64,000 nucleotides of DNA. Origin: Chloroflexota bacterium (lineage in GTDB: Bacteria > Chloroflexota > UBA5177). The notes under the pieces are model-generated. The model was not told the DNA's origin. It was given only the letters and a program-made list of their open reading frames with translations, and did not search any database. Location of the stretch: positions 8,480 to 72,479 of the forward strand of contig DATGJB010000057.1 of the NCBI GenBank assembly GCA_035295425.1, given 5' to 3'. The position numbers and the translations under genes were made by a program. Shown here one piece after another: positions 1-64,000 of the stretch (the stretch's first letter is position 1; each line of letters begins with the position of its first letter).

Positions 1-427
1 TCGCTATCGGCCAGCGAGATCCAGAAGTGATTCTCAGCCAGCCGCAGCAGCACCGGATCGTTGAGGATACCGCCCTCGTGGCTGGTGATGAACACGTATT
101 TGCACTGGTCGACCTTGCACTTGTTCAGGTCGCGGGGAATGAGCATATTGGTGAAGGTGAACGCGTCGGGGCCCGTGATCTCGACCTGCTTCTCGACCGC
201 CACATCCCAGAGCGTGACACCGTTTAGCAGATGCCAGTACTCCTCCACCGGATCGCCGTAAACCCGCGGGTGATAGTTGTGGTTGTAGGTCGAATAGAGC
301 AACGGCCTGGGATGACGCGAGGCGTGATAGAAGGCGGATTTGCGGATACGGGTGTACAGCAGGACACCGGGGCTGTCGTGGATCGACTCCATGCTGGCCG
401 CCGGAGCAGTCTCGATCTGCGTCATGG
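1..427 (-). CDS. GcvT-family (aminomethyltransferase-like) tetrahydrofolate-dependent enzyme. Only the N-terminal part is in the window; the C-terminus runs off the left edge.
   Basis: Minus-strand ATG at 425-427 is preceded by GGAGGAGG. The translation MTQIETAPAASMESIHDSPGVLLYTRIRKSAFYHASRHPRPLLYS...VTLWDVAVEKQVEITGPDAFTFTNMLIPRDLNK... reads like a glycine-cleavage T-protein / THF-dependent demethylase N-terminus. Third codon positions are strongly G/C, as in the other genes here. Confidence 0.6.
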
Positions 428-570
428 ATATACCTCCTCCTTGTGTCGTCCCAATCCCTGAAACGGCAACTATGATCGTACCACCGACATAACGGCTACC
501 GAACGCTGACGGCGATGTTCCGTTGACCAAAAAACGATCCCTGCGTCTACCAAATACTCGTGAAGTTCCA

Positions 571-1392
571 TCATGCGGATCTCACGTTAGAGCGCTCGTC
601 CGTCACGCGCCGGAAGCCGAGCGTGCGCGAAATCTCCGCCGCGGCACGCTTCGTCAGCTCGCCGAGCTCTGGAATCGACTCCGCCGGCAGACGGAAGGTG
701 GGACCCGACACGCCGAGCGTCGCCACGATGCTCCCTCCGGTTGAGACAATCGGCGCCGCCACCGCGACCAGCCCGACCTCGAGCTCCGCGATCGAGAAAC
801 CGTAGCCATCGAGACGGATCGCATCCAGCTGCTCATCGAGTCGCGCGCGTTCGGTGATGGTGTTCTCGGTGCAGCGCCGCAACCGTCCGGCGAGGATCGT
901 TCGGCGCCGGCTCGCCGGGAGATGGGCCAGCCAGACCTTGCCATCCGACGTGCAATGCAGGGGAAAATGCCGCCCGGTCCAGCTCACGTTGAGCACCGAG
1001 GGGGACGCCACGGTCTGGTCGATGACCACCACCTCGTCGCCGGCCAATACCGAGATCGTGACGGTCTCCCGTGTCTCGACGCTCAAGCGCTCCGTCACCG
1101 ACCGCGAGGCGCGGACGACGTCGAGCTCCGCCATCACACCGCGTGCCAGCACCACGAGTCCCCAGCCAAGCCGGTAACGCTCGGTCTCGGCATCCTGCTC
1201 GACCAGACCGCGCGCCTTGAGCGTGGCTAACATCCGGTAGGCGGTGGACTTGTGCATGTCGAGCGCATTTGCCACGTCAGTGACGCCCGACCATCCCTGC
1301 CGCGCCAGAAGCTCAAGCACCGATACCGCGCGGTCGACCGATTGCACTTCACTGCCGCGCGCCGCGTGCTCAGGCATGGGCAGCGGTCCCAT
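571..1392 (-). CDS. IclR-family transcriptional regulator
   Basis: N-terminal HTH (SVDRAVSVLELLARQGWSGVTDVANALDMHKSTAYRMLATL) plus a C-terminal IclR effector-binding region. The ORF runs to 1509, but the family length fits the internal MGPLPM start at 1392 (alternative start at 1377). Confidence 0.75.
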   Translation of the reverse strand: MGPLPMPEHAARGSEVQSVDRAVSVLELLARQGWSGVTDVANALDMHKSTAYRMLATLKARGLVEQDAETERYRLGWGLVVLARGVMAELDVVRASRSVTERLSVETRETVTISVLAGDEVVVIDQTVASPSVLNVSWTGRHFPLHCTSDGKVWLAHLPASRRRTILAGRLRRCTENTITERARLDEQLDAIRLDGYGFSIAELEVGLVAVAAPIVSTGGSIVATLGVSGPTFRLPAESIPELGELTKRAAAEISRTLGFRRVTDERSNVRSA

Positions 1393-2281
1393 AATCGTGG
1401 CCTGGGGCGCCGCCCGGAGATGCCAGTGTTGCCACGAGCGCACGCCGCCACTCCTCGCTGCTCTGTACCTGGTTGAAGGTGTTGACGTGGAAGCCGGCGA
1501 TTCCGGCATCGGCCGACACCAGCGCGGGAGCCAGTCCTCGTACCAGGTCGGTCGGATCGTAGCCGCCGGGCTTGAGCAGCATCCCTACCATGCCGGCGTG
1601 CCTCGCCAGGAAGCGGGTTGAGTCCCCGACGCCGATCTTCAGCGAGATCGAGAGCAGCCGCTTGCGATCCACGACGCCGGGGAGGCCGGCGAAGACCGGC
1701 AGCGCGATACCGTTCCGCCGGATACTCGAGACCCAGCTGATGATGACGGCCGGATCGAAGCAGATCTGGGTGACGATGTAGTCGGCGTACGCCGCCTTCG
1801 CCTCGAGCGCCCCCGCCAGCGCCACCTCGTCGACGAGCGGATGCCGCTCCGGGTAACCGGCCACGCCGATCCGCCCGACCCGGTGCTCGATCCTGGAAAG
1901 GCCGAGGAGCAGATCGAGCGCGGAACGGAAGGGGCCGGCTGGTTCCCGTGCGTCACCGCCGATGACGAAGATTTCGCGCACGTTCAGAACGGCGAGCCGC
2001 CGCGTGATTGACTTCAGATGGGCGTCGCCGCCGACCAGTCGGGCGGCGATGTGGGGCACGACGTGGAACCCTCGCTCTGCCAGCCACTCAGCCGCCTGCA
2101 GCGTGCGCTCGATGCCCTTCGCCGGTGACGAGGTGACCGTCACGGTGGCGCCGGCCGGCAGGTGACTCGCTTCCTCCTCCATCCCTTTGATCGGGATGAG
2201 CTCGAAACGAGGAGCGAGTAGAGCCCGTTGCAGTGCCTCTGACTCCTCGCGAGTCCACCCGGACTGTCCCGTCCCGGCCAT
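1370..2281 (-). CDS. metF: 5,10-methylenetetrahydrofolate reductase (MetF family)
   Basis: FELIPIKGMEE, VTVTSSPAKG and a TIM-barrel MTHFR-like sequence throughout. The internal start MAGTGQ gives about 303 aa, which is typical. It overlaps the IclR start by about 20 nt. Confidence 0.7.
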   Translation of the reverse strand: MAGTGQSGWTREESEALQRALLAPRFELIPIKGMEEEASHLPAGATVTVTSSPAKGIERTLQAAEWLAERGFHVVPHIAARLVGGDAHLKSITRRLAVLNVREIFVIGGDAREPAGPFRSALDLLLGLSRIEHRVGRIGVAGYPERHPLVDEVALAGALEAKAAYADYIVTQICFDPAVIISWVSSIRRNGIALPVFAGLPGVVDRKRLLSISLKIGVGDSTRFLARHAGMVGMLLKPGGYDPTDLVRGLAPALVSADAGIAGFHVNTFNQVQSSEEWRRALVATLASPGGAPGHDYGTAAHA

Positions 2282-2406
2282 GTCTGCCACACCTGTGCTC
2301 GTTGCGGTAGCCAAAACTGTCTCGGATAATGAAACAAGTAGCAGGTTCGAGGGAGCCACGTCAAACGTGAGATCGCCCCACGCCGGCAAGCGGCAAGACC
2401 ATCAGG

Positions 2407-3015
2407 TCAGAGGCGGCCAAGCGCCTCGCGGAGCGGTTGAGGCACGCGCGCCGGATCGAGCGCCTCGACCACCAGGCGCGCGTAGCGGATCTTGCGAGTG
2501 CCGCCGCTCCCTAGCCAGCGGCGCAGCTGGTTCTCGACCGGCTGTCCTCGCCACGCCGGCTCCTTCTGCAGGGTGTGAAAGGCGGCCAGCTCGCCCTGCG
2601 CCTCGATGATTGCCCGCATCGCATCGGCGCCCAACGACCGAATCAGCTCATCTTCGAGATCGACGGCACACGCATAGAAGCCCAGATCCTCCATGCCGGC
2701 ACGCGTCAGCGGGGAGCAGTCCGCCAATCCAGCCCGCTGCAGGGCGCGGCGGACCACGTGCTCTTCCCCGATGTCGTAGATGCCCGCGAGCCGCATGTTC
2801 TTTCCTTCAGCGTGGAGGAGATTGAGAACGCGTCCCAGGGCGTGCGCGCCGCCAATCGGGACGATGGTGACACCCTCGCGCTCGAGATTCCGGCCCAGGC
2901 GCGTGGCGGCTGTCTCCATCGCGATTTGATCGCTTACCCCCTCGACCAGCAGCACTGCCCGGGCATCGCCTGTGGTGAGCGTCGGCCGCCGGGCCGCATC
3001 CATCGCCCGCCTCAC
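2407..3015 (-). CDS. Hypothetical protein with a TOPRIM-like motif (OLD-nuclease C-terminal-like)
   Basis: 202 aa. VLLVEGVSDQIAMETAATRLGRNLEREGVTIVPIGGAHALGRVL resembles the acidic LVEG-S/T-D metal-binding core of TOPRIM domains. Codon usage is consistent. No other domain is recognisable by eye. Confidence 0.45.
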   Translation of the reverse strand: MRRAMDAARRPTLTTGDARAVLLVEGVSDQIAMETAATRLGRNLEREGVTIVPIGGAHALGRVLNLLHAEGKNMRLAGIYDIGEEHVVRRALQRAGLADCSPLTRAGMEDLGFYACAVDLEDELIRSLGADAMRAIIEAQGELAAFHTLQKEPAWRGQPVENQLRRWLGSGGTRKIRYARLVVEALDPARVPQPLREALGRL

Positions 3016-3215
3016 GCCTTCATGACAGCCGGCGGTATCGCCACCGCACGGTTACGAGCTTTCTTCGTGTCGCGCCGGCCGGCGCCTCATCAACTATCGA
3101 CACCCATTACCTCATACGGACTGCGATGTCGGACGTCCGGTTACAACGTCTCCACGTCGGACAGCGTTACACGTGCCGAAAGAATTGTCAGCGCCCGAGC
3201 GGGCCGCAACGCGTG

Positions 3216-5795
3216 TCATCGCGGACCGATACCTGCCGACCGGGCTCCCTTCTCTTCTCCTAGAGCCAGCGCGATCACCGCATCGAGCGGCAACTCCCGG
3301 CCGCTCTTCCAGGTCGCCTCGAAGGCGGCGTCGCCCAACGCCCTCCGGGCCTGGAGGTGGATCGGCTCGGCGGTCGCGCGCTCGGCACGCGACATCGGCA
3401 CTCCGTTCTCTTCACGTAGCCGCTCGGCAGCGCCGAACATCATGACCGCTTGATGCACCATCCCGGTATCATGCGCGACCGCGCCGAGATATTCGACGGC
3501 AACCATTATGCCGATGGTTACTCCCTCGTCGGCAGCAAACCGGAGCGCGGCGTGCAGCGGTACGATCGCCTCCTGTGGGCGGCCGAGTCGCCGCAGCAGC
3601 TCGCCCAGGTTGCAGCGGGAGACCAGTATTCCCCAGTGGTCACCGATCGCTTCCCGCACCGCGATGCTTTCCCGGGTGAGGGCCACCCCTCGGTCCAGAT
3701 CTCCACGTCGCTCCTCGGCCAGGGCAAGGGCAGCCAGCGCACCACCGAGGTGTGCCTGATCGCCGGTTCGCCTGGCCAGCACCAGCGCCTCCTCGCAGGA
3801 TCGGACCGCCTCGTCGAACATTTCCCGCTGCGAGGCCACCAACCCACCGTTGATCAAGGTCTGGGTCATGCCCCACTCATCGCCGAGCTCTCGGTAGAGG
3901 CTGAGGCTCTCGTGAAAGCAGGCCGCCGCCGCCGGATAATCGGTCCGGTAGTGGGCGTGCCCGCCCAGCAGATTCAGCGCCGCCGCCGCGCGGGCGGTAT
4001 CCCCGGCGGCGCGGTGGGCATCCAGCGCCTGCTGGCCACGGCGGACCGCGCGGTCCATGTCACCACGCATGAACGCGAAACGGCTGGCCGCAAAGGCGCA
4101 GCGCCCAACCGCGGCCGCGGGCGCGGCCGCGCCGGCGGCATTCAGCAGCTCCTCCGTCCAGGCCTCGCCCTCCTGGACCCGGCCGCGCAGCTCCCAGAAC
4201 CACCCGAGATAGCCGGCGAGCCACAACGCGCAGTCCAGCTCGCCACTGTCGCGGCAGAACCGCAGGGCGGCACGCAGGTCGTCGTAGCCGTGCTCCAGTC
4301 GAGCCGCCCAGTCGCCCTGCTCCGGGCCCTTTCTGGCGCCATCGGCCTGCCTCGCCAGTTCCCGGAAGTAGCCGGCATGGGCGCGGCGCGCCGCCGGTAG
4401 CTCGCCGCTTGCCGCCAGCATCTCGATACCGTACTCACGCACCGTCTGCAGCATCTCGAAGTACGAGCCGGCATCGCCGGCCTGATAGCGAAGCAGGTTC
4501 TTCTCCACCAGTGACACCAGCAGGCGGTCCACGCGCTCTCTCTGCTCGCGACCTGTCTCTCCATCGACCGCGGTGCTGCTCCCCCGGCCGCCCTTCAGGG
4601 CGGCAGACTGGGCACGCCACCGGGCGTCTCCCGCACCCGGGCGACCGGGTGGGAGGACTGCGGCTGCGGCCGCACCATCGAACCCACCGACAAACACTGC
4701 CAGCCACCGGAATGCCGCCTGCTCGTCTTCGCCGAGGAGATCGTAGCTCCACTGAATCGTGTTCCGCATCGCTTGCTGGCGAACCGGCAGATCGCGAGGA
4801 CCGTCGGTCAGCACCGCGAGGCGATGTTCGACCTGCTCCAGCAGCCCCTCGAGCCCGCTGACTTTGACGAGCGGCGCGGCCAGCTCGATCGCCAGCGGCA
4901 GTCCGTCGAGGCGGCGGCAGATCTCGGCGATGACCGGCGCCTCGTCGTCGCCGGCGTGGAAGTCCGGCCGGGCAGCGCGGGCGCGCTGCAAGAAGAGCGC
5001 CAGGGCCGGGTAGCGCAGGAGCGACTGGCTGCCGGAACGGATCGCCGGTTCCGGCACCTCGAGCGGCGGAACCTCCAGCTCCTGCTCACTGCGCAGCCGC
5101 AGCGGCTCGCGGCTGGTGGCAAGGACGCGTAGCCGTGGAGCGCTGTTCAGCAAATCGGCAACGCTGGTGGCCGCGGCCAGTACATGCTCGAAGTTGTCGA
5201 GGACGAGCAAGAGCTCCCGCTCCGCCAGATACGCACCTACGGCATCGAGAACAGTCTGGTTACGTTGCTCCTTGAGGTCCAGCGCCTGCGCTATCAACGC
5301 AATGGCGCGCTCCGCACCATCGGCCGGGGCCAGCGAGACGAAGGCGACGCCGTCGGCGAACTCATCGGCCATTGCCGCGGCCACGCGCAGCGCCAGCCGC
5401 GTCTTTCCGACACCACCGGGCCCGGTGAGGGTAAGCAGACGAAGCTCACCCCAGCGCAGCAGCCTTCGCGCCTCGCCTTCTTCCCGCTCCCGGCCCACGA
5501 ACGGGGTTGGTTCTGCCGGCAGGTGCCGCAGGACCGGTCGTGGGGACGCCGGTAGGCGGCGCCGGCGCGGAACCGTGCGTCGCAGCACTTCCCGATTGTC
5601 GGCCGAAAGCTCGAGTGCATCAGCGAGCATGTCGATGGTCGCCTCGTGCGGCGCCTGCTTGACTCCGCGCTCGAGGTCGCTGACCGCGCGCGCGCTCAGA
5701 CCGGCACGCTCCGCCAGCTCCTCCTGCGTCAGGTCGGCATCGCGCCGGAACTGCCGGAGCAGCCTGCCAAAGGTCGCCGTCGTCGCTTCCGCCAC
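3216..5795 (-). CDS. Large regulatory protein with an N-terminal XRE-type HTH, a central NB-ARC/AAA (STAND) ATPase and C-terminal TPR repeats
   Basis: The HTH is LLRQFRRDADLTQEELAERAGLSARAVSDLERG. The P-loop is LTLTGPGGVGKTRLAL, followed by a LLVLDNFEHV Walker-B-like motif. The C-terminal half is TPR-like (repeated A/L-rich helical hairpins). A low-complexity insert GGRGSSTAVDGETGREQRER is also present. Confidence 0.8.
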   Translation of the reverse strand: MAEATTATFGRLLRQFRRDADLTQEELAERAGLSARAVSDLERGVKQAPHEATIDMLADALELSADNREVLRRTVPRRRRLPASPRPVLRHLPAEPTPFVGREREEGEARRLLRWGELRLLTLTGPGGVGKTRLALRVAAAMADEFADGVAFVSLAPADGAERAIALIAQALDLKEQRNQTVLDAVGAYLAERELLLVLDNFEHVLAAATSVADLLNSAPRLRVLATSREPLRLRSEQELEVPPLEVPEPAIRSGSQSLLRYPALALFLQRARAARPDFHAGDDEAPVIAEICRRLDGLPLAIELAAPLVKVSGLEGLLEQVEHRLAVLTDGPRDLPVRQQAMRNTIQWSYDLLGEDEQAAFRWLAVFVGGFDGAAAAAVLPPGRPGAGDARWRAQSAALKGGRGSSTAVDGETGREQRERVDRLLVSLVEKNLLRYQAGDAGSYFEMLQTVREYGIEMLAASGELPAARRAHAGYFRELARQADGARKGPEQGDWAARLEHGYDDLRAALRFCRDSGELDCALWLAGYLGWFWELRGRVQEGEAWTEELLNAAGAAAPAAAVGRCAFAASRFAFMRGDMDRAVRRGQQALDAHRAAGDTARAAAALNLLGGHAHYRTDYPAAAACFHESLSLYRELGDEWGMTQTLINGGLVASQREMFDEAVRSCEEALVLARRTGDQAHLGGALAALALAEERRGDLDRGVALTRESIAVREAIGDHWGILVSRCNLGELLRRLGRPQEAIVPLHAALRFAADEGVTIGIMVAVEYLGAVAHDTGMVHQAVMMFGAAERLREENGVPMSRAERATAEPIHLQARRALGDAAFEATWKSGRELPLDAVIALALGEEKGARSAGIGPR

Positions 5796-6130
5796 CCGCC
5801 CTCGCTCGCTCCCCAGTCGGGTCCACCCTGCTCACGCTCCCGATTATCCGCCGGGGCACGAACGACGCGATCATAGCAGCTTCCTCTCGTCATACCAACC
5901 GGACCTGGCCTACTGGCTCTGGATCACCCTGGTGCGCGGCGTCATCGGTCAGGAGTTGGACCACCAGCGGGCAACGTGAGCAAAGGTCTGCTTCGCCGCC
6001 TGTAGGCGGATTCCTTGTGCTGGTGCCATGGTGACCCCTTCTTGTCCAGCAAAGCAGCGTGACCGCATGCACGTCCTGGATTGGTACGGATACCACTATG
6101 CCGCCTCCTCGCACCGCTTCACCACGAGCG

Positions 6131-6154
6131 ATCCACACGATTCATCCACACGAT
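6131..6154. repeat. Tandem direct repeat, 2 x ATCCACACGAT separated by TC
   Basis: Exact 11-mer duplicated with a 13-nt period. It sits inside a ~640-bp gene-free stretch (5796..6433) between the regulator start and the aldehyde dehydrogenase stop. Confidence 0.5.
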
Positions 6155-6433
6155 GCCTGCGCCAGGGGCGTCCCGGTCCTGGGCACACCTGTGCGTGCAA
6201 CCACTCCGGCTCCAGCGTGACCACCTCGAACCAGATGAAATTGCGGTCGAAGGGCCATGCAATACGAAGGTCGTGGTCAAGAGCCGCCACCGTTTGCGAA
6301 AGAGTCGGTGGTGCAGAGCACGCGCATTCGTGTCGGTACTCTCTCCGCCGTCGACGAGCGCATCAAACGCAGCCCGCCATGATCCGACGATGCAGGTTCG
6401 TGTGGAATGACTGCGAGCGGGCTTGAGCTTGCT

Positions 6434-7924
6434 CTACAGGCTGATGATGACCGTCTTCAGCTCGGTGAAGGTCTCCATCGAGTAGCGGCCGCCCACCCGG
6501 CCAATGCCGGATTGCGAGCCGGCACGCCCGCCAAAGGGTAAGTGGCTCTCCCAGTAGTTAGAGGACTCGTTGATGTTCACCCAGCCGGCGCGCGCCGCCT
6601 CGGCGAAGCGCAGTCCGCGCGCCAGGTCGCGCGTCCAGACCGCGGTCAGGAGGCCATACGGCGAGGCGTTGATGATCGCCAGCGCCTCGTCCTCACCGCG
6701 GATGGTCGAGATCGGGATGATTGGCCCGAACGTCTCCTCGCGTGCCACCTCCATCTCATCCGTCACCCGGTCCAGTACCGTCGGCTGGTAGTAGAGATCG
6801 CTGCCGAACCCGCTCTCGCGCCTGCCGCCGTTGACCACCTCTGCGCCACGCTGCACCGCGTCGGCGATGTGGCGGTCCATCTTCCGGGCGGTCGGCTCGT
6901 TGTTGAGCGGGCCCATCGTCGTCTCCGAGTCGAACGGATCGCCGAGCCGGATGCTGCGCGCCATCGCCGCCTTCAGCTTCTCCAGGAACTCGTCGTGCAC
7001 CGCCTCGTGCACCAGGAAGCGCTCGCCGGCGGTGCAGCTCTGCCCGGCGCAGAGAAACGCGGCGGCCAGGCTGGCCTCGGCGGCGGCATCGAGGTCCGCA
7101 TCCTCCAGGATCACCATCGGACCGTTGCCGCCCATCTCCAGCAACAGTGCCTTGCCCGCCGCCCGCTCCGCCACGCGGTGCCCGGTGGCGATCGAGCCGA
7201 TGAAGCCAATCGCGTGCGTCCCGGGATTGGCCGCCACCTCGTCGCCGACCACCGGACCGAGTCCGGTGACCAGGTTGAAGACGCCGGCCGGCAACCCGGC
7301 GTCGACGATGCACTCCGCCAGCTTGACCGCGCAGATCGAGGTGGTTGGGGCCGGGACCCAGACCACGGCGTTACCCGAGGCCAGCGCCGGAGCCAGTACC
7401 TCGGCCGGCATCGTGTACGGCCAGTTCCATGGCGTAATCACCCCAACCACGCCGCGCGGCACCCGGTACGCCAGCACTCGCTTGCCGGCGTCGACCGACG
7501 GCGGCATCGCGCCTTCCAGGCGCCTGGCATCGGCCGCCGCCATCTTGAAGTACTCGATCAGCTCGGCCACCTCGCCGTATGCCTCGGCGGCCAGCGGTTT
7601 GCCCTGGTCGAGCGTCAGAGTAAGGGCAAGATCGTCGAGGCGCTCGCCGATGATCTCGGCGATGCGCTCCATCAGCTCGGCCCGCTCGAACGCGGTGCGC
7701 CTCGCCCATTCCGGCTGCGCTCGATTGGCGGCTGTAATAGCGCGCTGCACGTCGGTCCGCGTCCCTTCCGGCACCGAGCCGATTATCTGACCCGTGGCGG
7801 GACTCCACGCCTCCATCCGGGCGCCGCCCTCGCTCTCGATCCACTGGCCGTCGATATACATGGCGTAGTGGCGCGGCGCGATCCGGTCCCCGGCGGCCGC
7901 GGCCGCGTGCGTCTCGACGCTCAT
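6434..7924 (-). CDS. Aldehyde dehydrogenase family protein (NAD(P)+)
   Basis: Start MSVETHAAAA at 7924; the part of the 682-aa track ORF above 7924 is an artefact. ALDH hallmarks are present: VGVITPWNWP, the ELGGNGP-like EMGGNGP, and the catalytic-Cys region FLCAGQSCTAGERF. It overlaps the upstream ADH stop by 4 nt. Confidence 0.85.
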   Translation of the reverse strand: MSVETHAAAAAGDRIAPRHYAMYIDGQWIESEGGARMEAWSPATGQIIGSVPEGTRTDVQRAITAANRAQPEWARRTAFERAELMERIAEIIGERLDDLALTLTLDQGKPLAAEAYGEVAELIEYFKMAAADARRLEGAMPPSVDAGKRVLAYRVPRGVVGVITPWNWPYTMPAEVLAPALASGNAVVWVPAPTTSICAVKLAECIVDAGLPAGVFNLVTGLGPVVGDEVAANPGTHAIGFIGSIATGHRVAERAAGKALLLEMGGNGPMVILEDADLDAAAEASLAAAFLCAGQSCTAGERFLVHEAVHDEFLEKLKAAMARSIRLGDPFDSETTMGPLNNEPTARKMDRHIADAVQRGAEVVNGGRRESGFGSDLYYQPTVLDRVTDEMEVAREETFGPIIPISTIRGEDEALAIINASPYGLLTAVWTRDLARGLRFAEAARAGWVNINESSNYWESHLPFGGRAGSQSGIGRVGGRYSMETFTELKTVIISL

Positions 7925-9093
7925 CGCGTTCCCCGCCGGAATGCGTTTCGGTACATCTCCTCGTAGTCGGCGACGGTGGCAGGCCGGGGGTTCCCAATCG
8001 TCTGCGGATCGTCGTACGCCATCTGCGCCAGCATGGGGATCTCCTCGGGAGAGAAGCCCATCTCTTCCATCGTTGGAATCTCGACCTCCTCGGTCAGCCG
8101 GTAGACGGCCTCGACACCGGCCATCGCCGCCTCCAGCTCGGACATGCCGTGCGTGCCCACGCCCAGCGCCACCGCGATGCGAGCGTACCGCTCGGGGTCG
8201 GCCGGCGCGTTGAACTCGCACACGGGGCCGAGCACGCGTGCCGTCAGGGCGCCATGCATGCAGTCGTGAACCCCGCCCGCCGACTGGCTCATGGCATGCG
8301 CGGCGCCGGCACTCTCCGTGCCGTACGCCATGCCGCCCAGGGTCGCGGCGTGCATCATGTGGATGCGCGCCTCGAGGTTTCCTCCGTCCCGGTAGGCGAT
8401 CGGCAGCCAGCGCCCGACCAGTGCGATCGCCTCCAGCGCTACCGCGTCGTTGAACGGCTGGTGATAGTCGCAGGTGAAGCACTCGATCCCATGAGAAAGC
8501 GCGTCCATGCCGGTCGCCGCGGTGACCGCCGGCGGCAGGCCGAGCGTCAGCGTGGGGTCGAGCAGGGCGACGTGCGGCCCAATGAGCGGCGTGCCTCCGA
8601 CATTGAACTTCAGCTTGCGTCCGTGGTCGGTGACTACCGCCCAGAGGGTCACCTCGCTTCCGGTGCCGGCGGTCGTCGGGATGGCGACCATTGGCGGAAT
8701 CCGCCGGGTCAGCGGTGTATGCCCGTACTCGTAGTCGGCGATCGAACCGCCGTGCCGGATGACCACGCCGACCGACTTGGCGGTATCCATCGAGCTGCCT
8801 CCGCCGAGCGCCACCAGCCCATCACAGCCCTCGGCCGCATAGATCGCGGCGGCCCGCTCGACCAGCTCGATATCGGGGTTAGGATAGACCTGATCGAAGA
8901 GGACGGCGTTGCGCAGCTCTTGCATCGCCCGGTCGGCGAGGCCGGCGGCGGCCACGCCCCGATCGGTCACCACAAACGGGCGGCGGATGCCCAGCTCGGC
9001 CACGATCTCACCCAGCTGGGAGAGCGATCCCGGCCCGTGCACGATCCGTGTCGGGACCTCGACGGCACGCACTGTCTCTACTTCAACGGTCAT
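7921..9093 (-). CDS. Iron-containing (group III) alcohol dehydrogenase
   Basis: GGGSSMDTAKS glycine-rich NAD motif and the Fe-ADH His cluster (HGIECFTCDYH, HAMSQSAGGVHDCMHGA). 390 aa. Translationally coupled (ATGA overlap) to the downstream ALDH. Confidence 0.85.
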   Translation of the reverse strand: MTVEVETVRAVEVPTRIVHGPGSLSQLGEIVAELGIRRPFVVTDRGVAAAGLADRAMQELRNAVLFDQVYPNPDIELVERAAAIYAAEGCDGLVALGGGSSMDTAKSVGVVIRHGGSIADYEYGHTPLTRRIPPMVAIPTTAGTGSEVTLWAVVTDHGRKLKFNVGGTPLIGPHVALLDPTLTLGLPPAVTAATGMDALSHGIECFTCDYHQPFNDAVALEAIALVGRWLPIAYRDGGNLEARIHMMHAATLGGMAYGTESAGAAHAMSQSAGGVHDCMHGALTARVLGPVCEFNAPADPERYARIAVALGVGTHGMSELEAAMAGVEAVYRLTEEVEIPTMEEMGFSPEEIPMLAQMAYDDPQTIGNPRPATVADYEEMYRNAFRRGTR

Positions 9094-9291
9094 GATGTAC
9101 CTCTCAGCACTTCTCGCTTGTCATTGCCGCTCGCGCCGGAGCGCATCCGGTCAGACGCTTCATCGCTCCCGCCCGACGCTCAGCCGGCCGCGTCACGACG
9201 TGGACCGGCGGCGGACAGCCGCACCGCGGTTCGCGCCGCGGTCCGTTCTTGCGGCCCGTCCTCCGCTGCCGATCTAAGAATACTTCACGCG

Positions 9292-9331
9292 CCGGCACCC
9301 CCTGGCCCGGTAGCGGGCCAGGGGGTGCCGG
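9292..9331 (-). terminator. Perfect 18-bp-stem hairpin (CCGGCACCCCCTGGCCCG-GTAG-CGGGCCAGGGGGTGCCGG); candidate intrinsic terminator downstream of the permease gene
   Basis: Perfect inverted repeat, read directly. On the minus strand it is followed by GUAUUCUUAG, a weak U-run. Placement is 28 nt after the permease stop. Confidence 0.4.
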
Positions 9332-9358
9332 ATGAGTTGGAGCGACGGTTGACGCCGG

Positions 9359-10987
9359 CTACTCGACCGGGATCTCCTGGTGGATCGCGCCGAGATCGAT
9401 CCCCTCCCGCTGCCGGATGGCCCGCGAGATGAGATAGATGGCAAGCGCACCGACGTACAGGATTCCGAGGAAGACCAGCGAGGTATGGCTGTTCAGACCA
9501 TACAGGCTGTTCTGTAGCCACTCGTAGAGCGTCCAGACGAGGAACGCCGAGAAGATGACGCCGCAGATGCTGATGAGAGGGACACCGCCGATCTGGTAGC
9601 GAGCGACCGGTGACCCCAGATAGGCATCGCGCTGCCGCCAGGGCAGGATGACCGCGGCGATACAGGTACCGAGGAAGGTCACCGCGATAACCAGTGTTGC
9701 GTCGAAGGTGAGCGTCTGGAAGCTGTGCACCTGGTAGGCGTACAGCACCGACAGAATCAGGCCGGGAATGAGCATGGTGATCAGGGCGTTGATCGGCGCC
9801 CCGTTCTTCGCGATCTTCGAGAACCACTCGGGTATCACGCGGTCGAACCCGGCCGCGAACACGACGCGCGTACTCGACAGGAAGACGGTGCCGCACCAAC
9901 CCCAGAAGAACATGCTCAGGGCGAGCACCACCCAGAGCTGCAGGAGGTGGTTGCCGGTGGTGTAAGCCGCCTCCATGCCGGGATAGGTGAGCGCAATCGG
10001 CACGCCGGCGACAGCGTTCGCGCCGTTGTAGAAGGTGTCGGTGACCACGTGGGCCAGCAGGGCCAGCGCCACCACCGCCAGAACGGTGTTGACGATCACC
10101 GAATAGCCCATCGCCCGGATGTTTCGCTGAAAATCACTGGCGCCGCGCACCTCGCCGTAGAGGCTGGCGCCCCAGTTCGGGTACAGGTTGAAGAACAGGA
10201 CGAACGGAATGAGAGCGAAGCTGCCGACAAATGCGACCTTCGAGAAGATCGGGACGACACCCGCCTTGACGCCCGCCGCCAGCGTGTGGTTGTAATCCTG
10301 GCCGCCCAGGATGCTGCTGTAGTGGTTCCAGCCGTTGACGAAGGAGCTGTGGCTGGCGAACAGCAGCATGAGGAAGAAGGTGAGCAGCCCCAGGCTGCTG
10401 ACGTAGAAGCAGAACCGCTGTACCCGCGCGTAGAACTTCATCCCGAGCGCCACCACGACCGTGGCGAAGGCGGCGACCAGAACCGAGGACACCATCAGGC
10501 CGCCCTGCGTCTGGGAGTTCTGCGCCCAGGTCACCAGCGTGTGGTTGCCGGTCCAGTCGCCGAGCACCGCGAACAGCGGCCCGGTGAACTGAACGGACAG
10601 CACGTTGCCGTAGATCGGCACCCACAGCCAGAGGATGAAGACCCAGCCGGTAATTGCCAGCGTGAAACCGATGCCCCCTCCCAATATCCTGGTCTGCCAG
10701 ACGTAGTCACCTCCAGCCCGCGGCATGACCGAAATCAGGGCGGCGTACACCACTACCTCGAACAGGATGAATATTCCGCTGACGATGATGGCGGTGATGA
10801 GGTTCCCACCCGGGAATACGTACCCGTACGCGAATGCGAAAAAGCCCAGCGCGACGATGTTGATGGAGAAGTACGAGTACAGGAAACCGTCGAAGGTGGA
10901 CCAGGCGCGTACCAGGCCTGTCGCGTTTCGCACAAAGAGCTTCGACCCGGCCGGGGCGGCTCTCCCGGGAACTTCGGTCGTCGTCAT
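9359..10987 (-). CDS. APC-superfamily amino acid / amine permease
   Basis: About 12 TM helices with an APC-like N-terminal region (FSINIVALGFFAFAYGY...). The start is probably MTTTEVPG at 10987 rather than 11005. Confidence 0.8.
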   Translation of the reverse strand: MTTTEVPGRAAPAGSKLFVRNATGLVRAWSTFDGFLYSYFSINIVALGFFAFAYGYVFPGGNLITAIIVSGIFILFEVVVYAALISVMPRAGGDYVWQTRILGGGIGFTLAITGWVFILWLWVPIYGNVLSVQFTGPLFAVLGDWTGNHTLVTWAQNSQTQGGLMVSSVLVAAFATVVVALGMKFYARVQRFCFYVSSLGLLTFFLMLLFASHSSFVNGWNHYSSILGGQDYNHTLAAGVKAGVVPIFSKVAFVGSFALIPFVLFFNLYPNWGASLYGEVRGASDFQRNIRAMGYSVIVNTVLAVVALALLAHVVTDTFYNGANAVAGVPIALTYPGMEAAYTTGNHLLQLWVVLALSMFFWGWCGTVFLSSTRVVFAAGFDRVIPEWFSKIAKNGAPINALITMLIPGLILSVLYAYQVHSFQTLTFDATLVIAVTFLGTCIAAVILPWRQRDAYLGSPVARYQIGGVPLISICGVIFSAFLVWTLYEWLQNSLYGLNSHTSLVFLGILYVGALAIYLISRAIRQREGIDLGAIHQEIPVE

Positions 10988-11188
10988 AACTGCTCCTCCT
11001 GTCACTGAGGATCCGGCCGTGGCATCTCTCTGGCCGGAACCACTCGGATTCCCTCACGCCGGCCGGCAGACCGACCCGGACTTCCGCCAATGCCCGGCGC
11101 GAGCGACAGATCACCAGACCCACTCACACCTGCGACTACCTCATCCTCACCTCCTGCCGGTGGCGCGCCGCACGTTGTGCGGGCCGGA

Positions 11189-12130
11189 TCAGCCGGACGT
11201 CAGCGTATGCGACACGATTTTGGAGCCGTCAAAATCAATTCGGGCGCCAAGCAGGATGCCCTGCTCGTACGAACTGCCCGGATTGATGCAGAGCGTCTTG
11301 CCGATGCGGGTGATCCCCCGCCCCTCGTGGATATGCCCGAAGAGTGCGAGCGGCGGTTGGTGCCGCTCGATCAGGCGGCGCACCGCGGTGCTGCCCACCG
11401 GCACCAGCACCTGGCCAGCGTACTTCGGCCGCATGTTCTCGTCCAGCTCGGCCGCCTCGTCGAGGCCCGAGCCATACGCGGGACAGTGCATGTTGAAGAC
11501 ACACGAGTCGAACGAGGGAACGTCGGCCGCCATCTCGTCGAGCTTCTGCTCCAGGTCTGCCTCGTCCATCTCCCGGTCGGTTTTCCAGGGAGTTCGATTG
11601 GCCCACCCGGTGCTGATCATGGTGAGCGTGCCGTCGAGGGGCAGGCAGCGACCCTCGGCCAGCGTTACGCGCTTCGCCTGGCGGATAACGTCGTCGATCG
11701 CGAAGAAGTCGTCGTTGCCGGGGCAGACATACACCTGAATATCGGTGCCGGCGAGCTTTGTCTCCGCATACTCCAGCCAGGCGGCGACCCGGTCAAGCAC
11801 GCAGCGTGTGAACAGCTCCTCGACGGTCTCCGGATGGCGCTCGTACTCGGCCATCTCGTCGGCTTCCATCCGGACCGGATAGTACCCCTTGTTGCTGATG
11901 GTCTTCTCCATCGCCACGACATCATCCTCGCTCTTGAGGGTCGTGGTCTGTTCCATCAGCTCGACGCGGTAGCGGCCCTTGCCGTCCTTGACGATCGGCA
12001 CGACTGCTTTGCCCGTCATGTCGCCCCCCAGCACCAGAACCTGAGCGTTGTAGAAACTGGCGCCGGCGATGAACTTCTTCCAGCAGACGTCCGACCCGTG
12101 CACATCGGTCGCAAAGAAGATGCGGAACAT
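11189..12130 (-). CDS. Calcineurin-like metallophosphoesterase
   Basis: MFRIFFATDVHGS (the D-x-H motif), GGDMTGK, YVCPGNDD and FGHIHEG are the signature metal-binding motifs of the metallophosphatase superfamily. Confidence 0.75.
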   Translation of the reverse strand: MFRIFFATDVHGSDVCWKKFIAGASFYNAQVLVLGGDMTGKAVVPIVKDGKGRYRVELMEQTTTLKSEDDVVAMEKTISNKGYYPVRMEADEMAEYERHPETVEELFTRCVLDRVAAWLEYAETKLAGTDIQVYVCPGNDDFFAIDDVIRQAKRVTLAEGRCLPLDGTLTMISTGWANRTPWKTDREMDEADLEQKLDEMAADVPSFDSCVFNMHCPAYGSGLDEAAELDENMRPKYAGQVLVPVGSTAVRRLIERHQPPLALFGHIHEGRGITRIGKTLCINPGSSYEQGILLGARIDFDGSKIVSHTLTSG

Positions 12131-12250
12131 GGGCACTCCTTCTCCACCAGGCACAGGCGCCGCCACACTTCTGTTCCCAGGCCAGGCGGGACACCGGCCT
12201 ACACGGTCGCGTGCACCATCATCCTACTGCTCACTTTCTAACGCGTCAAT

Positions 12251-13621
12251 CTACAAATACTTTCGTAGCAGCTTGCCGGCCGGACTGTACGGCAGCGAGT
12301 CACGCAGCTCCAGCTCGGCGGGGACAAAGGCGGACGGGAGCCGGTCCACGCACCAGTCGCGCAGCTCGGGTGCAGTGAGTCCGGGAGCCACCACCACGGC
12401 TCTCAGCGCCGGCCGCCCGTCGGCAGCCCGCATCGGCAGCACAACCACCTCGCGTACCGCCTGGTGCGCGGCGATCATCTCCTCCACTCGCTCGGGTGGA
12501 ACGACCTCGCCGTCAACCTCGAGTGGGGGGCGCACCCGGCCCGACAGCCGCAGACGGCCCGGCGCGTCGCGCGAGCCCAGGTCCCCGGTGTGGTACCAAC
12601 CGCCGGGACCGAGCGCCGGTACGAGCTGCCCGTTCTCGATATACACGGCCGCCACGGATTGAGATCGCACCAACACTTCGCCCACCGGAGAGAGATCCAC
12701 TTCGAGGTGCGGCAGCGTGTGTCCCACCGTGTGGGGCGACGGCTCGGGTCCCGCGTCGAGTGCGATCGTTCCGGTCTCGGTCGTGCCGTAGTCTTGACGG
12801 ATTGGGATCCCGGTAGCCCTCAGAAAGGCGTCGTAGAGGCCATCGGGAAGCGGCGCCCCCGCGCTCAGCGCCAGGCGAGGCCGGAAGGCGCCGGGCTGAT
12901 TGAGCAGCACCCGGTAGCTGCCCGGCAAGCCGAAGAAAACGCTCGGGTTCACGGCAGCCGCCCGCGCAGCGGCCTCTCCCGGCGCCGGCGCCAGGATGAC
13001 CTCGGCGCCGCGGCGCGAGGCAGCGATCAGCCCACCGACCAGGGCGTAGGAGTGAGCGATCGACGACGCGCAGAGGACGCGATCGGCGAGCTCGAGGTGC
13101 AGTGTTTCGGCGACCACATCCGCCTCGCGCGCCACACCATCCAGCGAACGCACCGCGAAGCGTGACGGGCCGGTCGACCCGGAGGTGAGCTGGCACAGCA
13201 CAGGCAGACCGTCAATCGGCGAATCGGTCTCGAGCCCGGCCCGTGCCAGCAGGCGTATATCGCGCTCCTCCCAGACCGCTCGCCACCCGGCAAGCGACAG
13301 ACGCGAGAGTGCCGCCGCGGGCGCCACCACGAATCCGATGGCGGCCGAAATCAGAGCCCCGGCCGCTTCGTCCGGACGTAGACTTGCCGGGAGCAGGAGG
13401 ATGGGGTGCTCCAGGTCGAGCGCCGCGCCGAGGAGTGCCACGCCCTCCCCGCTGTTGGTGCCGACAATGGCAACCGCTGCCGCCGCGGGAACATGTCCGG
13501 CCAGCCTCTGGGCAATGGTGTCGCGCAGCTGTAGCAGCTCCGCGGCCTGCCACACCCGGTCCGCGATCAGCCGTGCCGGTCCTTGTCCAAGCAGGCGCGA
13601 GGACGGTCCCAGCTGCCTCAC
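12251..13621 (-). CDS. AMP-dependent synthetase/ligase (acyl/aryl-CoA ligase-like adenylating enzyme)
   Basis: TSGSTGPSRFA (A3 motif), QDYGTTETG, YHTGDLG and the C-terminal PYSPAGKLLRK. Confidence 0.8.
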   Translation of the reverse strand: MRQLGPSSRLLGQGPARLIADRVWQAAELLQLRDTIAQRLAGHVPAAAAVAIVGTNSGEGVALLGAALDLEHPILLLPASLRPDEAAGALISAAIGFVVAPAAALSRLSLAGWRAVWEERDIRLLARAGLETDSPIDGLPVLCQLTSGSTGPSRFAVRSLDGVAREADVVAETLHLELADRVLCASSIAHSYALVGGLIAASRRGAEVILAPAPGEAAARAAAVNPSVFFGLPGSYRVLLNQPGAFRPRLALSAGAPLPDGLYDAFLRATGIPIRQDYGTTETGTIALDAGPEPSPHTVGHTLPHLEVDLSPVGEVLVRSQSVAAVYIENGQLVPALGPGGWYHTGDLGSRDAPGRLRLSGRVRPPLEVDGEVVPPERVEEMIAAHQAVREVVVLPMRAADGRPALRAVVVAPGLTAPELRDWCVDRLPSAFVPAELELRDSLPYSPAGKLLRKYL

Positions 13622-13769
13622 CGCCTCATCTCATTCGGGCTCCCGCGTCACGAAACCGCTTCGTCACAGTCGCGCTAAGCCCATCAAGACCGCGGCCTGG
13701 CCGTGGCCGTGACACCGCATCTCACAAGCGACGGTACCACGCGCCGGGGTAACGCGCCAGATGGGGGGT

Positions 13770-15287
13770 CTACGCGGAGGCGGCGTCCGCTCTCGGCACC
13801 TGCGGCGCCAGCCGCCCGCTCGAATCAACCGCCGAGAGTGGGCGGGCGATGGCCTCCAGTGACTTGCGCTCGGCCGCCACCGCGAACACGGCGGCGGTGA
13901 GCCCGCCCAGGATCATGAGTCCGGCGCCGAGCAGATCTCCCTCGAAGACGCTGCGCGCCGAGTTCTCGATTAGCTTGCCGAACAGCCAGGGGGCGAAGGC
14001 GCCGGCCCCTGTGCCCAGCGCGTAGAAGAGGGCGATCGCCATGGCCCGTATCTCGAGCGGGAAGATCTCGCTCACCGTCAGGTAACCGGAGCTGGCCCCG
14101 GCCGAGGCAAAGAAGAAGACGACGGACCAGCAGATGGTCTGGGTCACCGCATTCAACGCGCCCATGTAGAAGAAGTAGCCGGTAACGATCAGAAGGATGC
14201 CGGACGTGATGTAGGTGGCCGAGATCATGACCCGCCGCCCGATAGTGTCGAAGAGCGGTCCAAGCAACAACGGGCCGAAGAAGTTCCCAACCGCGAACGG
14301 CAGAATGTACAACCCGACACTACTGTCCGGCACCTTGTAGAACTTCGTCAGCACCAGGGCGTAGGTGAAGAAGATTGCGTTATAGAGGAACGCCTGCGTG
14401 CTCATCAGCATGGCACCGAGGATCGAACGTGTCGTGTACTGAGTGAAGAGCACCCTGCCTACAGTGATGAAGCCCATCGGCGGCCGCTGTACGATCCTCA
14501 CGCTCCCCTCGGGCGGCGCGAGTCGCCGGAGACCGGTTTCGTCCTTGACCTTGGCCTCGATCATTTCCACGATCTCGTTCGCTTCGTCGACCCGTCCATG
14601 CGTCATGAGCCAGCGTGGGCTCTCCGGCACGAAGCGGCGAACCAGGAGAACGGCCAGACCGAGCACTGCGCCGATGCCGAAGCAGAGACGCCAGCCGATA
14701 CTGTGGCTGATCAGGTGCGGATCGAGCAGCACCAGGGTCGCGAGGGCGCCGACCGCGGTTCCCACCCACCAGCTGCCGTTGATGGCGAGGTCAACACGGC
14801 CGCGCACCCGGGCCGGAATGAGCTCGTCGATTGCGGAGTTGATGGCCGAGTACTCGCCGCCGATACCTGCTCCGGTGAAAAAGCGGAACAGCGCGAAGGT
14901 GACGAAATTCCAGGAAAAGGCGGTGAGAACCGTGGCGATGAGATAGACCAGCAGCGTGATCATGAAGAGGTTCTTCCGGCCGAAGCGGTCGGTCAGATAG
15001 CTGAAGAAGAGCGCGCCACAGACCGCACCGATCAGGTACGACGTGGCCGCGAAGCCGATCTGGGGGCTGCTGAGATGGAGCGTGCCCTTCTCGCCCAGCA
15101 CTCCGGCGATCGCGCCGACGATGTTGACCTCGAGCCCATCGAGAATCCAGGTGATTCCCAGCGAGACGATGATCAACCAGTGCCAGGGCGCCCAGGGCAA
15201 GCGATCTATGCGTGCCGGAATGTCCGTCTCGACCTCGTGTGGCGAGCTGCCTTCTCCCCAGGTCAGATTTCGTGCTGCGCTACTCAT
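13770..15287 (-). CDS. MFS transporter (sugar-porter / metabolite:H+ symporter-like)
   Basis: 12 predicted TM helices, the GRKNLF-type loop motif (DRFGRKNLFM) and a PESPRWL sugar-porter signature. Confidence 0.8.
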   Translation of the reverse strand: MSSAARNLTWGEGSSPHEVETDIPARIDRLPWAPWHWLIIVSLGITWILDGLEVNIVGAIAGVLGEKGTLHLSSPQIGFAATSYLIGAVCGALFFSYLTDRFGRKNLFMITLLVYLIATVLTAFSWNFVTFALFRFFTGAGIGGEYSAINSAIDELIPARVRGRVDLAINGSWWVGTAVGALATLVLLDPHLISHSIGWRLCFGIGAVLGLAVLLVRRFVPESPRWLMTHGRVDEANEIVEMIEAKVKDETGLRRLAPPEGSVRIVQRPPMGFITVGRVLFTQYTTRSILGAMLMSTQAFLYNAIFFTYALVLTKFYKVPDSSVGLYILPFAVGNFFGPLLLGPLFDTIGRRVMISATYITSGILLIVTGYFFYMGALNAVTQTICWSVVFFFASAGASSGYLTVSEIFPLEIRAMAIALFYALGTGAGAFAPWLFGKLIENSARSVFEGDLLGAGLMILGGLTAAVFAVAAERKSLEAIARPLSAVDSSGRLAPQVPRADAASA

Positions 15288-15347
15288 CTCTTCCCTCGAT
15301 TTCTCCGGAACTCACCGACAGGCTGCTCTTCCCCACCACCGGCACCG

Positions 15348-15821
15348 TCAATGCCGCGCCGCCACCTGCTTTCGCTCCAGCGTGCGCGGCGAAGCCGAGC
15401 CATCCTCGGTCTCCCGCCGTACCGGCACGAGCTGGGGCCTGGTCGCTTCGACCCTGGCCATCCGCACCCGCAGGATGCCGTCCGAGTACGTCGCCTCGGC
15501 GGTCGCCGGCTCCACCGGGACCGGCAGGTTGAGCGACTGCTCGAACCGTCCCCGCCGAATGCCCTGGAGCTGGGCTTCGCCCAGACCAGACTCAGCCGGT
15601 ACCTGCCCGGAAATGGTGATCGTGTTGTTGGTAAGCGCGACCTGAAAGTCGTCCGGGATCGCTCCCGCCGCGGCCAGCTCGACCACCACGTCAGTGTCGC
15701 CGACGTAGATGTCGGAGGGCGGCAGCAGGCCGTTCTCGTAGAGCTCGTCGAGCATCTCGCGCAGCCGCGGATATCGCTGCAGACCGCGGCCGGGATCAAG
15801 CGGTAGCCAGTGTGCAAGCAT
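15348..15821 (-). CDS. Hsp20 / alpha-crystallin family small heat-shock protein
   Basis: 157 aa with a full N-terminal arm plus an alpha-crystallin domain (DIYVGDTDVVVELAAAGAIPDDFQVALTNNTITISGQ...GILRVRMAR). Confidence 0.85.
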   Translation of the reverse strand: MLAHWLPLDPGRGLQRYPRLREMLDELYENGLLPPSDIYVGDTDVVVELAAAGAIPDDFQVALTNNTITISGQVPAESGLGEAQLQGIRRGRFEQSLNLPVPVEPATAEATYSDGILRVRMARVEATRPQLVPVRRETEDGSASPRTLERKQVAARH

Positions 15822-15864
15822 GGAAGGCCTCGCGTGACACGTATTGACAGATGCACGAACTCAG

Positions 15865-15880
15865 TGCAAATGCCGTGCCA
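15865..15880 (-). promoter_or_regulatory. Sigma-54 (RpoN) type -24/-12 promoter, TGGCACG-GCAT-TTGCA, about 45 nt upstream of the hsp20 start
   Basis: The reverse complement of the plus strand at 15865-15880 is TGGCACGGCATTTGCA. This matches the TGGCAC-N5-TTGCA consensus at all 11 specified positions with exact spacing, and it is oriented toward hsp20. Confidence 0.55.
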
Positions 15881-15909
15881 TGCCGGCGCGGGCCGGAGAA
15901 CGAATCGAC

Positions 15910-16479
15910 TCAGCGCCGCTGGCGGTAGAGACTGCGATCGGGAACCCTGAGCATGGCGTCGGTGTCCAGCTGTTGACCGAGAAAGTCCCCGATGCGCGCC
16001 ACCACTAACTCGGGGCGCGCCAGCACCTCGTGGTGGTCGACGTAGAGCACGTCGACATTCGGCTGCTCGGCGAGCCACCCTTCGACCCGCGCCAGCTGAC
16101 GCCGGTAGATCTCTACCAGCTCGGCCTCGCCGGCGCCTCCGGTGTCCTCACCGTGCCGCCGCAGCATCTCGTCCTGGGAGGCGACGACCTCGGAGAGGTC
16201 GCGCTTCATGAAGATCACGCGATATCGCCGGTCCATCGGGAGGTCATAGAGGAGCAGGTACACCATCTTGACCGCCTTCCCTGGCGCCTGGTCGAGCCAG
16301 CCGGCGTTCCGGCCCACCTGCTTGACCGCCTCGAATTCGAAGTAGCCACGCGGGTTATCCTCGTCTGCCTCACGGAGGTGGTCGGTGAGGGCCGGCACAC
16401 CGCCCGCCGCCAGCATCTGCATCATGAGCGAGGTGCCGGAGCGAGGCATCCCGGCCACGATGATGATCGGCGATTCCAT
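15910..16479 (-). CDS. Sulfotransferase-family protein (PAPS-dependent, P-loop type)
   Basis: IIIVAGMPRSGTSLM (5'-PSB-like P-loop) and FMKRDLSEVVAS (3'-PB-like). The start is MESPIIIV at 16479; the track ORF extends to 16521. Confidence 0.7.
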   Translation of the reverse strand: MESPIIIVAGMPRSGTSLMMQMLAAGGVPALTDHLREADEDNPRGYFEFEAVKQVGRNAGWLDQAPGKAVKMVYLLLYDLPMDRRYRVIFMKRDLSEVVASQDEMLRRHGEDTGGAGEAELVEIYRRQLARVEGWLAEQPNVDVLYVDHHEVLARPELVVARIGDFLGQQLDTDAMLRVPDRSLYRQRR

Positions 16480-16598
16480 CGATTCCCCTTCCATTCGATG
16501 GTACCCGACACCGGCCGACATGCCGCCGCGATGGCGCCGTTCGGCTCGCCCATCGAGGGTGGGCCGGCGCCGGCCCCTTTCGCTCGTATAGTCAAAGG

Positions 16599-17510
16599 GT
16601 GAGCAAGCTGCTCTCCCTTTACGATGCCGTCGAGCGCTGGGTGGAGAATGGCTCGTCGGTCGTGATGAGCGCCGCGCTCGAGGCGCTGATTCCTTTCGCT
16701 GCGGGACATGAGATCATCCGGCAGCGGAAGCAGGATCTGACGCTGATCGCGCCGATCTCCGACATCCTGTTCGATCAGCTGATCGGCGCCGGGTGCGTCG
16801 CAGCCGTCAAAGCCGCCTGGGTGGGCAACGTGAGCGCCGGACTCGGCCACAACTACCGCCGTGCCGCCGAGCACGCCGTGCCTCGCGCACTCGCCATTGA
16901 GGATCACAGTAACTTCTCGATCACTCTGGCCCTGCTCGCCGGGAGCCTTGGCGCACCCTACCTGCCGACCCGCTCCCTGCTGGGTACGGACATTCTCCGC
17001 CGCAATGACCGGCTGATGGAAACGACGTCACCGTTCGGCGCGGACCGGCTGGTGCTGGTGCCGGCCGAGACGCCGGATGTCGCCATCCTGCACGTGCAGC
17101 GCTGCGACGAGGACGGCAATGCCCATGCCTGGGGCAACCTCGGGTTCAGCCGCGAGGCGCTGGCCGCGTCCCGGCGGACCATTCTCATCGCGGAGGAGAT
17201 CGTGCCGCGCGATCTCATCGCCAGCGACCCCAACCGCGTCCTGGGTCCATCACAGAAGGTGGTCGCGGTCGTGCATGAGCCGGGCGGCGCCCACCCGTCG
17301 CCGGTGCAGGGCCACTACAATCGCGACCATACGTTCTTTCACGAGTACCATGCGGCAACCCGTACCGAGGAGGGCTCGCAGGCGTGGCTGCGGGAGTGGG
17401 TTTACGGCGTACCGGACCGCCAGGCCTATATTGATCGACTCGGCGATCGCTGGCCGGTCTTGCAACGGAAACAGCACCGATTTGCCGCTCCCGTCGACTA
17501 CGGCTACTGA
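16599..17510 (+). CDS. CoA-transferase family I, subunit A-like (glutaconate / 3-oxoacid CoA-transferase A)
   Basis: 303 aa, with alpha-subunit-like sequence throughout (SAALEALIPFAAGHEIIRQ..., GNVSAGLGHNYRRAAEH). No B subunit is adjacent. GTG start after AAAGGGTG. Confidence 0.7.
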   Translation: MSKLLSLYDAVERWVENGSSVVMSAALEALIPFAAGHEIIRQRKQDLTLIAPISDILFDQLIGAGCVAAVKAAWVGNVSAGLGHNYRRAAEHAVPRALAIEDHSNFSITLALLAGSLGAPYLPTRSLLGTDILRRNDRLMETTSPFGADRLVLVPAETPDVAILHVQRCDEDGNAHAWGNLGFSREALAASRRTILIAEEIVPRDLIASDPNRVLGPSQKVVAVVHEPGGAHPSPVQGHYNRDHTFFHEYHAATRTEEGSQAWLREWVYGVPDRQAYIDRLGDRWPVLQRKQHRFAAPVDYGY

Positions 17511-17514
17511 TCGC

Positions 17515-17700
17515 TCACACCGGATGCTTGTAGGGAAACTGCTCCTGATCCCACTTCTCTTTGCGCATCTCGCCACTGTCGTCGGGCGTGTTCGCGGCGT
17601 CCTTGCTCAGGTGGTCGCTGAGGATCGGTTCGTCGCCGTGGTCGGTTCGCCACCATTCGCCCTCGTGACCGGTCTTCTCGGACGGCTTGACTGTCGACAT
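17515..17700 (-). CDS. Small acidic hypothetical protein (61 aa)
   Basis: ATG at 17700 is preceded by GGAGGTGAGAAT, an excellent SD. Hydrophilic, charge-rich sequence MSTVKPSEKTGHEGEWWRTDHGDEPILSDHLSKDAANTPDDSGEMRKEKWDQEQFPYKHPV. Confidence 0.4.
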   Translation of the reverse strand: MSTVKPSEKTGHEGEWWRTDHGDEPILSDHLSKDAANTPDDSGEMRKEKWDQEQFPYKHPV

Positions 17701-17783
17701 ATTCTCACCTCCTGACAATCTCGTTCGCAGGATGCGTACCGTCTCTGCCGCCCGTCCGGAATCCGGCGCCACGGACTGAGATA

Positions 17784-19259
17784 ATGGCCGCACGCATGGT
17801 CAATCGGATTTCGCGCCGCCAATTCCTTCAGAAGATTGGTGCGGCGGTTCCCGCCGCGGCACTCGGTCTGCCCCCATCGCTGCGGGAAGTGCTGGCGCGG
17901 CCGGCGCGCGGGCGGGGCTCGCTGCACGCCATCCAGCACGTCGTCATTCTGATGCAGGAGAACCGCTCGTTCGATCACTACTTCGGAACCCTGTCGGGAG
18001 TTCGTGGGTTCGACGATCTGGCGTCCCCTCGCCTTCCCAACGGACACCCCACCATCTTCCAGCCCGACCCGGCGAACGGCGACGGGTATACACTGCCCTT
18101 CCATCTGGCCGGCACCACCCTCGGACTCGACTGTCTCCCTGACCCGGGCCACTCGTGGGCTACCCAGCACGAGTCCTGGAACCGTGGCCGCGTCGATGGC
18201 TGGATGCGGGCGCACCGCGACGCGGACGGCCCCGGCGCGCCGGCCGTGATGGGCTATTACAGACGCGCCGACCTGCCGTTCCACTACGCGCTCGCCGATG
18301 CCTTCACCATCTGCGATCGCTACTTCAGCTCGGCGCTGGGAGAGACCGCGCCTAACCGGCTGCTCGCCATGACCGGGACCATCGACCCGGACGGCAGGAA
18401 CGGCGGACCGATCATTGGGAACGGGGACCTGGCTCACGGCGCTCCTCTAACCTGGACAACCTATCCCGAGCGTCTGGAGCGGGCCGGTATCAGCTGGCAG
18501 GTGTACGTTCCCGAGCGCTGGGTTGCCGACGACCTGAACGTCCTGGCTGCCTTCGCGCCATTCACGGTACGCGGCTCGTCGCTGCGAGCGCGGGGCGCGG
18601 CCGGAATCAAGAACATCGGAGACTTCGTGGCCGACGTTCGCCACAACCGGCTGCCACGGGTCTGCTGGCTGGATGCGGGGACGAGCGCGACCGAGCACCC
18701 GCCGTTCACCCCGGCAGCGGGCGCCCGCTATCTCTACCGCGTGCTCGAGGCGCTGGCCTCGAACCCGCGCGTCTGGACGAAGACAGTCATCTTCTGCACC
18801 TACGACGAGAACGGCGGGTTCTTCGACCATGTGGCGCCTCCCACGCCGCCGGCAGGCACTCCCGGTGAGTACATCACCGCATCACTCCCAGCATCGGCGA
18901 ACGGCATCGCCGGCCCGATCGGTCTGGGATTCCGGGTTCCGATGCTCGTGATCTCACCCTGGAGTCGAGGCGGCTGGGTGTGCGGCGATCTGTTCGACCA
19001 CACCTCGATCCTGCGCTTTCTGGAGGCCCGTTTCGGCGTCGAGGAACCGAATATCAGCTCCTGGCGCCGTGTAACGTGTGGCGACCTGACGTCGACCCTG
19101 CAGCTCTCACACCCCCGCCTGTCGTTTCCGCAGCTGCCCGCGCCGCCGCTGCCGGCAGCCGCGGCCTGTGCTTCGACGCCTCTCCCGATTCCGCCCACGC
19201 CCCAGCAGGTGCCACATCAGGAAGCCGGCCGCCGGCCCCGGCGAGGAACGCGCCGGTAG
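17784..19259 (+). CDS. Phospholipase C / phosphoesterase-family protein (non-haemolytic PLC/AcpA family) with a Tat signal peptide
   Basis: Twin-arginine motif SRRQFLQKIGAAVPAAALG; phosphoesterase-family blocks ENRSFDHYFGT, TYDENGGFFDHV and DHTSILRF. Confidence 0.8.
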   Translation: MAARMVNRISRRQFLQKIGAAVPAAALGLPPSLREVLARPARGRGSLHAIQHVVILMQENRSFDHYFGTLSGVRGFDDLASPRLPNGHPTIFQPDPANGDGYTLPFHLAGTTLGLDCLPDPGHSWATQHESWNRGRVDGWMRAHRDADGPGAPAVMGYYRRADLPFHYALADAFTICDRYFSSALGETAPNRLLAMTGTIDPDGRNGGPIIGNGDLAHGAPLTWTTYPERLERAGISWQVYVPERWVADDLNVLAAFAPFTVRGSSLRARGAAGIKNIGDFVADVRHNRLPRVCWLDAGTSATEHPPFTPAAGARYLYRVLEALASNPRVWTKTVIFCTYDENGGFFDHVAPPTPPAGTPGEYITASLPASANGIAGPIGLGFRVPMLVISPWSRGGWVCGDLFDHTSILRFLEARFGVEEPNISSWRRVTCGDLTSTLQLSHPRLSFPQLPAPPLPAAAACASTPLPIPPTPQQVPHQEAGRRPRRGTRR

Positions 19260-19328
19260 AATCCGGGCCACCGCGCCCGTGCCGCCGGCAATCGTGGATA
19301 ATGGTGCGTTCACTCACTGGAGACCACC

Positions 19329-19988
19329 ATGCCAGAGGCTCAGCCTTCTTCTCATCTCGTTCCGACAGTCATCGAGAACACGAACCGCGGCGAGCGCGGC
19401 TTCGACATCTACTCCCGGCTGCTGCGCGAGCGCATCATCTTCATCAACAGTCCAATCGACGACGACCTGGCCACATTGGTGGTCGCCCAGCTCCTCTTCC
19501 TGCAATCCGAGGATGGCGAGCGGGACATCCAGATGTACATCAATAGCGGTGGCGGATCGATCACCGCGGGCTTCGCCATTCACGACACGATGCGCCACAT
19601 CACTGCCCCGGTCGCGACGATCGCCATGGGAATGACCGGCAGTATGGCAACCTTCCTGCTCGCCTCAGGTGCGCGGAGCAAGCGTTTCGCCCTTCCCAAT
19701 GCGACGGTCCACTTTCATCCCGCCGGCGGTTACGGATTCGGCGGCTCCGCCCCGGATATCGAGATCCACGTGCGCCACCTGCTCGACATGCAGGAACGCG
19801 GCAACCGGCTGATGGCGGAGTACACCGGCCAGACCCTCGAGCAGATCCAGCGTGACTTCCAGCGCGATCGCTTCTTCACCGCGCCCGAGGCACGCGACTA
19901 CGGTCTCGTCGACGAAGTCCTCGAGCACGACGTTCCGGCGAAGGACGGGAAGACCGCGAGCAGCCTGGAAAACCTCGCCGGTACCTAG
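19329..19988 (+). CDS. clpP: ATP-dependent Clp protease proteolytic subunit
   Basis: Conserved along its whole length ([30 protein letters not shown], the Ser in [14 protein letters not shown], the His in FHPAGG, the Asp in RDFQRD). SD GGAGACCACC before the ATG. No clpX, tig or second clpP adjacent. Confidence 0.85.
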
Positions 19989-20156
19989 GAAACTATTCCT
20001 CGCACGGCGCCGTACATCACGGGTGAGGCCGCTCAGCCCGGTGCGCCGTCGCTCCTGAAGGAAGCGACTGCCCCCGGCCGGCGACGTGGTCTGTCACAAT
20101 TTCCGGCGCCGCGGTGCTGAGAGAGTAGAGGCAGCGATCAAGGAGGCATTTCCTCG

Positions 20157-20708
20157 ATGGTTTCCGCGGCGAGCGTGTGGGTGAAATCGCACCGGCACGA
20201 GCTTTCATTCGACGAGCTTTTCACTCGTCACTACGCGTCGGTGGTGACGATCGCCTACCGGGTGCTGGGCGATGCTCACGAAGCCGAGGACGTGGCGCAG
20301 GACGTCTTCTGCGCGTTCTACCGCCGGCACTCGCCGGACGCTGAGTACGCGGCTCCCTGGCTCCATCGCGCCGCCGCGCACACCGCACTCAATGTCGTGC
20401 GTGGCCGCAGGCGGCGACAGCAGCGTGAGCGCCTCGAAGCCGCCGCCACCGAGCGTCTGGACTCTTCTTCCGGCGCCTCGCTCGATCCCGCCCTTCAGGC
20501 GGAAACCGCGGAGAGCCGGAAGGAGGTGCGAGCGATCCTCCGTCGCTTGCCCCGAAAGAGCGCCTCGGTCCTGGCACTCCGCTATAGCGGCCTCTCGTAC
20601 GCCGAGGTAGCTGCGGCGCTCGAAGTCAGTATCGGACAGGTGGGCACGCTCCTTCGCCGTGCCGAGGAAGCGTTTCGAAAGGAGATAATCCGTGAGACAT
20701 CTGCATGA
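20157..20708 (+). CDS. ECF (sigma-70 family group IV) RNA polymerase sigma factor
   Basis: Region 2 (FDELFTRHYASVVTIAYRVLGDAHEAEDVAQDVF) and region 4 (LPRKSASVLALRYSGLSYAEVAAALEVSIGQVGTLLRRA). AAGGAGG SD. Confidence 0.8.
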   Translation: MVSAASVWVKSHRHELSFDELFTRHYASVVTIAYRVLGDAHEAEDVAQDVFCAFYRRHSPDAEYAAPWLHRAAAHTALNVVRGRRRRQQRERLEAAATERLDSSSGASLDPALQAETAESRKEVRAILRRLPRKSASVLALRYSGLSYAEVAAALEVSIGQVGTLLRRAEEAFRKEIIRETSA

Positions 20709-21783
20709 CGGCGTCCTGCGACGGATGCTGGACGAGCCGCTGGCGATCAGCGACTCGGAGCGCGAGCACTACCGAACGTGCGCGCATTGCCGCGAGCGCT
20801 TCGGGACGGTATCGGCGGCAGCGCGCCAGGCACGAGGAGCCCTCGAAACCCCGCTGCCCTCGCTGAACGAGGCGGGTGCGCTAGCCCTCACCAAGCAGCG
20901 CCTGGCATCGGGCGGGATCACGCCCCGGCGCCGGTTTATTCCGTACTCGTGGCGGCGATTGCGCAATCCGCTGGCAGGAGGAGCAGCCGCGCTTGCCCTG
21001 CTGGGAGCGATGGCCCTCACCCCCGCCGGGTCGCTGGCGCAACAGGTGATTACCGTATTCCAGCCGAGCCGGGTGGTCGCCGTGCAGGTCACCGCTACCG
21101 ACATCCACGCTCTGCTCGGTCTCCAGAAGTACGGGACGTTTCATCTCCCCAGAACGACGCCGAGCGGCGAGGCATCGAGCGCGGCGGCTGCCTCGCGGCT
21201 TGCTGGAATGCATGTGCTCACGCCCAGCTCGCTTCCGGCCGGCGTGCCGGCTGAGGTTAAGTACGGAGTGACCTTCCCGACGAACGGCTCGTTTACCTTT
21301 TCCGCTGCCCGAGCGAAGGCGGCGGCCGCCGCCGAGGGCAAGCAGATTCCTCCCATGCCAGCGCACATCGACGGGAGCACGCTGCAAATCAACGTCCCCT
21401 CCGGGGTCCTGACCCTGTACGGTGCGAGCCAGGGCGATATCCCGGCGCTCGTGATCGGCCAGGTCGGCGCGCCAACCGTCAGATCGAGCGGCGTCACGGC
21501 GCAGCAGCTGGAAAGCTATCTGCTCAGCATGCCGAACATCTCGCCGGCGCTCGCCGCCCAGATCCGCGCCATTGGCGATCCGACCAAGGTTCTGCCGATT
21601 CCCGTACCGATGAGCCTCGTCAACGCCCAGAAAGTTCGGGTCCAGGGCGTGGAGGGACTGGCGATCGGCGACCAGACCGGCGTCGGCAGCGGTGTGCTCT
21701 GGGAGAAGCAGGGGGTTATCTACGCCGTCGGCGGATCGCTCCCGGAGAGCGAGATTCTTGCCATCGCAAACTCGCTGCGATGA
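20692..21783 (+). CDS. Anti-sigma factor: zinc-finger (HxxxCxxC) N-terminal domain, one TM helix, extracytoplasmic C-terminal domain
   Basis: HYRTCAHCRERF ZAS-like motif, TM segment AAALALLGAMALTPAGSLA. It overlaps the sigma gene by 17 nt and is ATGA-coupled to the downstream ABC ATPase. Confidence 0.7.
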   Translation: MRHLHDGVLRRMLDEPLAISDSEREHYRTCAHCRERFGTVSAAARQARGALETPLPSLNEAGALALTKQRLASGGITPRRRFIPYSWRRLRNPLAGGAAALALLGAMALTPAGSLAQQVITVFQPSRVVAVQVTATDIHALLGLQKYGTFHLPRTTPSGEASSAAAASRLAGMHVLTPSSLPAGVPAEVKYGVTFPTNGSFTFSAARAKAAAAAEGKQIPPMPAHIDGSTLQINVPSGVLTLYGASQGDIPALVIGQVGAPTVRSSGVTAQQLESYLLSMPNISPALAAQIRAIGDPTKVLPIPVPMSLVNAQKVRVQGVEGLAIGDQTGVGSGVLWEKQGVIYAVGGSLPESEILAIANSLR

Positions 21784-22796
21784 CACCCGACGCTGTCGCG
21801 CGGAATGGGAACGACCCCGATCCGGCCGGTGGACTCGATCTCGTCTCTCCCGCCCTTCATACGATTGAGCTGGCCAAGCGCTACCGCCATGTCACCGCCC
21901 TCGCCGGGCTCACCATGTCGGTGCCGCGCGGCGAGGTCTTCGGCTTCCTGGGTCCGAACGGCGCCGGTAAGACCACGGCCGTCAAGCTGCTGGTCGGCCT
22001 GACCCGCCCCACCGCCGGCGAGGGCTGGGTCCTGGGAGAGCCGATCGGCGACCGAGCCACGCGACGTCGCATCGGCTACCTGCCGGAGCTCTTTCGCTAC
22101 CAGGACTGGATGTCCGCCCGAGAGGTGCTCCGCCTGCACTGCCGGCTGGCGGGTATCGATCGCCAGCAGTGGGAGGCGGAGGTGGCCCATGCCCTCGACA
22201 CGGTCGGTCTTGCCGAGCGGGCAGCTGACCGGGTCGGCACGTTCTCGAAGGGTATGCAACAACGCCTGGGTCTGGCGGTTGCCCTGCTGGGCCGGCCGGA
22301 GCTCGTGTTCCTGGATGAGCCCACCTCGGCCCTCGATCCGGTCGGGCGCCACGATGTGCGCATCATCGTTCGCGAGCTCAAGCTGCGAGGCACCACCGTC
22401 TTCCTCAACTCGCACCTGCTGAGCGAGGTCGAGCAAGTGTGCGACCGCGTCGCCGTGATCGATCGGGGCCGGGTCATCGCCCTGGGCACGCTGGACGAGC
22501 TGCGTGGCGGCGTGAAGATCGTGCGGCTACGAGTAGCCGGCGCAGCAGGGATGGTCGAGCCGGTCCTGGCACGCTTCGGCCAGATCGAACCGGATGGAGA
22601 CTGGTACGTGGTTCGCGGCACGAGCGGTGAGGCGGTGCCCGAGATGGTCGATGCCCTGGTGGGGGCCGGCGTCCGTATCTACGCGATAGAGCCGTCATCG
22701 CAGACGCTCGAAGATCGTTTTCTGCAGCTGCTGGGAGGCCAGTCGGAGGGGACCGCCATTGATCGTGCTCGCGATCGCGCGCTTGACCCTGCGTGA
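21780..22796 (+). CDS. ABC transporter ATP-binding protein (ABC-2 exporter type)
   Basis: Walker A GPNGAGKTT, signature FSKGMQQRLGLA, Walker B LVFLDEPTSALD. Confidence 0.85.
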   Translation: MTPDAVARNGNDPDPAGGLDLVSPALHTIELAKRYRHVTALAGLTMSVPRGEVFGFLGPNGAGKTTAVKLLVGLTRPTAGEGWVLGEPIGDRATRRRIGYLPELFRYQDWMSAREVLRLHCRLAGIDRQQWEAEVAHALDTVGLAERAADRVGTFSKGMQQRLGLAVALLGRPELVFLDEPTSALDPVGRHDVRIIVRELKLRGTTVFLNSHLLSEVEQVCDRVAVIDRGRVIALGTLDELRGGVKIVRLRVAGAAGMVEPVLARFGQIEPDGDWYVVRGTSGEAVPEMVDALVGAGVRIYAIEPSSQTLEDRFLQLLGGQSEGTAIDRARDRALDPA

Positions 22797-23628
22797 GACA
22801 TCACGCCGCAAACTGCTGCTGGCGGTGGCTATCCTCACCGTCGTCGTCGCCATCCTGAGCGGCTGGGCGTTTCACAAGCTCTTGTCGCTGCCCTGCGGCC
22901 CTGACTACAACCCACAACCCTGCTCGGTGGCGACCGACAAAGTAATCGCGGCCACGCTCCTGATTCTGCTGATGTTCATGTTCAGCTTCGTGCTGGCGCT
23001 CGGAGCTGCCTTCATCGCCGCTCCCTCGATCATCAATGAGGTCGAGTCGGGCGTCATGCTGGCGATGCTGCCCCGGCCGCTCCGGCGGAGTGAGGTGGTT
23101 CTCGGCAAGTGGCTAGGGCTGGCCGCGCTGCTCGCCGCATTCGCCGGTCTCTCCTGCGGGCTCGAGTTCGTCATCATGAAGATCGCCGTCGACTACGTGC
23201 CGCCTCACCCCCTCCTGGCTATCGTCTTCGTGGTCGTCGAGGCGCTCGTGGTGCTGACGCTCGCACTCGCCGCCAGTACCCGCATCCCGGCGATGACCGG
23301 CGGCATCGTGGTCGTAGTGCTCTTCGGTATGGCCTGGATGGCCGGGATCGCCGGAGCGGTAGGCGCGGCCTTCCACAGTCCGGCGATCCAGAACATCGGC
23401 ACCGTGGCCAGCCTGATTTTCCCGACCGACGGACTCTGGCGTGCGGCAATCTACGCGCTGGAACCGGCCGCCACCATCATCGCTCAGGCACAGGGCGGGC
23501 GGGCCGCATCCGGCAATCCGTTCTTCGTCACCAGCGGACCGGCCGGGGCCTACATTGGCTGGACTATCGCCTGGATCATGGCGGTCCTCGGCGTGGCTAT
23601 CTGGAGCTTCAACCGCCGCGAGCTGTAG
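22759..23628 (+). CDS. ABC-2 family transporter permease
   Basis: 6-TM hydrophobic protein, TTG/GTG start 6-12 nt after GGAGGGG. It overlaps the ATPase gene end. Confidence 0.7.
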   Translation: MIVLAIARLTLRETSRRKLLLAVAILTVVVAILSGWAFHKLLSLPCGPDYNPQPCSVATDKVIAATLLILLMFMFSFVLALGAAFIAAPSIINEVESGVMLAMLPRPLRRSEVVLGKWLGLAALLAAFAGLSCGLEFVIMKIAVDYVPPHPLLAIVFVVVEALVVLTLALAASTRIPAMTGGIVVVVLFGMAWMAGIAGAVGAAFHSPAIQNIGTVASLIFPTDGLWRAAIYALEPAATIIAQAQGGRAASGNPFFVTSGPAGAYIGWTIAWIMAVLGVAIWSFNRREL

Positions 23629-23669
23629 ACGTCGCCGGACACTCGGTGTGGATTCCGCTACGACCGGGA

Positions 23670-23933
23670 CTACCAATGCCGCGGGATCCTGACAAAGCGG
23701 ATCCCGTCAAACCGGTACACGCCGAGCGGTTGCGGTGGCTCGTCGAGCGAGAACTGCACCGCCATGATCTCGAAGCCTGCCGCGTAGAGCAGGCGGGCTC
23801 GCCGGTAGGCACTCCCCTGACGGCGAAAGCGCTCCTCGAGGGGAGCGTCGTCTCCGCGCCGGGCCTGCACAGCGACCACATCGGACAAAAGGTCGCGGAG
23901 GGCGAGCCGTGCGGCCCGCCCTCCGGCCGGCAT
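23670..23933 (-). CDS. Possible small protein (87 aa) translationally coupled to the DHA2 MFS gene
   Basis: Its ATG overlaps the MFS stop as TAATG. G/C-biased third positions. The sequence reads like a protein (…LYAAGFEIMAVQFSLDEPPQPLGVYRFDGIRFVRIPRHW). It is the tail of a longer spurious 800-aa frame, and it has no recognisable family. Confidence 0.3.
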   Translation of the reverse strand: MPAGGRAARLALRDLLSDVVAVQARRGDDAPLEERFRRQGSAYRRARLLYAAGFEIMAVQFSLDEPPQPLGVYRFDGIRFVRIPRHW

Positions 23934-25630
23934 TACTCGCTCGCCACCGCCATGCGCGGCCGCTCGTAGGCGGGTACCGCCCGCTCGTCGTGCTGCGCAT
24001 CGCGCATCAGGAGGGTCGTGGCGGCGCCGATAGCCAGCGCGGCGATCGAGATGGCAAGTGTCGGCTTCATCGCCAGAAGGAAGGCGTGGTGGAAGACCTG
24101 GAGACCCAGCGTCTCGAGCTGGTGCACCAGGCCAACCGGCAGGTTGTGCGGGATCGTCAAGCCGGTCTGGCCGCGGCCGACCTCCAGTCCGCCATGGGCC
24201 GAGAATCCCTGGATGAAGCCGGCGCGGGCCCGGATCGGGAGCTGGGCCGCGTACCGCACTGCCTGGCTGTGAAGGTCGATCGACAGGCGGTACTGAAGCA
24301 CCGCGCCAATGACGGAGCTGCCGACCGCGCCACCGACCTGCCGCATCGTGTTGAGGAAGCCGGAAGCGGCACCCGCCGAGGCCGGCGGTACGTTCTGCAT
24401 GGCAAGAGTGGTGAGCGGCGCGAAGGTACAGCCCATGCCGATTCCCGCCAGGATCAGCGGCAGCGTGAAGGACAACCCTTGCGAGTTGAGCGACGCGAAG
24501 GCGATCACCATGCCGAATCCTATGGCGAAGAGCGTGAGGCCCAGCGTCAGAATCCACTTGCCGCCGACGCGATCCACCATGCGCCCCGCGAAGGGGGCGA
24601 CGAATGTGGAGGTCAGCGCCATGGGGGTGAAGACGAACCCGGCGTGCAACGCGTCGAGTCCCAGGACCGACTGCAGGAAGATCGTCATGGGAAGGAAGAG
24701 ACCGAACATCGCGAAGGTGACGACACCGGAGACGGTGTTGGCCACACTGAAGTTCCGGTCCTTGAAGAGAGACAGCGGCAGCAGCGGCTCCTCGGTGCGC
24801 GCCTCCACGATCACGAAGGCGGCAAGGAGGACGATCGAGGCGGCGAGAATCGTGGGGATACTGATCAAGCTCGCCTGCAATGATCCGATATTGAACGAGC
24901 CGGCATTGACGATGCGGCCCCAGTTGTAGCGCTGGCCCTCGATCAATCCAAAGACCAGTGCAAAGAGGCCGAGACTGGCCAGCAACACGCCCGGAATGTC
25001 CAGCGTGTGCTTGCGGTGGACGGTGAGCTCCGGCACGACCAGGAAGGCAAGGATCAGGACCGCGATGCCGATTGGCACGTTGACATAGAAGATCGCGCGC
25101 CAGCTGAAGTCGGTGGTGAGGAAGCCTCCCAGGATAGGACCGGTAACCGCGGCAACGCCGGCCACCGCGCCCCACACGCCAAACGCCGCGCCCCGCTTCT
25201 CCGGCGGGAAGATCGAGGTAATCATGGTCAGCGTCTGCGGTGTCAGGATGGCGCCGCCCACACCCTGGATGACGCGGAAGAAGATCAGCTGATTCGGGCT
25301 CTGCGCGAACCCACAGGCCATCGACGAAAGGACGAAGAGGATCAACCCGGTCATGAACATGCGGCGAGGACCGATCATGTCGCCCAGCCGTCCGGCGGTG
25401 ATCAGCAGCACCGCGTAGACCAGAATGTACGCATTCAGAACCCAGAGGATCTGATCGAGCGAGGCGTGCAGCGAGTCGATTACGCTCGGAATCGAAACGT
25501 TGACGATCGTGGTGTCGAGCAAGATCATGAAGAATCCACTCGCCATGACGAGCAGGATGAACCATGGGCTTACCGCGACACGCGGAGTACTGAGTGAGGT
25601 CTGAATTCGTGGGGCGGCGGGACTCGACAT
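23933..25630 (-). CDS. MFS transporter, DHA2 (14-TMS drug:H+ antiporter, EmrB/QacA-like)
   Basis: 14 predicted TM helices, motif A-like GRLGDMIGPRRMF, motif C GPILGG. Immediately downstream of PadR (stop/start TAGATG). Confidence 0.85.
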   Translation of the reverse strand: MSSPAAPRIQTSLSTPRVAVSPWFILLVMASGFFMILLDTTIVNVSIPSVIDSLHASLDQILWVLNAYILVYAVLLITAGRLGDMIGPRRMFMTGLILFVLSSMACGFAQSPNQLIFFRVIQGVGGAILTPQTLTMITSIFPPEKRGAAFGVWGAVAGVAAVTGPILGGFLTTDFSWRAIFYVNVPIGIAVLILAFLVVPELTVHRKHTLDIPGVLLASLGLFALVFGLIEGQRYNWGRIVNAGSFNIGSLQASLISIPTILAASIVLLAAFVIVEARTEEPLLPLSLFKDRNFSVANTVSGVVTFAMFGLFLPMTIFLQSVLGLDALHAGFVFTPMALTSTFVAPFAGRMVDRVGGKWILTLGLTLFAIGFGMVIAFASLNSQGLSFTLPLILAGIGMGCTFAPLTTLAMQNVPPASAGAASGFLNTMRQVGGAVGSSVIGAVLQYRLSIDLHSQAVRYAAQLPIRARAGFIQGFSAHGGLEVGRGQTGLTIPHNLPVGLVHQLETLGLQVFHHAFLLAMKPTLAISIAALAIGAATTLLMRDAQHDERAVPAYERPRMAVASE

Positions 25631-26176
25631 CTATGAAACCTCCTGTAGCCGCTGATCTTTGATGAGCTCCTCGGCCCAGGCCCGCTCCTGCTCCCAGTAG
25701 CGACGGCGATGCCTCATCACTGCCAGGATGCCGGGCTTCTGCTCGGGCGGGACGGGAAATGCCTCGAGCTCCTGGCATTTGCGCTCCAGATGCGCGATGT
25801 GCTGCTGCGCGTACACCACGTAGTGGCGGACCAGATAGAGACGCTCTTCCCGGGACAGCAGGTGGAAGAAGACCACTTTCTGCGCGAACACCGTATCGTA
25901 CTCGCCGAGATGATGCTCGGTGTCGAGCAGGTGCTCGTGGAGGCGGGCCATGCCGGTATCGGTGATCGCATAGACCTTGCGCGATCTGCCGTCCTCGCAG
26001 ACTTCGTCTTCCTCGGCCCGGATCAGGCCCTCCTGCATCAGCCGGTTCAGCACCGGGTAGAGCGCTCCCCACTGCGCCTGCCGGAACGGCCCCATGATGT
26101 TGCCGATGATCTTCGCGATCATGTAGCCGTGCATGGGGCGCCGGGAGAGCTGGGCGAGGATCAGGAACTCATACAT
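25631..26176 (-). CDS. PadR-family transcriptional regulator
   Basis: ILAQLSRRPMHGYMIAKII...YPVLNRLMQEGLIRAEE winged-helix PadR signature; 181 aa. Confidence 0.85.
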   Translation of the reverse strand: MYEFLILAQLSRRPMHGYMIAKIIGNIMGPFRQAQWGALYPVLNRLMQEGLIRAEEDEVCEDGRSRKVYAITDTGMARLHEHLLDTEHHLGEYDTVFAQKVVFFHLLSREERLYLVRHYVVYAQQHIAHLERKCQELEAFPVPPEQKPGILAVMRHRRRYWEQERAWAEELIKDQRLQEVS

Positions 26177-26183
26177 GATTAAC

Positions 26184-26200
26184 TATATCAAATAGATATA
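26184..26200. promoter_or_regulatory. AT-rich inverted repeat TATATC-AAATA-GATATA; candidate PadR operator / divergent promoter region
   Basis: Perfect 6-bp arms with a 5-nt spacer, lying 8 nt upstream of the PadR start inside a conspicuously A+T-rich ~50-bp patch (26177..26230). Confidence 0.4.
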
Positions 26201-26393
26201 TGACTGCGCTATAGAGAAGATACCCAAAGCCGGATGGTCGAAGGTACCAACCTGGGTTCCCTGAATCATGCCGGCGGCGATCCGCTTATCGCTATTGCCA
26301 GCAGGAATGGGGAGTTGCTAGGGTGATGCGGACTGCCGGGCTGGGGTCGGAACGAGTCCCCTGACGCGCCGGCCAGCCGAAAGGGAACGCACG

Positions 26394-27782
26394 TTGGAAG
26401 CCTACGACAGCATCCTGGAGCTCATTGGCGACACGCCGCTCGTCCGCTTGAACACCGTCACCCGACACGTCAAGCCGGCGGTCTACGCCAAGCTCGAGTA
26501 CTTCAATCCCGGCGGGAGTGTGAAGGACCGTATCGGGATCCGCATGATCGAAGACGCGGAGCGGCGGGGACTCCTGCGCCCGGGCGGCACGATCGTCGAG
26601 CCGACCTCCGGCAACACCGGGGCCGGCCTGGCGCTGGCGGCTGCCATCAAGGGGTATCGCACCATCTTCGTGATGCCGGACAAGATGAGCGCGGAGAAGA
26701 TTGCCTTACTCAAGGCGTACGGCGCTGATGTCGTAATCACGCCAACGGCAGTACCGCCCGAGTCACCGGAGAGCTACTACCGAGTAGCCGATCGCCTTGC
26801 CACCGAAACACCTGGTGGGTTCCAACCGAACCAGTACTACAACCAGGCCAATCCGGAGACCCACTACGCGACGACCGGTCCCGAGCTCTGGCGGCAGACC
26901 GGAGGCACAATCGATGTCTTCGTGGCCGGTGTCGGAACCGGCGGCACGATCACCGGAACCGGCCGCTTTCTCAAGGAGCAGAACCCGGACATCACCATCG
27001 TGGGCGCCGATCCGGAGGGATCGATCCTCTCCGGGGGAGAGCTTCGCCCGTACAAGGTCGAGGGGATCGGCGAAGACTTCTGGCCGGCTACCTTCGATCC
27101 CCAGATCGTCGATCGCTGGATCCGGGTGGGTGACCGGGAATCCTTCCGGATGGCCCGCCGCATCACGCGCGAGGAAGGGATTCTGGTCGGCGGTTCGGCG
27201 GGCACCGCGATGGTCGCCGCTCTGCAGGTGGCACAGGATCTGGACGAGAGTAAAGTTATGGTCGTGCTGTTTCCTGATAGCGGCCGGAGCTACCTGAGCA
27301 AGGTCTATTCCGACCAGTGGATGCAGGACAACGGCTTCCTGGAGCGCCTTCCGATCGCGCTACGGGTGGACGATCTGCTCCACCACCGCCACGGCGGCAT
27401 GCCAGAGCTGGTCGCGGTCGATCCCGCCGAGACGGTCGGACGCGCCATCGACATGCTTCAGGAGTTCGGTATCTCGCAGATGCCGGTCGCGCACTGGAGC
27501 AACGGACACAGCGTCGGCGATATTGTCGGCAGCATTCAGGAGAAGTCGCTCCTGGCTCGGGTCTTCCGCGAGCCGGACATGGTGGAGAGCCCGGTCAGCG
27601 ACGTGATGGATCCGCCGCTCGATACCGTCGACGTGCGCGAGGAGATCGAGGCGCTGATCGGTCCGCTGCTGGGCGACGACACGGCGCTCATCGCCCTGCA
27701 GGGTGCCCGGCCAGTCGGAGTGATCACGCGCTCCGATCTCCTCGAGTACATCGCCCACGCCCGGGAGCGCCAGCGCCGGTAG
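26394..27782 (+). CDS. cbs: Cystathionine beta-synthase (PLP-dependent CysK-fold enzyme with tandem C-terminal CBS domains)
   Basis: PLP-lysine region GGSVKDRIG and glycine loop TSGNTGAGLA. The C-terminal roughly 130 aa holds a CBS pair. 462 aa, like actinobacterial Cbs. Confidence 0.75.
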   Translation: MEAYDSILELIGDTPLVRLNTVTRHVKPAVYAKLEYFNPGGSVKDRIGIRMIEDAERRGLLRPGGTIVEPTSGNTGAGLALAAAIKGYRTIFVMPDKMSAEKIALLKAYGADVVITPTAVPPESPESYYRVADRLATETPGGFQPNQYYNQANPETHYATTGPELWRQTGGTIDVFVAGVGTGGTITGTGRFLKEQNPDITIVGADPEGSILSGGELRPYKVEGIGEDFWPATFDPQIVDRWIRVGDRESFRMARRITREEGILVGGSAGTAMVAALQVAQDLDESKVMVVLFPDSGRSYLSKVYSDQWMQDNGFLERLPIALRVDDLLHHRHGGMPELVAVDPAETVGRAIDMLQEFGISQMPVAHWSNGHSVGDIVGSIQEKSLLARVFREPDMVESPVSDVMDPPLDTVDVREEIEALIGPLLGDDTALIALQGARPVGVITRSDLLEYIAHARERQRR

Positions 27783-27818
27783 CCGCGGCCGGACGGGCCT
27801 TCCGCTACACTTACCAGA

Positions 27819-28223
27819 ATGCGAGACCGAGCCACCACATACGCATCACTCCTGGCCTTCCTTGCGGCCATCCTCTGGGGGTCGGTCGGCGTGCTGCTCG
27901 CCGCCGCACTGCTCGTCGCCGGATTCAGCCTGTTCGTGATCGGCGGCGATGGCGTGGCGCCGCTTCTGCTGGTGGGACTCCTGGTGTTGCTCGCCTCCGT
28001 TCTGGTCGTCCTCTGGACGGTCAACAGCACCATGCGCTGGCTGATTCGCGCCCGGCAGGCGCGAACCCCCGCGAGTACTGCGCTCGGAGCCGGCCTCCTG
28101 GTGGTGCTGCTTGGCGGCATCGCCTGGTCGCTGGGTGCGGTCAGCGGAGCGGCCGCGGCATTGCTTTTTTCCGGCGCGGCGATCCTGGTTGTTGCCGCCT
28201 GGTCGCAGTTGGTCCGCGAGTAA
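27819..28223 (+). CDS. Hypothetical small membrane protein (4 TM helices)
   Basis: 134 aa, almost entirely hydrophobic helices (LLAFLAAILWGSVGVLLAAALLVAGFSLFVIGG...). Confidence 0.5.
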   Translation: MRDRATTYASLLAFLAAILWGSVGVLLAAALLVAGFSLFVIGGDGVAPLLLVGLLVLLASVLVVLWTVNSTMRWLIRARQARTPASTALGAGLLVVLLGGIAWSLGAVSGAAAALLFSGAAILVVAAWSQLVRE

Positions 28224-28485
28224 GACAACGTTCACGCCTGCTTCACACCACCGGTTCCTACCGTGGTATGCTTTTGCGGCTCACAGGCCGGACCATGATC
28301 GCGGGAAGGCGCGCAGCTCCGGAGACTTCGTCTCGACATTGCTGCTCCCTGACCGTATATCATTGGCCTGATTCGCGCGGTGGACATCATACGGGGAATA
28401 GGCGCGGGCTCTGGGCGGCCACGGGGAAGGGCCTCCTGACGGCTGGGCCCCGGCACCCGCCAGATCAGACACGAGGAGTTAGTAG

Positions 28486-29100
28486 GTGCAGCAGCAAGGA
28501 TTCACTCTCTGGTTTACCGGGCTTTCCGGCGCGGGAAAGTCGACTCTCGCCAACATCGTGCAGCAGCGTCTCGAAGACATGGGGCGCTACGTTGAGCTGC
28601 TCGACGGCGACGAGATTCGCACCAATCTGAGCCAGGGGCTCGGTTTCTCGAAGGAAGACCGGGATACCAATATCCGGCGGATCACGTTCGTGGCGAAGCT
28701 GCTCTCGCGCAACGGTGTGGTGGCGATCACCGCCGCCATCTCGCCCTACCGCGAGACGCGAGACCGCGCCCGGCGTGAAATCGCCAACTTCGTCGAGGTC
28801 TTCGTCGATTGCCCGCTCGCGGTTTGCGAGGAGCGCGACGTCAAGGGTCTCTACAAGAAGGCTCGCAGCGGTGAGATTCCGCACTTTACCGGCGTCTCCG
28901 ACCCATACGAGGCGCCGCTCGAGGCAGAGATCACGGTGCACACCGACTACGGCACGCCGGAAGAGACCGCCGAGGTGATTCTCAGCCGGCTGGGCGAGCT
29001 TGGCTACGTGCAGTACGCGCCCGCCTCGCCGGACGGCGCCTACAGCGAGGACGAGGAAGCCCTCGTCGCCCAGCGGCTCAAGAGCCTGGGGTACCTCTAG
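28486..29100 (+). CDS. cysC: Adenylyl-sulfate (APS) kinase
   Basis: [14 protein letters not shown]-loop, [31 protein letters not shown] stand-alone kinase, not fused to ATP sulfurylase. GTG start after GAGGAG. Confidence 0.85.
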
Positions 29101-29136
29101 CCAGACAGGCGCCCAAAAGCGACGCGCATGGGTGAA

Positions 29137-29166
29137 CTACCGGAGCCGAGATCTCGGCTCCGGTAG
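29137..29166 (+). terminator. Perfect 30-bp palindrome CTACCGGAGCCGAGA|TCTCGGCTCCGGTAG followed by TTGCATTTGAATCTCT; probable cysC terminator, or an operator / structured leader of the downstream hsp20-like gene
   Basis: Exact palindrome read from the sequence. It has the same stem + UUGCAUUU arrangement as the hairpin after hsp20-like (29507..29540). Confidence 0.4.
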
Positions 29167-29487
29167 TTGCATTTGAATCTCTACGAGACGTCGGACACCT
29201 ATGTCTTCCAGCTCGCCATTCCCGGCATGACCCCGGAGAACCTGGACATTCAGGTGCTGGGCACCGAGCTGAGCGTCAAGGGCAAGCGAGAGGTCAATAC
29301 GCCGGAGAACGGCACCTGGATCTGGCAGGGCATCAACGGCGGTGAGTTCTACCAGAGCTTCACCCTGCCCGCCGAGGTTGACAGTGAGCACGTTCAGGCC
29401 AGCTACGACTACGGCATCCTCTCGGTGGTGCTGCCAAAAGCGGAGCACGTCAAGCCCAGGAACATCAAGATCGAGGTCCACAAGTAA
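29167..29487 (+). CDS. Hsp20-family alpha-crystallin-domain protein lacking the usual N-terminal arm (possibly a truncated paralogue or pseudogene)
   Basis: The ACD is recognisable (LYETSDTYVFQLAIPGMTPENLDIQVLGTELSVKGKRE...YGILSVVLPK). The frame is closed by TAG at 29164-29166. The TTG start abuts the palindrome with no SD at a suitable distance. Confidence 0.5.
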   Translation: MHLNLYETSDTYVFQLAIPGMTPENLDIQVLGTELSVKGKREVNTPENGTWIWQGINGGEFYQSFTLPAEVDSEHVQASYDYGILSVVLPKAEHVKPRNIKIEVHK

Positions 29488-29506
29488 GGGCCAGGGACAT
29501 TCGAAC

Positions 29507-29540
29507 GCGGGCACCCGGAATGGGTGCCCGCGTTGCATTT
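29507..29540 (+). terminator. Intrinsic-terminator-like hairpin GCGGGCACCC-GGAAT-GGGTGCCCGC followed by GTTGCATTTC
   Basis: Perfect 10-bp stem 20 nt after the hsp20-like stop, then a U-rich tail. Confidence 0.5.
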
Positions 29541-29616
29541 CAGGAGCGGCTCATTCCCCGGGTTGCGGCGATGGCACCGCCCGGTCGGGACACCACCGGC
29601 TTGCTACAATCGCCGC

Positions 29617-30708
29617 ATGTCCAGCCCGGATATTGGCTACCTGGTCGGTCTGAGCCTCCTTCCCGGTATCGGGCCGGCCCGGTTCCACCGCATTCTGGAC
29701 CACTTTGGAGAGCCGGAGCTCGCCTGGCGTGCCTCGGAGCGCGAGCTTGTCGCACTCGGCGTCGATGCGCGGTCCATGCCGGCTCTGGTCGAGAAGCGGC
29801 GCACCATTTCGATCGAGGCCGAGCTCGAGAAGCTGCGGCGCCATGACGTGCGGGTGCTGAGCATCTTCGACGTCGGTTATCCGCTGCGCCTCAAGGAGAT
29901 CTTCAACGCCCCGCCGCTGCTCTACATCAAGGGCGAGATCACCCGCCAGGACGACAGCAGTATCGGGGTGGTGGGGACACGCGGTCCGACAGTGTACGGC
30001 AAGGAGCTGACCGCCCGCGTCGTCCCGGAGCTGGTGCGGGTAGGACTGACCGTGGTGAGCGGTCTGGCCCGGGGCATTGACTCCATTGCCCACCATGCCG
30101 CGCTCGACGCCGGGGGCCGCACCATCGCCGTCCTCGGCAGCGGTCTGGACGTGATCTACCCCGCCGAGAACCGGCGCCTCTTCGAACGGATCGCGCAGCG
30201 CGGCGCCGTTATCTCCGACTACCCGCTCGGCACCAAGCCCGACGCCTTCAACTTCCCGGCGCGCAACCGCATCATTTCCGGGCTCTCGCTCGGCACGGTC
30301 GTCATGGAAGCCCAGCTCGGTTCGGGAGCCCTGATAACCGCCGACTACGCCCTGGAGCAGAACCGCGAAGTGTTCGCCTTTCCCGGCCGGGCCACCGACC
30401 GTGGCTCCTCCGGCTGCAACCGACTGATCCGGGAGGGACGCGCCAAGCTCGTCACCGGGAGCGACGACATCCTCGAGGAGCTCGACCTCACCGCCGCGGT
30501 CCGGCAGCTGGAGATCAAGGTCGCGATCCCCGCCAACGACGACGAGGGGCGGCTGCTGGCACTCCTCTCCCACGAGCCGCTGCATGTGGACGAGCTGGTG
30601 CGCCGGTCGGCAATGGCGGCGCCCACTGTCACCAGTACGCTCCTGATGATGGAGCTCAAGGGCGCCGTGCGCCAGGTCGGCAGCATGTCCTTTGTCCTCG
30701 CCCACTGA
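29617..30708 (+). CDS. dprA: DNA-processing protein DprA (Smf)
   Basis: Core motifs VVGTRGPTVYG, SGLARGIDSIAHHAALDAGGRTIAVLGSG and GSGALITADYAL, plus a C-terminal winged-helix domain. The start is MSSPDIGY at 29617; the track ORF begins earlier at 29524. Confidence 0.85.
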   Translation: MSSPDIGYLVGLSLLPGIGPARFHRILDHFGEPELAWRASERELVALGVDARSMPALVEKRRTISIEAELEKLRRHDVRVLSIFDVGYPLRLKEIFNAPPLLYIKGEITRQDDSSIGVVGTRGPTVYGKELTARVVPELVRVGLTVVSGLARGIDSIAHHAALDAGGRTIAVLGSGLDVIYPAENRRLFERIAQRGAVISDYPLGTKPDAFNFPARNRIISGLSLGTVVMEAQLGSGALITADYALEQNREVFAFPGRATDRGSSGCNRLIREGRAKLVTGSDDILEELDLTAAVRQLEIKVAIPANDDEGRLLALLSHEPLHVDELVRRSAMAAPTVTSTLLMMELKGAVRQVGSMSFVLAH

Positions 30709-31035
30709 GTGACGAGGACGGCATTCGCCGGTCGCTCGCCCCACATGTCCGGGTGGGCCGTCCACCGTCTCTGGCCGGCTTCGACCCAGCCGGATTGGAC
30801 CTCCTGACAGCTACGCTGCCGCCCGCTCACGAGCTGCATGACGCTCCCCGTGGCTCCAGACACTTCGACCACTACCGCACGCTTGACATAGGTGATATGG
30901 TAATGGCACGGGCATGGTCCTGGAAACAGGACAGCCATGAGGAGGACGCACCGGCACCGGCGCTCGCTGGAGTCGGGGTGAACGATCACACCCGTTCTCG
31001 ACGGATCGGGCTTTTTTGCATTTGGGAGGTGGCAC

Positions 31036-31734
31036 ATGGGCATGGATGCGAACACCGGACCGATTCCCGGTGACCGGCTGCTTCATCCCACCGCCTCCGG
31101 TCTGAATGACCTGCTCGAGATCGTGCGGGAGCAACAGGCCCGGATCGAGCGCCTGGAATCGGCGCTCCTGCCACTGCCTGGGGCCACCGAGCGAGATGGC
31201 GCCGGGCGCCAGCAAATCAGGCGCGCTGCCAGGCGAAAGCACGTGCAGCCGTCCTACCCACCGCTGTCCGCCGTCGAGGCGTTTCAAGATCTGGCGCCGA
31301 GCAGCGATCAGTACGCCACACTTCCTATTCTGGAGGGCTTCAACTGGAGCGAGTGCGCAACGCGACTCGGTGCCGGTGAGTGGTACATGGTCGTCTTCCG
31401 TTCCCTGCGGCGCGAGGCAGTTGACGATCTGACGCTGGAGATGCACGACTACGGCGCGTATATCGAAGCGCACCGCCGTGCGGCCGGGCTCGTCTTCTAC
31501 TTCCGCGGCACACCGAACGAGCGGCGCGAATGCCTCTCCTTTTGCATTTGGGAGGGTCGTGAAGAGGCGGCACGAGCCGCGCGGCTGCCCCTCCACCGGG
31601 TGGCGATGAGCCTGGTCGAGGAGAAGTACGAGTGGTACACCCTCGAGCGCTACTGGCTGCGCAAGCAGCATGGGCGCCGAGACGTCGAGGCGATTCCGGT
31701 CGACGCCGGGGGCGTCCCGCTCGTCCCCAACTGA
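31036..31734 (+). CDS. Hypothetical protein (232 aa)
   Basis: GGGAGG SD 5 nt before the ATG, consistent codon usage, and TGATG stop/start coupling to the downstream methyltransferase. No family recognised by eye. Confidence 0.6.
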   Translation: MGMDANTGPIPGDRLLHPTASGLNDLLEIVREQQARIERLESALLPLPGATERDGAGRQQIRRAARRKHVQPSYPPLSAVEAFQDLAPSSDQYATLPILEGFNWSECATRLGAGEWYMVVFRSLRREAVDDLTLEMHDYGAYIEAHRRAAGLVFYFRGTPNERRECLSFCIWEGREEAARAARLPLHRVAMSLVEEKYEWYTLERYWLRKQHGRRDVEAIPVDAGGVPLVPN

Positions 31735-32345
31735 TGACCCAGGGAATGGGGCATCGCTTTCACGTCGATCGGTTGAACCTCCTCAAGGACCCCGAGCGCC
31801 GGCGCCGTATCCCGCCTGAGCCGATCCTTGAATCTGCCGGAATCAAACCGGGTGATTCGGTAATCGATGTCGGCGCCGGGACCGGATTCTGGACGGCGCC
31901 GCTGGCGCGGCTGGTTGGTCCAGAGGGGCGTGTCTTCGCCGTCGACGTCGAGCCCATCATGCTGGCTGAGATCCGGGACCTCGTGAAGGGTCAGCGACTC
32001 GAAGTGGTGGAAGTCGTTGCGTCGGATGACCATCACATCCCGCTCTCGGATGGTGAGGCCGATGCCGCCGTGCTCGGCTTCATGCTGCACGAGCCTCCTG
32101 ACCCGCCTCGCTTTCTCGGCGAGATAGCCCGGCTCTTGAAACCGGGTGGACGCATTCTGGTAATCGACTGGCACAAGCATCCCACCGAGCAGGGCCCGCC
32201 ACTGGAGCATCGGATCTCGGATGCGGAGGCAGAGGCCATGCTCCGCGCCGCGGGGTTCGAAGTCCAATCGCTCCCTGCTCCCAACTCAGATGTGTACGTC
32301 CTGCTGGGGCGCGGGGTACAGCCCCCCGCGGAACAAACCTTGTAG
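31734..32345 (+). CDS. Class I SAM-dependent methyltransferase
   Basis: Motif I VIDVGAGTGFWT, motif post-I VFAVDVEP, motif II/III LKPGGRILVIDW. Start MTQGMG at 31734 overlaps the upstream stop. Confidence 0.75.
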   Translation: MTQGMGHRFHVDRLNLLKDPERRRRIPPEPILESAGIKPGDSVIDVGAGTGFWTAPLARLVGPEGRVFAVDVEPIMLAEIRDLVKGQRLEVVEVVASDDHHIPLSDGEADAAVLGFMLHEPPDPPRFLGEIARLLKPGGRILVIDWHKHPTEQGPPLEHRISDAEAEAMLRAAGFEVQSLPAPNSDVYVLLGRGVQPPAEQTL

Positions 32346-32381
32346 CTTCCGGTCCTCGGCTGAGAGTTCACAGCTCATCCC

Positions 32382-34370
32382 TCATTCCACGAGCGCACTC
32401 CACTCTGCCAGGAGACTATCCAGCTCAGCCTGCGTCGCGGCGCACGACTTCGAGAGTTGTATCGCAGCGCCATAGTCTGAGCCGACATCCTGCAGCTGCC
32501 GGGTGTACTCGGCGAGCGCCGCCTCGGCCCGCGCGATCTGCTCCTCGACCGCCGCCAATAGCCGGGTGCGCTCGCGCGCCGCATTCGCCTCCGCTGCTGC
32601 TCGCTGCCGCTCCCTGGCCGGTTTCGAACCGTTCGTGAGCGCGGCGCTCGGAGAACCCGCCGGCTCGCGAACGGCCAGCATTTCGGCGTACGTCCCATCG
32701 AAGACGTGCAAGTGGCCGTCCCGTATCTCCCAGACCTGAGTAGCCAGCTCGTCCACCAGATAGCGGTCGTGCGACACCAGCAGAATCGTGCCGTCGAAGC
32801 GCTCCAGCCCCTCCTGCAGCACCTCCTGCGCCGGGATGTCGAGGTGGTTCGTCGGCTCGTCCAGTACCAGGAAGTTCACACCCTCCAGGGTGAGGATGGC
32901 CAGCGCCAGCCGGCTCCGCTCGCCGCCGCTCAGGCCGCCGACCGGCTTGAAGACGTCCTCGCCGCGGAAGAGGTACTGGGCCAGATAGCTGCGCGCCTCG
33001 CCGAACGACAAGTTCTTGTGCGTCAGCAGCTCGTCGAGCACGGTGTTCGCGCCGTTCAGGCTATCGTGCGCCTGAGCGTAGTAGCCAACCTTCAGGCTGG
33101 CTCCCAGCTGGACCTCGCCTGCCACCGGCGCCAGCTGGCCGATGACGGTGCGCAGGAACGTCGTCTTGCCCGAGCCGTTCGGTCCGAGTAGGGCAACCCG
33201 TTCCAGCCGCTCAACCTGCAGATCCCCTGCCTCGAAGAGGGTGCTACTTCCGTAGCCGACTCGAAGATTTCGGCAGCGCAGCACGATCTGTCCGCTGCGC
33301 CGCTCCGGCCGGAGCCGCACGTGAAGCTGTGCCGGCCGAACCAGGGGGGACTTGATGGCCTTGATCCGGCTGTATGCCTCCTCCACGCTCATCAGGGAGG
33401 GAGCGCGGATGCCGAGCTCGGCCCACCGCTTCCCCTGAATGCCAAGGACCCCGTGCGTCTCGATCGCCACAATCTTCCGGCCCAGGAGCTGGAGCTTCCC
33501 CTTGGCCTCCTCGAACTTCCGCCAGGCGATGTAGCGGCGAACCAGTTCCATGTCCGCGCGGAGGTTCTCCAGCTCCCGCTCGACGATCTCCCGGTTGCGC
33601 TCCCAGCGCTCCTGTCGCTGCTGCAGGTATGCGGTGTAGTTGCCGCGATAGCTCTCGAGGTGCGTAGGCGTCATCTCCCAGATGCGGTCCACCACGCGGT
33701 CCAGGAAGTAGCGATCGTGGCTCGCGACCAGGAGCGCGCCTTCCCAGCTCCGGAGCGTCCCTTCCAGCCACTCGATGGCCTGGACGTCCAGATGGTTGGT
33801 GGGCTCGTCGAGGATGAGCAAATTCGGTTGCTCCAGGAGGAGCCGGGCCAGCAGGGCCCGCGTCTTCTGACCGCCGCTCAGGTGGCTGATCGGTGTGCTC
33901 CATTGCTCTCGCGCGAAGCCCAGCCCTTCCAGTACGCGGCCGATGCGCGCCTCGTAGTCGTAGCCGCCGGCATGCTCGAACGCCTCGAGCGCTGCCCCGT
34001 ACTGATGCAGCAAATGGTCCGAACCCTCGCCTTCCGCCATGCGGGCTTCCATGACACGCAGCTGCTCTTCCTGCCCGCGCAGCGGGCCAAAGACCATCAG
34101 CATCTCGTCGTAGACACTGTTGCCGTGCCCGGTGAAGGCGTCGACCGCCTCCTGGCGCAAGTAGCCCAGCCGGGCGCCGCGGGCGATGTGCACGCTGCCG
34201 GCGCTGGGCGGGCCGATTCCCGCCACCGCACGGAAGAGCGACGTCTTGCCGACGCCGTTGGGCCCGACCAGCCCCACCTTGCCGTCGTTGGGCAGCTCGG
34301 CGCTGATACCACTGAAGATATCGCGGGCCCCGATGGTGAGGCCGATGTTCTGGATGCTGAGGATGGACAT
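32382..34370 (-). CDS. ABC-F family ATPase (two tandem ABC domains, no TM domain; Uup/EttA/ARE-type translation factor) with a C-terminal coiled-coil extension
   Basis: Two Walker A motifs (GPNGVGKTS, GPNGSGKTT) and two signature motifs (LSGGQKTRALLA, LSGGERSRLALA). A linker lies between the ABC domains. The C-terminal ~90 aa is Ala/Glu/Arg-rich and helical. Confidence 0.85.
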   Translation of the reverse strand: MSILSIQNIGLTIGARDIFSGISAELPNDGKVGLVGPNGVGKTSLFRAVAGIGPPSAGSVHIARGARLGYLRQEAVDAFTGHGNSVYDEMLMVFGPLRGQEEQLRVMEARMAEGEGSDHLLHQYGAALEAFEHAGGYDYEARIGRVLEGLGFAREQWSTPISHLSGGQKTRALLARLLLEQPNLLILDEPTNHLDVQAIEWLEGTLRSWEGALLVASHDRYFLDRVVDRIWEMTPTHLESYRGNYTAYLQQRQERWERNREIVERELENLRADMELVRRYIAWRKFEEAKGKLQLLGRKIVAIETHGVLGIQGKRWAELGIRAPSLMSVEEAYSRIKAIKSPLVRPAQLHVRLRPERRSGQIVLRCRNLRVGYGSSTLFEAGDLQVERLERVALLGPNGSGKTTFLRTVIGQLAPVAGEVQLGASLKVGYYAQAHDSLNGANTVLDELLTHKNLSFGEARSYLAQYLFRGEDVFKPVGGLSGGERSRLALAILTLEGVNFLVLDEPTNHLDIPAQEVLQEGLERFDGTILLVSHDRYLVDELATQVWEIRDGHLHVFDGTYAEMLAVREPAGSPSAALTNGSKPARERQRAAAEANAARERTRLLAAVEEQIARAEAALAEYTRQLQDVGSDYGAAIQLSKSCAATQAELDSLLAEWSALVE

Positions 34371-34432
34371 CGTTGTGCTCCTGGAAGTGGCTTCTGTCAG
34401 CTGCCCTCGATGGGCGGCTCCATTCCTAAACC

Positions 34433-34471
34433 ATGAAAAAAGGCCGCGGGATCGATCACTGTCCCACGGCC
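34433..34471 (-). terminator. Terminator-like hairpin plus U6 tract inside the 5' leader of the ABC-F gene (candidate transcription attenuator)
   Basis: Minus-strand RNA reads GGCCGUGGGA-CAGUGAUCGA-UCCCGCGGCC-UUUUUU (10-bp stem with one G-U pair), about 65 nt upstream of the ABC-F ATG. A 23-codon ORF (MMTPGGSGGASGSVCPRSLDITT) ends 24 nt upstream of the stem. Confidence 0.45.
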
Positions 34472-34820
34472 TGAGAAGTCTGAACGCTGGCGTCTAGGTA
34501 GTTATGTCAAGGCTCCGTGGGCACACTGATCCGCTCGCTCCGCCGGATCCGCCGGGCGTCATCATCGCGGTGCGGGGATCATACCCAGAATTCAAGACAC
34601 CTGTTCTCCAGGACCGCTTTTGTCGCGTCTCCCTACGATATACCAGATGGCGTACCGGCGCAACGAGCAGCGTACGCGCTCCCTCCAGAAGGCTCGCGCA
34701 CCGACGCCCTCGACGGGAAGCTTCGGTGCGCGCGAGACGTGCGCTGTAAATGGCGCATGAGCCGCTTTTCGACCCGCACGTTGAGCAAGTTCCTTCATCT
34801 GCCTCTTCTATTCTGGGGGT

Positions 34821-36677
34821 GTGATTACCTCTCCCTCCCGGACTGCTGACGTCGCGCGCTCATCACCGGATCGGGAAAGAACGCCGCACGAGGGACTCCT
34901 GCCGCTGGTGATCGGCGTCACCGGCCATCGCGACCTGCGCGCCGAGGACTGGCCGGCGCTCGAGGATCGCGTCTCCGCCATCCTCTCCGCTCTCAGCGAG
35001 CGCTACCCGCACACCCCGCTGATTCTGCTTTCCTCGCTCGCCGAGGGCGCCGACACGCTGGTCGCGCGCGCCGCGCTGGACCACGGGATGCGTCTCATCG
35101 TGCCGCTTCCCATGCGTCAGGACCTGTACGAAGCCGACTTCCAGGATGCAGCCGCTCTCGATCGCTTCCGCGAGCTCGTGGCACGTGCCGACCAGGTGCT
35201 CACGCTGCCGCTTCTGGCGAGCGAAGACGCGGTGCGAGCCGGCGGGGAGGCACGAGCCCGGCAGTATGAGCAGGTAGGCGCCTATATCGCGCTCCACAAC
35301 CAGATCCTCATCGCTCTCTGGGACGGTCGTTTCACCGGGCTGATGGGAGGAACCTCCGAGATCATTCGCTTCCGGCGCCACGGCGTGCCGCACCCCTACG
35401 CCAGCAGACGCAGCGCGCTCGACATCGCAGAGTCCGGTCCCGTTTACTGGGTGGTGACGCCACGCGTCCGGAATCCGAACCCCACCGCCGAGCCCTTTGG
35501 CGTCCAGGTGCTCTACCCACGCGACGCGCCACAGCCGATCTCAGACGATGACGAAGATGACGACAGGACGGAAAACGGATCGGCCGATCCGGACGCAGCT
35601 ACCGGCCGCTTTTACGATCGCCTTTTCCGGCACCTCGACACCTTCAATCGGGACGCGCTCCGGTTGGACTCGTCGCTTGCGGGAGAACGACAGGAGAGCC
35701 GGGGCTACCTGCTGCCCGCGGAGTGGAATGCCAATTTACCGGCCGAGCTCGAGGCGGTGGTTGCAACGCACGTGGTTGCGGACACGCTCGCCGTGTACTT
35801 CCGCCGGCGCACCCACCGGGTGCTGGTGTCGCTGCTCTCCCTGGCATTCCTTTCGGTCCTGTCGGTCGATCTCTACGCCCACGTGTCGGTCCACCTGACG
35901 CCGCTCCTGTATCTCTATCCGGCAGCGCTCGTGCTCGGCGTCGTTCTCTGGTACTTCTCGGTGAAGCGGCCCGACGTCCAGAACAAGTACCTTGACTATC
36001 GAGCCCTCGCCGAAGGGCTGCGCATCCAGTGTTACTGGCGAATTGCCGGGGTCACCGACTCCGTCGCCGAGCACTACCTGCGCCGGCAAAAGAGCGAGCT
36101 CGATTGGATCCGGAACGGGATCCGGGCAACCGATCTCACTCTTGGCAGAACACAGGAGCAGGAGGTGGCTCCCGACCCACGCCTCCCCGCTTTCGACCTG
36201 GTGCTGCGGTACTGGGTGGAAAGCCAGAGCACTTATTTCAAGCGGGCGGCGGTGCGCGAGCACAGGAAGCGCGAGCTGGTGGGGTTCCGTATCTGGGGGC
36301 TCTTCCTGCTGGGAATCGCTACGGCCATCAGCCTGTGCGCGCTGGTGGCAGCACTCACGCTCGCCGGCCTTGCCACATCCCGCTATGAGGCGGCGGAGAA
36401 CGTCCTTCTGGTCGTTTCCACCCTCTCGCTGGTCGGCGCGGCACTGTCCGAAGGCTACGCCGACAAGATGGCGTTCAGCGACCACTCTCGCCAGTACCGA
36501 CGCATGGGAGCGGTCTTCGACCGGGCGGAGCGGCATATCAGGGACGTGCTGGCGAAGGGTGAAACCCAGTCGGCGCACGATGCGATTCTGGAGCTGGGCA
36601 AGGAAGCGCTTGCCGAGAACGGCGATTGGGTGGCGCTGCACCGTGGCCGGCCGGTGGAAGCAGTGAAGGGAGCATAA
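34821..36677 (+). CDS. Uncharacterised two-module membrane protein: N-terminal DprA/LOG-like Rossmann (SLOG-superfamily) domain, acidic linker, C-terminal four-TM region (two 2-TM hairpins, SLATT-like)
   Basis: GGGGGTG SD before the ATG. N-terminal motifs VIGVTGHRDL, SSLAEGADTLVARAALDHGMRLIVPLP and ALWDGRFTGLMGGTSEII parallel the DprA motifs of the dprA gene in this window. The linker is DDDEDDD-rich. Four strongly hydrophobic helices follow (VLVSLLSLAFLSVLSV, LYLYPAALVLGVVLWYFSV, IWGLFLLGIATAISLCALVAALTLAG, VLLVVSTLSLVGAALS). That the CDS is real is likely; the functional call is inference. Confidence 0.7.
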   Translation: MITSPSRTADVARSSPDRERTPHEGLLPLVIGVTGHRDLRAEDWPALEDRVSAILSALSERYPHTPLILLSSLAEGADTLVARAALDHGMRLIVPLPMRQDLYEADFQDAAALDRFRELVARADQVLTLPLLASEDAVRAGGEARARQYEQVGAYIALHNQILIALWDGRFTGLMGGTSEIIRFRRHGVPHPYASRRSALDIAESGPVYWVVTPRVRNPNPTAEPFGVQVLYPRDAPQPISDDDEDDDRTENGSADPDAATGRFYDRLFRHLDTFNRDALRLDSSLAGERQESRGYLLPAEWNANLPAELEAVVATHVVADTLAVYFRRRTHRVLVSLLSLAFLSVLSVDLYAHVSVHLTPLLYLYPAALVLGVVLWYFSVKRPDVQNKYLDYRALAEGLRIQCYWRIAGVTDSVAEHYLRRQKSELDWIRNGIRATDLTLGRTQEQEVAPDPRLPAFDLVLRYWVESQSTYFKRAAVREHRKRELVGFRIWGLFLLGIATAISLCALVAALTLAGLATSRYEAAENVLLVVSTLSLVGAALSEGYADKMAFSDHSRQYRRMGAVFDRAERHIRDVLAKGETQSAHDAILELGKEALAENGDWVALHRGRPVEAVKGA

Positions 36678-36743
36678 CGGCGCACCATGACCGCTGACTG
36701 TGCGTCCGGGTGCAGTGGTCCAGCGGCGGTGTAGGCGCTCGTT

Positions 36744-37511
36744 ATGTCAGGAAGAGGACCGCGCACGCTGGTCAGAGCGCTGGCTGCCCTGTATCCCGAA
36801 CTCGAGGAGCCTGCCTTACTGATCGCAGCGGGGAAGGTGACGGTGGATGGTCGTGTTGTCCGCAACCCGGCCTCCATGGTTGGTCCCGGCTCGCAGCTTC
36901 ATGTGGTAGCGAGCGCGTCACTGCGCGGCGAGGCCAAACTGCGGGCCGCACTCGACACGTTCCGGATCCCGATGGCCGGACGCGTGGCGCTCGATGCCGG
37001 GGCTGCCGCCGGTGGGTTCACCCGGGTCTTGCTCGAGTACGGGGCGGCGCGGGTGTACGCGGTGGACGCGGGCCACGGACAGCTGCTGGGCAGTTTGCGG
37101 CAGGAGCCACGGGTCGTCAACCTGGAAGCCACCAATCTCGCCGATCTCACTCCCCTACTGGTACCGGATCTCATCGAGGTGGTGACGCTGGATCTTTCTT
37201 ACCTGTCACTTGCTGAAGCCGTCCCGCAGCTCGATCGGCTCCGGCTGGACGCCGCTGCCGACCTGGTCGCTCTCGTCAAGCCGATGTTCGAGCTGCATCT
37301 CGCGCAGCCGCCAGCGACATCCGATCGCGCCGCACTGCATCGAGCGCTGGCCCTCGCCGTCACGGGCATCGAACATGCCGGCTGGACGACGCTCGCGACG
37401 ATGGAATCTCCGGTACTCGGCGGCCGCGGCGCCTTTGAATTTCTGGTGCATGCCCGTCGCGGGCCGGCCCCGCCGGTCCGGGGGAATCGTGGGCGGGAGG
37501 ACCGGACCTGA
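36744..37511 (+). CDS. tlyA: TlyA-family rRNA 2'-O-methyltransferase (S4 RNA-binding domain + FtsJ-like MTase)
   Basis: N-terminal S4-like LIAAGKVTVDGRVVRNPASMV, then the MTase motif ALDAGAAAGGFTRVLLEYGAARVYAVDAG. Confidence 0.8.
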   Translation: MSGRGPRTLVRALAALYPELEEPALLIAAGKVTVDGRVVRNPASMVGPGSQLHVVASASLRGEAKLRAALDTFRIPMAGRVALDAGAAAGGFTRVLLEYGAARVYAVDAGHGQLLGSLRQEPRVVNLEATNLADLTPLLVPDLIEVVTLDLSYLSLAEAVPQLDRLRLDAAADLVALVKPMFELHLAQPPATSDRAALHRALALAVTGIEHAGWTTLATMESPVLGGRGAFEFLVHARRGPAPPVRGNRGREDRT

Positions 37512-37524
37512 CCCGCCGCGAGCT

Positions 37525-38868
37525 CTATGAGCGCGTCGTGCCCGGTGCCGCGACCGCCGCGTCATACCGCGCGTTGGCTAGACGAATGTCGCGCCACAGA
37601 GCACGGGCTGTCTCGAACGACGGCACCAGCGGATTGGCCATCAGGGCGAGCAACGCGCTGCGTTCGTCTCCGGCAAGAGCTGCCTCGATCGCCAGCTCCT
37701 CATATGCCTTCACGTGCTGCACCAGACCGCGAATGCTGAAGGGAAGGTGGCCGGCCGCCAGCGGATGCGCGCCCTGCCGGTCGATGACACCGGGCAGCTC
37801 GACCGAGACTTCCTCCGGCAGATCAGGCAGCGCGCCGCCGTTGCGGCAGTCCACGATCTGCACCTCTCCGCTGTCATTGGCGATCGCGGTGACGAGCGTG
37901 GCCGCCAGCGTGGAGTAGTGCGCGCCGCCACGCTTCGCCAGCAGCGGAGGCTTGCAACAGAGCTGGGGATCGCGATACAACTCGAATAGATGCCGCTCGA
38001 TCTCCGCTACCTCTTCGCCGCGGGTGCGCCCGCCGGCCCGCTGTTCGGCCAGTATCGCTTGCTGGTGATAGAAGTACCGGAGGTAGCCGGAAGGAATCAT
38101 GCCGAGCGCGCCGATAAGCTCCGGATCGAAACCGTATGGAGCATCACCGCCGGGGGCTCCCTCGTGCGCTGCCACCGCATCATCCACGATCCGGGCCGTT
38201 ACATCCTCGCCGTCGAGGAACACTCGCCGCACCCAGGCAAGATGGTTGAGCCCCACGTAGTCGATTCGCACTCGATCGGGCGTGGCACCCAGCGACCGCG
38301 CGAGCTCGACCTGGATACCGTACGGTGAGTTGCACAGTCCCATTACCTTCACACCGCCGTAGCGGAGCAGCGACTCGGTCACCATACCGGCCGGGTTGGT
38401 GAAATTGATCATCCAGGCATCGGGGGCCAGCTCTCGAATGTCGCCGGCAATCGCCAGCGCGACCGGGATTGTCCGCAACGCCTTGGCGAAGCCGCCCGGA
38501 CCGGTGGTTTCCTGCCCGATCACGTCGTGGGCGCGCCCCGTCTTCTCGTCGAGGATGCGCGCCGCCTGGCCGCCGACCCGGATCTGGTTCAGCACGAAGT
38601 CGGCGCCTTCGATCGCTGGGCGACGGTCGGTGGACAGCGTCACCGGATCGGCCAGCCCGGCGAACCGGAACATGCGGCGAGCGAGCGCGCCCACGACCTC
38701 GAGCCGCTCTTGATTGATGTCCACCAGCGCCAGCTCGCGCACCGGTAGCAGGGCCGCGCGGTCAATCAGCCCTTCCACCAGCTCGGGCGTATAGGTACTG
38801 CCGGCGCCGATGACGGCGATCTTGTAGATAGGGCGTTCTCCCTCATCGCGGGAAAGCTGCGCGCTCAT
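37525..38868 (-). CDS. Glycoside hydrolase family 4 (NAD+/Mn2+-dependent 6-phospho-glycosidase / alpha-glycosidase)
   Basis: N-terminal Rossmann KIAVIGAGSTYTPELV, the catalytic region MGLCNSP, and GH4 blocks throughout. ATGA-coupled to the upstream ATPase gene. Confidence 0.85.
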   Translation of the reverse strand: MSAQLSRDEGERPIYKIAVIGAGSTYTPELVEGLIDRAALLPVRELALVDINQERLEVVGALARRMFRFAGLADPVTLSTDRRPAIEGADFVLNQIRVGGQAARILDEKTGRAHDVIGQETTGPGGFAKALRTIPVALAIAGDIRELAPDAWMINFTNPAGMVTESLLRYGGVKVMGLCNSPYGIQVELARSLGATPDRVRIDYVGLNHLAWVRRVFLDGEDVTARIVDDAVAAHEGAPGGDAPYGFDPELIGALGMIPSGYLRYFYHQQAILAEQRAGGRTRGEEVAEIERHLFELYRDPQLCCKPPLLAKRGGAHYSTLAATLVTAIANDSGEVQIVDCRNGGALPDLPEEVSVELPGVIDRQGAHPLAAGHLPFSIRGLVQHVKAYEELAIEAALAGDERSALLALMANPLVPSFETARALWRDIRLANARYDAAVAAPGTTRS

Positions 38869-39899
38869 GCTCGATCTCCCAAACCGACCGCGACCTCATC
38901 CGCCGTCGCCACAATGCATGCCGCGTCATGGTCCGGGCGCAGTCGCCGCAGTGGCGGGTCGATGCGGGCGCACTCGGCCACGGCATAGGGACAGCGCCAG
39001 CGGAAGCGGCAGCCTGGCTCCGGGTCAATGACCCGCGGCGGCTCGCCGGCATCAGGCGCCGCCTGCACCTCCGCCGGCGCGTACGGGTCGGGGATGGCGG
39101 AGAGCAGCAGCTCGGTGTACGGATGCTTGGGATGCGCCAGTACATCCTCAACCGGACCACGCTCCACCACGCGTCCCGCGTACATCACCAGCAAGCGGTC
39201 GGAGATGTACCGGGCACTGGCAATGTCATGGGTGATGTAGAGGAGCGAGACGTTATCACGCTCGCGTGACTGCGCCATGAGATTGAGGACGCCGATGCGG
39301 ATGGAGACGTCCAGCATCGACACCGGCTCGTCGGCAAGGATCAGCTCGGGCCTGCTGGCCAGCGCCTGGGCAAAGCCGAAGCGCTGACGCTGGCCGCCGC
39401 TCAGCTCGTACGGATACTTACGCAGGAACTCGCGCGATGGCGTCAGGCCGACCGAATCGAGAATCCGCTCCGCCTCGGCCCGGCGGTCCTGCCGGCGCAG
39501 ATTCGGCCGGTGCAGCTTGAGCGCGCGGAAAATGCCGTGCGCGGCGGGATACACCGGATTCAGGGAGCTGTATGGGTCCTGGAAGACCATCTGCACGCGG
39601 CGCCGATACTCGAGCATCGACCGTCTTCCCCGCATCGTCGCGAGCGGGCGTCCATGGAAGCGGATATCGCCGGCAGTGGGCCGGAAGAGACCGGCCAGCA
39701 GGCGGGCAACAGTACTCTTGCCGCTCCCGCTCTCGCCGACCAGCGTCACGATCTCACGCGGCTGGATGACGAGGTCAACGTCGTCGACGGCGTGCAGCGT
39801 GCGCCGCGAGAACATGCCCCCGACCTGGAAGTGTCGGGTGAGCCCCCGGGCCTCCAGCAGCGGCGCCGGCGACGTCTCCGGCATCCGGGTTTCAGCCAT
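38865..39899 (-). CDS. ABC transporter ATP-binding protein, OppF/DppF-type
   Basis: GESGSGKST, LSGGQRQRFGFA, ILADEPVSMLD and the C-terminal Cys-rich oligopeptide-ABC extension (CRFRWRCPYAVAEC). Confidence 0.85.
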   Translation of the reverse strand: MAETRMPETSPAPLLEARGLTRHFQVGGMFSRRTLHAVDDVDLVIQPREIVTLVGESGSGKSTVARLLAGLFRPTAGDIRFHGRPLATMRGRRSMLEYRRRVQMVFQDPYSSLNPVYPAAHGIFRALKLHRPNLRRQDRRAEAERILDSVGLTPSREFLRKYPYELSGGQRQRFGFAQALASRPELILADEPVSMLDVSIRIGVLNLMAQSRERDNVSLLYITHDIASARYISDRLLVMYAGRVVERGPVEDVLAHPKHPYTELLLSAIPDPYAPAEVQAAPDAGEPPRVIDPEPGCRFRWRCPYAVAECARIDPPLRRLRPDHDAACIVATADEVAVGLGDRA

Positions 39900-40929
39900 C
39901 AGTCCCCAACCCGTCCCGGCCGGCCGGCGAGCTGAAGGCAGGCTGCTGAGAGCCGGCTACCGACGGCTCATAGAGGTAGCATCGCACGAGGTCATCGCCA
40001 CGGGGCGCGTACGGAGGCGGCACCGCCGTCTCGCAGATTGGCATCGCATGCGGACAGCGCGGCTGAAAGCGGCAGCCGGGTGGCGGGTAACGCAGGTCCG
40101 GCGGGTTACCCGGTATGCCTTGCAGCGGACGCCGCGGTCCACGCGCCGATGGGAAGGCCTGGAGCAATCCACGGCTGTACGGATGTTTCGGGTTGTGGAA
40201 GATTTCCGTTGTGCCTGCCATCTCGACAATGTCTCCGGCGTACATGATCGCGAGACGTTGCGAGAAGCGGCCGACCAGCGACATGTCGTGGGTGACGAAC
40301 ATGACGGCAAAGCCCAGCTCCCGCTGCAGGTCCTGAATCTGCACCATGAGCGAGCGTTGCGCTACCACGTCCAGCGCCGAGGTCGGCTCGTCCATGATGA
40401 TGAGCTCCGGGGTAAACACCAATGCCATGGCAATCATGGCTCGCTGCCGCATGCCGCCGCTCAACTGGTGCGGGTAGCTGCGAAGATGCGCCGGATCGAT
40501 GCCAACCAGCTGCAGTACGGCGCCACCGCGCAGTTTCGCTTCGCGGGAGCTAACCTGTTCATGGGCCAGGATCGCGTCGGTCAGCTGCTGCCCCACCGTC
40601 ATCACCGGATTGAGGGCGTTCATGGCGCTCTGCATGACAACCGAGTAGTCGCGCCAGCGCAGGCGCCTGAGCTGCTTCTCGCGGAGTAGAACCAGGTTCT
40701 TGCCGTGGAAGATCACACTCCCCTCGACGATCTCGGCCGGAGGCGAGAGCAGCTGCGCGATCGCAAAGCACAGCGTGGACTTGCCGCAGCCGGACTCGCC
40801 AACCACCCCCAGAAACTCGCCACGGCGAAGCTGCAGGCTTACCCGGTCGACGGCACGGACATTGACATCGTCGGCGGCGTATTCGACGACGAGATCCCGA
40901 ACGTCAAGAATGGTCTCGGCGCCGGCCAC
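39892..40929 (-). CDS. ABC transporter ATP-binding protein, OppD/DppD-type
   Basis: GESGCGKST, LSGGMRQRAMIA, IIMDEPTSALD, C-terminal CRFQPRCPHAMPIC. The start is taken as GTG at 40929, 5 nt after GGGGAGGAGG; the longer track ORF to 40980 would overlap the permease by 77 nt. Confidence 0.85.
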   Translation of the reverse strand: MAGAETILDVRDLVVEYAADDVNVRAVDRVSLQLRRGEFLGVVGESGCGKSTLCFAIAQLLSPPAEIVEGSVIFHGKNLVLLREKQLRRLRWRDYSVVMQSAMNALNPVMTVGQQLTDAILAHEQVSSREAKLRGGAVLQLVGIDPAHLRSYPHQLSGGMRQRAMIAMALVFTPELIIMDEPTSALDVVAQRSLMVQIQDLQRELGFAVMFVTHDMSLVGRFSQRLAIMYAGDIVEMAGTTEIFHNPKHPYSRGLLQAFPSARGPRRPLQGIPGNPPDLRYPPPGCRFQPRCPHAMPICETAVPPPYAPRGDDLVRCYLYEPSVAGSQQPAFSSPAGRDGLGTDG

Positions 40930-41845
40930 GTTTCCTCCTCCCCGACCGTAGGGCAGGGTTGCCAATCTCGTCGAAGGCATAGTTGAGCAGCGCGAACGCG
41001 GCTCCCAACAGGGCGATGCACAGGCCGGGCGCTATCGCCCAGAGTGGCGCGCCGGAGGCGAGTGCCTCGTTGTTCTCCGCGAAGTAGAGCATTGTGCCCC
41101 AGCTCATGTCCTCGGTGTTCCCCAGACCGATGAATTGCAGCCCGGCCGCGGTCAGCACGGCATAGACCGCGGCGCCCAGAAAATTGGCCACGATCAGCGA
41201 CGTCATGGTGGGCAGCAGCTCGAAGAGGATGATGTAGAGACTGCTCTCGCCCCGGACGCGGGCCGACTGCAGGAACTCGCGATTGCGCAGCGAGAGCGCC
41301 TGCGCGCGAAGCTGGCGAGCCCCGTACGACCAACCGGTGATCACGATCACCGCGATGATGATCCACACACCACTTCCCCGGTAGTAGGCGGCGATGATGA
41401 TCATGAGCGGCAACGCCGGCAGAATCAGGAAGATGTCCGTGACCAGGCCCAGCACCAGATCGGGGAGGCCGCCCACGTAGGCAGCCGAGATGCCAATCAA
41501 CACCGAGAGCACCGTGGCAAAGAGACCCGCCAGAATCGCAATCATCAGCGACTGGCGTGTGCCCCACAGAAGCTGCGAGAAGATATCCTTTCCGTCGGAG
41601 GTCGTGCCGAGCAGGTTGTGCGCCGAAGGCAGTTGCAAGGGACCAAACAGACCGGCGGTCGGATCGTACGGGGCGATCAGGGGAGCGAACACGGCGGCGG
41701 CAGTGAAGATCAGCATCAGGACCACACCCAGCGTGGCTTTCCGGTTGCCGGCCAGAACGCGCCAGAGCCGCGTCAACGCAGCGCGCCCGGTAGCAGGCTG
41801 CCGGGGCGCTACCGCCTCTTTGATCGCCGCCGGCTGGTAGACCAT
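40904..41845 (-). CDS. ABC transporter permease, OppC/DppC-type
   Basis: 6 TM helices with the EAA-like loop; N-terminal segment typical of OppC. Confidence 0.85.
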   Translation of the reverse strand: MVYQPAAIKEAVAPRQPATGRAALTRLWRVLAGNRKATLGVVLMLIFTAAAVFAPLIAPYDPTAGLFGPLQLPSAHNLLGTTSDGKDIFSQLLWGTRQSLMIAILAGLFATVLSVLIGISAAYVGGLPDLVLGLVTDIFLILPALPLMIIIAAYYRGSGVWIIIAVIVITGWSYGARQLRAQALSLRNREFLQSARVRGESSLYIILFELLPTMTSLIVANFLGAAVYAVLTAAGLQFIGLGNTEDMSWGTMLYFAENNEALASGAPLWAIAPGLCIALLGAAFALLNYAFDEIGNPALRSGRRKRGRRRDHS

Positions 41846-41847
41846 GG

Positions 41848-42861
41848 CTACGAGCTACCGCGGGTTCTCGGATCGAGCACGGCGGTTGCCACGTCGGCCA
41901 GCAGGACCGCGATCAGGACCGCCACCGTGATGATGAGGAAGATTCCCTGCATGAGCGGATAATCCTCGTTGGTCACCGCCTGGTAGAGCAGATAGCCCAG
42001 ACCCGGATAGTTGAACACGATCTCGGTCAGCAGGGCTCCGCTCAAGACGAAGCCAAGCGACATGGCAAAGCCGGTGAGGTTTGGCAGTATCGCGTTTCGG
42101 CCGGCGTAGAGCGTCATAACGCGGAACGAAGACAGCCCCTTGGCGCGAGCCATGCGGACGTAGTCCTCGGAGAGAGTGGTAATCATCGTGTTCCGCATCG
42201 TCAGGACCCACCCCCCGATCGATGTGATCAGGATCGTCAGCGCCGGCAGCGTCCCATGCTTCAACAGCTGCGAGAGGAACGACCAGGTGAGAGTGATCTG
42301 GCCGCCGGTGTCGTACGCCTGGTTGCCGGGGAACCAGCCCAACTGCAGCGCGAACACGTAGATGCACAAAATCCCGAGCCAGAAGTAGGGAAACGAGGAT
42401 GTGACGATGAACGTCACCGGCAACACACTATCCGTCAGTCCCCCACGCCTCCAGGCGGCGATCATTCCAACCAGGGTGCCGAGGATGAAAGAGATCACGG
42501 TCGTCAGGCCGATCAAGCCGAGCGTCCACGGCAGCGCCTGGCCGATAATCTGGCTTACCGGATTCGGGAAAAAGGTGAGCGAGTTACCCAGATTTCCGGT
42601 CGCGATATTGCGCAGGTAATCCCAGTATTGGGCCACCAAGGACTCGCGGGTGTTCACGCCGAAGGCCACCTCGAGGGCGTGCATCGCCTGGGGATTGAGG
42701 TGCCCGTGGAAGCTCGAGATCATGGCCTCGGCCGGGTTCCCCGGCATCATCCGTGGCAGGAAGAAGTTGATCGTCAACGCGGCCCAGAGCGTAACGACGA
42801 AGAAGCCGAGCCTGCGCACGATGTAGGCCAAGCGCTCTCCTTTCCGAGCGACGAGCCGCAA
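41848..42861 (-). CDS. ABC transporter permease, OppB/DppB-type
   Basis: MRLVARKGERLAYIVRRLGFFVVTLWAALTINFFLPRMMPGNP is a classic OppB N-terminus; 6 TM helices. Confidence 0.85.
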   Translation of the reverse strand: MRLVARKGERLAYIVRRLGFFVVTLWAALTINFFLPRMMPGNPAEAMISSFHGHLNPQAMHALEVAFGVNTRESLVAQYWDYLRNIATGNLGNSLTFFPNPVSQIIGQALPWTLGLIGLTTVISFILGTLVGMIAAWRRGGLTDSVLPVTFIVTSSFPYFWLGILCIYVFALQLGWFPGNQAYDTGGQITLTWSFLSQLLKHGTLPALTILITSIGGWVLTMRNTMITTLSEDYVRMARAKGLSSFRVMTLYAGRNAILPNLTGFAMSLGFVLSGALLTEIVFNYPGLGYLLYQAVTNEDYPLMQGIFLIITVAVLIAVLLADVATAVLDPRTRGSS

Positions 42862-42931
42862 GTGTCGCGGTCGGGTAGTCTGTCGCTACGCGACCGCGCC
42901 CGTCTCAGGGCTCTGTACTCACGCCATGCAG

Positions 42932-44620
42932 CTACTTGAGGTGCACGTTGAGGAGCAACACCTCCCAATCGGGAAACGCGTAGGGTGCCGGATTGACATA
43001 GGGATTTTGCGGCGTTGGCCACCCCACGAACTTCCTGGTGCTGTACTGGAACCAGGATACTTCCTCCGTCACCGGAATGACCGGCACGTCTTCCAGCATG
43101 ATCCGCTCGAGCTGATTGACGATGCTGTGCTGCACGCTGCTCGACGTGGTGGACGAGAACTGGTTGAGAAGCTGATCGGTCCTGGCATCCTGCCAGCGGG
43201 AGAAGTTGCTGGAGGCAGTCTGGCCGATCGGTGCGGTGTTGCAGCTGCAGAGTACGGCACGCAGATCGTAGTACGGGTTCGGCGCCGCCAGGCTGTTGTT
43301 CGAGGCGTTGTAGCCGAGCTGGAAGTGACCTGCGAAGAGGCGGTTGTTGAAGTCGGTCGAGGAGAGGTTCTCGATGTGGAGGTTGATTCCCACCTGCTTG
43401 AATTCGTCGTGGATGACACCGAGGGCGGCTACCCAGTCCGTATTGCCACCGATGTTGATCACCGACAGCGAGAGGCTACCCTTGACACCGCCCTTCTTCA
43501 AAAGCGCCTTCGCCTTGGCTGGGTTGAAGCCGTAGTTGTAGGAATTCGCCGCGGCGGCATCGTACCAGCTATTGAAGTTGGGCCGGACTATGTCGGTCTG
43601 GCTGGCCGGCGGCTCGTAGCCGTACTCGCCGATCAGCGAGACCCGGTTCCGGTCGATCGCGTACGCCAGCGCCTGCCGCACGTACTTGTTGTTCAGTGGC
43701 TTGACCGTCGTGTTGATGAAGAGATCGACGTTTCCGACCGGCGGGAACCAGTAGTGGAAGTGCGCGGGATCCTTGGAGATGTAGGCCGCCTTGATACTCG
43801 GGATGAACTGACCGCCCCAATCGGCCAGGCCCTGCGCCAGGTAGGTGTTTGCCGGGGGATTGGAGGTAAACGCCGGGTAGAGAACCCTGTCGACGTACGG
43901 CTTGCCTCTCTGCCAGTAGTGCGGATTCTTTACATAGATGATCGTCTGCGGGGAGGACGACGGAGAAACCACGAACGGACCGGTTCCCACCGGATGCTTG
44001 TCGATGTACGTGACGGGATTCTTGACCTTGCCCCAGACGTGCTGGGCAACGATGGCGTCCAGATCCGCGATGTAGAAGAAGTACGGGACTGCCTGCTGCT
44101 TGAAGGTGAAAACAACGGTGTTGCCCCGAGCCTGGACCGATTTGAGCACGGTCCAGACCGCGTTCAGATCGAGCGCGGAGTAGCGATGCATGAGGTTAAA
44201 CGTGAACGCCACATCGGCCGGCGTGAATGGCTTACCATCCGTCCACGTGACGCCCCTACGGATGGTGAAGGTGAGCGTCTTGTTCCCGTTCGACCAGCTA
44301 TATCCGGTTGCCAGCCACGGTGTCTGCTTGCTGCTGAGAACGTTGATATAGATGAGGGGCTCGTACACGATGCCGATCGACGTCGAGTTGACGGCGCCGT
44401 TGAACGGGCTGTAGTTTCCGGTCCAGAGCGCTCCTGACTCGTTGTCGATAGTCAGGGTACCGCCCATTGTGACTCTGGCGCTTTTACCCAGGCTTGAGGC
44501 GTGCGCTCGCAGGCTCGTGCCCGGGAAAGCGGCAGCGCTCGCCAGAACCAGGACCAGGGTGATCGACGAGATGAACGTGAGTCTCCGGTGGAACCCGACG
44601 CGCGCAATAAGGCTTGCCAC
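42932..44620 (-). CDS. ABC transporter substrate-binding protein, family 5 (peptide / nickel / oligosaccharide)
   Basis: Signal/lipobox-like N-terminus, 562 aa, and SBP_bac_5-like blocks (GGTLTIDNESG...YSWSNGNKTLTFTIRRGVTWTDGKPFTPADVAFTF). Confidence 0.85.
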   Translation of the reverse strand: MASLIARVGFHRRLTFISSITLVLVLASAAAFPGTSLRAHASSLGKSARVTMGGTLTIDNESGALWTGNYSPFNGAVNSTSIGIVYEPLIYINVLSSKQTPWLATGYSWSNGNKTLTFTIRRGVTWTDGKPFTPADVAFTFNLMHRYSALDLNAVWTVLKSVQARGNTVVFTFKQQAVPYFFYIADLDAIVAQHVWGKVKNPVTYIDKHPVGTGPFVVSPSSSPQTIIYVKNPHYWQRGKPYVDRVLYPAFTSNPPANTYLAQGLADWGGQFIPSIKAAYISKDPAHFHYWFPPVGNVDLFINTTVKPLNNKYVRQALAYAIDRNRVSLIGEYGYEPPASQTDIVRPNFNSWYDAAAANSYNYGFNPAKAKALLKKGGVKGSLSLSVINIGGNTDWVAALGVIHDEFKQVGINLHIENLSSTDFNNRLFAGHFQLGYNASNNSLAAPNPYYDLRAVLCSCNTAPIGQTASSNFSRWQDARTDQLLNQFSSTTSSSVQHSIVNQLERIMLEDVPVIPVTEEVSWFQYSTRKFVGWPTPQNPYVNPAPYAFPDWEVLLLNVHLK

Positions 44621-44837
44621 TCCATCCTCCTTGGACTACTCGTACCGGTAGCCCACCACACGTGGTCAAAGGGACGCAAACGTGCCGCGGACATGCGACG
44701 TGCCCTCGTATCTCCTCCTTTCGCGAGAGTCCCTCGTCGTGCATTCTAATCACTGCATGAGGCTCCGTGCCGCTGCCGCCACGTGTACCATGGGGCGCCA
44801 ATGACGGCCGGCCGGATGACATGATGGAGCAGCTCCC

Positions 44838-45779
44838 GTGACCACGTACGACGTTTTGCTGCAGGGCAGCGCGTACTGCGATCTGACCTTTTCCTTCACC
44901 TCCCGCGACCAAATGCCTCAGCTTGGCCAGGAGGTCTTTGCCGACCGCTTCGCCATCAACCCCGGCGGGATTTTCATCATCGTTTCCACCCTCACCCGTC
45001 TCGGCGTGTCCGTCGGCTGGCGAACTGAGCTCGGCAGCGACATCTTCAGCCGCTTCATCGGCGAGCAGATGCAGCAGCGCGGGATCCCAGACGAGCTGGT
45101 GCTCGGCCGCGACGAGCCGCTACCACTGGTCACGGCCGGCGTGTCGTTCCCGCATGACCGGCTCTTTATCAGCTACCAGACGCCACGTTTCCCTGACGAT
45201 GCGTTGGCACTGACCGACTCCGATCTCGATCGCTTTCGACCGCGTGTCCTCTTCACCTACGGCGAGGTGGGGCTCGATCTCATGCGCGCCGCCCGCGAGC
45301 GCGGCATTCTGGTCTATCTCGACACCTTCTGGAACCCAGAGCATTTGCGTTCAGCGCACCTCCGGAGCCTGCTCGACCATGTCGACGTTTTCGCTCCGAA
45401 CCTGATCGAGGCGCAGGAGATGACGCAGAGCGAGGATGTCGAAGGGGCTCTGGACACACTGAGCGCCTGGTGCCGGGGAGGCGTCATCAAGTGTGGCGAG
45501 CGCGGCTGCGTCGGCTGGCGCGGCCGGGAACGATTCGAGATTCCGGCGCTTCCTGTCGCCGCGGTCGAGACGACCGGCGCCGGAGACAACTTCAACGCCG
45601 GCTTGATTTACGGTCTGCTCCGTGGCTGGTCCTTCGAGACGTGCCTGCGTTGTGGCAACATCGCGGGCGGCCTCTCGACCCGCTCGCTCGGCGGATGCGA
45701 GGGCACCGTCTCCGCCGCAGAGATCGACGGCTGGTTGCAGCGGCTTGGCTGGCAACCGGCGCGCAAGGAGGCGTCATGA
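44838..45779 (+). CDS. PfkB-family carbohydrate kinase (ribokinase-like)
   Basis: C-terminal TGAGDNFNAG anion-hole motif and the GG-dipeptide region. GTG start. ATGA-coupled to the downstream GH4 gene. Confidence 0.8.
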   Translation: MTTYDVLLQGSAYCDLTFSFTSRDQMPQLGQEVFADRFAINPGGIFIIVSTLTRLGVSVGWRTELGSDIFSRFIGEQMQQRGIPDELVLGRDEPLPLVTAGVSFPHDRLFISYQTPRFPDDALALTDSDLDRFRPRVLFTYGEVGLDLMRAARERGILVYLDTFWNPEHLRSAHLRSLLDHVDVFAPNLIEAQEMTQSEDVEGALDTLSAWCRGGVIKCGERGCVGWRGRERFEIPALPVAAVETTGAGDNFNAGLIYGLLRGWSFETCLRCGNIAGGLSTRSLGGCEGTVSAAEIDGWLQRLGWQPARKEAS

Positions 45780-47155
45780 AGCTCACCGTGATGGGCGGCG
45801 CGGGAGTGCGCACGCCCCTCCTGTTGGCGGCGTTAACGAGACGGCAGCAGGCGATTGACCTGGAGGAGGTCTGCCTGCTCGATCTCGACCGCCGGAAGCT
45901 CGAGCTGATGGGCCCGCTCTGCCGCTACGCGCTCGAGCAGACCGGCGGCCGCTACCGCCTGTCGTGGACGTCGGATTCCCGACAGGCCCTCTCCGGGTCC
46001 GGCGCCGTCATTACGACGATTCGTGTCGGCGGCGAGGAGGGGCGGGCGCGCGACGAGCGCATAGCGCTGGACCACGGCGTCCTTGGACAGGAGACGACTG
46101 GAGCGGTTGGCTTCTCAATGGCGCTGCGTTCGATTCCGGCGGTCGCCGGCTACGCACGCCAGATGCTGGAGATCTGTCCCGACGCCTGGCTGCTCAACTT
46201 CACCAATCCGGCGGGGCTGGTCACCCAGGCCATCAGTGAAGAATTCCCCGAGCTCAAGGTGGTCGGCATCTGCGATACACCGACAAGCCTGTGGCGGGCC
46301 ATCGCTGCCCTGTATGGGCGGACCGCTTCCGAGATTGAGGTCACCGTCTTCGGCCTCAATCATCTCTCCTGGATGCCGGCGGCCTGTCTTGACGGGACGA
46401 ACCTGGTGCCTTCACTTATCGCCGACCCGGGCCTGCAGGCCCGCATCCATCAGCTCGCCCTATTCGAGCCGGGCCTTCTCCGCCTGATCGGGATGCTGCC
46501 GAACGAGTACCTGTACTACTACTACTATCGCGATCGGGCGCTGACCAATCTGCTCCAGGCAGGTGAGAGTCGCGGGTCGCAGGTTCACCGTCTCAGCACC
46601 CAGCTCCTCGACGACCTCGAGGCGATCGATCCCGCCGCTCACCCCGAAGAGGCCCGGCGGCGCCACGCACGCTACCTGCACGATCGTCACGGGACGTACA
46701 TGGCAGCCGAGACGGGCCGGGCCGGACGCGAGCCGGAAACGCCGCCCGAGACCAGCTCGCCCGGAACGGACGAGGGCGAGGGCTATGCCGGCGTGGCGCT
46801 GGACATCGTAGCGGCTGCGATCAGCGGCCATCGCACGCAGGTGGTCGCGAACGTACCGAACGCCGGAGCTATCGCCGGCCTGGCTGCCGATGATGTGGTC
46901 GAGATTAGCTGTGAGTGCGACAGAGCGGGGATTCGCCCCCTCCCGGTCGAACAGACACCGCCCGACTCGCTCCTCCTGATGCAGCAGATCAAGCGCTACG
47001 AACGATTGACCGTCGCGGCCAACCGAGCGCGCTCACGCGATCTTGCCGTCGAGGCACTGTTGAACCACCCACTGGTCGGATCCTATCCCCTCGCCTGCTC
47101 CCTGGTGGACGCGCTGCTCAGCGCGCACCGTCCAACGCTGGGCGAGTGGATGTAG
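45776..47155 (+). CDS. Glycoside hydrolase family 4 (second copy)
   Basis: Start MKLTVMGGAGV at 45776 after AAGGAGG; the track ORF from 45470 is an N-terminal artefact. VGICDTP, NFTNPAG and other GH4 blocks are shared with the 37525..38868 paralogue. Confidence 0.85.
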   Translation: MKLTVMGGAGVRTPLLLAALTRRQQAIDLEEVCLLDLDRRKLELMGPLCRYALEQTGGRYRLSWTSDSRQALSGSGAVITTIRVGGEEGRARDERIALDHGVLGQETTGAVGFSMALRSIPAVAGYARQMLEICPDAWLLNFTNPAGLVTQAISEEFPELKVVGICDTPTSLWRAIAALYGRTASEIEVTVFGLNHLSWMPAACLDGTNLVPSLIADPGLQARIHQLALFEPGLLRLIGMLPNEYLYYYYYRDRALTNLLQAGESRGSQVHRLSTQLLDDLEAIDPAAHPEEARRRHARYLHDRHGTYMAAETGRAGREPETPPETSSPGTDEGEGYAGVALDIVAAAISGHRTQVVANVPNAGAIAGLAADDVVEISCECDRAGIRPLPVEQTPPDSLLLMQQIKRYERLTVAANRARSRDLAVEALLNHPLVGSYPLACSLVDALLSAHRPTLGEWM

Positions 47156-47275
47156 CGCTCCCGAGCACCAGGGACATCACACCGTCAAGGGCGGTTCGTC
47201 TCCGGCGCGACGGTGGTTCCGGCGAGGTCGGTGAGAAACGCCCACACGGAATCGATCGGACCCGACGGTCACCCC

Positions 47276-48868
47276 TCACAAGCCGTACGCGCTGAGCTGG
47301 CTGTTCTCGTCGGTGATATAGAGCATCCCGTTATCGACGACCGGGCTCTCCCAGTGGATGCCGCCAATGCCCGCGTCCTGCCACAACTGCTGGCCGGTGG
47401 TCGGATCCAGCGCCCGCATGTCTCCACCGGTGGCCACATAGAGCACACCGTTGGCGACCAGTGGCGACGAGCCCGGCACCGCGCTCTTCCAGGCGGGATG
47501 GAGAAAAGGGGTTCCGGATCGGTTGACCCGTAGCTGGAGAGCGGAGGTACCGCTGCCATTTGCCACGAACGTCCAGGTCGAACCGTCGCCGGCGACCCAG
47601 ACAGCCGGCTGGGTCAATATCTCTCCGCCCTGCGGCACGGCGATCGTCTTGATCTGCCCACCGATGTGACCCGGACCGCCCTTGCCGCTCAGATTGTCGA
47701 GATTCAGCAAGCGCAGCCTGGCATCCTTTCCACCCTGCACCGCGATGTGCTGGAACTTGCTGGACCGTGGCGCGGGGAGAATGGCCGGCGCTGTGCTGCC
47801 CAGGTCCAGGTCCTGGCTCTGCATCTGCTGGTAGTTACTCGGCGTGTAGCTGTCGAGCGGAAGAGCGCCGTTACCGGTTCCATCCGGGTTGAGGGCGAAG
47901 ATGCTGTCCCCCCAGTCGAAGCTCTTGGGGGCGTAAGGGCCGTTTCCCGTGCCCATGTAGAGCTTGCCCGTCTCCGGATCGTAGATCGTTCCCGGGCGGG
48001 CCCAGATCGCCGATTGAACCTGGGGGCAATCGGGCTGGCCCGGCTGTTCCACGAAGTGTGTATCCGGCTGATTGCTGCACAACGCATTGAAGACGTGCTG
48101 CGTGCCGGTACTCAGATTGATGGCGGTGACGTGTCCCTGGTAGTCGCCGTTGTCACCGGGGTAGCCACCGTTGGTGACGTAGAGATAGCTGGTGTTGTGA
48201 GAATCGGTCACGACCGAGAGCGCCGAAGAGCCCTTTTCATCGAAGGCCTTGAGCGTGGCCAGCTCCGGCCAGCCACCACCTGTGACCTCAGTGCCGTCGC
48301 CGATCTGATACTTGTGCACGTAGCCGTCGAGCCCGTAGCTGTACACGTAGCTCAGCGACGGATCGACCGCCGGCGAGGAGGTGGTGTAGCAGGGCTGCGA
48401 CCCCTTGTTGATCCGGCAGGACCCGGCCGGGTTGTGCTGCTCCCACACGATCACACCGGACTCGGCATTGAGCGCGACGATGTCCCCAGCTCTGGTCGTG
48501 ACGAAGAGAAGATCCTGCGGCCCGCTCTTCGTGTTGACGTTGCTGACGTAGGCAGGCGCCCCATCGGCGACGTCGGGGAGTGTCGCGCGAAACAGCAGCT
48601 TGAGCCCGCCGACGGTCGAGGGGCTCAGCACTGACTCCAGCGTATTGTTCCCGCTGTGCTCCTCGTTGCCGTCGAACTGAAGCCAGTTGTAGGCAGTGGC
48701 GGCGTGCGCCGCCGTGGTTCCCGGAACCGACAGGCGGTCGCTCCCCACGATCCATGCCAGACACAGTACAGCGGCGAAGGCCACGCGCCAGAGGCGCGTG
48801 CCGGACCTCATGTGGCGAGTCGACGGTCGGGAGTGAGGTGAGCGAGTCACGGTCGATGGACGCGTCAT
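47276..48868 (-). CDS. Secreted PQQ-like beta-propeller repeat protein
   Basis: N-terminal signal-like hydrophobic segment, then repeated G-x-V/L-Y-x-x-x-x-G-x-L-x-A-L-D motifs (GDIVALNAESGVIVW, GVLYVATGGDMRALDPTTGQQLW, GMLYITDENSQLSAYGL). Confidence 0.7.
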   Translation of the reverse strand: MTRPSTVTRSPHSRPSTRHMRSGTRLWRVAFAAVLCLAWIVGSDRLSVPGTTAAHAATAYNWLQFDGNEEHSGNNTLESVLSPSTVGGLKLLFRATLPDVADGAPAYVSNVNTKSGPQDLLFVTTRAGDIVALNAESGVIVWEQHNPAGSCRINKGSQPCYTTSSPAVDPSLSYVYSYGLDGYVHKYQIGDGTEVTGGGWPELATLKAFDEKGSSALSVVTDSHNTSYLYVTNGGYPGDNGDYQGHVTAINLSTGTQHVFNALCSNQPDTHFVEQPGQPDCPQVQSAIWARPGTIYDPETGKLYMGTGNGPYAPKSFDWGDSIFALNPDGTGNGALPLDSYTPSNYQQMQSQDLDLGSTAPAILPAPRSSKFQHIAVQGGKDARLRLLNLDNLSGKGGPGHIGGQIKTIAVPQGGEILTQPAVWVAGDGSTWTFVANGSGTSALQLRVNRSGTPFLHPAWKSAVPGSSPLVANGVLYVATGGDMRALDPTTGQQLWQDAGIGGIHWESPVVDNGMLYITDENSQLSAYGL

Positions 48869-48999
48869 GTCTTCCCCTCCTGCCGGGCGTAGCCGGCAGT
48901 GACAGCTTCTCCATTATGGAGGACGCAACCGGCTGGATGGAGAGACACCAGGGGACGCGACTCGCCCCCGGCGAGACGCGCCACGAGCGCCGTCCGCCC

Positions 49000-49851
49000 C
49001 TACCGCGCCGTCCGCAACCGCAAGGTGACCGTGTCCCAGTTCGGATCGATCTGCCAGGTCCCGCCGCAGGAGCGCACAATCACGGTCAGCTGCTGCCGTC
49101 CACTCGTCAGTCGCTGCGCCGCGGGGGTGGCAGCCGGATACGCGAAGGTGAACGTTCCGCCGACACGGAATATCCAGTACGTCGCCGCCGCCGTCAACAC
49201 GTTGGCCACGCGCTTGACACTCGTTATGTGCGCGGCACGGACAAACCGCTTGCTGCGTATGACCGTCATCGGGGACGTTCCGGCCGCGCCGAGAACTATC
49301 CGCATCCGTCCGGTCGCGGTAGGCAGGCTCACGGTGGTGGCACAGGTAGCCTCAAGCCGGCGTGCCTGCCTGTAGTGATGCGCGTTGAGGTCCTTGAAGT
49401 ACGCCGCGATCAGCTGCGCCTGAGTCGGTGGATTCTGGGCGGAGCCCACCTCCTGTCCCTTGACCACCGCAAAGGTTGCTGTACCAACCGGAGGAGGATT
49501 CGCTCCGAGCGGGCACATCATCGCGGGACTGTGGAGCTGCGCCTGGTCGCCGGCGCCGTCGCGGGCCTCGACCATCAGGATGCCGCACTGGTTCACGTGG
49601 TTCATTCCCACCTCGAACGTGCCGTCGGCGGTCGGTTTGACCTGAACGCTCTGCACGACGCTCCCCTTGACCAGCGAGAGGGTGACAGCGGCGCCGGCCG
49701 GCCATCCCGTGCCCGAGACTGCCAGCTGGTAACCCGCAAGCGTGGTCCAGCTCAGCGTGGGAGAGGTGGCCTGCGTGCTCGCGGCGAGCGTTCGCCCGAC
49801 CGGTAGCCCGGCGAGCAGCAGCACAGCCAGCAGCATGACAGATCGTCGCAT
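49000..49851 (-). CDS. Secreted hypothetical protein
   Basis: Start MRRSVMLLAVLLLAGLPVGRTLAAS (signal peptide) at 49851; the track ORF extends to 49953. No family recognised. Confidence 0.5.
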   Translation of the reverse strand: MRRSVMLLAVLLLAGLPVGRTLAASTQATSPTLSWTTLAGYQLAVSGTGWPAGAAVTLSLVKGSVVQSVQVKPTADGTFEVGMNHVNQCGILMVEARDGAGDQAQLHSPAMMCPLGANPPPVGTATFAVVKGQEVGSAQNPPTQAQLIAAYFKDLNAHHYRQARRLEATCATTVSLPTATGRMRIVLGAAGTSPMTVIRSKRFVRAAHITSVKRVANVLTAAATYWIFRVGGTFTFAYPAATPAAQRLTSGRQQLTVIVRSCGGTWQIDPNWDTVTLRLRTAR

Positions 49852-50158
49852 TGTTTCCTCCTGTACCTCGTGGATGGCGGGAGGGTTCCCTTCCCGTGCT
49901 TCTATCAAGTACAACGCGCGGAGCCAGCATCTGTGACGCGGCGCGGCCATCAAGCGTTGGGCCTCACGCGTCGATTCCGGCTACACTGATCCTGCCTGCC
50001 GCAATTGTCATGCCATTCGAGCCTCCGGTCGGTGCGCCGCGGGCTCGTGGGCGGGCGGGGCACACCAGCCGGTCCGACGTACATTCCCTCCAATCACACG
50101 TGTTCCCGCCGGTCCGTCCACCCGCGAACACCATGTCCGGCAGGCATCGAGAGAGGCT

Positions 50159-51019
50159 ATGCGCCACGTTCCCACTCTCGCCCACCCCACCCTCCCTTCA
50201 GGTTGGAGGACGGATGCCCGCGCCCTCCTTCGCCTGTATTGGGAGGTTGCGCGGCGCGGCTACCGGCGCTATGCCACGTATCGAGGAGCGGCCGTTGCCG
50301 GCGTGTTCACTAACACCGTCTTCGGGTTTCTGCGCGCCTACATCCTGATCGCCCTCTTCACCAGCCGGCCCCATATCGGCGGGTATACCGTGACCGATGC
50401 CCTGACCTATACGTGGCTCACTCAGGGAGCGTTGATGGTGGTCTATATCTGGGGATGGTACGAGATTGCCGAGCGGATTCGGAGTGGTGACGTGGTCTCA
50501 GATTTGCAGCGGCCGGTCGACTTCCAGCTGTACTGGCTCTCCCAGGACCTGGGGCGTGCCCTGTTCCACGGCATCTTTCGCGGCATCCCGCCATTCCTGT
50601 TGGGCGCGCTGGTGTTCCACCTCTTCGTGCCCCACGCCCCCACCACCTACCTGCTGTTCGTCTTCAGCCTCCTTCTGGCCGTCTGCATCAGCTTTGCGCT
50701 CCGCTTCATCGTCAATGTGCTTGCCTTCTGGGTGATGGATTACCGGGGAGTCGCCGGACTTGCCGCCGTCTTCTGGACGTTCCTGTCGGGCTTCGCCATC
50801 CCGCTGGCCATTCTGCCCGGCGGCTGGCACACCGTGGCCGAGCTGCTGCCGTTCGCGGGCATGGTGCAGACGCCGGTCGACATCTTCTTGCAAAAGCCTC
50901 ACGCAGGGGCATTGCTCTCCGCTCTCGGCCTCCAGCTACTCTGGGCGGGCGTGCTGCTGGTCGCCGGACGGCTTCTGTTGAGGGCAGCCCTGCGCCGGGT
51001 GGTGGTGCAAGGTGGCTGA
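50159..51019 (+). CDS. ABC-2 family transporter permease
   Basis: 6-TM hydrophobic protein. It overlaps the next permease gene by 8 nt. Confidence 0.7.
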   Translation: MRHVPTLAHPTLPSGWRTDARALLRLYWEVARRGYRRYATYRGAAVAGVFTNTVFGFLRAYILIALFTSRPHIGGYTVTDALTYTWLTQGALMVVYIWGWYEIAERIRSGDVVSDLQRPVDFQLYWLSQDLGRALFHGIFRGIPPFLLGALVFHLFVPHAPTTYLLFVFSLLLAVCISFALRFIVNVLAFWVMDYRGVAGLAAVFWTFLSGFAIPLAILPGGWHTVAELLPFAGMVQTPVDIFLQKPHAGALLSALGLQLLWAGVLLVAGRLLLRAALRRVVVQGG

Positions 51020-51824
51020 GCTTCGGTGGCAACTCGGGCTGTACCTTCGCCTCGTCAAGGCACGCATTCGCTCCCAGCTCCAGTACCGGCTCTCCTTTGC
51101 ACTCGATCTCAGCGGTACATTCTTCATCACCTTTATCGACTTCCTGGCGGTTGTCGTCATCTTCGCGCATCTCCCCCGTCTCTCCGGCTGGACGCTTGCC
51201 GAGGTCGCGTTCTTCTACGGAACCGCCAACATCGCGTTCGCCCTCTGCGATCTGATCGTGGGGCATCTCGACCTCTTGCCGGCGATGATCCGTGACGGCT
51301 CCTTCGACCTCATCCTGGTCCGTCCGGCCGGCTCCCTCTTTCAGATCCTCGCCGCGGATTTCACGCTCCGCCGCCTTGGTCGCGTCCTCCAGGGTGCGGC
51401 GGTCCTGCTCTTCGCGCTATCCCGCCTCCACATCGTCTGGACGTTGCCCCGCGTCATCGCGCTCGCGACGATGCTCCTCACCGGCACAATCATCTACGCC
51501 TGCATCTGGATCATCGCGATCACGATCACCTTCTTCACGGTGGACACGCGTGAGATCGCCAACGCCTTCACCTACGGGGGCAGTTTTCTGGCGTCCTATC
51601 CCATCAACATCTTCGGCGGCTGGGTCCGCCGTCTTCTCGCCTTTGTCGTGCCGCTCGCCTTCGTCAGCTACTTTCCCGGCCTGCTGGTACTCGATCATCC
51701 CGATCCGCTGCGAGCGCCGGCCGTCGTGCGGTACTGCACCCCGCTGGTGGCGATGGTCCTGGTGCTTGTCGCCAGCCGCACCTGGGGGTTCGGCACCCGC
51801 CACTACCGGAGCACGGGGAGCTGA
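51012..51824 (+). CDS. ABC-2 family transporter permease (second subunit)
   Basis: 6-TM hydrophobic protein, immediately followed by the ATPase gene. Confidence 0.7.
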   Translation: MAELRWQLGLYLRLVKARIRSQLQYRLSFALDLSGTFFITFIDFLAVVVIFAHLPRLSGWTLAEVAFFYGTANIAFALCDLIVGHLDLLPAMIRDGSFDLILVRPAGSLFQILAADFTLRRLGRVLQGAAVLLFALSRLHIVWTLPRVIALATMLLTGTIIYACIWIIAITITFFTVDTREIANAFTYGGSFLASYPINIFGGWVRRLLAFVVPLAFVSYFPGLLVLDHPDPLRAPAVVRYCTPLVAMVLVLVASRTWGFGTRHYRSTGS

Positions 51825-51826
51825 GC

Positions 51827-52810
51827 GTGGTGATGGTCGAGGTTGAGGACCTGACCAAGACCTTCCTGGTGACCAGGAAGCGAGGCCGGCTACGGCGCGA
51901 GCGCGTCACGTTGACGGCGGTGAGCAACATCTGCTTCGCCATCGAACAGGGTGAGATGGTGGGCTACATCGGGCCGAACGGCGCGGGAAAGTCGACGACG
52001 ATCAAGATGCTCACCGGCGTCCTGGTGCCGACATCGGGGCAGGTACGGGTGGCGAATCTGAACCCAGTGGTGCAGCGAATCGAGCTGGCCCGGCGTATCG
52101 GCGTCGTCTTCGGCCAGCGCCGCCAGCTGTGGTGGGACCTGCCGCTGCGTGACTCCTTCGAATTGCTGCATCACATGTATCGCGTGCCCGAGGCGCGCTT
52201 CCGGAAGAATCTGGATCGGTTGGTCCAGCTTCTTGACCTTGCCCCGTGTATGGATACTCCGGTGCGGCAGCTGTCCCTCGGCCAGCTGATGCGAGGTGAG
52301 GTGGCCGGCGCCCTGTTGCACGACCCCCAGATCGTCTTCCTGGACGAGCCCACGATCGGACTCGACGTCGTCAGCAAGGCACGACTCCTGGAGTTCCTGA
52401 CCGAGATCAACCGCGAGCAGGGCGTCACTGTGTTGCTCACGACGCACGATATTGCTGACGTGGAGCGTCTGTGCGAGCGCATGCTGATTATCGATCGCGG
52501 CAAGGTCATCTACGACGGCGGTGTGACCGCCATTCGTGAGCGCTTCGGCGGCGAGCGCATGCTTATTGTCGACCTGGAGACACCCCAACCGCCGCTTGCG
52601 GTCGAGGGGGCGACGGTCGAGCAGGTTGACGGCGCCCGGCAATGGCTGCGCTTTCGGCGATCCGAGATCAGCGCCGCCCGGGTCATCGCCGGCGTCGTGG
52701 CGAGCGCGCCGGTCGTGGACCTCGCACTCGAGGAGCCGGCGATCGAAGAGATCGTGCGCCGGATCTACCTGGAAGGGTTGCCGAGCATACCGGCACCCTC
52801 TTCCCAGTGA
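51827..52810 (+). CDS. ABC transporter ATP-binding protein
   Basis: GPNGAGKSTT, LSLGQLMRGEVAGAL, VFLDEPTIGLD. Confidence 0.85.
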   Translation: MVMVEVEDLTKTFLVTRKRGRLRRERVTLTAVSNICFAIEQGEMVGYIGPNGAGKSTTIKMLTGVLVPTSGQVRVANLNPVVQRIELARRIGVVFGQRRQLWWDLPLRDSFELLHHMYRVPEARFRKNLDRLVQLLDLAPCMDTPVRQLSLGQLMRGEVAGALLHDPQIVFLDEPTIGLDVVSKARLLEFLTEINREQGVTVLLTTHDIADVERLCERMLIIDRGKVIYDGGVTAIRERFGGERMLIVDLETPQPPLAVEGATVEQVDGARQWLRFRRSEISAARVIAGVVASAPVVDLALEEPAIEEIVRRIYLEGLPSIPAPSSQ

Positions 52811-52922
52811 ACGCGGTAACACGAATGACAAAGATCCCCGCCGGCCCTCGAGGTGACGGGGCCGGCGGGGGAGTAGCAAGACACGGTCCTGATGCCGGTC
52901 GTTCGGCCGGCATCACGAACGG

Positions 52923-54005
52923 TTACACGCTGGGGCCGGATTCGCTGCTGTTGGACGACCGCCAGTTGAAGCCACCGGGACCGCGGAAGAAGTCGTGGCC
53001 GAAGAACTGGGGCGCGCCCGGCAGAACCAGCACTTTGGTTGCGGTGAGTGTCTTCCCATCAGAGCTCAGCGTCCCGCGAGCGACGATGTAGGAGCCAACT
53101 TTCACCGCGTCCTTACCGGCAGTTGTCCCGGGGCCGGTCGAGTAGGCAGTACTTGCCGTCACCACAACCGCGGTGACGGTGCCGGCCACGCCATCGCGGT
53201 TCATGCCGGGCTTGATTGCAATCGTGTTTCCGTTGATAGCTGTGACCTGACCAAGTACACCGGGCCCGTGGCGCATGAAGCCACCGGCGCCAGGAGCGTT
53301 CGGCAAGATCTCGACGCGCGATGCGGTCAGTGACTTGCCGTCGGCGCTCAGAGTCCCTTCCGCCCGGATGTACACGCCGACTTTGATGGCGCTCTTCGCC
53401 GCCGTCGCGCCGCCCTTTGGCGCCAGGTACTGGGTGCTGCCTGTCAGCAGGATCGTCGTCACTGCCGACTGAGCGCCGTCACGATTTGCGAACGGTTTGA
53501 CGGTGATGGTAGCTCCATTGACCGCCGTGACCTGTCCGCCCGCATCCGGCCCGAGGTGGCCGAGTCCGCCCGATTTCAGCCCATGTGGCAGGATCATCAC
53601 CTCCTGGGCAGTGAGCGTCTTACCGTCGCTGCTCAGTGTCCCGGTGGCGACGATGAAGGTCCCAACCTTGACTGAGCTCTGCGACGCAGCGGTGGTGGGA
53701 CGGGAGACGTACTTGGTCGTGCTCGAGACCAGCACGGTTGTGACCGCGGAGCTCTGACCGCGCGGTCCGGTAAATGGCTTGATCGTCAGGGTATCGCCGC
53801 TGATCGCGGTCACAGTGCCGGCAGCGTGCGGACCGCCGAACATTCCGTGAAAGCCGAAACCGTCGAATGCCAGTGCGCCGGAAAGCTGGAGCGGAGCCTG
53901 GCCGGCAGCCGATCCCGGTGTGGCGCCCCGCACCTGTCCGATCGCATAGCCCACACCGAAGATGACGACGGCAACCAGCGCCGCGATAATGGCCGACTTA
54001 CGCAT
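52923..54005 (-). CDS. Membrane-anchored protein with three tandem ~80-aa repeats (DUF5666-like)
   Basis: N-terminal TM segment, then three repeat units of the form GQVTAVNGATITVKPF...SAVTTILLTGSTQY...SAIKVGVYIRAEGTLSADGKSLTASRVEILP, each opening with Gly-rich HG/GG(F/L) stretches. Confidence 0.65.
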   Translation of the reverse strand: MRKSAIIAALVAVVIFGVGYAIGQVRGATPGSAAGQAPLQLSGALAFDGFGFHGMFGGPHAAGTVTAISGDTLTIKPFTGPRGQSSAVTTVLVSSTTKYVSRPTTAASQSSVKVGTFIVATGTLSSDGKTLTAQEVMILPHGLKSGGLGHLGPDAGGQVTAVNGATITVKPFANRDGAQSAVTTILLTGSTQYLAPKGGATAAKSAIKVGVYIRAEGTLSADGKSLTASRVEILPNAPGAGGFMRHGPGVLGQVTAINGNTIAIKPGMNRDGVAGTVTAVVVTASTAYSTGPGTTAGKDAVKVGSYIVARGTLSSDGKTLTATKVLVLPGAPQFFGHDFFRGPGGFNWRSSNSSESGPSV

Positions 54006-54106
54006 GTTGAACCTCCGTGAGTACCTCTCGACTCCAGGCTAGCGGGAGAACATGAGGAAACGATGGGAAGAAGCTGAGAAGCCGGCGCGTGTTGAGCGCG
54101 AAACGT

Positions 54107-54727
54107 TCAACGCCGCTCCACGGCCAGTCGCAGCGCGAAACCGATCAAGACCAGCCCGGTAAGCCGCCGCAGGGCACCTTGCACGCGCCGTCCGAGCCGG
54201 CTCTGACCGGCGCGGCTCAACGCGAAGCCGTAGACGGTGAGCCAGCCGACGATCATCGCCTCAAACACCAACAGCATGAGGACGAGCCGGGCGGCGGGAT
54301 CCCCCGGCTTGATGAACTGGGGAATGACGGTAACGAAGATGACCGCCGCCTTCGGATTGAGTAGGTTCCCGAGCACTCCCTGCCGAAAGGTCGCCGTCCA
54401 TCCGGGCCGGTCAGAGCCGGCGGGCCCGGCCGTCGGGCCCAGGTCCGACCGCGTGCGGAGGCTCTGCACGCCCAGGTACAGGAGGTAGGCAGCACCGATC
54501 AGCTTTACCACTGTGAATGCCGCAGCCGACTCGGCAAGCAGCGCGGCGAGGCCACAGATTGCCGCCACGCCCCAGACAAGGATTCCGGCGCCAACGCCCA
54601 GCGCCGTGCTCCAGGCGCCGGTCTGGCCCGCTCGCAGAGCGTTGCGCGCCACCAATGCCATGTCGGGCCCCGGCGCAATGATCAGCAACGCCGAGACCGT
54701 CACAAACGCGAGAAAACGAGTATCCAC
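54107..54727 (-). CDS. LysE/RhtB-family amino-acid exporter
   Basis: FVTVSALLIIAPGPDMALVARNAL N-terminus and NPKAAVIF motif typical of the LysE superfamily; 206 aa, 6 TM helices. Confidence 0.85.
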   Translation of the reverse strand: MDTRFLAFVTVSALLIIAPGPDMALVARNALRAGQTGAWSTALGVGAGILVWGVAAICGLAALLAESAAAFTVVKLIGAAYLLYLGVQSLRTRSDLGPTAGPAGSDRPGWTATFRQGVLGNLLNPKAAVIFVTVIPQFIKPGDPAARLVLMLLVFEAMIVGWLTVYGFALSRAGQSRLGRRVQGALRRLTGLVLIGFALRLAVERR

Positions 54728-54956
54728 TTCGGATCCTGGGCGCCGAGCGTCGCCACGCCGGCGCCCTGTACTGCGTCACAATCCGCCCCCAGCGGCCCGC
54801 GACGTGTGTCGAGATTCATCGAGTACGATGTGCCACAGTTCATATCGACCTCCCGGTGGCCGAACGGAGCAGACGCGGTGTGCAGCACCTTGCACTACGC
54901 GGCCGGTTACCAATCAATGTCACCCACGGAGACAAAAGTCGAGAGCGGAAATATGC

Positions 54957-56015
54957 ATGCGAGTCCTCCTCCGTGTCCTGGCTTCTGGTGCGGTTGTAGC
55001 CTCGGCCATCTGGTGGATTGCCGCCGTGTGGGACTTCGAGCACCCGCAGGTGGCGCCGAGTCTCTTGACCAACACGACAACGATGCTGGCCGCAGTCCTG
55101 CTCGGATTGCTGGTCCTGCTACTTGGGGGTCTGGTCCTACTCCTTGGGCAGGAGCGGAGATACAGCGCAATCGCCCTGGCGCTTTCAGGCCTTCTCTCGG
55201 CGGCCGGGCCGATCTGGGTCGTTGGCGATACCTTCACAAGCCTAAACGATTGGGACTTTGCCAACCGTACATTCCTGACTGCGTACCTGCCCGCTGTGGC
55301 CTTCTTGATGGATCGGGAACTGCCTCAGACCGATCACGTTCCTCATTTTGTCATTCACCACGCCGACCCAGTGCCGGCTTGGGAAGTAGCTGATCTGGAG
55401 CGACAGTGGCAGAGGTTGAGTCGACTCACCGGATCTGAGCCGAGAAACGGGATCGTTCTCTACCTTAACGACACCGGCGCCGATGCGCTTGGCATCGGTC
55501 ATCATGGAGCAGCGTACGGTCCGCTTGTCATTGCCTTACCCTTGACACTGGTCGACCCCTGTTCGGGCGGCAGCCTCCACGAGATTGCTCATGCCTTCAT
55601 GTACGTGCAAAGCAAAGGCAACACGTTTCCTCAGCTCCTGGACGAGGGATGGGCCGTGGCCAACCAAGGCTGTCCGGAGCACACGCTCGACCAGCAGGTG
55701 CTTGCCGACATCGAGAGCGGCCTCATGCCACCGCTCGAGGACCGGCTAACCGACGCCGGCTTCCGTGCTGCCCGCTATGGTGGCGCAAACACCGGTTACG
55801 ATGCCGGAGGCTCGTTTGTCTCCTGGCTGCTCACGCGGTATGGGGCGGCCCGCTTCATGTCATTCATCAACTCCGCCACGGTGGCAAGCTTCCAGACTCG
55901 AGCTCACGTGGTGTACGGCGCACCACTGGCGTCCCTGGAGGCTACCTGGCTCAGCCACATCGCCCGCGAATTTGGCATGCGAGCATTGGCATTCACCTCC
56001 GACCGGAACCCGTAA
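54957..56015 (+). CDS. Membrane-anchored hypothetical protein with an HEXXH motif (putative zinc metallopeptidase)
   Basis: Three N-terminal TM helices, then a soluble domain containing SLHEIAHAFMYV. The start is ATG at 54957; the track ORF from 54513 would run antisense through the LysE gene. Confidence 0.55.
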   Translation: MRVLLRVLASGAVVASAIWWIAAVWDFEHPQVAPSLLTNTTTMLAAVLLGLLVLLLGGLVLLLGQERRYSAIALALSGLLSAAGPIWVVGDTFTSLNDWDFANRTFLTAYLPAVAFLMDRELPQTDHVPHFVIHHADPVPAWEVADLERQWQRLSRLTGSEPRNGIVLYLNDTGADALGIGHHGAAYGPLVIALPLTLVDPCSGGSLHEIAHAFMYVQSKGNTFPQLLDEGWAVANQGCPEHTLDQQVLADIESGLMPPLEDRLTDAGFRAARYGGANTGYDAGGSFVSWLLTRYGAARFMSFINSATVASFQTRAHVVYGAPLASLEATWLSHIAREFGMRALAFTSDRNP

Positions 56016-56065
56016 CCCAGCGCCCACGACTCGGGTGGGCGGGCACCAGACGCTGCCCTGCAAAC

Positions 56066-56848
56066 TCAGGTCTCAGAGCTAGCGACGAGCCGCGGTCCGC
56101 CCGACTCGACCATGCCCAGCGCATCCCACTGCGCCATGTCGTGGCCGAAGACAAGTCTGGCATCTTCTATCTCGGCGGTCCGGCGCAACCGTTCAACGCT
56201 GGCGCGTGCCTGGGACACGTCCTTGACGGCGCCCAGTTTTCCGGTGCGCCAATGCTCTTCCGTGTACACCGCATCGAAAGTGAACAGCCAGGGCCGTTCC
56301 GGCAGGCGCACCAGCATCGACTGGTGTCCCGGCGTGTGTCCCGGCGTATGCAGCATCTCGACGCCTGGTGCGGGACTCCAGTCGCCGCTCACCGGTTGGA
56401 AGACCAGACCCGGGGCGTCCCAGACCGGCAGGTAGTGCTCGCTCTCCGACGCCACGGACAGCTCGGCCTCCTGCGCGGCGATCGAGACGCCTTCGAAGAG
56501 GGCGTTGCCGCCGGCATGGTCGGAGTGGAAGTGAGAGTTGACGACCAGGTCGACATCTCCAGGCTCGAGACCCAACAGACGCAGTTGCTCGTCCACCCGC
56601 TCGGTCGCGGCCACGCGCGACCGCAGCCACATGCCGTCCCAGCCGTACTCACGAGCCATGCCTCCTGGATCGCCGGCTGCAACCGGCGGCATGCCGGTAT
56701 CCACGAGCACGTTTTTCCCTTCGCTCCGTATGAGGACCGACATGACCGGCAACAGGACCCGGCGCCGAGAATCATCACCGGGATGGATGACCGCTCGATC
56801 GGCATCCAGCGTCCCGCACGAGAGCAGATACAGCTTCACTCGACCCAC
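56066..56848 (-). CDS. MBL-fold metallo-hydrolase, N-acyl-homoserine-lactonase (AiiA)-like
   Basis: HFHSDHAGG zinc-binding motif and additional His/Asp ligands (HTPGHTPGH, FGHD); 260 aa. Confidence 0.75.
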   Translation of the reverse strand: MGRVKLYLLSCGTLDADRAVIHPGDDSRRRVLLPVMSVLIRSEGKNVLVDTGMPPVAAGDPGGMAREYGWDGMWLRSRVAATERVDEQLRLLGLEPGDVDLVVNSHFHSDHAGGNALFEGVSIAAQEAELSVASESEHYLPVWDAPGLVFQPVSGDWSPAPGVEMLHTPGHTPGHQSMLVRLPERPWLFTFDAVYTEEHWRTGKLGAVKDVSQARASVERLRRTAEIEDARLVFGHDMAQWDALGMVESGGPRLVASSET

Positions 56849-57144
56849 TCCGGATCCTCGAGTCGCTCGATCCGTTGCTCTAGCCGCGCTACCGTCGCCC
56901 AGAGCGTCTCGACCGATGCCACCAGCTGAGCCAGCACGACGAGCAATTCAATGAGGATCGGCTGCGCCGCGTCCCAATCAGCCGTCTGCATCGCGCGGAT
57001 GCGCTGCAGCAGGTAGTCGCGGTCTCCACTCGCTCCCTCCGCCTGCCGGATCGTCGCCTGTCGCAGCAAGCGATCGATCTCTCGGTCGCTGAAGACGCGC
57101 CGGAGCTCTTCCAGCACCTCCTCCAGCGGCCGATTCCAATCCAC
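56836..57144 (-). CDS. Small hypothetical protein (102 aa), coupled to the lactonase-like gene
   Basis: It overlaps the lactonase start by 13 nt and has consistent codon usage. It has a GTG start with no good SD, and no family was recognised. Confidence 0.35.
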   Translation of the reverse strand: MDWNRPLEEVLEELRRVFSDREIDRLLRQATIRQAEGASGDRDYLLQRIRAMQTADWDAAQPILIELLVVLAQLVASVETLWATVARLEQRIERLEDPEWVE

Positions 57145-57157
57145 CAGACATTCTAGA

Positions 57158-57207
57158 GGGGTGGGCCGGACGCCGGGCCCACCCTCCTTGAGAGAAGGTG
57201 GGCCCGG
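57158..57207 (-). terminator. Compound structured element: three copies of GGTGGGCCCGG / CCGGGCCCACC forming two overlapping, mutually exclusive hairpins, directly downstream of the SBP gene
   Basis: Copy 1 at 57158-57169 and copy 2 at 57173-57184 pair as hairpin A. Copy 2 and copy 3 (57197-57207) pair as a perfect 11-bp hairpin B. Confidence 0.45.
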
Positions 57208-57224
57208 CTCGCTACGAGCTACTC

Positions 57225-58259
57225 CTAGTGGCCGCCGGCCATTTGCCAGTACTTCTGTGTGTAGGCATCAACTGGCGGATGGTTGATGACCTTCTCACGC
57301 AGCAGCGTGCTCCACGTGCGGTGATACGACGCAGGATCCATGTAGCCGATCGTGTGCTTGAGACCGGCGCCGTAGTTGATCAGCTTCGCCACCTCACGCG
57401 CCATGTAGATCTGATGGTGCAGGCCACCCGGCGCATTGGCTCCGGCGTAGGTGAATGAGATGCGTCCGGCCTGATCCGGGTTCTTGACCGCCCACTGCCA
57501 GCCCTCGATGGACGCCTTGAGGAACTTGGCGGCGATCGCGGCATGCGACTTGAGCCAGGACGGCTTGGCGAAGAGCCCGTCCTCCAGAATGCTCACGCCG
57601 AGTTTGTTGTAGTCGAAAATCCGGAGACTGCTCTTCGGCACGCGATCGAGCACGATCCCGAGCTCGTTGTAGGTCATGGCGTGCGCGACGTCCAGCGTGT
57701 GGTTCAGGAAGAGATCCATCGTGAACGGCTGGCTGACGACCGACATGTAGTTCGCCGGCGGCGACATATGGTACTTCGCCATCAGCGCGAAGAATTGATA
57801 CTCGTTGCCGAAGAACCAGACGCCGACCTTGTGCCCTTTGAACTGGGAGATACTGGTGATCCCGGTCGACTTGAATGTGATGAGCCGCATGCCCGAGGCC
57901 TGATAGATCTGGGCGATGTTCTGCAGGGGCAGCCCCTGCTCCCGCGACTTGATCAACGCCGAGAGCCAGTCAACCCCGAAGTCGGCGCCGCCCGAAGCGA
58001 CCACCTGTTCCGGCGCGATGGTCGGGCCCCCCTGCCGCAGCGTCACGTGCAGCCCTTGCTGGGCGTAGAAGCCCTTGTTGATCGCGACGTAGTAGCCCAT
58101 GAACTGGGCCTGATTCAGCCACTTCAGCTGGAGCGTTACGTTGGTCAGCCGCGCCGGGTGCGCCGTGGTGCGCGCGCTGACCACACTGCCCGCCCCGAAT
58201 ACCAGCACGCTGACGGCGAGCGCGATGCTGAGACCGCGCGAGAGCGCATGATGTCGCAT
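57225..58259 (-). CDS. ABC transporter substrate-binding protein, NMT1/SsuA/TauA-like (NitT/TauT family)
   Basis: Signal peptide MRHHALSRGLSIALAVSVLVFGAGS, then an NMT1-like fold (LQLKWLNQAQFMGYYVAINKGFYAQQGL). The start could alternatively be at 58286. Confidence 0.8.
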   Translation of the reverse strand: MRHHALSRGLSIALAVSVLVFGAGSVVSARTTAHPARLTNVTLQLKWLNQAQFMGYYVAINKGFYAQQGLHVTLRQGGPTIAPEQVVASGGADFGVDWLSALIKSREQGLPLQNIAQIYQASGMRLITFKSTGITSISQFKGHKVGVWFFGNEYQFFALMAKYHMSPPANYMSVVSQPFTMDLFLNHTLDVAHAMTYNELGIVLDRVPKSSLRIFDYNKLGVSILEDGLFAKPSWLKSHAAIAAKFLKASIEGWQWAVKNPDQAGRISFTYAGANAPGGLHHQIYMAREVAKLINYGAGLKHTIGYMDPASYHRTWSTLLREKVINHPPVDAYTQKYWQMAGGH

Positions 58260-58412
58260 GATCACTCCTCCAATATCGGCCGGCAAATGACCGGCCGGCA
58301 GTCGCTGCTTCCTTCAAGACGCATCTGTTCTCTTCGCTCGCTACCTCCTCTGTGCTAGCACTACTTCTCCTCTCGAGCGTCCCGACTCCGATCCTGGAGT
58401 CAACCGCCTGAC

Positions 58413-59306
58413 TCACCGACCTGCGCGAAACGAGATATGCCACGACGTAAGAATGCGCTCCAGCGCGACGACGATCAAGTACGCGGCGATGCCGATCGCG
58501 CACGCCACGACGACTGCCGCCCACACGTCGTCCATCACCAGGCTGCCGTCTTCCTTCTCGATAAAGTAACCGAGTCCCTGGGCCTGACCTCCGAAGTACT
58601 CGCCGATGATCGCGCCGATCATGGCAAGGCTGGTGTTGATCTTCAGTGCGTTGAAGACATAGGGAAGTGAGGCAGGAAGTCGAAGCTTGAAGAAGGTCGC
58701 CCACCAGCCGGCTGCATACGAGCGCATCAGCTGCAGTGAGAGTGAGTCGATCGAGGTGAGGCCTCGATAGGCGTTCACGAACATCGGGAACGAGGTCAGC
58801 ACGGCCGCGATGAATGCCTTGGACTGCCAATCGATGCCGAAGAGTACCAGGGCGATGGGTGCGAAGCCAACGATCGGCACGGAGTTTGTAATCACGGCGT
58901 AGGGAAGGAGACCGCGCGCAAAAAACCGGAAGCGCGTGGCGATGAGCGCGCCGGCGAACCCCACCACGGAGCCGATCAGATAGCCGGGGAGCGCCTCGCG
59001 AATGACCGTGTAATAGGTATCGGCTTTGAGCTCGCCGATGGTGGGCAACGTGTGGATGATCCGGCTTGGCGGCGGCAGGGTGTAGTCCGGGATGTTGAAC
59101 AGCTTGATGCCGTACTCCCAGGCGAGGATCAGAAGGACGAACACGATCGCCGGCGGGACTGCCTGACGCAGGGCGCGCGCCGGGTCAATGCGAATTCGCC
59201 CGGCCGCCCTGCCCGGCACCGCGATCGCGGTACTGTCGGGTGCGGCCCCGCCCGGGAGATCCTCCACTGCCGTTCGCTCCGTCATCACTCCGGCTCCACT
59301 CGCCAT
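58413..59306 (-). CDS. ABC transporter permease (NitT/TauT family)
   Basis: 6 TM helices, BPD_transp_1-type EAA loop. It overlaps the upstream permease gene. Confidence 0.8.
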   Translation of the reverse strand: MASGAGVMTERTAVEDLPGGAAPDSTAIAVPGRAAGRIRIDPARALRQAVPPAIVFVLLILAWEYGIKLFNIPDYTLPPPSRIIHTLPTIGELKADTYYTVIREALPGYLIGSVVGFAGALIATRFRFFARGLLPYAVITNSVPIVGFAPIALVLFGIDWQSKAFIAAVLTSFPMFVNAYRGLTSIDSLSLQLMRSYAAGWWATFFKLRLPASLPYVFNALKINTSLAMIGAIIGEYFGGQAQGLGYFIEKEDGSLVMDDVWAAVVVACAIGIAAYLIVVALERILTSWHISFRAGR

Positions 59307-60241
59307 CGGATTATGAGCCGCTCGCAGAGCACGACGGCGCCGAACAGAACGAGGCCCAGTACCGAGGCTGCCAGCATGGTCGACCAGAGGGAGACATTGT
59401 CGGTGTACTCACTCGCCAGCACGAGCGACTGGCCGATGCCGTGCGGCGAGCCGGATGGGAGCTCGGCGATGATCGCCCCCACCAGGCTGGCTGCCACGCC
59501 GATCTTGAGACCGGTGAAGAGGTACGGCAGGGCAGCAGGGAGGCGCAGCTTGAAGAAGACCTGCGCCGGTGTGGCGGCGTAGGAACGCATGAGCTCAAAA
59601 GCCAGTGGCTGCACCGATTGCAAACCCTTGTAGGTGCTGATCGTGATCGAATAAAAGGCCAGATACGCCGAGATCAACACCTCCGACCGCAACCCCAATC
59701 CGATCGATACGACGATCGCGGGCACCAGCGCCACGATCGGAATGGTCTGCGAGGCCACCACATAGGGGAGAAGTGAGCGCGCGAGGAGGCGGCTGCTCAT
59801 GAACATCACCGCGAGCAGGACGCCGATAAGCGCGCCCAACAGGAAGCCGAGCACCGCCACCCGGCCGGTCCAGCCGAGATCGACCCACAGGCCACCGTTG
59901 GCGTTGGGCGGTTGTCGAAGCTTGTCAAGGAAGTCGCCGATGGCTTGCACCGGTGTGGGGAGCTCGGGCTGCGACATGGTGAGCGATTGCCGGATTCGCT
60001 CGACAAGCGATGCGTGATTCCACTTCGCCGGGTTGATGTCCTGGCTTTCGACGCTCAGCGTCTTGTAATTGAAGTACGCGGCAAACGCGTACCAGAGAAT
60101 CACCAGGAAGACGAAGATTACCAGCGGGGGAATCACCGCGTCGAGCCAGCCCCGCAACCGACCGGGTTCATCACGCGAAGGAAGCATGTCCGGCACTGCG
60201 TCGCCCGGACCAGCCGCGAGCAGCGTCTCGGCCACGTTCAC
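59285..60241 (-). CDS. ABC transporter permease (NitT/TauT family, second subunit)
   Basis: 6 TM helices; coupled to the ATPase gene by a 4-nt overlap. Confidence 0.8.
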   Translation of the reverse strand: MNVAETLLAAGPGDAVPDMLPSRDEPGRLRGWLDAVIPPLVIFVFLVILWYAFAAYFNYKTLSVESQDINPAKWNHASLVERIRQSLTMSQPELPTPVQAIGDFLDKLRQPPNANGGLWVDLGWTGRVAVLGFLLGALIGVLLAVMFMSSRLLARSLLPYVVASQTIPIVALVPAIVVSIGLGLRSEVLISAYLAFYSITISTYKGLQSVQPLAFELMRSYAATPAQVFFKLRLPAALPYLFTGLKIGVAASLVGAIIAELPSGSPHGIGQSLVLASEYTDNVSLWSTMLAASVLGLVLFGAVVLCERLIIRWRVEPE

Positions 60242-61050
60242 ACCTCGTAGAGCCGGGATCTGACCTCGGCGATGTAGCGGAAGAAGCGCTCATCCTCTCG
60301 GATCTCGGCTCCCCGCGGACGCGGCAGATCGACCGTGATGATGCGATCGATGCGGCCGGGACGAGGCGTCATCACCACAATCCGGTCAGAGAGGAACACC
60401 GCCTCCGGAATACTGTGCGTGACGAACACGACGGTCGTTCCGGTCCGGCTCCAGATGTTGAGGAGCTCCATGTTGAGCCGCTCCCGCGTCATCTCGTCGA
60501 GCGCGCCGAACGGCTCGTCCATCAACAGGATCGAGGGGCGGAACGACAGAGCGCGCGCGATGGCGACACGCTGCTGCATGCCACCGCTGAGCTCCCACGG
60601 ATAGCGCCTGGCGAACTCAGACAGTCCCACCAGGTCGAGAAGCTCGCGCGTCCTCGCACCACGCTCCTGCTTCGGCACATTCATCAACTCCAGCGGCAGC
60701 TGCACATTGCGCTCGACGGTGCGCCAATCGTAGAGCACCGGCGACTGAAACACCATGCCGTACTGCCGGGTTCGCCTGCCTTCCGCGGCCGTCTTGCCGT
60801 GGACCATGATCCGGCCCGCACTGGGCTCCAGCAGATCGCCGATCAAGCGGAGCAGCGTACTCTTTCCGCAGCCGGATGGACCGATCAGCGAGACGAACTC
60901 CCCGGCCGCCACTGCCAGCCGGATGTCGGCCAAGGCCAGGAGATGCTCTCCCCGTGTGGCATACACCATGCTGACGCCATCGACGGCGATGGCATCCTGC
61001 GCGGCAGTATCGGGGGCCGGCGAATTGGGATTGGGGGAAAGGGCGCTCAC
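60238..61050 (-). CDS. ABC transporter ATP-binding protein (SsuB/TauB-like)
   Basis: GPSGCGKSTLL, LSGGMQQRVAIARAL, LLMDEPFGALD. Confidence 0.85.
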   Translation of the reverse strand: MSALSPNPNSPAPDTAAQDAIAVDGVSMVYATRGEHLLALADIRLAVAAGEFVSLIGPSGCGKSTLLRLIGDLLEPSAGRIMVHGKTAAEGRRTRQYGMVFQSPVLYDWRTVERNVQLPLELMNVPKQERGARTRELLDLVGLSEFARRYPWELSGGMQQRVAIARALSFRPSILLMDEPFGALDEMTRERLNMELLNIWSRTGTTVVFVTHSIPEAVFLSDRIVVMTPRPGRIDRIITVDLPRPRGAEIREDERFFRYIAEVRSRLYEV

Positions 61051-61245
61051 GGCTGCGGCTGACCTCTAGCGCGGCAGATGGAGACTGCGCAGCGGTCCCC
61101 TCCATCACACCTACTGTAGCTGCTGGCACAGCTTAGGGGCGCATCGAGTCTCTGTCAAATTCAACCCCGCGGTCCGACCTTGACGGATGTTGGCGGATGT
61201 GGTACAACAGCCATTGCGAGAGTCGAACCAGAGAAGGGAGACAGC

Positions 61246-62649
61246 ATGGCCACTCTGCTCGCGGCCTCAATTGACGATGCCACCATCCAGGACTTCGCCT
61301 CGCAGCTACGAGGGAGGCTGCTCCGGCCGGGGGATGAGGGCTATGACGCGGCCCGCACCCTCCACAACGCGATGATCGACCGGAATCCGGGGCTCATTGT
61401 CCGGGCCACCGGCACCGCCGACGTGATCAGCGCGGTGAACTTTGCCCGGACCCACGATCTCACCATCTCGGTGCGAGGGGGCGGACACGGGGTCGCCGGC
61501 CACGCCGTCTGCGACGGCGGTCTCATGGTCGATCTCTCGCTCCTCAACAGCGTTCGGGTGGATCCTGAGGCACGCATTGCCCGCGCCGGCGGAGGCTGCG
61601 TCTGGGGCGACGTCGACCATGAGACGCAGGCGTTTGGACTGGCGGTGACCGGCGGCCAGGTCTCGCACACCGGGATCGGCGGACTGACGCTGGGCGGCGG
61701 GATCGGCAACCTCGCCCGCAAGTTCGGTCTCAGCATCGACAACCTACTTTCCGCTGACATCGTGACGGCCGACGGCCGCCTCCTGACGGTGAGCGCGACA
61801 AGCCACCCGGACCTCTTCTGGGCAATTCGGGGAGGTGGCGGCAACTTCGGGATCGTTACCTCCTTCGAGTACCGGCTCCATCCGGTCGGACCGATCGTTG
61901 CCGGGGGAATGCTCGCATGGCCGGTGGAGCAGGCGCCGCAGGTCCTTCGCGCGTGGCGCGAATTCATGGCCACCGCGCCGGAAGAAGTCGAGGTCGGGGC
62001 CGCTTTTATCACCGCTCCGCCTCTGCCATTCGTACCACCGCACCTCGTCGGCAAACAGCTCATCGCGCTCATGCCGTGCTACGCCGGCCCACTGGAAGAG
62101 GGACTGCAGACGCTGGGCGCGCTTCGCACCTTTGCCGAGCCGGCGATCGACCTGCTCGGCCCCATTCCCTACGTGGCGCTCCAGCAGATGGTCGACGATG
62201 CCACGGCGTTCGGTATGCTCAACTACTGGAAGTCGGGATTCGTCAGTCGTTTCGACGATGCGGCGATCGAGACGCTACTCGAGCACACCACGCGCGTTAC
62301 CTCACCACTCTCGATCGTTCTTCTGCTTCCGCTGGGCGGCGCTATCCAGCGCGTCCCTGCCGGTGCAACGGCGTTCGGGCATCGTGAAGCGGTCCTCGAC
62401 ATGGTGATCTTCGCGGTCTGGACCGACCCCACGGAAAATGACCGGCATATCACCTGGACGCGCACCTTCTTCGATGCCATGCAGCCCTACCTGCAGGGCG
62501 TCTACGTCAACGGCATGGACGCCGACGAAACGGATCGCGTCAAGGCTGCCTACGACCCTGCGGTGTACGACCGGTTGGTTGCGGTGAAAAACGCCTACGA
62601 TCCAGCGAACCTGTTCCACCACAACGCGAACATCAAGCCAACAGTGTGA
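61246..62649 (+). CDS. FAD-binding oxidoreductase (PCMH-type FAD domain; berberine-bridge-enzyme / vanillyl-alcohol-oxidase-like)
   Basis: The start is MATLLAAS at 61246; the track ORF begins at 61180. RGGGHG motif, GGGxGN, and a C-terminal BBE-like region. Confidence 0.8.
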   Translation: MATLLAASIDDATIQDFASQLRGRLLRPGDEGYDAARTLHNAMIDRNPGLIVRATGTADVISAVNFARTHDLTISVRGGGHGVAGHAVCDGGLMVDLSLLNSVRVDPEARIARAGGGCVWGDVDHETQAFGLAVTGGQVSHTGIGGLTLGGGIGNLARKFGLSIDNLLSADIVTADGRLLTVSATSHPDLFWAIRGGGGNFGIVTSFEYRLHPVGPIVAGGMLAWPVEQAPQVLRAWREFMATAPEEVEVGAAFITAPPLPFVPPHLVGKQLIALMPCYAGPLEEGLQTLGALRTFAEPAIDLLGPIPYVALQQMVDDATAFGMLNYWKSGFVSRFDDAAIETLLEHTTRVTSPLSIVLLLPLGGAIQRVPAGATAFGHREAVLDMVIFAVWTDPTENDRHITWTRTFFDAMQPYLQGVYVNGMDADETDRVKAAYDPAVYDRLVAVKNAYDPANLFHHNANIKPTV

Positions 62650-62694
62650 GTATCCGCGGCGCCGGCCTCTCGGCACCTGGGCTCCGTTCGCGAT

Positions 62695-64000
62695 CTACAG
62701 GATGCCGAGGGGTCGCGTCAGCGCGCGCGGCAGGAACCGACCGTAGCCGGGCGTTCCCAGAAATCGGTCGCCGTCGACGATGAGGCGGCCGCGCAGCAGC
62801 ACCTTCTCGGGTATGCCCCGTACGGTCATCCCTTCGTAGAGGTTGTAGTCCACACGCGAGTGGCTCGTCGCCGCCGAGATCGTCCGTTCTCGGTTCATAT
62901 CCCAGATAGCGATGTCGGCGTCGTGACCGGGGGCAATTGCGCCCTTGCGTCCTTCCAGTCCAAACACTCGCGCCGGATTGGTGGCGGTGAGCGCGACAAA
63001 TCGCTCCAGATCGAGCCTTCCCCCATTCACCCCCGCGTGGTGCAAAACGACCAGCCGATCCTCGATACCGGGACAACCATTGGGGATGAGCGAAAAATCG
63101 TCCCTGCCGAGCACCTTCTGCGTCGCGAAGAAGAACGGACAGTGATCGGTTGACACGATGCCGAGGACGCCGTGGCGCAATCCTTCCCAGAGAGCGCGCT
63201 GATCCGGCACGGCACGAAAGGGTGGAGAGCAAACCCACTTGGCTCCCTCGAAGTCGCCACGCGCAACATCCTCACTGGTGAAGAACAGGTACTGCACGCA
63301 GGTCTCCGCCGTGACGTCAACCCCTCGCCTTCGTGCATCCCGGATGTGCCGCAGCGCGGGCTCGCAGGTGACGTGGACGACGTACAGTGGAGCGCCGAGA
63401 ATCTCGGCGATCGCAATGGCGCGTCCGGTCGCCTCGCCTTCCAGCTGCGGTGGTCTGGTGAGCGGATGCCAGCGGGTCTCGGTTCGGCCGGCCGCCAGCG
63501 ACTGCCGGATGAGGACGTCGATGACATCGCCGTTCTCGCAGTGCACCATGGTCAGCACGCCTGCGTCGCGCGCCCGCTCCATGGCAAGGAAGAGCGCGGC
63601 GTCATCGACCATCACTCGCCCCTTGTAGGCCATGAGCAGCTTGATCGTCGTTACGCCCTGGCCGGGCAGCCGCCCGATCTCCTCCAGTGTCGCGTCATTG
63701 ACATCGGTGACAGTGACATGGAAGCCGTAGTCGATGCACGCTTTCCCGCCCGCTCTCGCATGCCACGTCTTGATGGCATGCTCGAGCGTCTCGCCCCTCG
63801 ACTGGTTGGCAAAGTCCAGGTGCGTGGTGGTTCCGCCAAAGGCGGCGGCGACGTGACCGGTGTAAAAATCATCGCTCGAGCTGATCTCGCCCAACGGCAT
63901 GTCGAGGTGGGTGTGAACGTCGATTCCGCCGGGGAGGACGTGCTTCCCCTCCGCGTCGATGATGTCGGCTTCCGCGCTGTCGAGCTCGGCGCCGACCGCC
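62695..64000 (-). CDS. Dihydropyrimidinase / hydantoinase-type cyclic amidohydrolase. The N-terminus runs off the right edge of the window.
   Basis: Amidohydrolase-superfamily blocks (TTIKLLMAY, MVHCENGD, VVHVT, the catalytic-Asp region STDHCPF). The reading frame continues past 64000. Confidence 0.8.
   Translation of the reverse strand, partial: AVGAELDSAEADIIDAEGKHVLPGGIDVHTHLDMPLGEISSSDDFYTGHVAAAFGGTTTHLDFANQSRGETLEHAIKTWHARAGGKACIDYGFHVTVTDVNDATLEEIGRLPGQGVTTIKLLMAYKGRVMVDDAALFLAMERARDAGVLTMVHCENGDVIDVLIRQSLAAGRTETRWHPLTRPPQLEGEATGRAIAIAEILGAPLYVVHVTCEPALRHIRDARRRGVDVTAETCVQYLFFTSEDVARGDFEGAKWVCSPPFRAVPDQRALWEGLRHGVLGIVSTDHCPFFFATQKVLGRDDFSLIPNGCPGIEDRLVVLHHAGVNGGRLDLERFVALTATNPARVFGLEGRKGAIAPGHDADIAIWDMNRERTISAATSHSRVDYNLYEGMTVRGIPEKVLLRGRLIVDGDRFLGTPGYGRFLPRALTRPLGIL

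Follow-up and report, generated by a model that had tools for sequence, protein, structure and literature searches.

A candidate family of uORF-containing attenuator leaders upstream of ABC-F ATPase genes in Chloroflexota

The ABC-F gene and its class

The window, that is, the whole 64,000-nt stretch of Chloroflexota DNA analysed here, comes from an uncultured bacterium known from metagenome contigs only. An ABC-F ATPase gene on its minus strand (32382–34370) encodes a protein of 662 aa with two ABC_tran domains, ABC_tran_Xtn, and ABC_tran_CTD. In the protein, two ABC domains are accompanied by an arm, a long helical linker (helices at residues 245–282 and 286–311), and a C-terminal coiled coil (residues 586–661).

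The class of this protein had been called ambiguous in a preliminary description of the DNA, and this assessment holds. The scores stay below the cutoffs of the NCBIfam ARE models for Msr (score/cutoff 334/680), Vga (297/725), the producer type CarA/OleB/TlrC (280/800), Sal (274/725), OptrA (268/1450), CplR (254/780), and Lsa (213/750), and likewise below those of the housekeeping models for EttA (356/599), Uup (336/900 and 314/936), YbiT-type PRK15064 (328/762), and PRK10636 (275/917). The cutoff of 380 is exceeded in the case of NF000355, a broad family named for ribosomal protection-like ABC-F proteins (440.7 bits over residues 4–540), a family name that is no evidence of resistance. A comparison of the AlphaFold model with the PDB by Foldseek gave similar TM-scores (0.55–0.6) for all ribosome-bound ABC-F structures and thus no subfamily placement. 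Sequence identity is 28–30% to the housekeeping paralogues (EttA, Uup, YbiT, YheS) versus 21–24% to classical resistance factors (Vga, Lsa, Msr, VmlR); because the protein is slightly nearer to the housekeeping group, an antibiotic reading of the signal is weakened. The YdiF-type ABC-F proteins have been described as a paraphyletic, “unclassified” group whose members frequently carry an extension at the C-terminus (Murina et al. 2019, PMC6723617). By exclusion, and given the presence of ABC_tran_CTD, the protein is consistent with this type. At least 579 of the first 600 pattern matches listed in species-representative genomes encode relatives, and the orthologue seems to be widespread and vertically inherited in the phylum.

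The terminator hairpin upstream of the ABC-F gene

The ABC-F gene is preceded by a hairpin with the form of an intrinsic terminator (34436–34472, minus strand), which reads AGGCCGTGGGA-CAGTGATCGA-TCCCGCGGCCT followed by a U-run (T6, 34441–34436). The 5′ arm GGCCGTGGGA (34471–34462) and the 3′ arm TCCCGCGGCC (34451–34442) enclose the loop CAGTGATCGA (34461–34452), forming on the minus strand a stem of 10 bp, including one G.U, with an additional closing A-U pair and a folding energy of −20.5 to −22.1 kcal/mol. The end of the T6 lies 65 nt from the ABC-F start codon (ATG, 34370), which is itself preceded at 7 nt by an AGGAG Shine-Dalgarno sequence (34378–34382, minus strand). The hairpin, 10-nt loop, T6, and distance of about 65 nt given in the preliminary description were all recovered when the minus strand was read again. 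The standard terminator scan missed the hairpin because it admits only loops of 3–8 nt, too small for the 10-nt loop; a custom scan was therefore used. In that scan a compact, regular hairpin followed by a T-run occurred once in the 64-kb window, in which the G+C content is 65% and runs of five or more T number just 12 on both strands together.

The gene upstream of the leader (34821–36677, plus strand) is divergent from the ABC-F gene, and consequently the hairpin terminates no gene. A role as a terminator for the plus strand or for this upstream neighbour was rejected for the same reason and because the plus strand carries no T-run after the hairpin. No tRNA or tmRNA genes were found in the 64-kb window, so that a T-box or another tRNA-linked explanation does not apply.

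The leader ORF and its start signals

A putative sigma-70-type promoter of the leader is found on the minus strand at 34635–34663 (−35 TTGCGC at 34663–34658, 17-nt spacer, −10 TATCGT at 34640–34635), with a start of transcription predicted from the sequence at about 34628. A strict consensus scan of 32000–37000 listed no promoter, the leader promoter included. By eye, boxes of the form TATCGT, TATGGT, or TAGTAC, often with TGTG in front, occur at the same place before the uORFs of relatives.

The uORF (34494–34595, minus strand) is best read, as a guess from the sequence, from the TTG at 34595, which lies 10 nt downstream of a GGAG Shine-Dalgarno-like sequence (34606–34609, minus strand) and opens a frame of 33 codons, (L/M)NSGYDPRTAMMTPGGSGGASGSVCPRSLDITT, ending in TAG (34496–34494). 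The 23-codon ORF noted previously is real and corresponds to a shorter version of the same frame, MMTPGGSGGASGSVCPRSLDITT, running from the ATG at 34565 to this stop. That ATG has no Shine-Dalgarno sequence, the frame is open further upstream, and the earlier TTG is the likelier start; the reported distance of 24 nt from stop to stem has to be corrected to 22 nt.

In relatives, purine-rich Shine-Dalgarno-like boxes also stand ahead of the uORF starts, and the peptides end in ..TTG[VDE]LCP-stop in the clade of the window (..GEVCPRHVDIMR-stop in L166) and in ..[LF]SECAC-stop in Anaerolineae. Several patterns suggest that the uORF is translated. An alignment of 27 Anaerolineae leaders has TGA or TAA as the stop in all 27, at a single position, and TGC or TGT alone as the last Cys codon. 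The Leu/Phe codon of Anaerolineae leaders varies at its third base, and third bases that lie within the helix are fixed. The uORF of L171 has CCT in place of CCA, which keeps the proline at the cost of one broken pair. Of 39 leaders, 23 have their longest open frame in the frame of the uORF where 13 would be expected, though this test discriminates only moderately. The N-terminal and middle parts of the peptides are unconserved across relatives, and for this reason no hard-to-translate sensor motif is evident. No conserved codon run, as an amino-acid biosynthesis attenuator would have, was found in the peptides compared. A RiPP or bacteriocin precursor, suggested by a GG motif and a Cys-rich end, was also considered and rejected, since modification or export genes are not conserved, the gene neighbourhood changes, and the conserved nucleotides are engaged in pairing with the terminator.

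Alternative pairings in the window leader

The preliminary description had proposed folding the leader in search of an alternative antiterminator pairing, and such a pairing was found within the uORF itself. Segment 2 (34505–34538, minus strand) can pair either with segment 1 or with the 5′ arm and loop of the terminator (segment 3), segment 4 being the 3′ side of the terminator. Segment 1 (34572–34601, minus strand; GGTGTCTTGAATTCTGGGTATGATCCCCGC), the 5′ strand of the anti-antiterminator in minimum free energy folds, overlaps the TTG start and the first eight codons of the uORF. The antiterminator core (34532–34515, minus strand; GGATCAGTGTGCCCACGG) coincides with uORF codons 22–27, which encode GSVCPR. 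Directly 3′ of the antiterminator strand lies the motif TTGACATAA (34502–34510, minus strand), which all relatives of the window clade keep, as do L045 and L120, though not in one reading frame. The stop of the window uORF is placed seven codons beyond its usual position, and a ribosome terminating there does not itself cover segment 2.

The 1:2, 2:3, and 3:4 helices of the window leader are mutually exclusive, and the anti-antiterminator, antiterminator, and terminator all exceed shuffled controls in stability by a wide margin. The 1:2 duplex has an energy of −31.3 kcal/mol, a value reached by 0 of 500 dinucleotide shuffles. The 2:3 duplex, which takes 8 of the 10 nt of the terminator 5′ arm in addition to the loop, has an energy of −28.0 kcal/mol, reached by 0–2 of 500 shuffles, and the cognate 2:3 pairing gave the best duplex energy among eight partners tried.

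The influence of ribosome position was modelled by folding the nascent leader RNA under a 27-nt ribosome mask. The unmasked nascent RNA of the window forms no antiterminator, an outcome that depends on the 5′ end chosen. A 15-bp antiterminator forms when the P-site is placed at codons 1–9, 11–12, or 16–18 and is absent when it is placed at codons 19–33. Ribosome position would thus select the fold, and read-through is predicted solely with a ribosome early in the uORF.

Conservation of the leader among Chloroflexota

About 100 orthologous ABC-F loci were compared, 97 of which are Chloroflexota loci with enough upstream sequence. The close homologues P0004 and P0005 were left out of the leader comparison, and P0009 (81% identity) is truncated N-terminally. 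Three metagenome contigs encoding the identical ABC-F protein add no variation, since their leaders are identical too. The layout of promoter, uORF of 15–38 codons, antiterminator strand in the 3′ end of the uORF, terminator, and ABC-F gene is present in 41 of the 97 orthologues, and genes flanking the leader-bearing loci vary. The seven closest relatives examined (63–68% identity) all have this layout, with different flanks at every locus. A further 33 leader loci were recovered by R1, a covariance model built from the Anaerolineae leader class.

In the 27 Anaerolineae leaders, the terminator helix is 96.7% paired (five covarying pairs in 30 cells), and the helix that the uORF end forms with the top and loop of the terminator is 91.8% paired, with four pairs changed on both sides; slid controls for these helices reach at most 61%. 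In eight relatives, the terminator stem is 96.6% paired, and the antiterminator core of the window clade is 85% paired versus 31–47% in slid controls. Both strands of this core are conserved, which is why no covariation is seen in it inside the clade. Indels keep the part that binds the loop out of a single alignment register; it was assessed by eye and by comparing the duplex energies of cognate and non-cognate partners. It changes together with the loop, being GATCAGTG/CAGTGATC in the window, GTACTG/CAGTAC in L165 and L171, CCTG/CAGG in L169, and GGTGTG/CATACC in L166. For L167 and L168, the predicted antiterminator duplex is no better than shuffles. The elements seen in the window are thus recurrent in relatives with their pairing kept, and this recurrence supports the earlier proposal that the terminator is conditional and linked to a short leader ORF. 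Not all leaders have the anti-antiterminator: in most Anaerolineae leaders, as well as in L166 and L169, the antiterminator is the default fold. As a result, the three-state scheme is firm for the window and a few relatives only, and the anti-antiterminator was left out of the family definition.

When applied to the window, R1 matches the terminator part alone (E=0.39), and an equally weak match at 59690–59751 is probably due to chance; the window class and the Anaerolineae class are therefore not joined statistically by this model. Their homology rests instead on the intermediates L045 and L120 and on the shared layout. The window leader is taken as part of a diverged sub-class in which the pairing is kept. 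Outside the helices, the Anaerolineae leaders share the conserved sequence TGAC..TAG.TATACGCA. The leader in L029 precedes an operon of a drrA-drrB-like exporter and the ABC-F gene, of which a truncated form is found in L026. This arrangement would fit a drug or stress response.

A search against Rfam gave no match at E≤10 in the window between 33500 and 35500 and none at the gathering score in 15 related loci; the L034 leader gave a chance-level match to isrD only. The literature searched contains no report of ABC-F leaders in Chloroflexota, which does not prove that none exists. The leader family is judged to be real and, being absent from Rfam, represents a candidate new family of cis-regulatory RNA with a uORF.

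Proposed mechanism and alternative explanations

The arrangement is probably a ribosome-dependent, leader-peptide transcription attenuator controlling the ABC-F gene, a reading that we hold with good confidence. Transcription from the promoter near 34640 would give a transcript of about 190 nt containing the 33-codon uORF and the four pairing segments, in which 1:2 would act as anti-antiterminator, 2:3 as antiterminator, and 3:4, followed by U6, as terminator. If the uORF were left untranslated, 1:2 and 3:4 would form and RNA polymerase would stop at 34436. If it were translated smoothly, the ribosome would lie over segment 2 (codons 22–27) while the terminator is synthesized, and transcription would likewise stop. 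A ribosome held at the start codon or within the first 18 or so codons would instead cover segment 1 and leave segment 2 free to form the 15-bp antiterminator with the 5′ arm and loop of the terminator, allowing polymerase to read into the ABC-F gene. Since an early stall would free the antiterminator, the gene would, in this model, be switched on by impaired translation, for which ribosome-targeting drugs or another cause of stalling could be responsible.

It is conceivable, though highly unlikely in our judgment, that the uORF and hairpin constitute an independent small gene, encoding a small protein or sRNA and closed by a constitutive terminator, with the ABC-F gene transcribed from a promoter downstream of the hairpin. 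The conserved C-termini of the leader peptides would suit such a gene, and TATAAT- or TATCAT-like boxes do occur between the first terminator and the ABC-F ribosome binding site in the Anaerolineae loci L040, L043, L044, L047, L064, L112, L117, and L119; other orthologues are clearly on short or leaderless promoters (TATAAT-N6-9-ATG). However, in the window no promoter-like match falls within the 65 nt that separate the T6 from the ATG, and the small ORF is always upstream of the ABC-F gene in the same orientation despite the changing neighbours. A constitutive terminator would have no use for the compensatory changes by which the uORF end stays complementary to the terminator arm and loop, and in L029 an entire operon follows the leader element. 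Direct sensing of a metabolite or factor by a riboswitch-like or protein-binding RNA, with an incidental uORF, is also very unlikely, despite conserved sequence outside the helices in both classes (TTGACATAA in the window clade, where it is kept across different reading frames, and the Anaerolineae sequence given above) and fixed third codon positions within the helix, which point to constraint at the RNA level. Neither the window leader nor the 15 related loci match an Rfam family, and no conserved multi-helix core resembling a ligand pocket was found. The region ahead of the antiterminator strand is unconserved in both sequence and structure but keeps an open frame with its start and an SD-like box, and the stop-codon and wobble patterns suggest translation.

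A question of a different kind is what an attenuator at this position would sense. It may possibly, though we think this clearly the less probable course, serve housekeeping feedback instead of drug sensing, with the peptide or a lag of the leading ribosome reporting translation capacity or ABC-F activity and so adjusting the level of a core factor. The seemingly vertical inheritance of the orthologue in the phylum, the somewhat closer resemblance to EttA, Uup, YbiT, and YheS than to Vga, Lsa, Msr, and VmlR, and the C-terminal coiled coil, as in Uup/YheS/YdiF-type proteins (PMC6723617), are in line with such a role, and vmlR is induced by ribosome-assembly defects and not by drugs alone (PMC9226507). 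Nothing in the sequence separates this role from drug sensing, however; the DrrAB-like exporter to which some relatives are linked and the NF000355 match point the other way, and the unconserved N-terminal and middle parts of the peptides make no specific sensor motif evident. A more specific version, which we regard as speculative and rather doubtful, would have the leader sense translation capacity, not drugs, throughout the phylum and so keep a core, YdiF-like ABC-F in homeostasis, with the level of the protein set by how far the leading ribosome lags on a conserved leader peptide and the lag possibly relieved by the protein itself. If this were true, the peptide end (..LCP-stop or ..SECAC-stop) and TTGACATAA would have specific pausing roles, and the leader would be the first known attenuator on a housekeeping-type ABC-F gene, giving a direct handle on the physiological role of the subfamily.

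Relation to characterized attenuators

Leader-peptide attenuators of ABC-F genes have received much study in Firmicutes and Actinobacteria, and there they mark genes that respond to ribosome-targeting drugs. A precedent for the proposed logic exists in vmlR of Bacillus subtilis, for which the anti-antiterminator, antiterminator, and terminator alternatives and their coupling to a uORF have been shown by experiment (PMC9226507). Like the window leader, the vmlR leader combines a uORF in the 5′ leader, these three alternatives with an intrinsic terminator, and an ABC-F gene downstream (PMC9226507), and for both the prediction is that a ribosome stalled on the uORF makes the antiterminator available. 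The two belong to different phyla and share no sequence homology. The window uORF, at about 33 codons, is much longer than that of vmlR, and the antiterminator strand is formed by its own 3′ end; a TTNTTT-type NusG pause signal, as in vmlR, was not identified in the window leader. The window protein, unlike VmlR, has a long C-terminal coiled coil, and it stays below the cutoffs of the VmlR/ARE2-type and other ARE models.

The same scheme of a uORF and a premature terminator in the 5′UTR of an ABC-F gene is found in vga(A), msrD, lmrC, lmo0919/vgaL, are5sc, and tiaA, and in these leaders a blocked ribosome on the uORF favours the antiterminator, as modelled for the window (PMC12421871; PMC8546547). 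Their uORFs are mostly 3–14 codons long and sense the drug either when initiating at the start codon or upon reaching a defined site of arrest (PMC12421871; PMC8546547), whereas the Chloroflexota peptides have 15–38 aa, a conserved C-terminal end (..LCP-stop or ..SECAC-stop), and a downstream gene that is phylum-wide and apparently core. The uORF attenuator of whiB7/wblC in Actinobacteria, as far as it is described where cited in PMC12421871, responds to many ribosome-targeting antibiotics and to amino-acid starvation. Compared through that cited description, it would resemble the Chloroflexota leaders as a phylum-wide leader-peptide attenuator reporting general translation stress; its downstream gene is a transcription factor rather than an ABC-F, and no sequence relation to the Chloroflexota leader appears in this comparison. 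The trp, his, leu, and phe leaders follow the same four-segment logic (1:2, 2:3, 3:4), with ribosome position choosing the fold. Unlike these, the window leader has no codon run for one regulatory amino acid and its downstream gene is not biosynthetic.

The Chloroflexota leader family is analogous to the ABC-F attenuators of Firmicutes and Actinobacteria without being related to them, and it is conserved throughout Anaerolineae and related Chloroflexota. Attenuation of ABC-F genes is a known type of control that, most likely, had not been catalogued for Chloroflexota previously, and the understanding of the attenuation mechanism itself is unchanged. What the family offers is an argument that translation stress induces a large, unclassified ABC-F subfamily of a little-studied and mostly uncultured phylum, jointly with a DrrAB-like exporter in some species. 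Alignments of the family are ready for curation, and the leader suggests a simple reporter design for finding what stalls ribosomes in Chloroflexota.

The ABC-F gene and its leader

The ABC-F gene (32382-34370, minus strand, ATG at 34370) encodes a 662-aa protein with two ABC_tran domains, an ABC_tran_Xtn and an ABC_tran_CTD domain (Pfam). The sole NCBIfam model passed is the broad family of ribosomal protection-like ABC-F proteins, NF000355 (score 440.7 bits, cutoff 380). The resistance-type models (Msr, Vga, Lsa, Sal, OptrA, CplR and the producer type) and the housekeeping models (EttA, Uup, YbiT-type and YheS-type) all score far under cutoff, and sequence and fold searches of the PDB score all ABC-F structures about equally, which bears out the ambiguity of class noted in the preliminary description. 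The protein shares 28-30% identity with EttA, Uup, YbiT and YheS, and 21-24% with VmlR, Vga, Sal, Lsa and MsrE. The AlphaFold model (mean pLDDT 84.7) contains the arm, a long helical-hairpin linker (residues 245-282 and 286-311) that is followed by about 50 more residues up to the second ABC domain, and, at the C-terminus, a coiled coil (586-661). By exclusion, the protein is a candidate member of the 'YdiF' group, a paraphyletic ABC-F group of Murina et al. (PMC6723617).

Upstream lies a divergent intergenic region of 450 nt (34371-34820). Because the neighbouring gene (34821-36677) is on the plus strand, no gene ends within this region. The 618-aa product of this neighbour, which shares the intergenic region with the ABC-F leader, belongs to no Pfam or NCBIfam family and has only a sub-threshold match to DUF4231. 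Read from the sequence, the minus strand carries a possible promoter (TTGCGC-17 nt-TATCGT, 34663-34635), a GGAG box (34609-34606), a leader ORF (uORF) ending in TAG at 34496-34494, the motif TTGACATAA (34510-34502), the hairpin AGGCCGTGGGA-CAGTGATCGA-TCCCGCGGCCT with T6 (34472-34436) and, upstream of the ABC-F ATG, an AGGAG (34382-34378).

The hairpin and T6 tract, already proposed from the sequence, were confirmed by minus-strand reading, by folding (-20.5 to -22.1 kcal/mol) and by a scan for T runs. The short ORF said to end 24 nt before the stem is also present, with a gap of 22 nt. At a G+C content of 65%, the window contains T runs of at least five only 12 times, counting both strands, and the leader hairpin is the sole compact regular stem preceding one. 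Canonical intrinsic terminators are nearly absent from both strands of the window (1-64000), the other hairpin candidates being long, irregular and probably intragenic. The organism seems to make rare use of such terminators, so that the one in the leader stands out.

The ATGATG first proposed as the uORF start (34565) lacks a purine-rich box. In the same frame, TTG 34595 lies 10 nt downstream of GGAG and would yield a uORF of 33 aa, a length similar to those of relatives; for these two reasons TTG 34595 is tentatively preferred as the start.

A predicted three-helix switch

The window leader is predicted to form three helices that exclude one another. Segment 1 (34601-34572) pairs with segment 2 (34538-34505) as an anti-antiterminator (-31.3 kcal/mol, a value equalled by none of 500 dinucleotide shuffles); segment 2 pairs with the 5′ arm and loop of the terminator as an antiterminator (-28.0 kcal/mol, matched by 0-2 of 500); and the terminator itself folds at -22.1 kcal/mol. 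The second helix corresponds to the alternative antiterminator pairing that the preliminary description had proposed to look for. The motif TTGACATAA can lengthen the first by pairing with GGTGTC (34601-34596).

When the nascent RNA was folded from its presumed start through the end of the terminator loop, the unmasked molecule retained the 1:2 helix and formed no antiterminator, an outcome that varies with the placement of the 5′ end. A 27-nt ribosome footprint was also masked at each uORF codon and the RNA refolded: placing the P-site at codon 1-9, 11-12 or 16-18 gave an antiterminator of 15 bp, and at codons 19-33 gave none. Read-through would follow if a ribosome is arrested on the start codon or in the early part of the uORF, and termination if the uORF is left untranslated or is translated smoothly.

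The anti-antiterminator is conserved in some relatives only, so that the feature common to the family is narrower than the scheme of the window. Most Anaerolineae leaders are predicted to fold by default into the antiterminator, which is removed only by a ribosome on the uORF end. Family-wide, a ribosome at the uORF end would favour termination and a lagging one read-through. The uORF, terminator and antiterminator occur in both the window and its relatives, in support of the architecture of the conditional terminator originally suggested, and we regard the leader as probably a ribosome-dependent transcription attenuator.

Leaders of related loci

A protein identical to the window ABC-F is found on three metagenome contigs, named as from a Chloroflexota MAG, with identical leaders. 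Scans of species-representative genomes and metagenomes yielded 160 loci with ABC-F relatives (designated by L numbers), mostly from Anaerolineae, Caldilineae and Ardenticatenia (48-64% identity); seven closer relatives (63-68%) were retrieved via protein sequences. A custom scan for hairpins with T runs revealed a recurrent hairpin with the conserved stem CGGCCACGG...CCGTGGCCG-T4-7 upstream of the ABC-F gene in many Anaerolineae, often followed by a second, closely similar one. Read side by side, these leaders share a layout of promoter, uORF, spacer, first terminator (T1), often a second (T2), ribosome-binding site and ABC-F. Their uORFs have 14-38 codons and end in [L/F]SECAC-TGA, and the spacer between uORF and T1 is conserved as TGAC..TAG.TATACGCA.

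A diverged version, class II, is present in each of the seven close relatives of the window. Here the uORF ends in ..TTG[V/D/E]LCP-TGA; the end in L166 (..GEVCPRHVDIMR*) agrees with that of the window (..GSVCPRSLDITT*). Next come TTGACATAA and the terminator (A/G)GGCCGTGGGACAG-loop-TCCCRCGGCC, which has a T-rich tail and lies 40-85 nt upstream of the ATG. The flanking genes of these loci differ in every case, which indicates that leader and ABC-F gene move as a unit. Two intermediates, L045 and L120, with ..ECAC[A/C]LLT* plus TTGACATAA, link the two classes. A related terminator with a complementary upstream strand is seen in a distant orthologue, L069 (39% identity). There, positions 2760-3005 hold a promoter, a short uORF (MVGGIVILQIEVR*), the strand ATGCGCCCATG and a terminator (GCCGTGGGCGCAG..) whose 5′ arm is complementary to that strand and whose end lies 23 nt from the ATG. 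An additional C in L069 pairs with the G that is bulged in the window's clade, a sign that the element may have arisen early in the phylum.

Several patterns point to translation of the uORF. Among the 27 aligned Anaerolineae leaders the stop falls at one position (TGA in 25, TAA in 2), the preceding Cys codon is TGC or TGT only, and the third base of the Leu/Phe codon is free to vary, while third bases within the helix are fixed. In L171, CCT replaces CCA, keeping Pro at the cost of one pair. The uORF frame is the longest of three in 23 of 39 leaders (13 expected), and a purine-rich box lies 5-13 nt upstream of most starts.

Antiterminator pairing across relatives

In the Anaerolineae class the last uORF codons (GGAGTGCGCC) are complementary to GGCGCACTCC, which comprises the top two pairs and loop of T1. 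This helix is 91.8% paired in the 27-leader alignment, with four pairs changed on both sides (for example L099 GGATTGCGCC/GGCGCAATC, L095 GAAGTGCGCC/GGCGCGCTTC and L117 ..GCACC/GGTGA..), against 33-61% for partners slid by 1-3 columns. For the T1 stem, pairing is 96.7% and five pairs covary across 30 cells.

In class II, the strand CTGTGCCCAYG and a variable 5′ part pair with the entire 5′ arm (CCGTGGGACAG) and loop of the terminator. In the core, 85% of positions are paired (31-47% with slid partners), and there is no covariation because both strands are conserved. The loop-binding part and the loop change together: GATCAGTG/CAGTGATC in the window, GTACTG/CAGTAC in L165 and L171, CCTG/CAGG in L169 and GGTGTG/CATACC in L166. 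When partners were exchanged between loci, the cognate duplex outscored the others for the window, L165, L166 and L171; the antiterminator duplex is weak in L167 and L168.

Just 3′ of the antiterminator strand, TTGACATAA is kept in the window, L084, L165-L169, L045 and L120 in differing reading frames and, jointly with the CCATGA usually present, ends every reading frame within ~16 nt. Its Anaerolineae counterpart, TGAC..TATACGCA, can form local pairs with the antiterminator strand.

In most Anaerolineae leaders a pair of tandem terminators with near-identical stems lies ~40-130 nt before the ATG (L027, L031, L034, L035, L036, L048, L053, L024 and L019); the window has one only. The T1 and T2 stems change together (GGTCAC..GTGACC in both in L024), so the 3′ arm of T1 could pair with the 5′ arm of T2, possibly as a cascade or fail-safe.

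Relation to known attenuators

The predicted switch in the window follows the classical logic of ribosome-mediated attenuation shown by experiment for vmlR (PMC9226507), and mechanisms of this kind are known for vmlR, vga(A), msrD, lmrC, vgaL, are5sc and tiaA (PMC9226507, PMC12421871, PMC8546547). The likeness to the whiB7/wblC leader lies in phylum-wide occurrence. The Chloroflexota leader has no sequence in common with any of these; the family is absent from Rfam, and no report of Chloroflexota ABC-F leaders was found in the literature searched. The leader family is real and conserved, and is probably a new attenuator family of an already known mechanism type.

Distribution and exporter-linked leaders

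In the fetched loci, a covariance model of the Anaerolineae class matched 33 leaders, each of them on the coding strand; 32 lie directly before ABC-F and one before a three- or four-gene operon ending in ABC-F. In the window the model gives a weak match at 59690-59751 (minus strand, E=0.37; hairpin CGATCGTGGCGC..GCCCGCGATCG without a U-run), probably by chance. Among 97 orthologues with at least 45% identity and at least 250 nt of upstream sequence, the leader is directly upstream in 41, a count somewhat biased in that likeness to the window guided the choice of seven among the eight class II loci. Another 36 have other upstream content, including TATAAT-N6-9-ATG promoters suggestive of short or leaderless mRNAs. 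A TATAAT 6-9 nt before the ABC-F ATG, with no leader, occurs in L010, L025, L028, L039, L127, L057 and L058 (for example GTTCGGTATAATCGCAGGCTATG), and suggests leaderless or near-leaderless ABC-F mRNAs there. In L038 the uORF ATG is 6 nt downstream of a TAGACT -10 box.

The remaining 20 lie directly behind an ABC-2 permease gene, with flanks that end short of the region before drrA. In some Anaerolineales the leader accompanies this exporter arrangement. In L029 (1-2710) the same leader, with promoter, uORF, T1 and T2 (158-272), precedes genes for a DrrA-like ATPase (494-1315) and a DrrB-like ABC-2 permease (1740-2642), then ABC-F (from 2711), 2.4 kb downstream of the leader. This placement implies control of an exporter and ABC-F operon, and such co-regulation would suggest a response to drugs or xenobiotics. 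In L026 (1-143), the 3′ end of the same T2 is found just before drrA.
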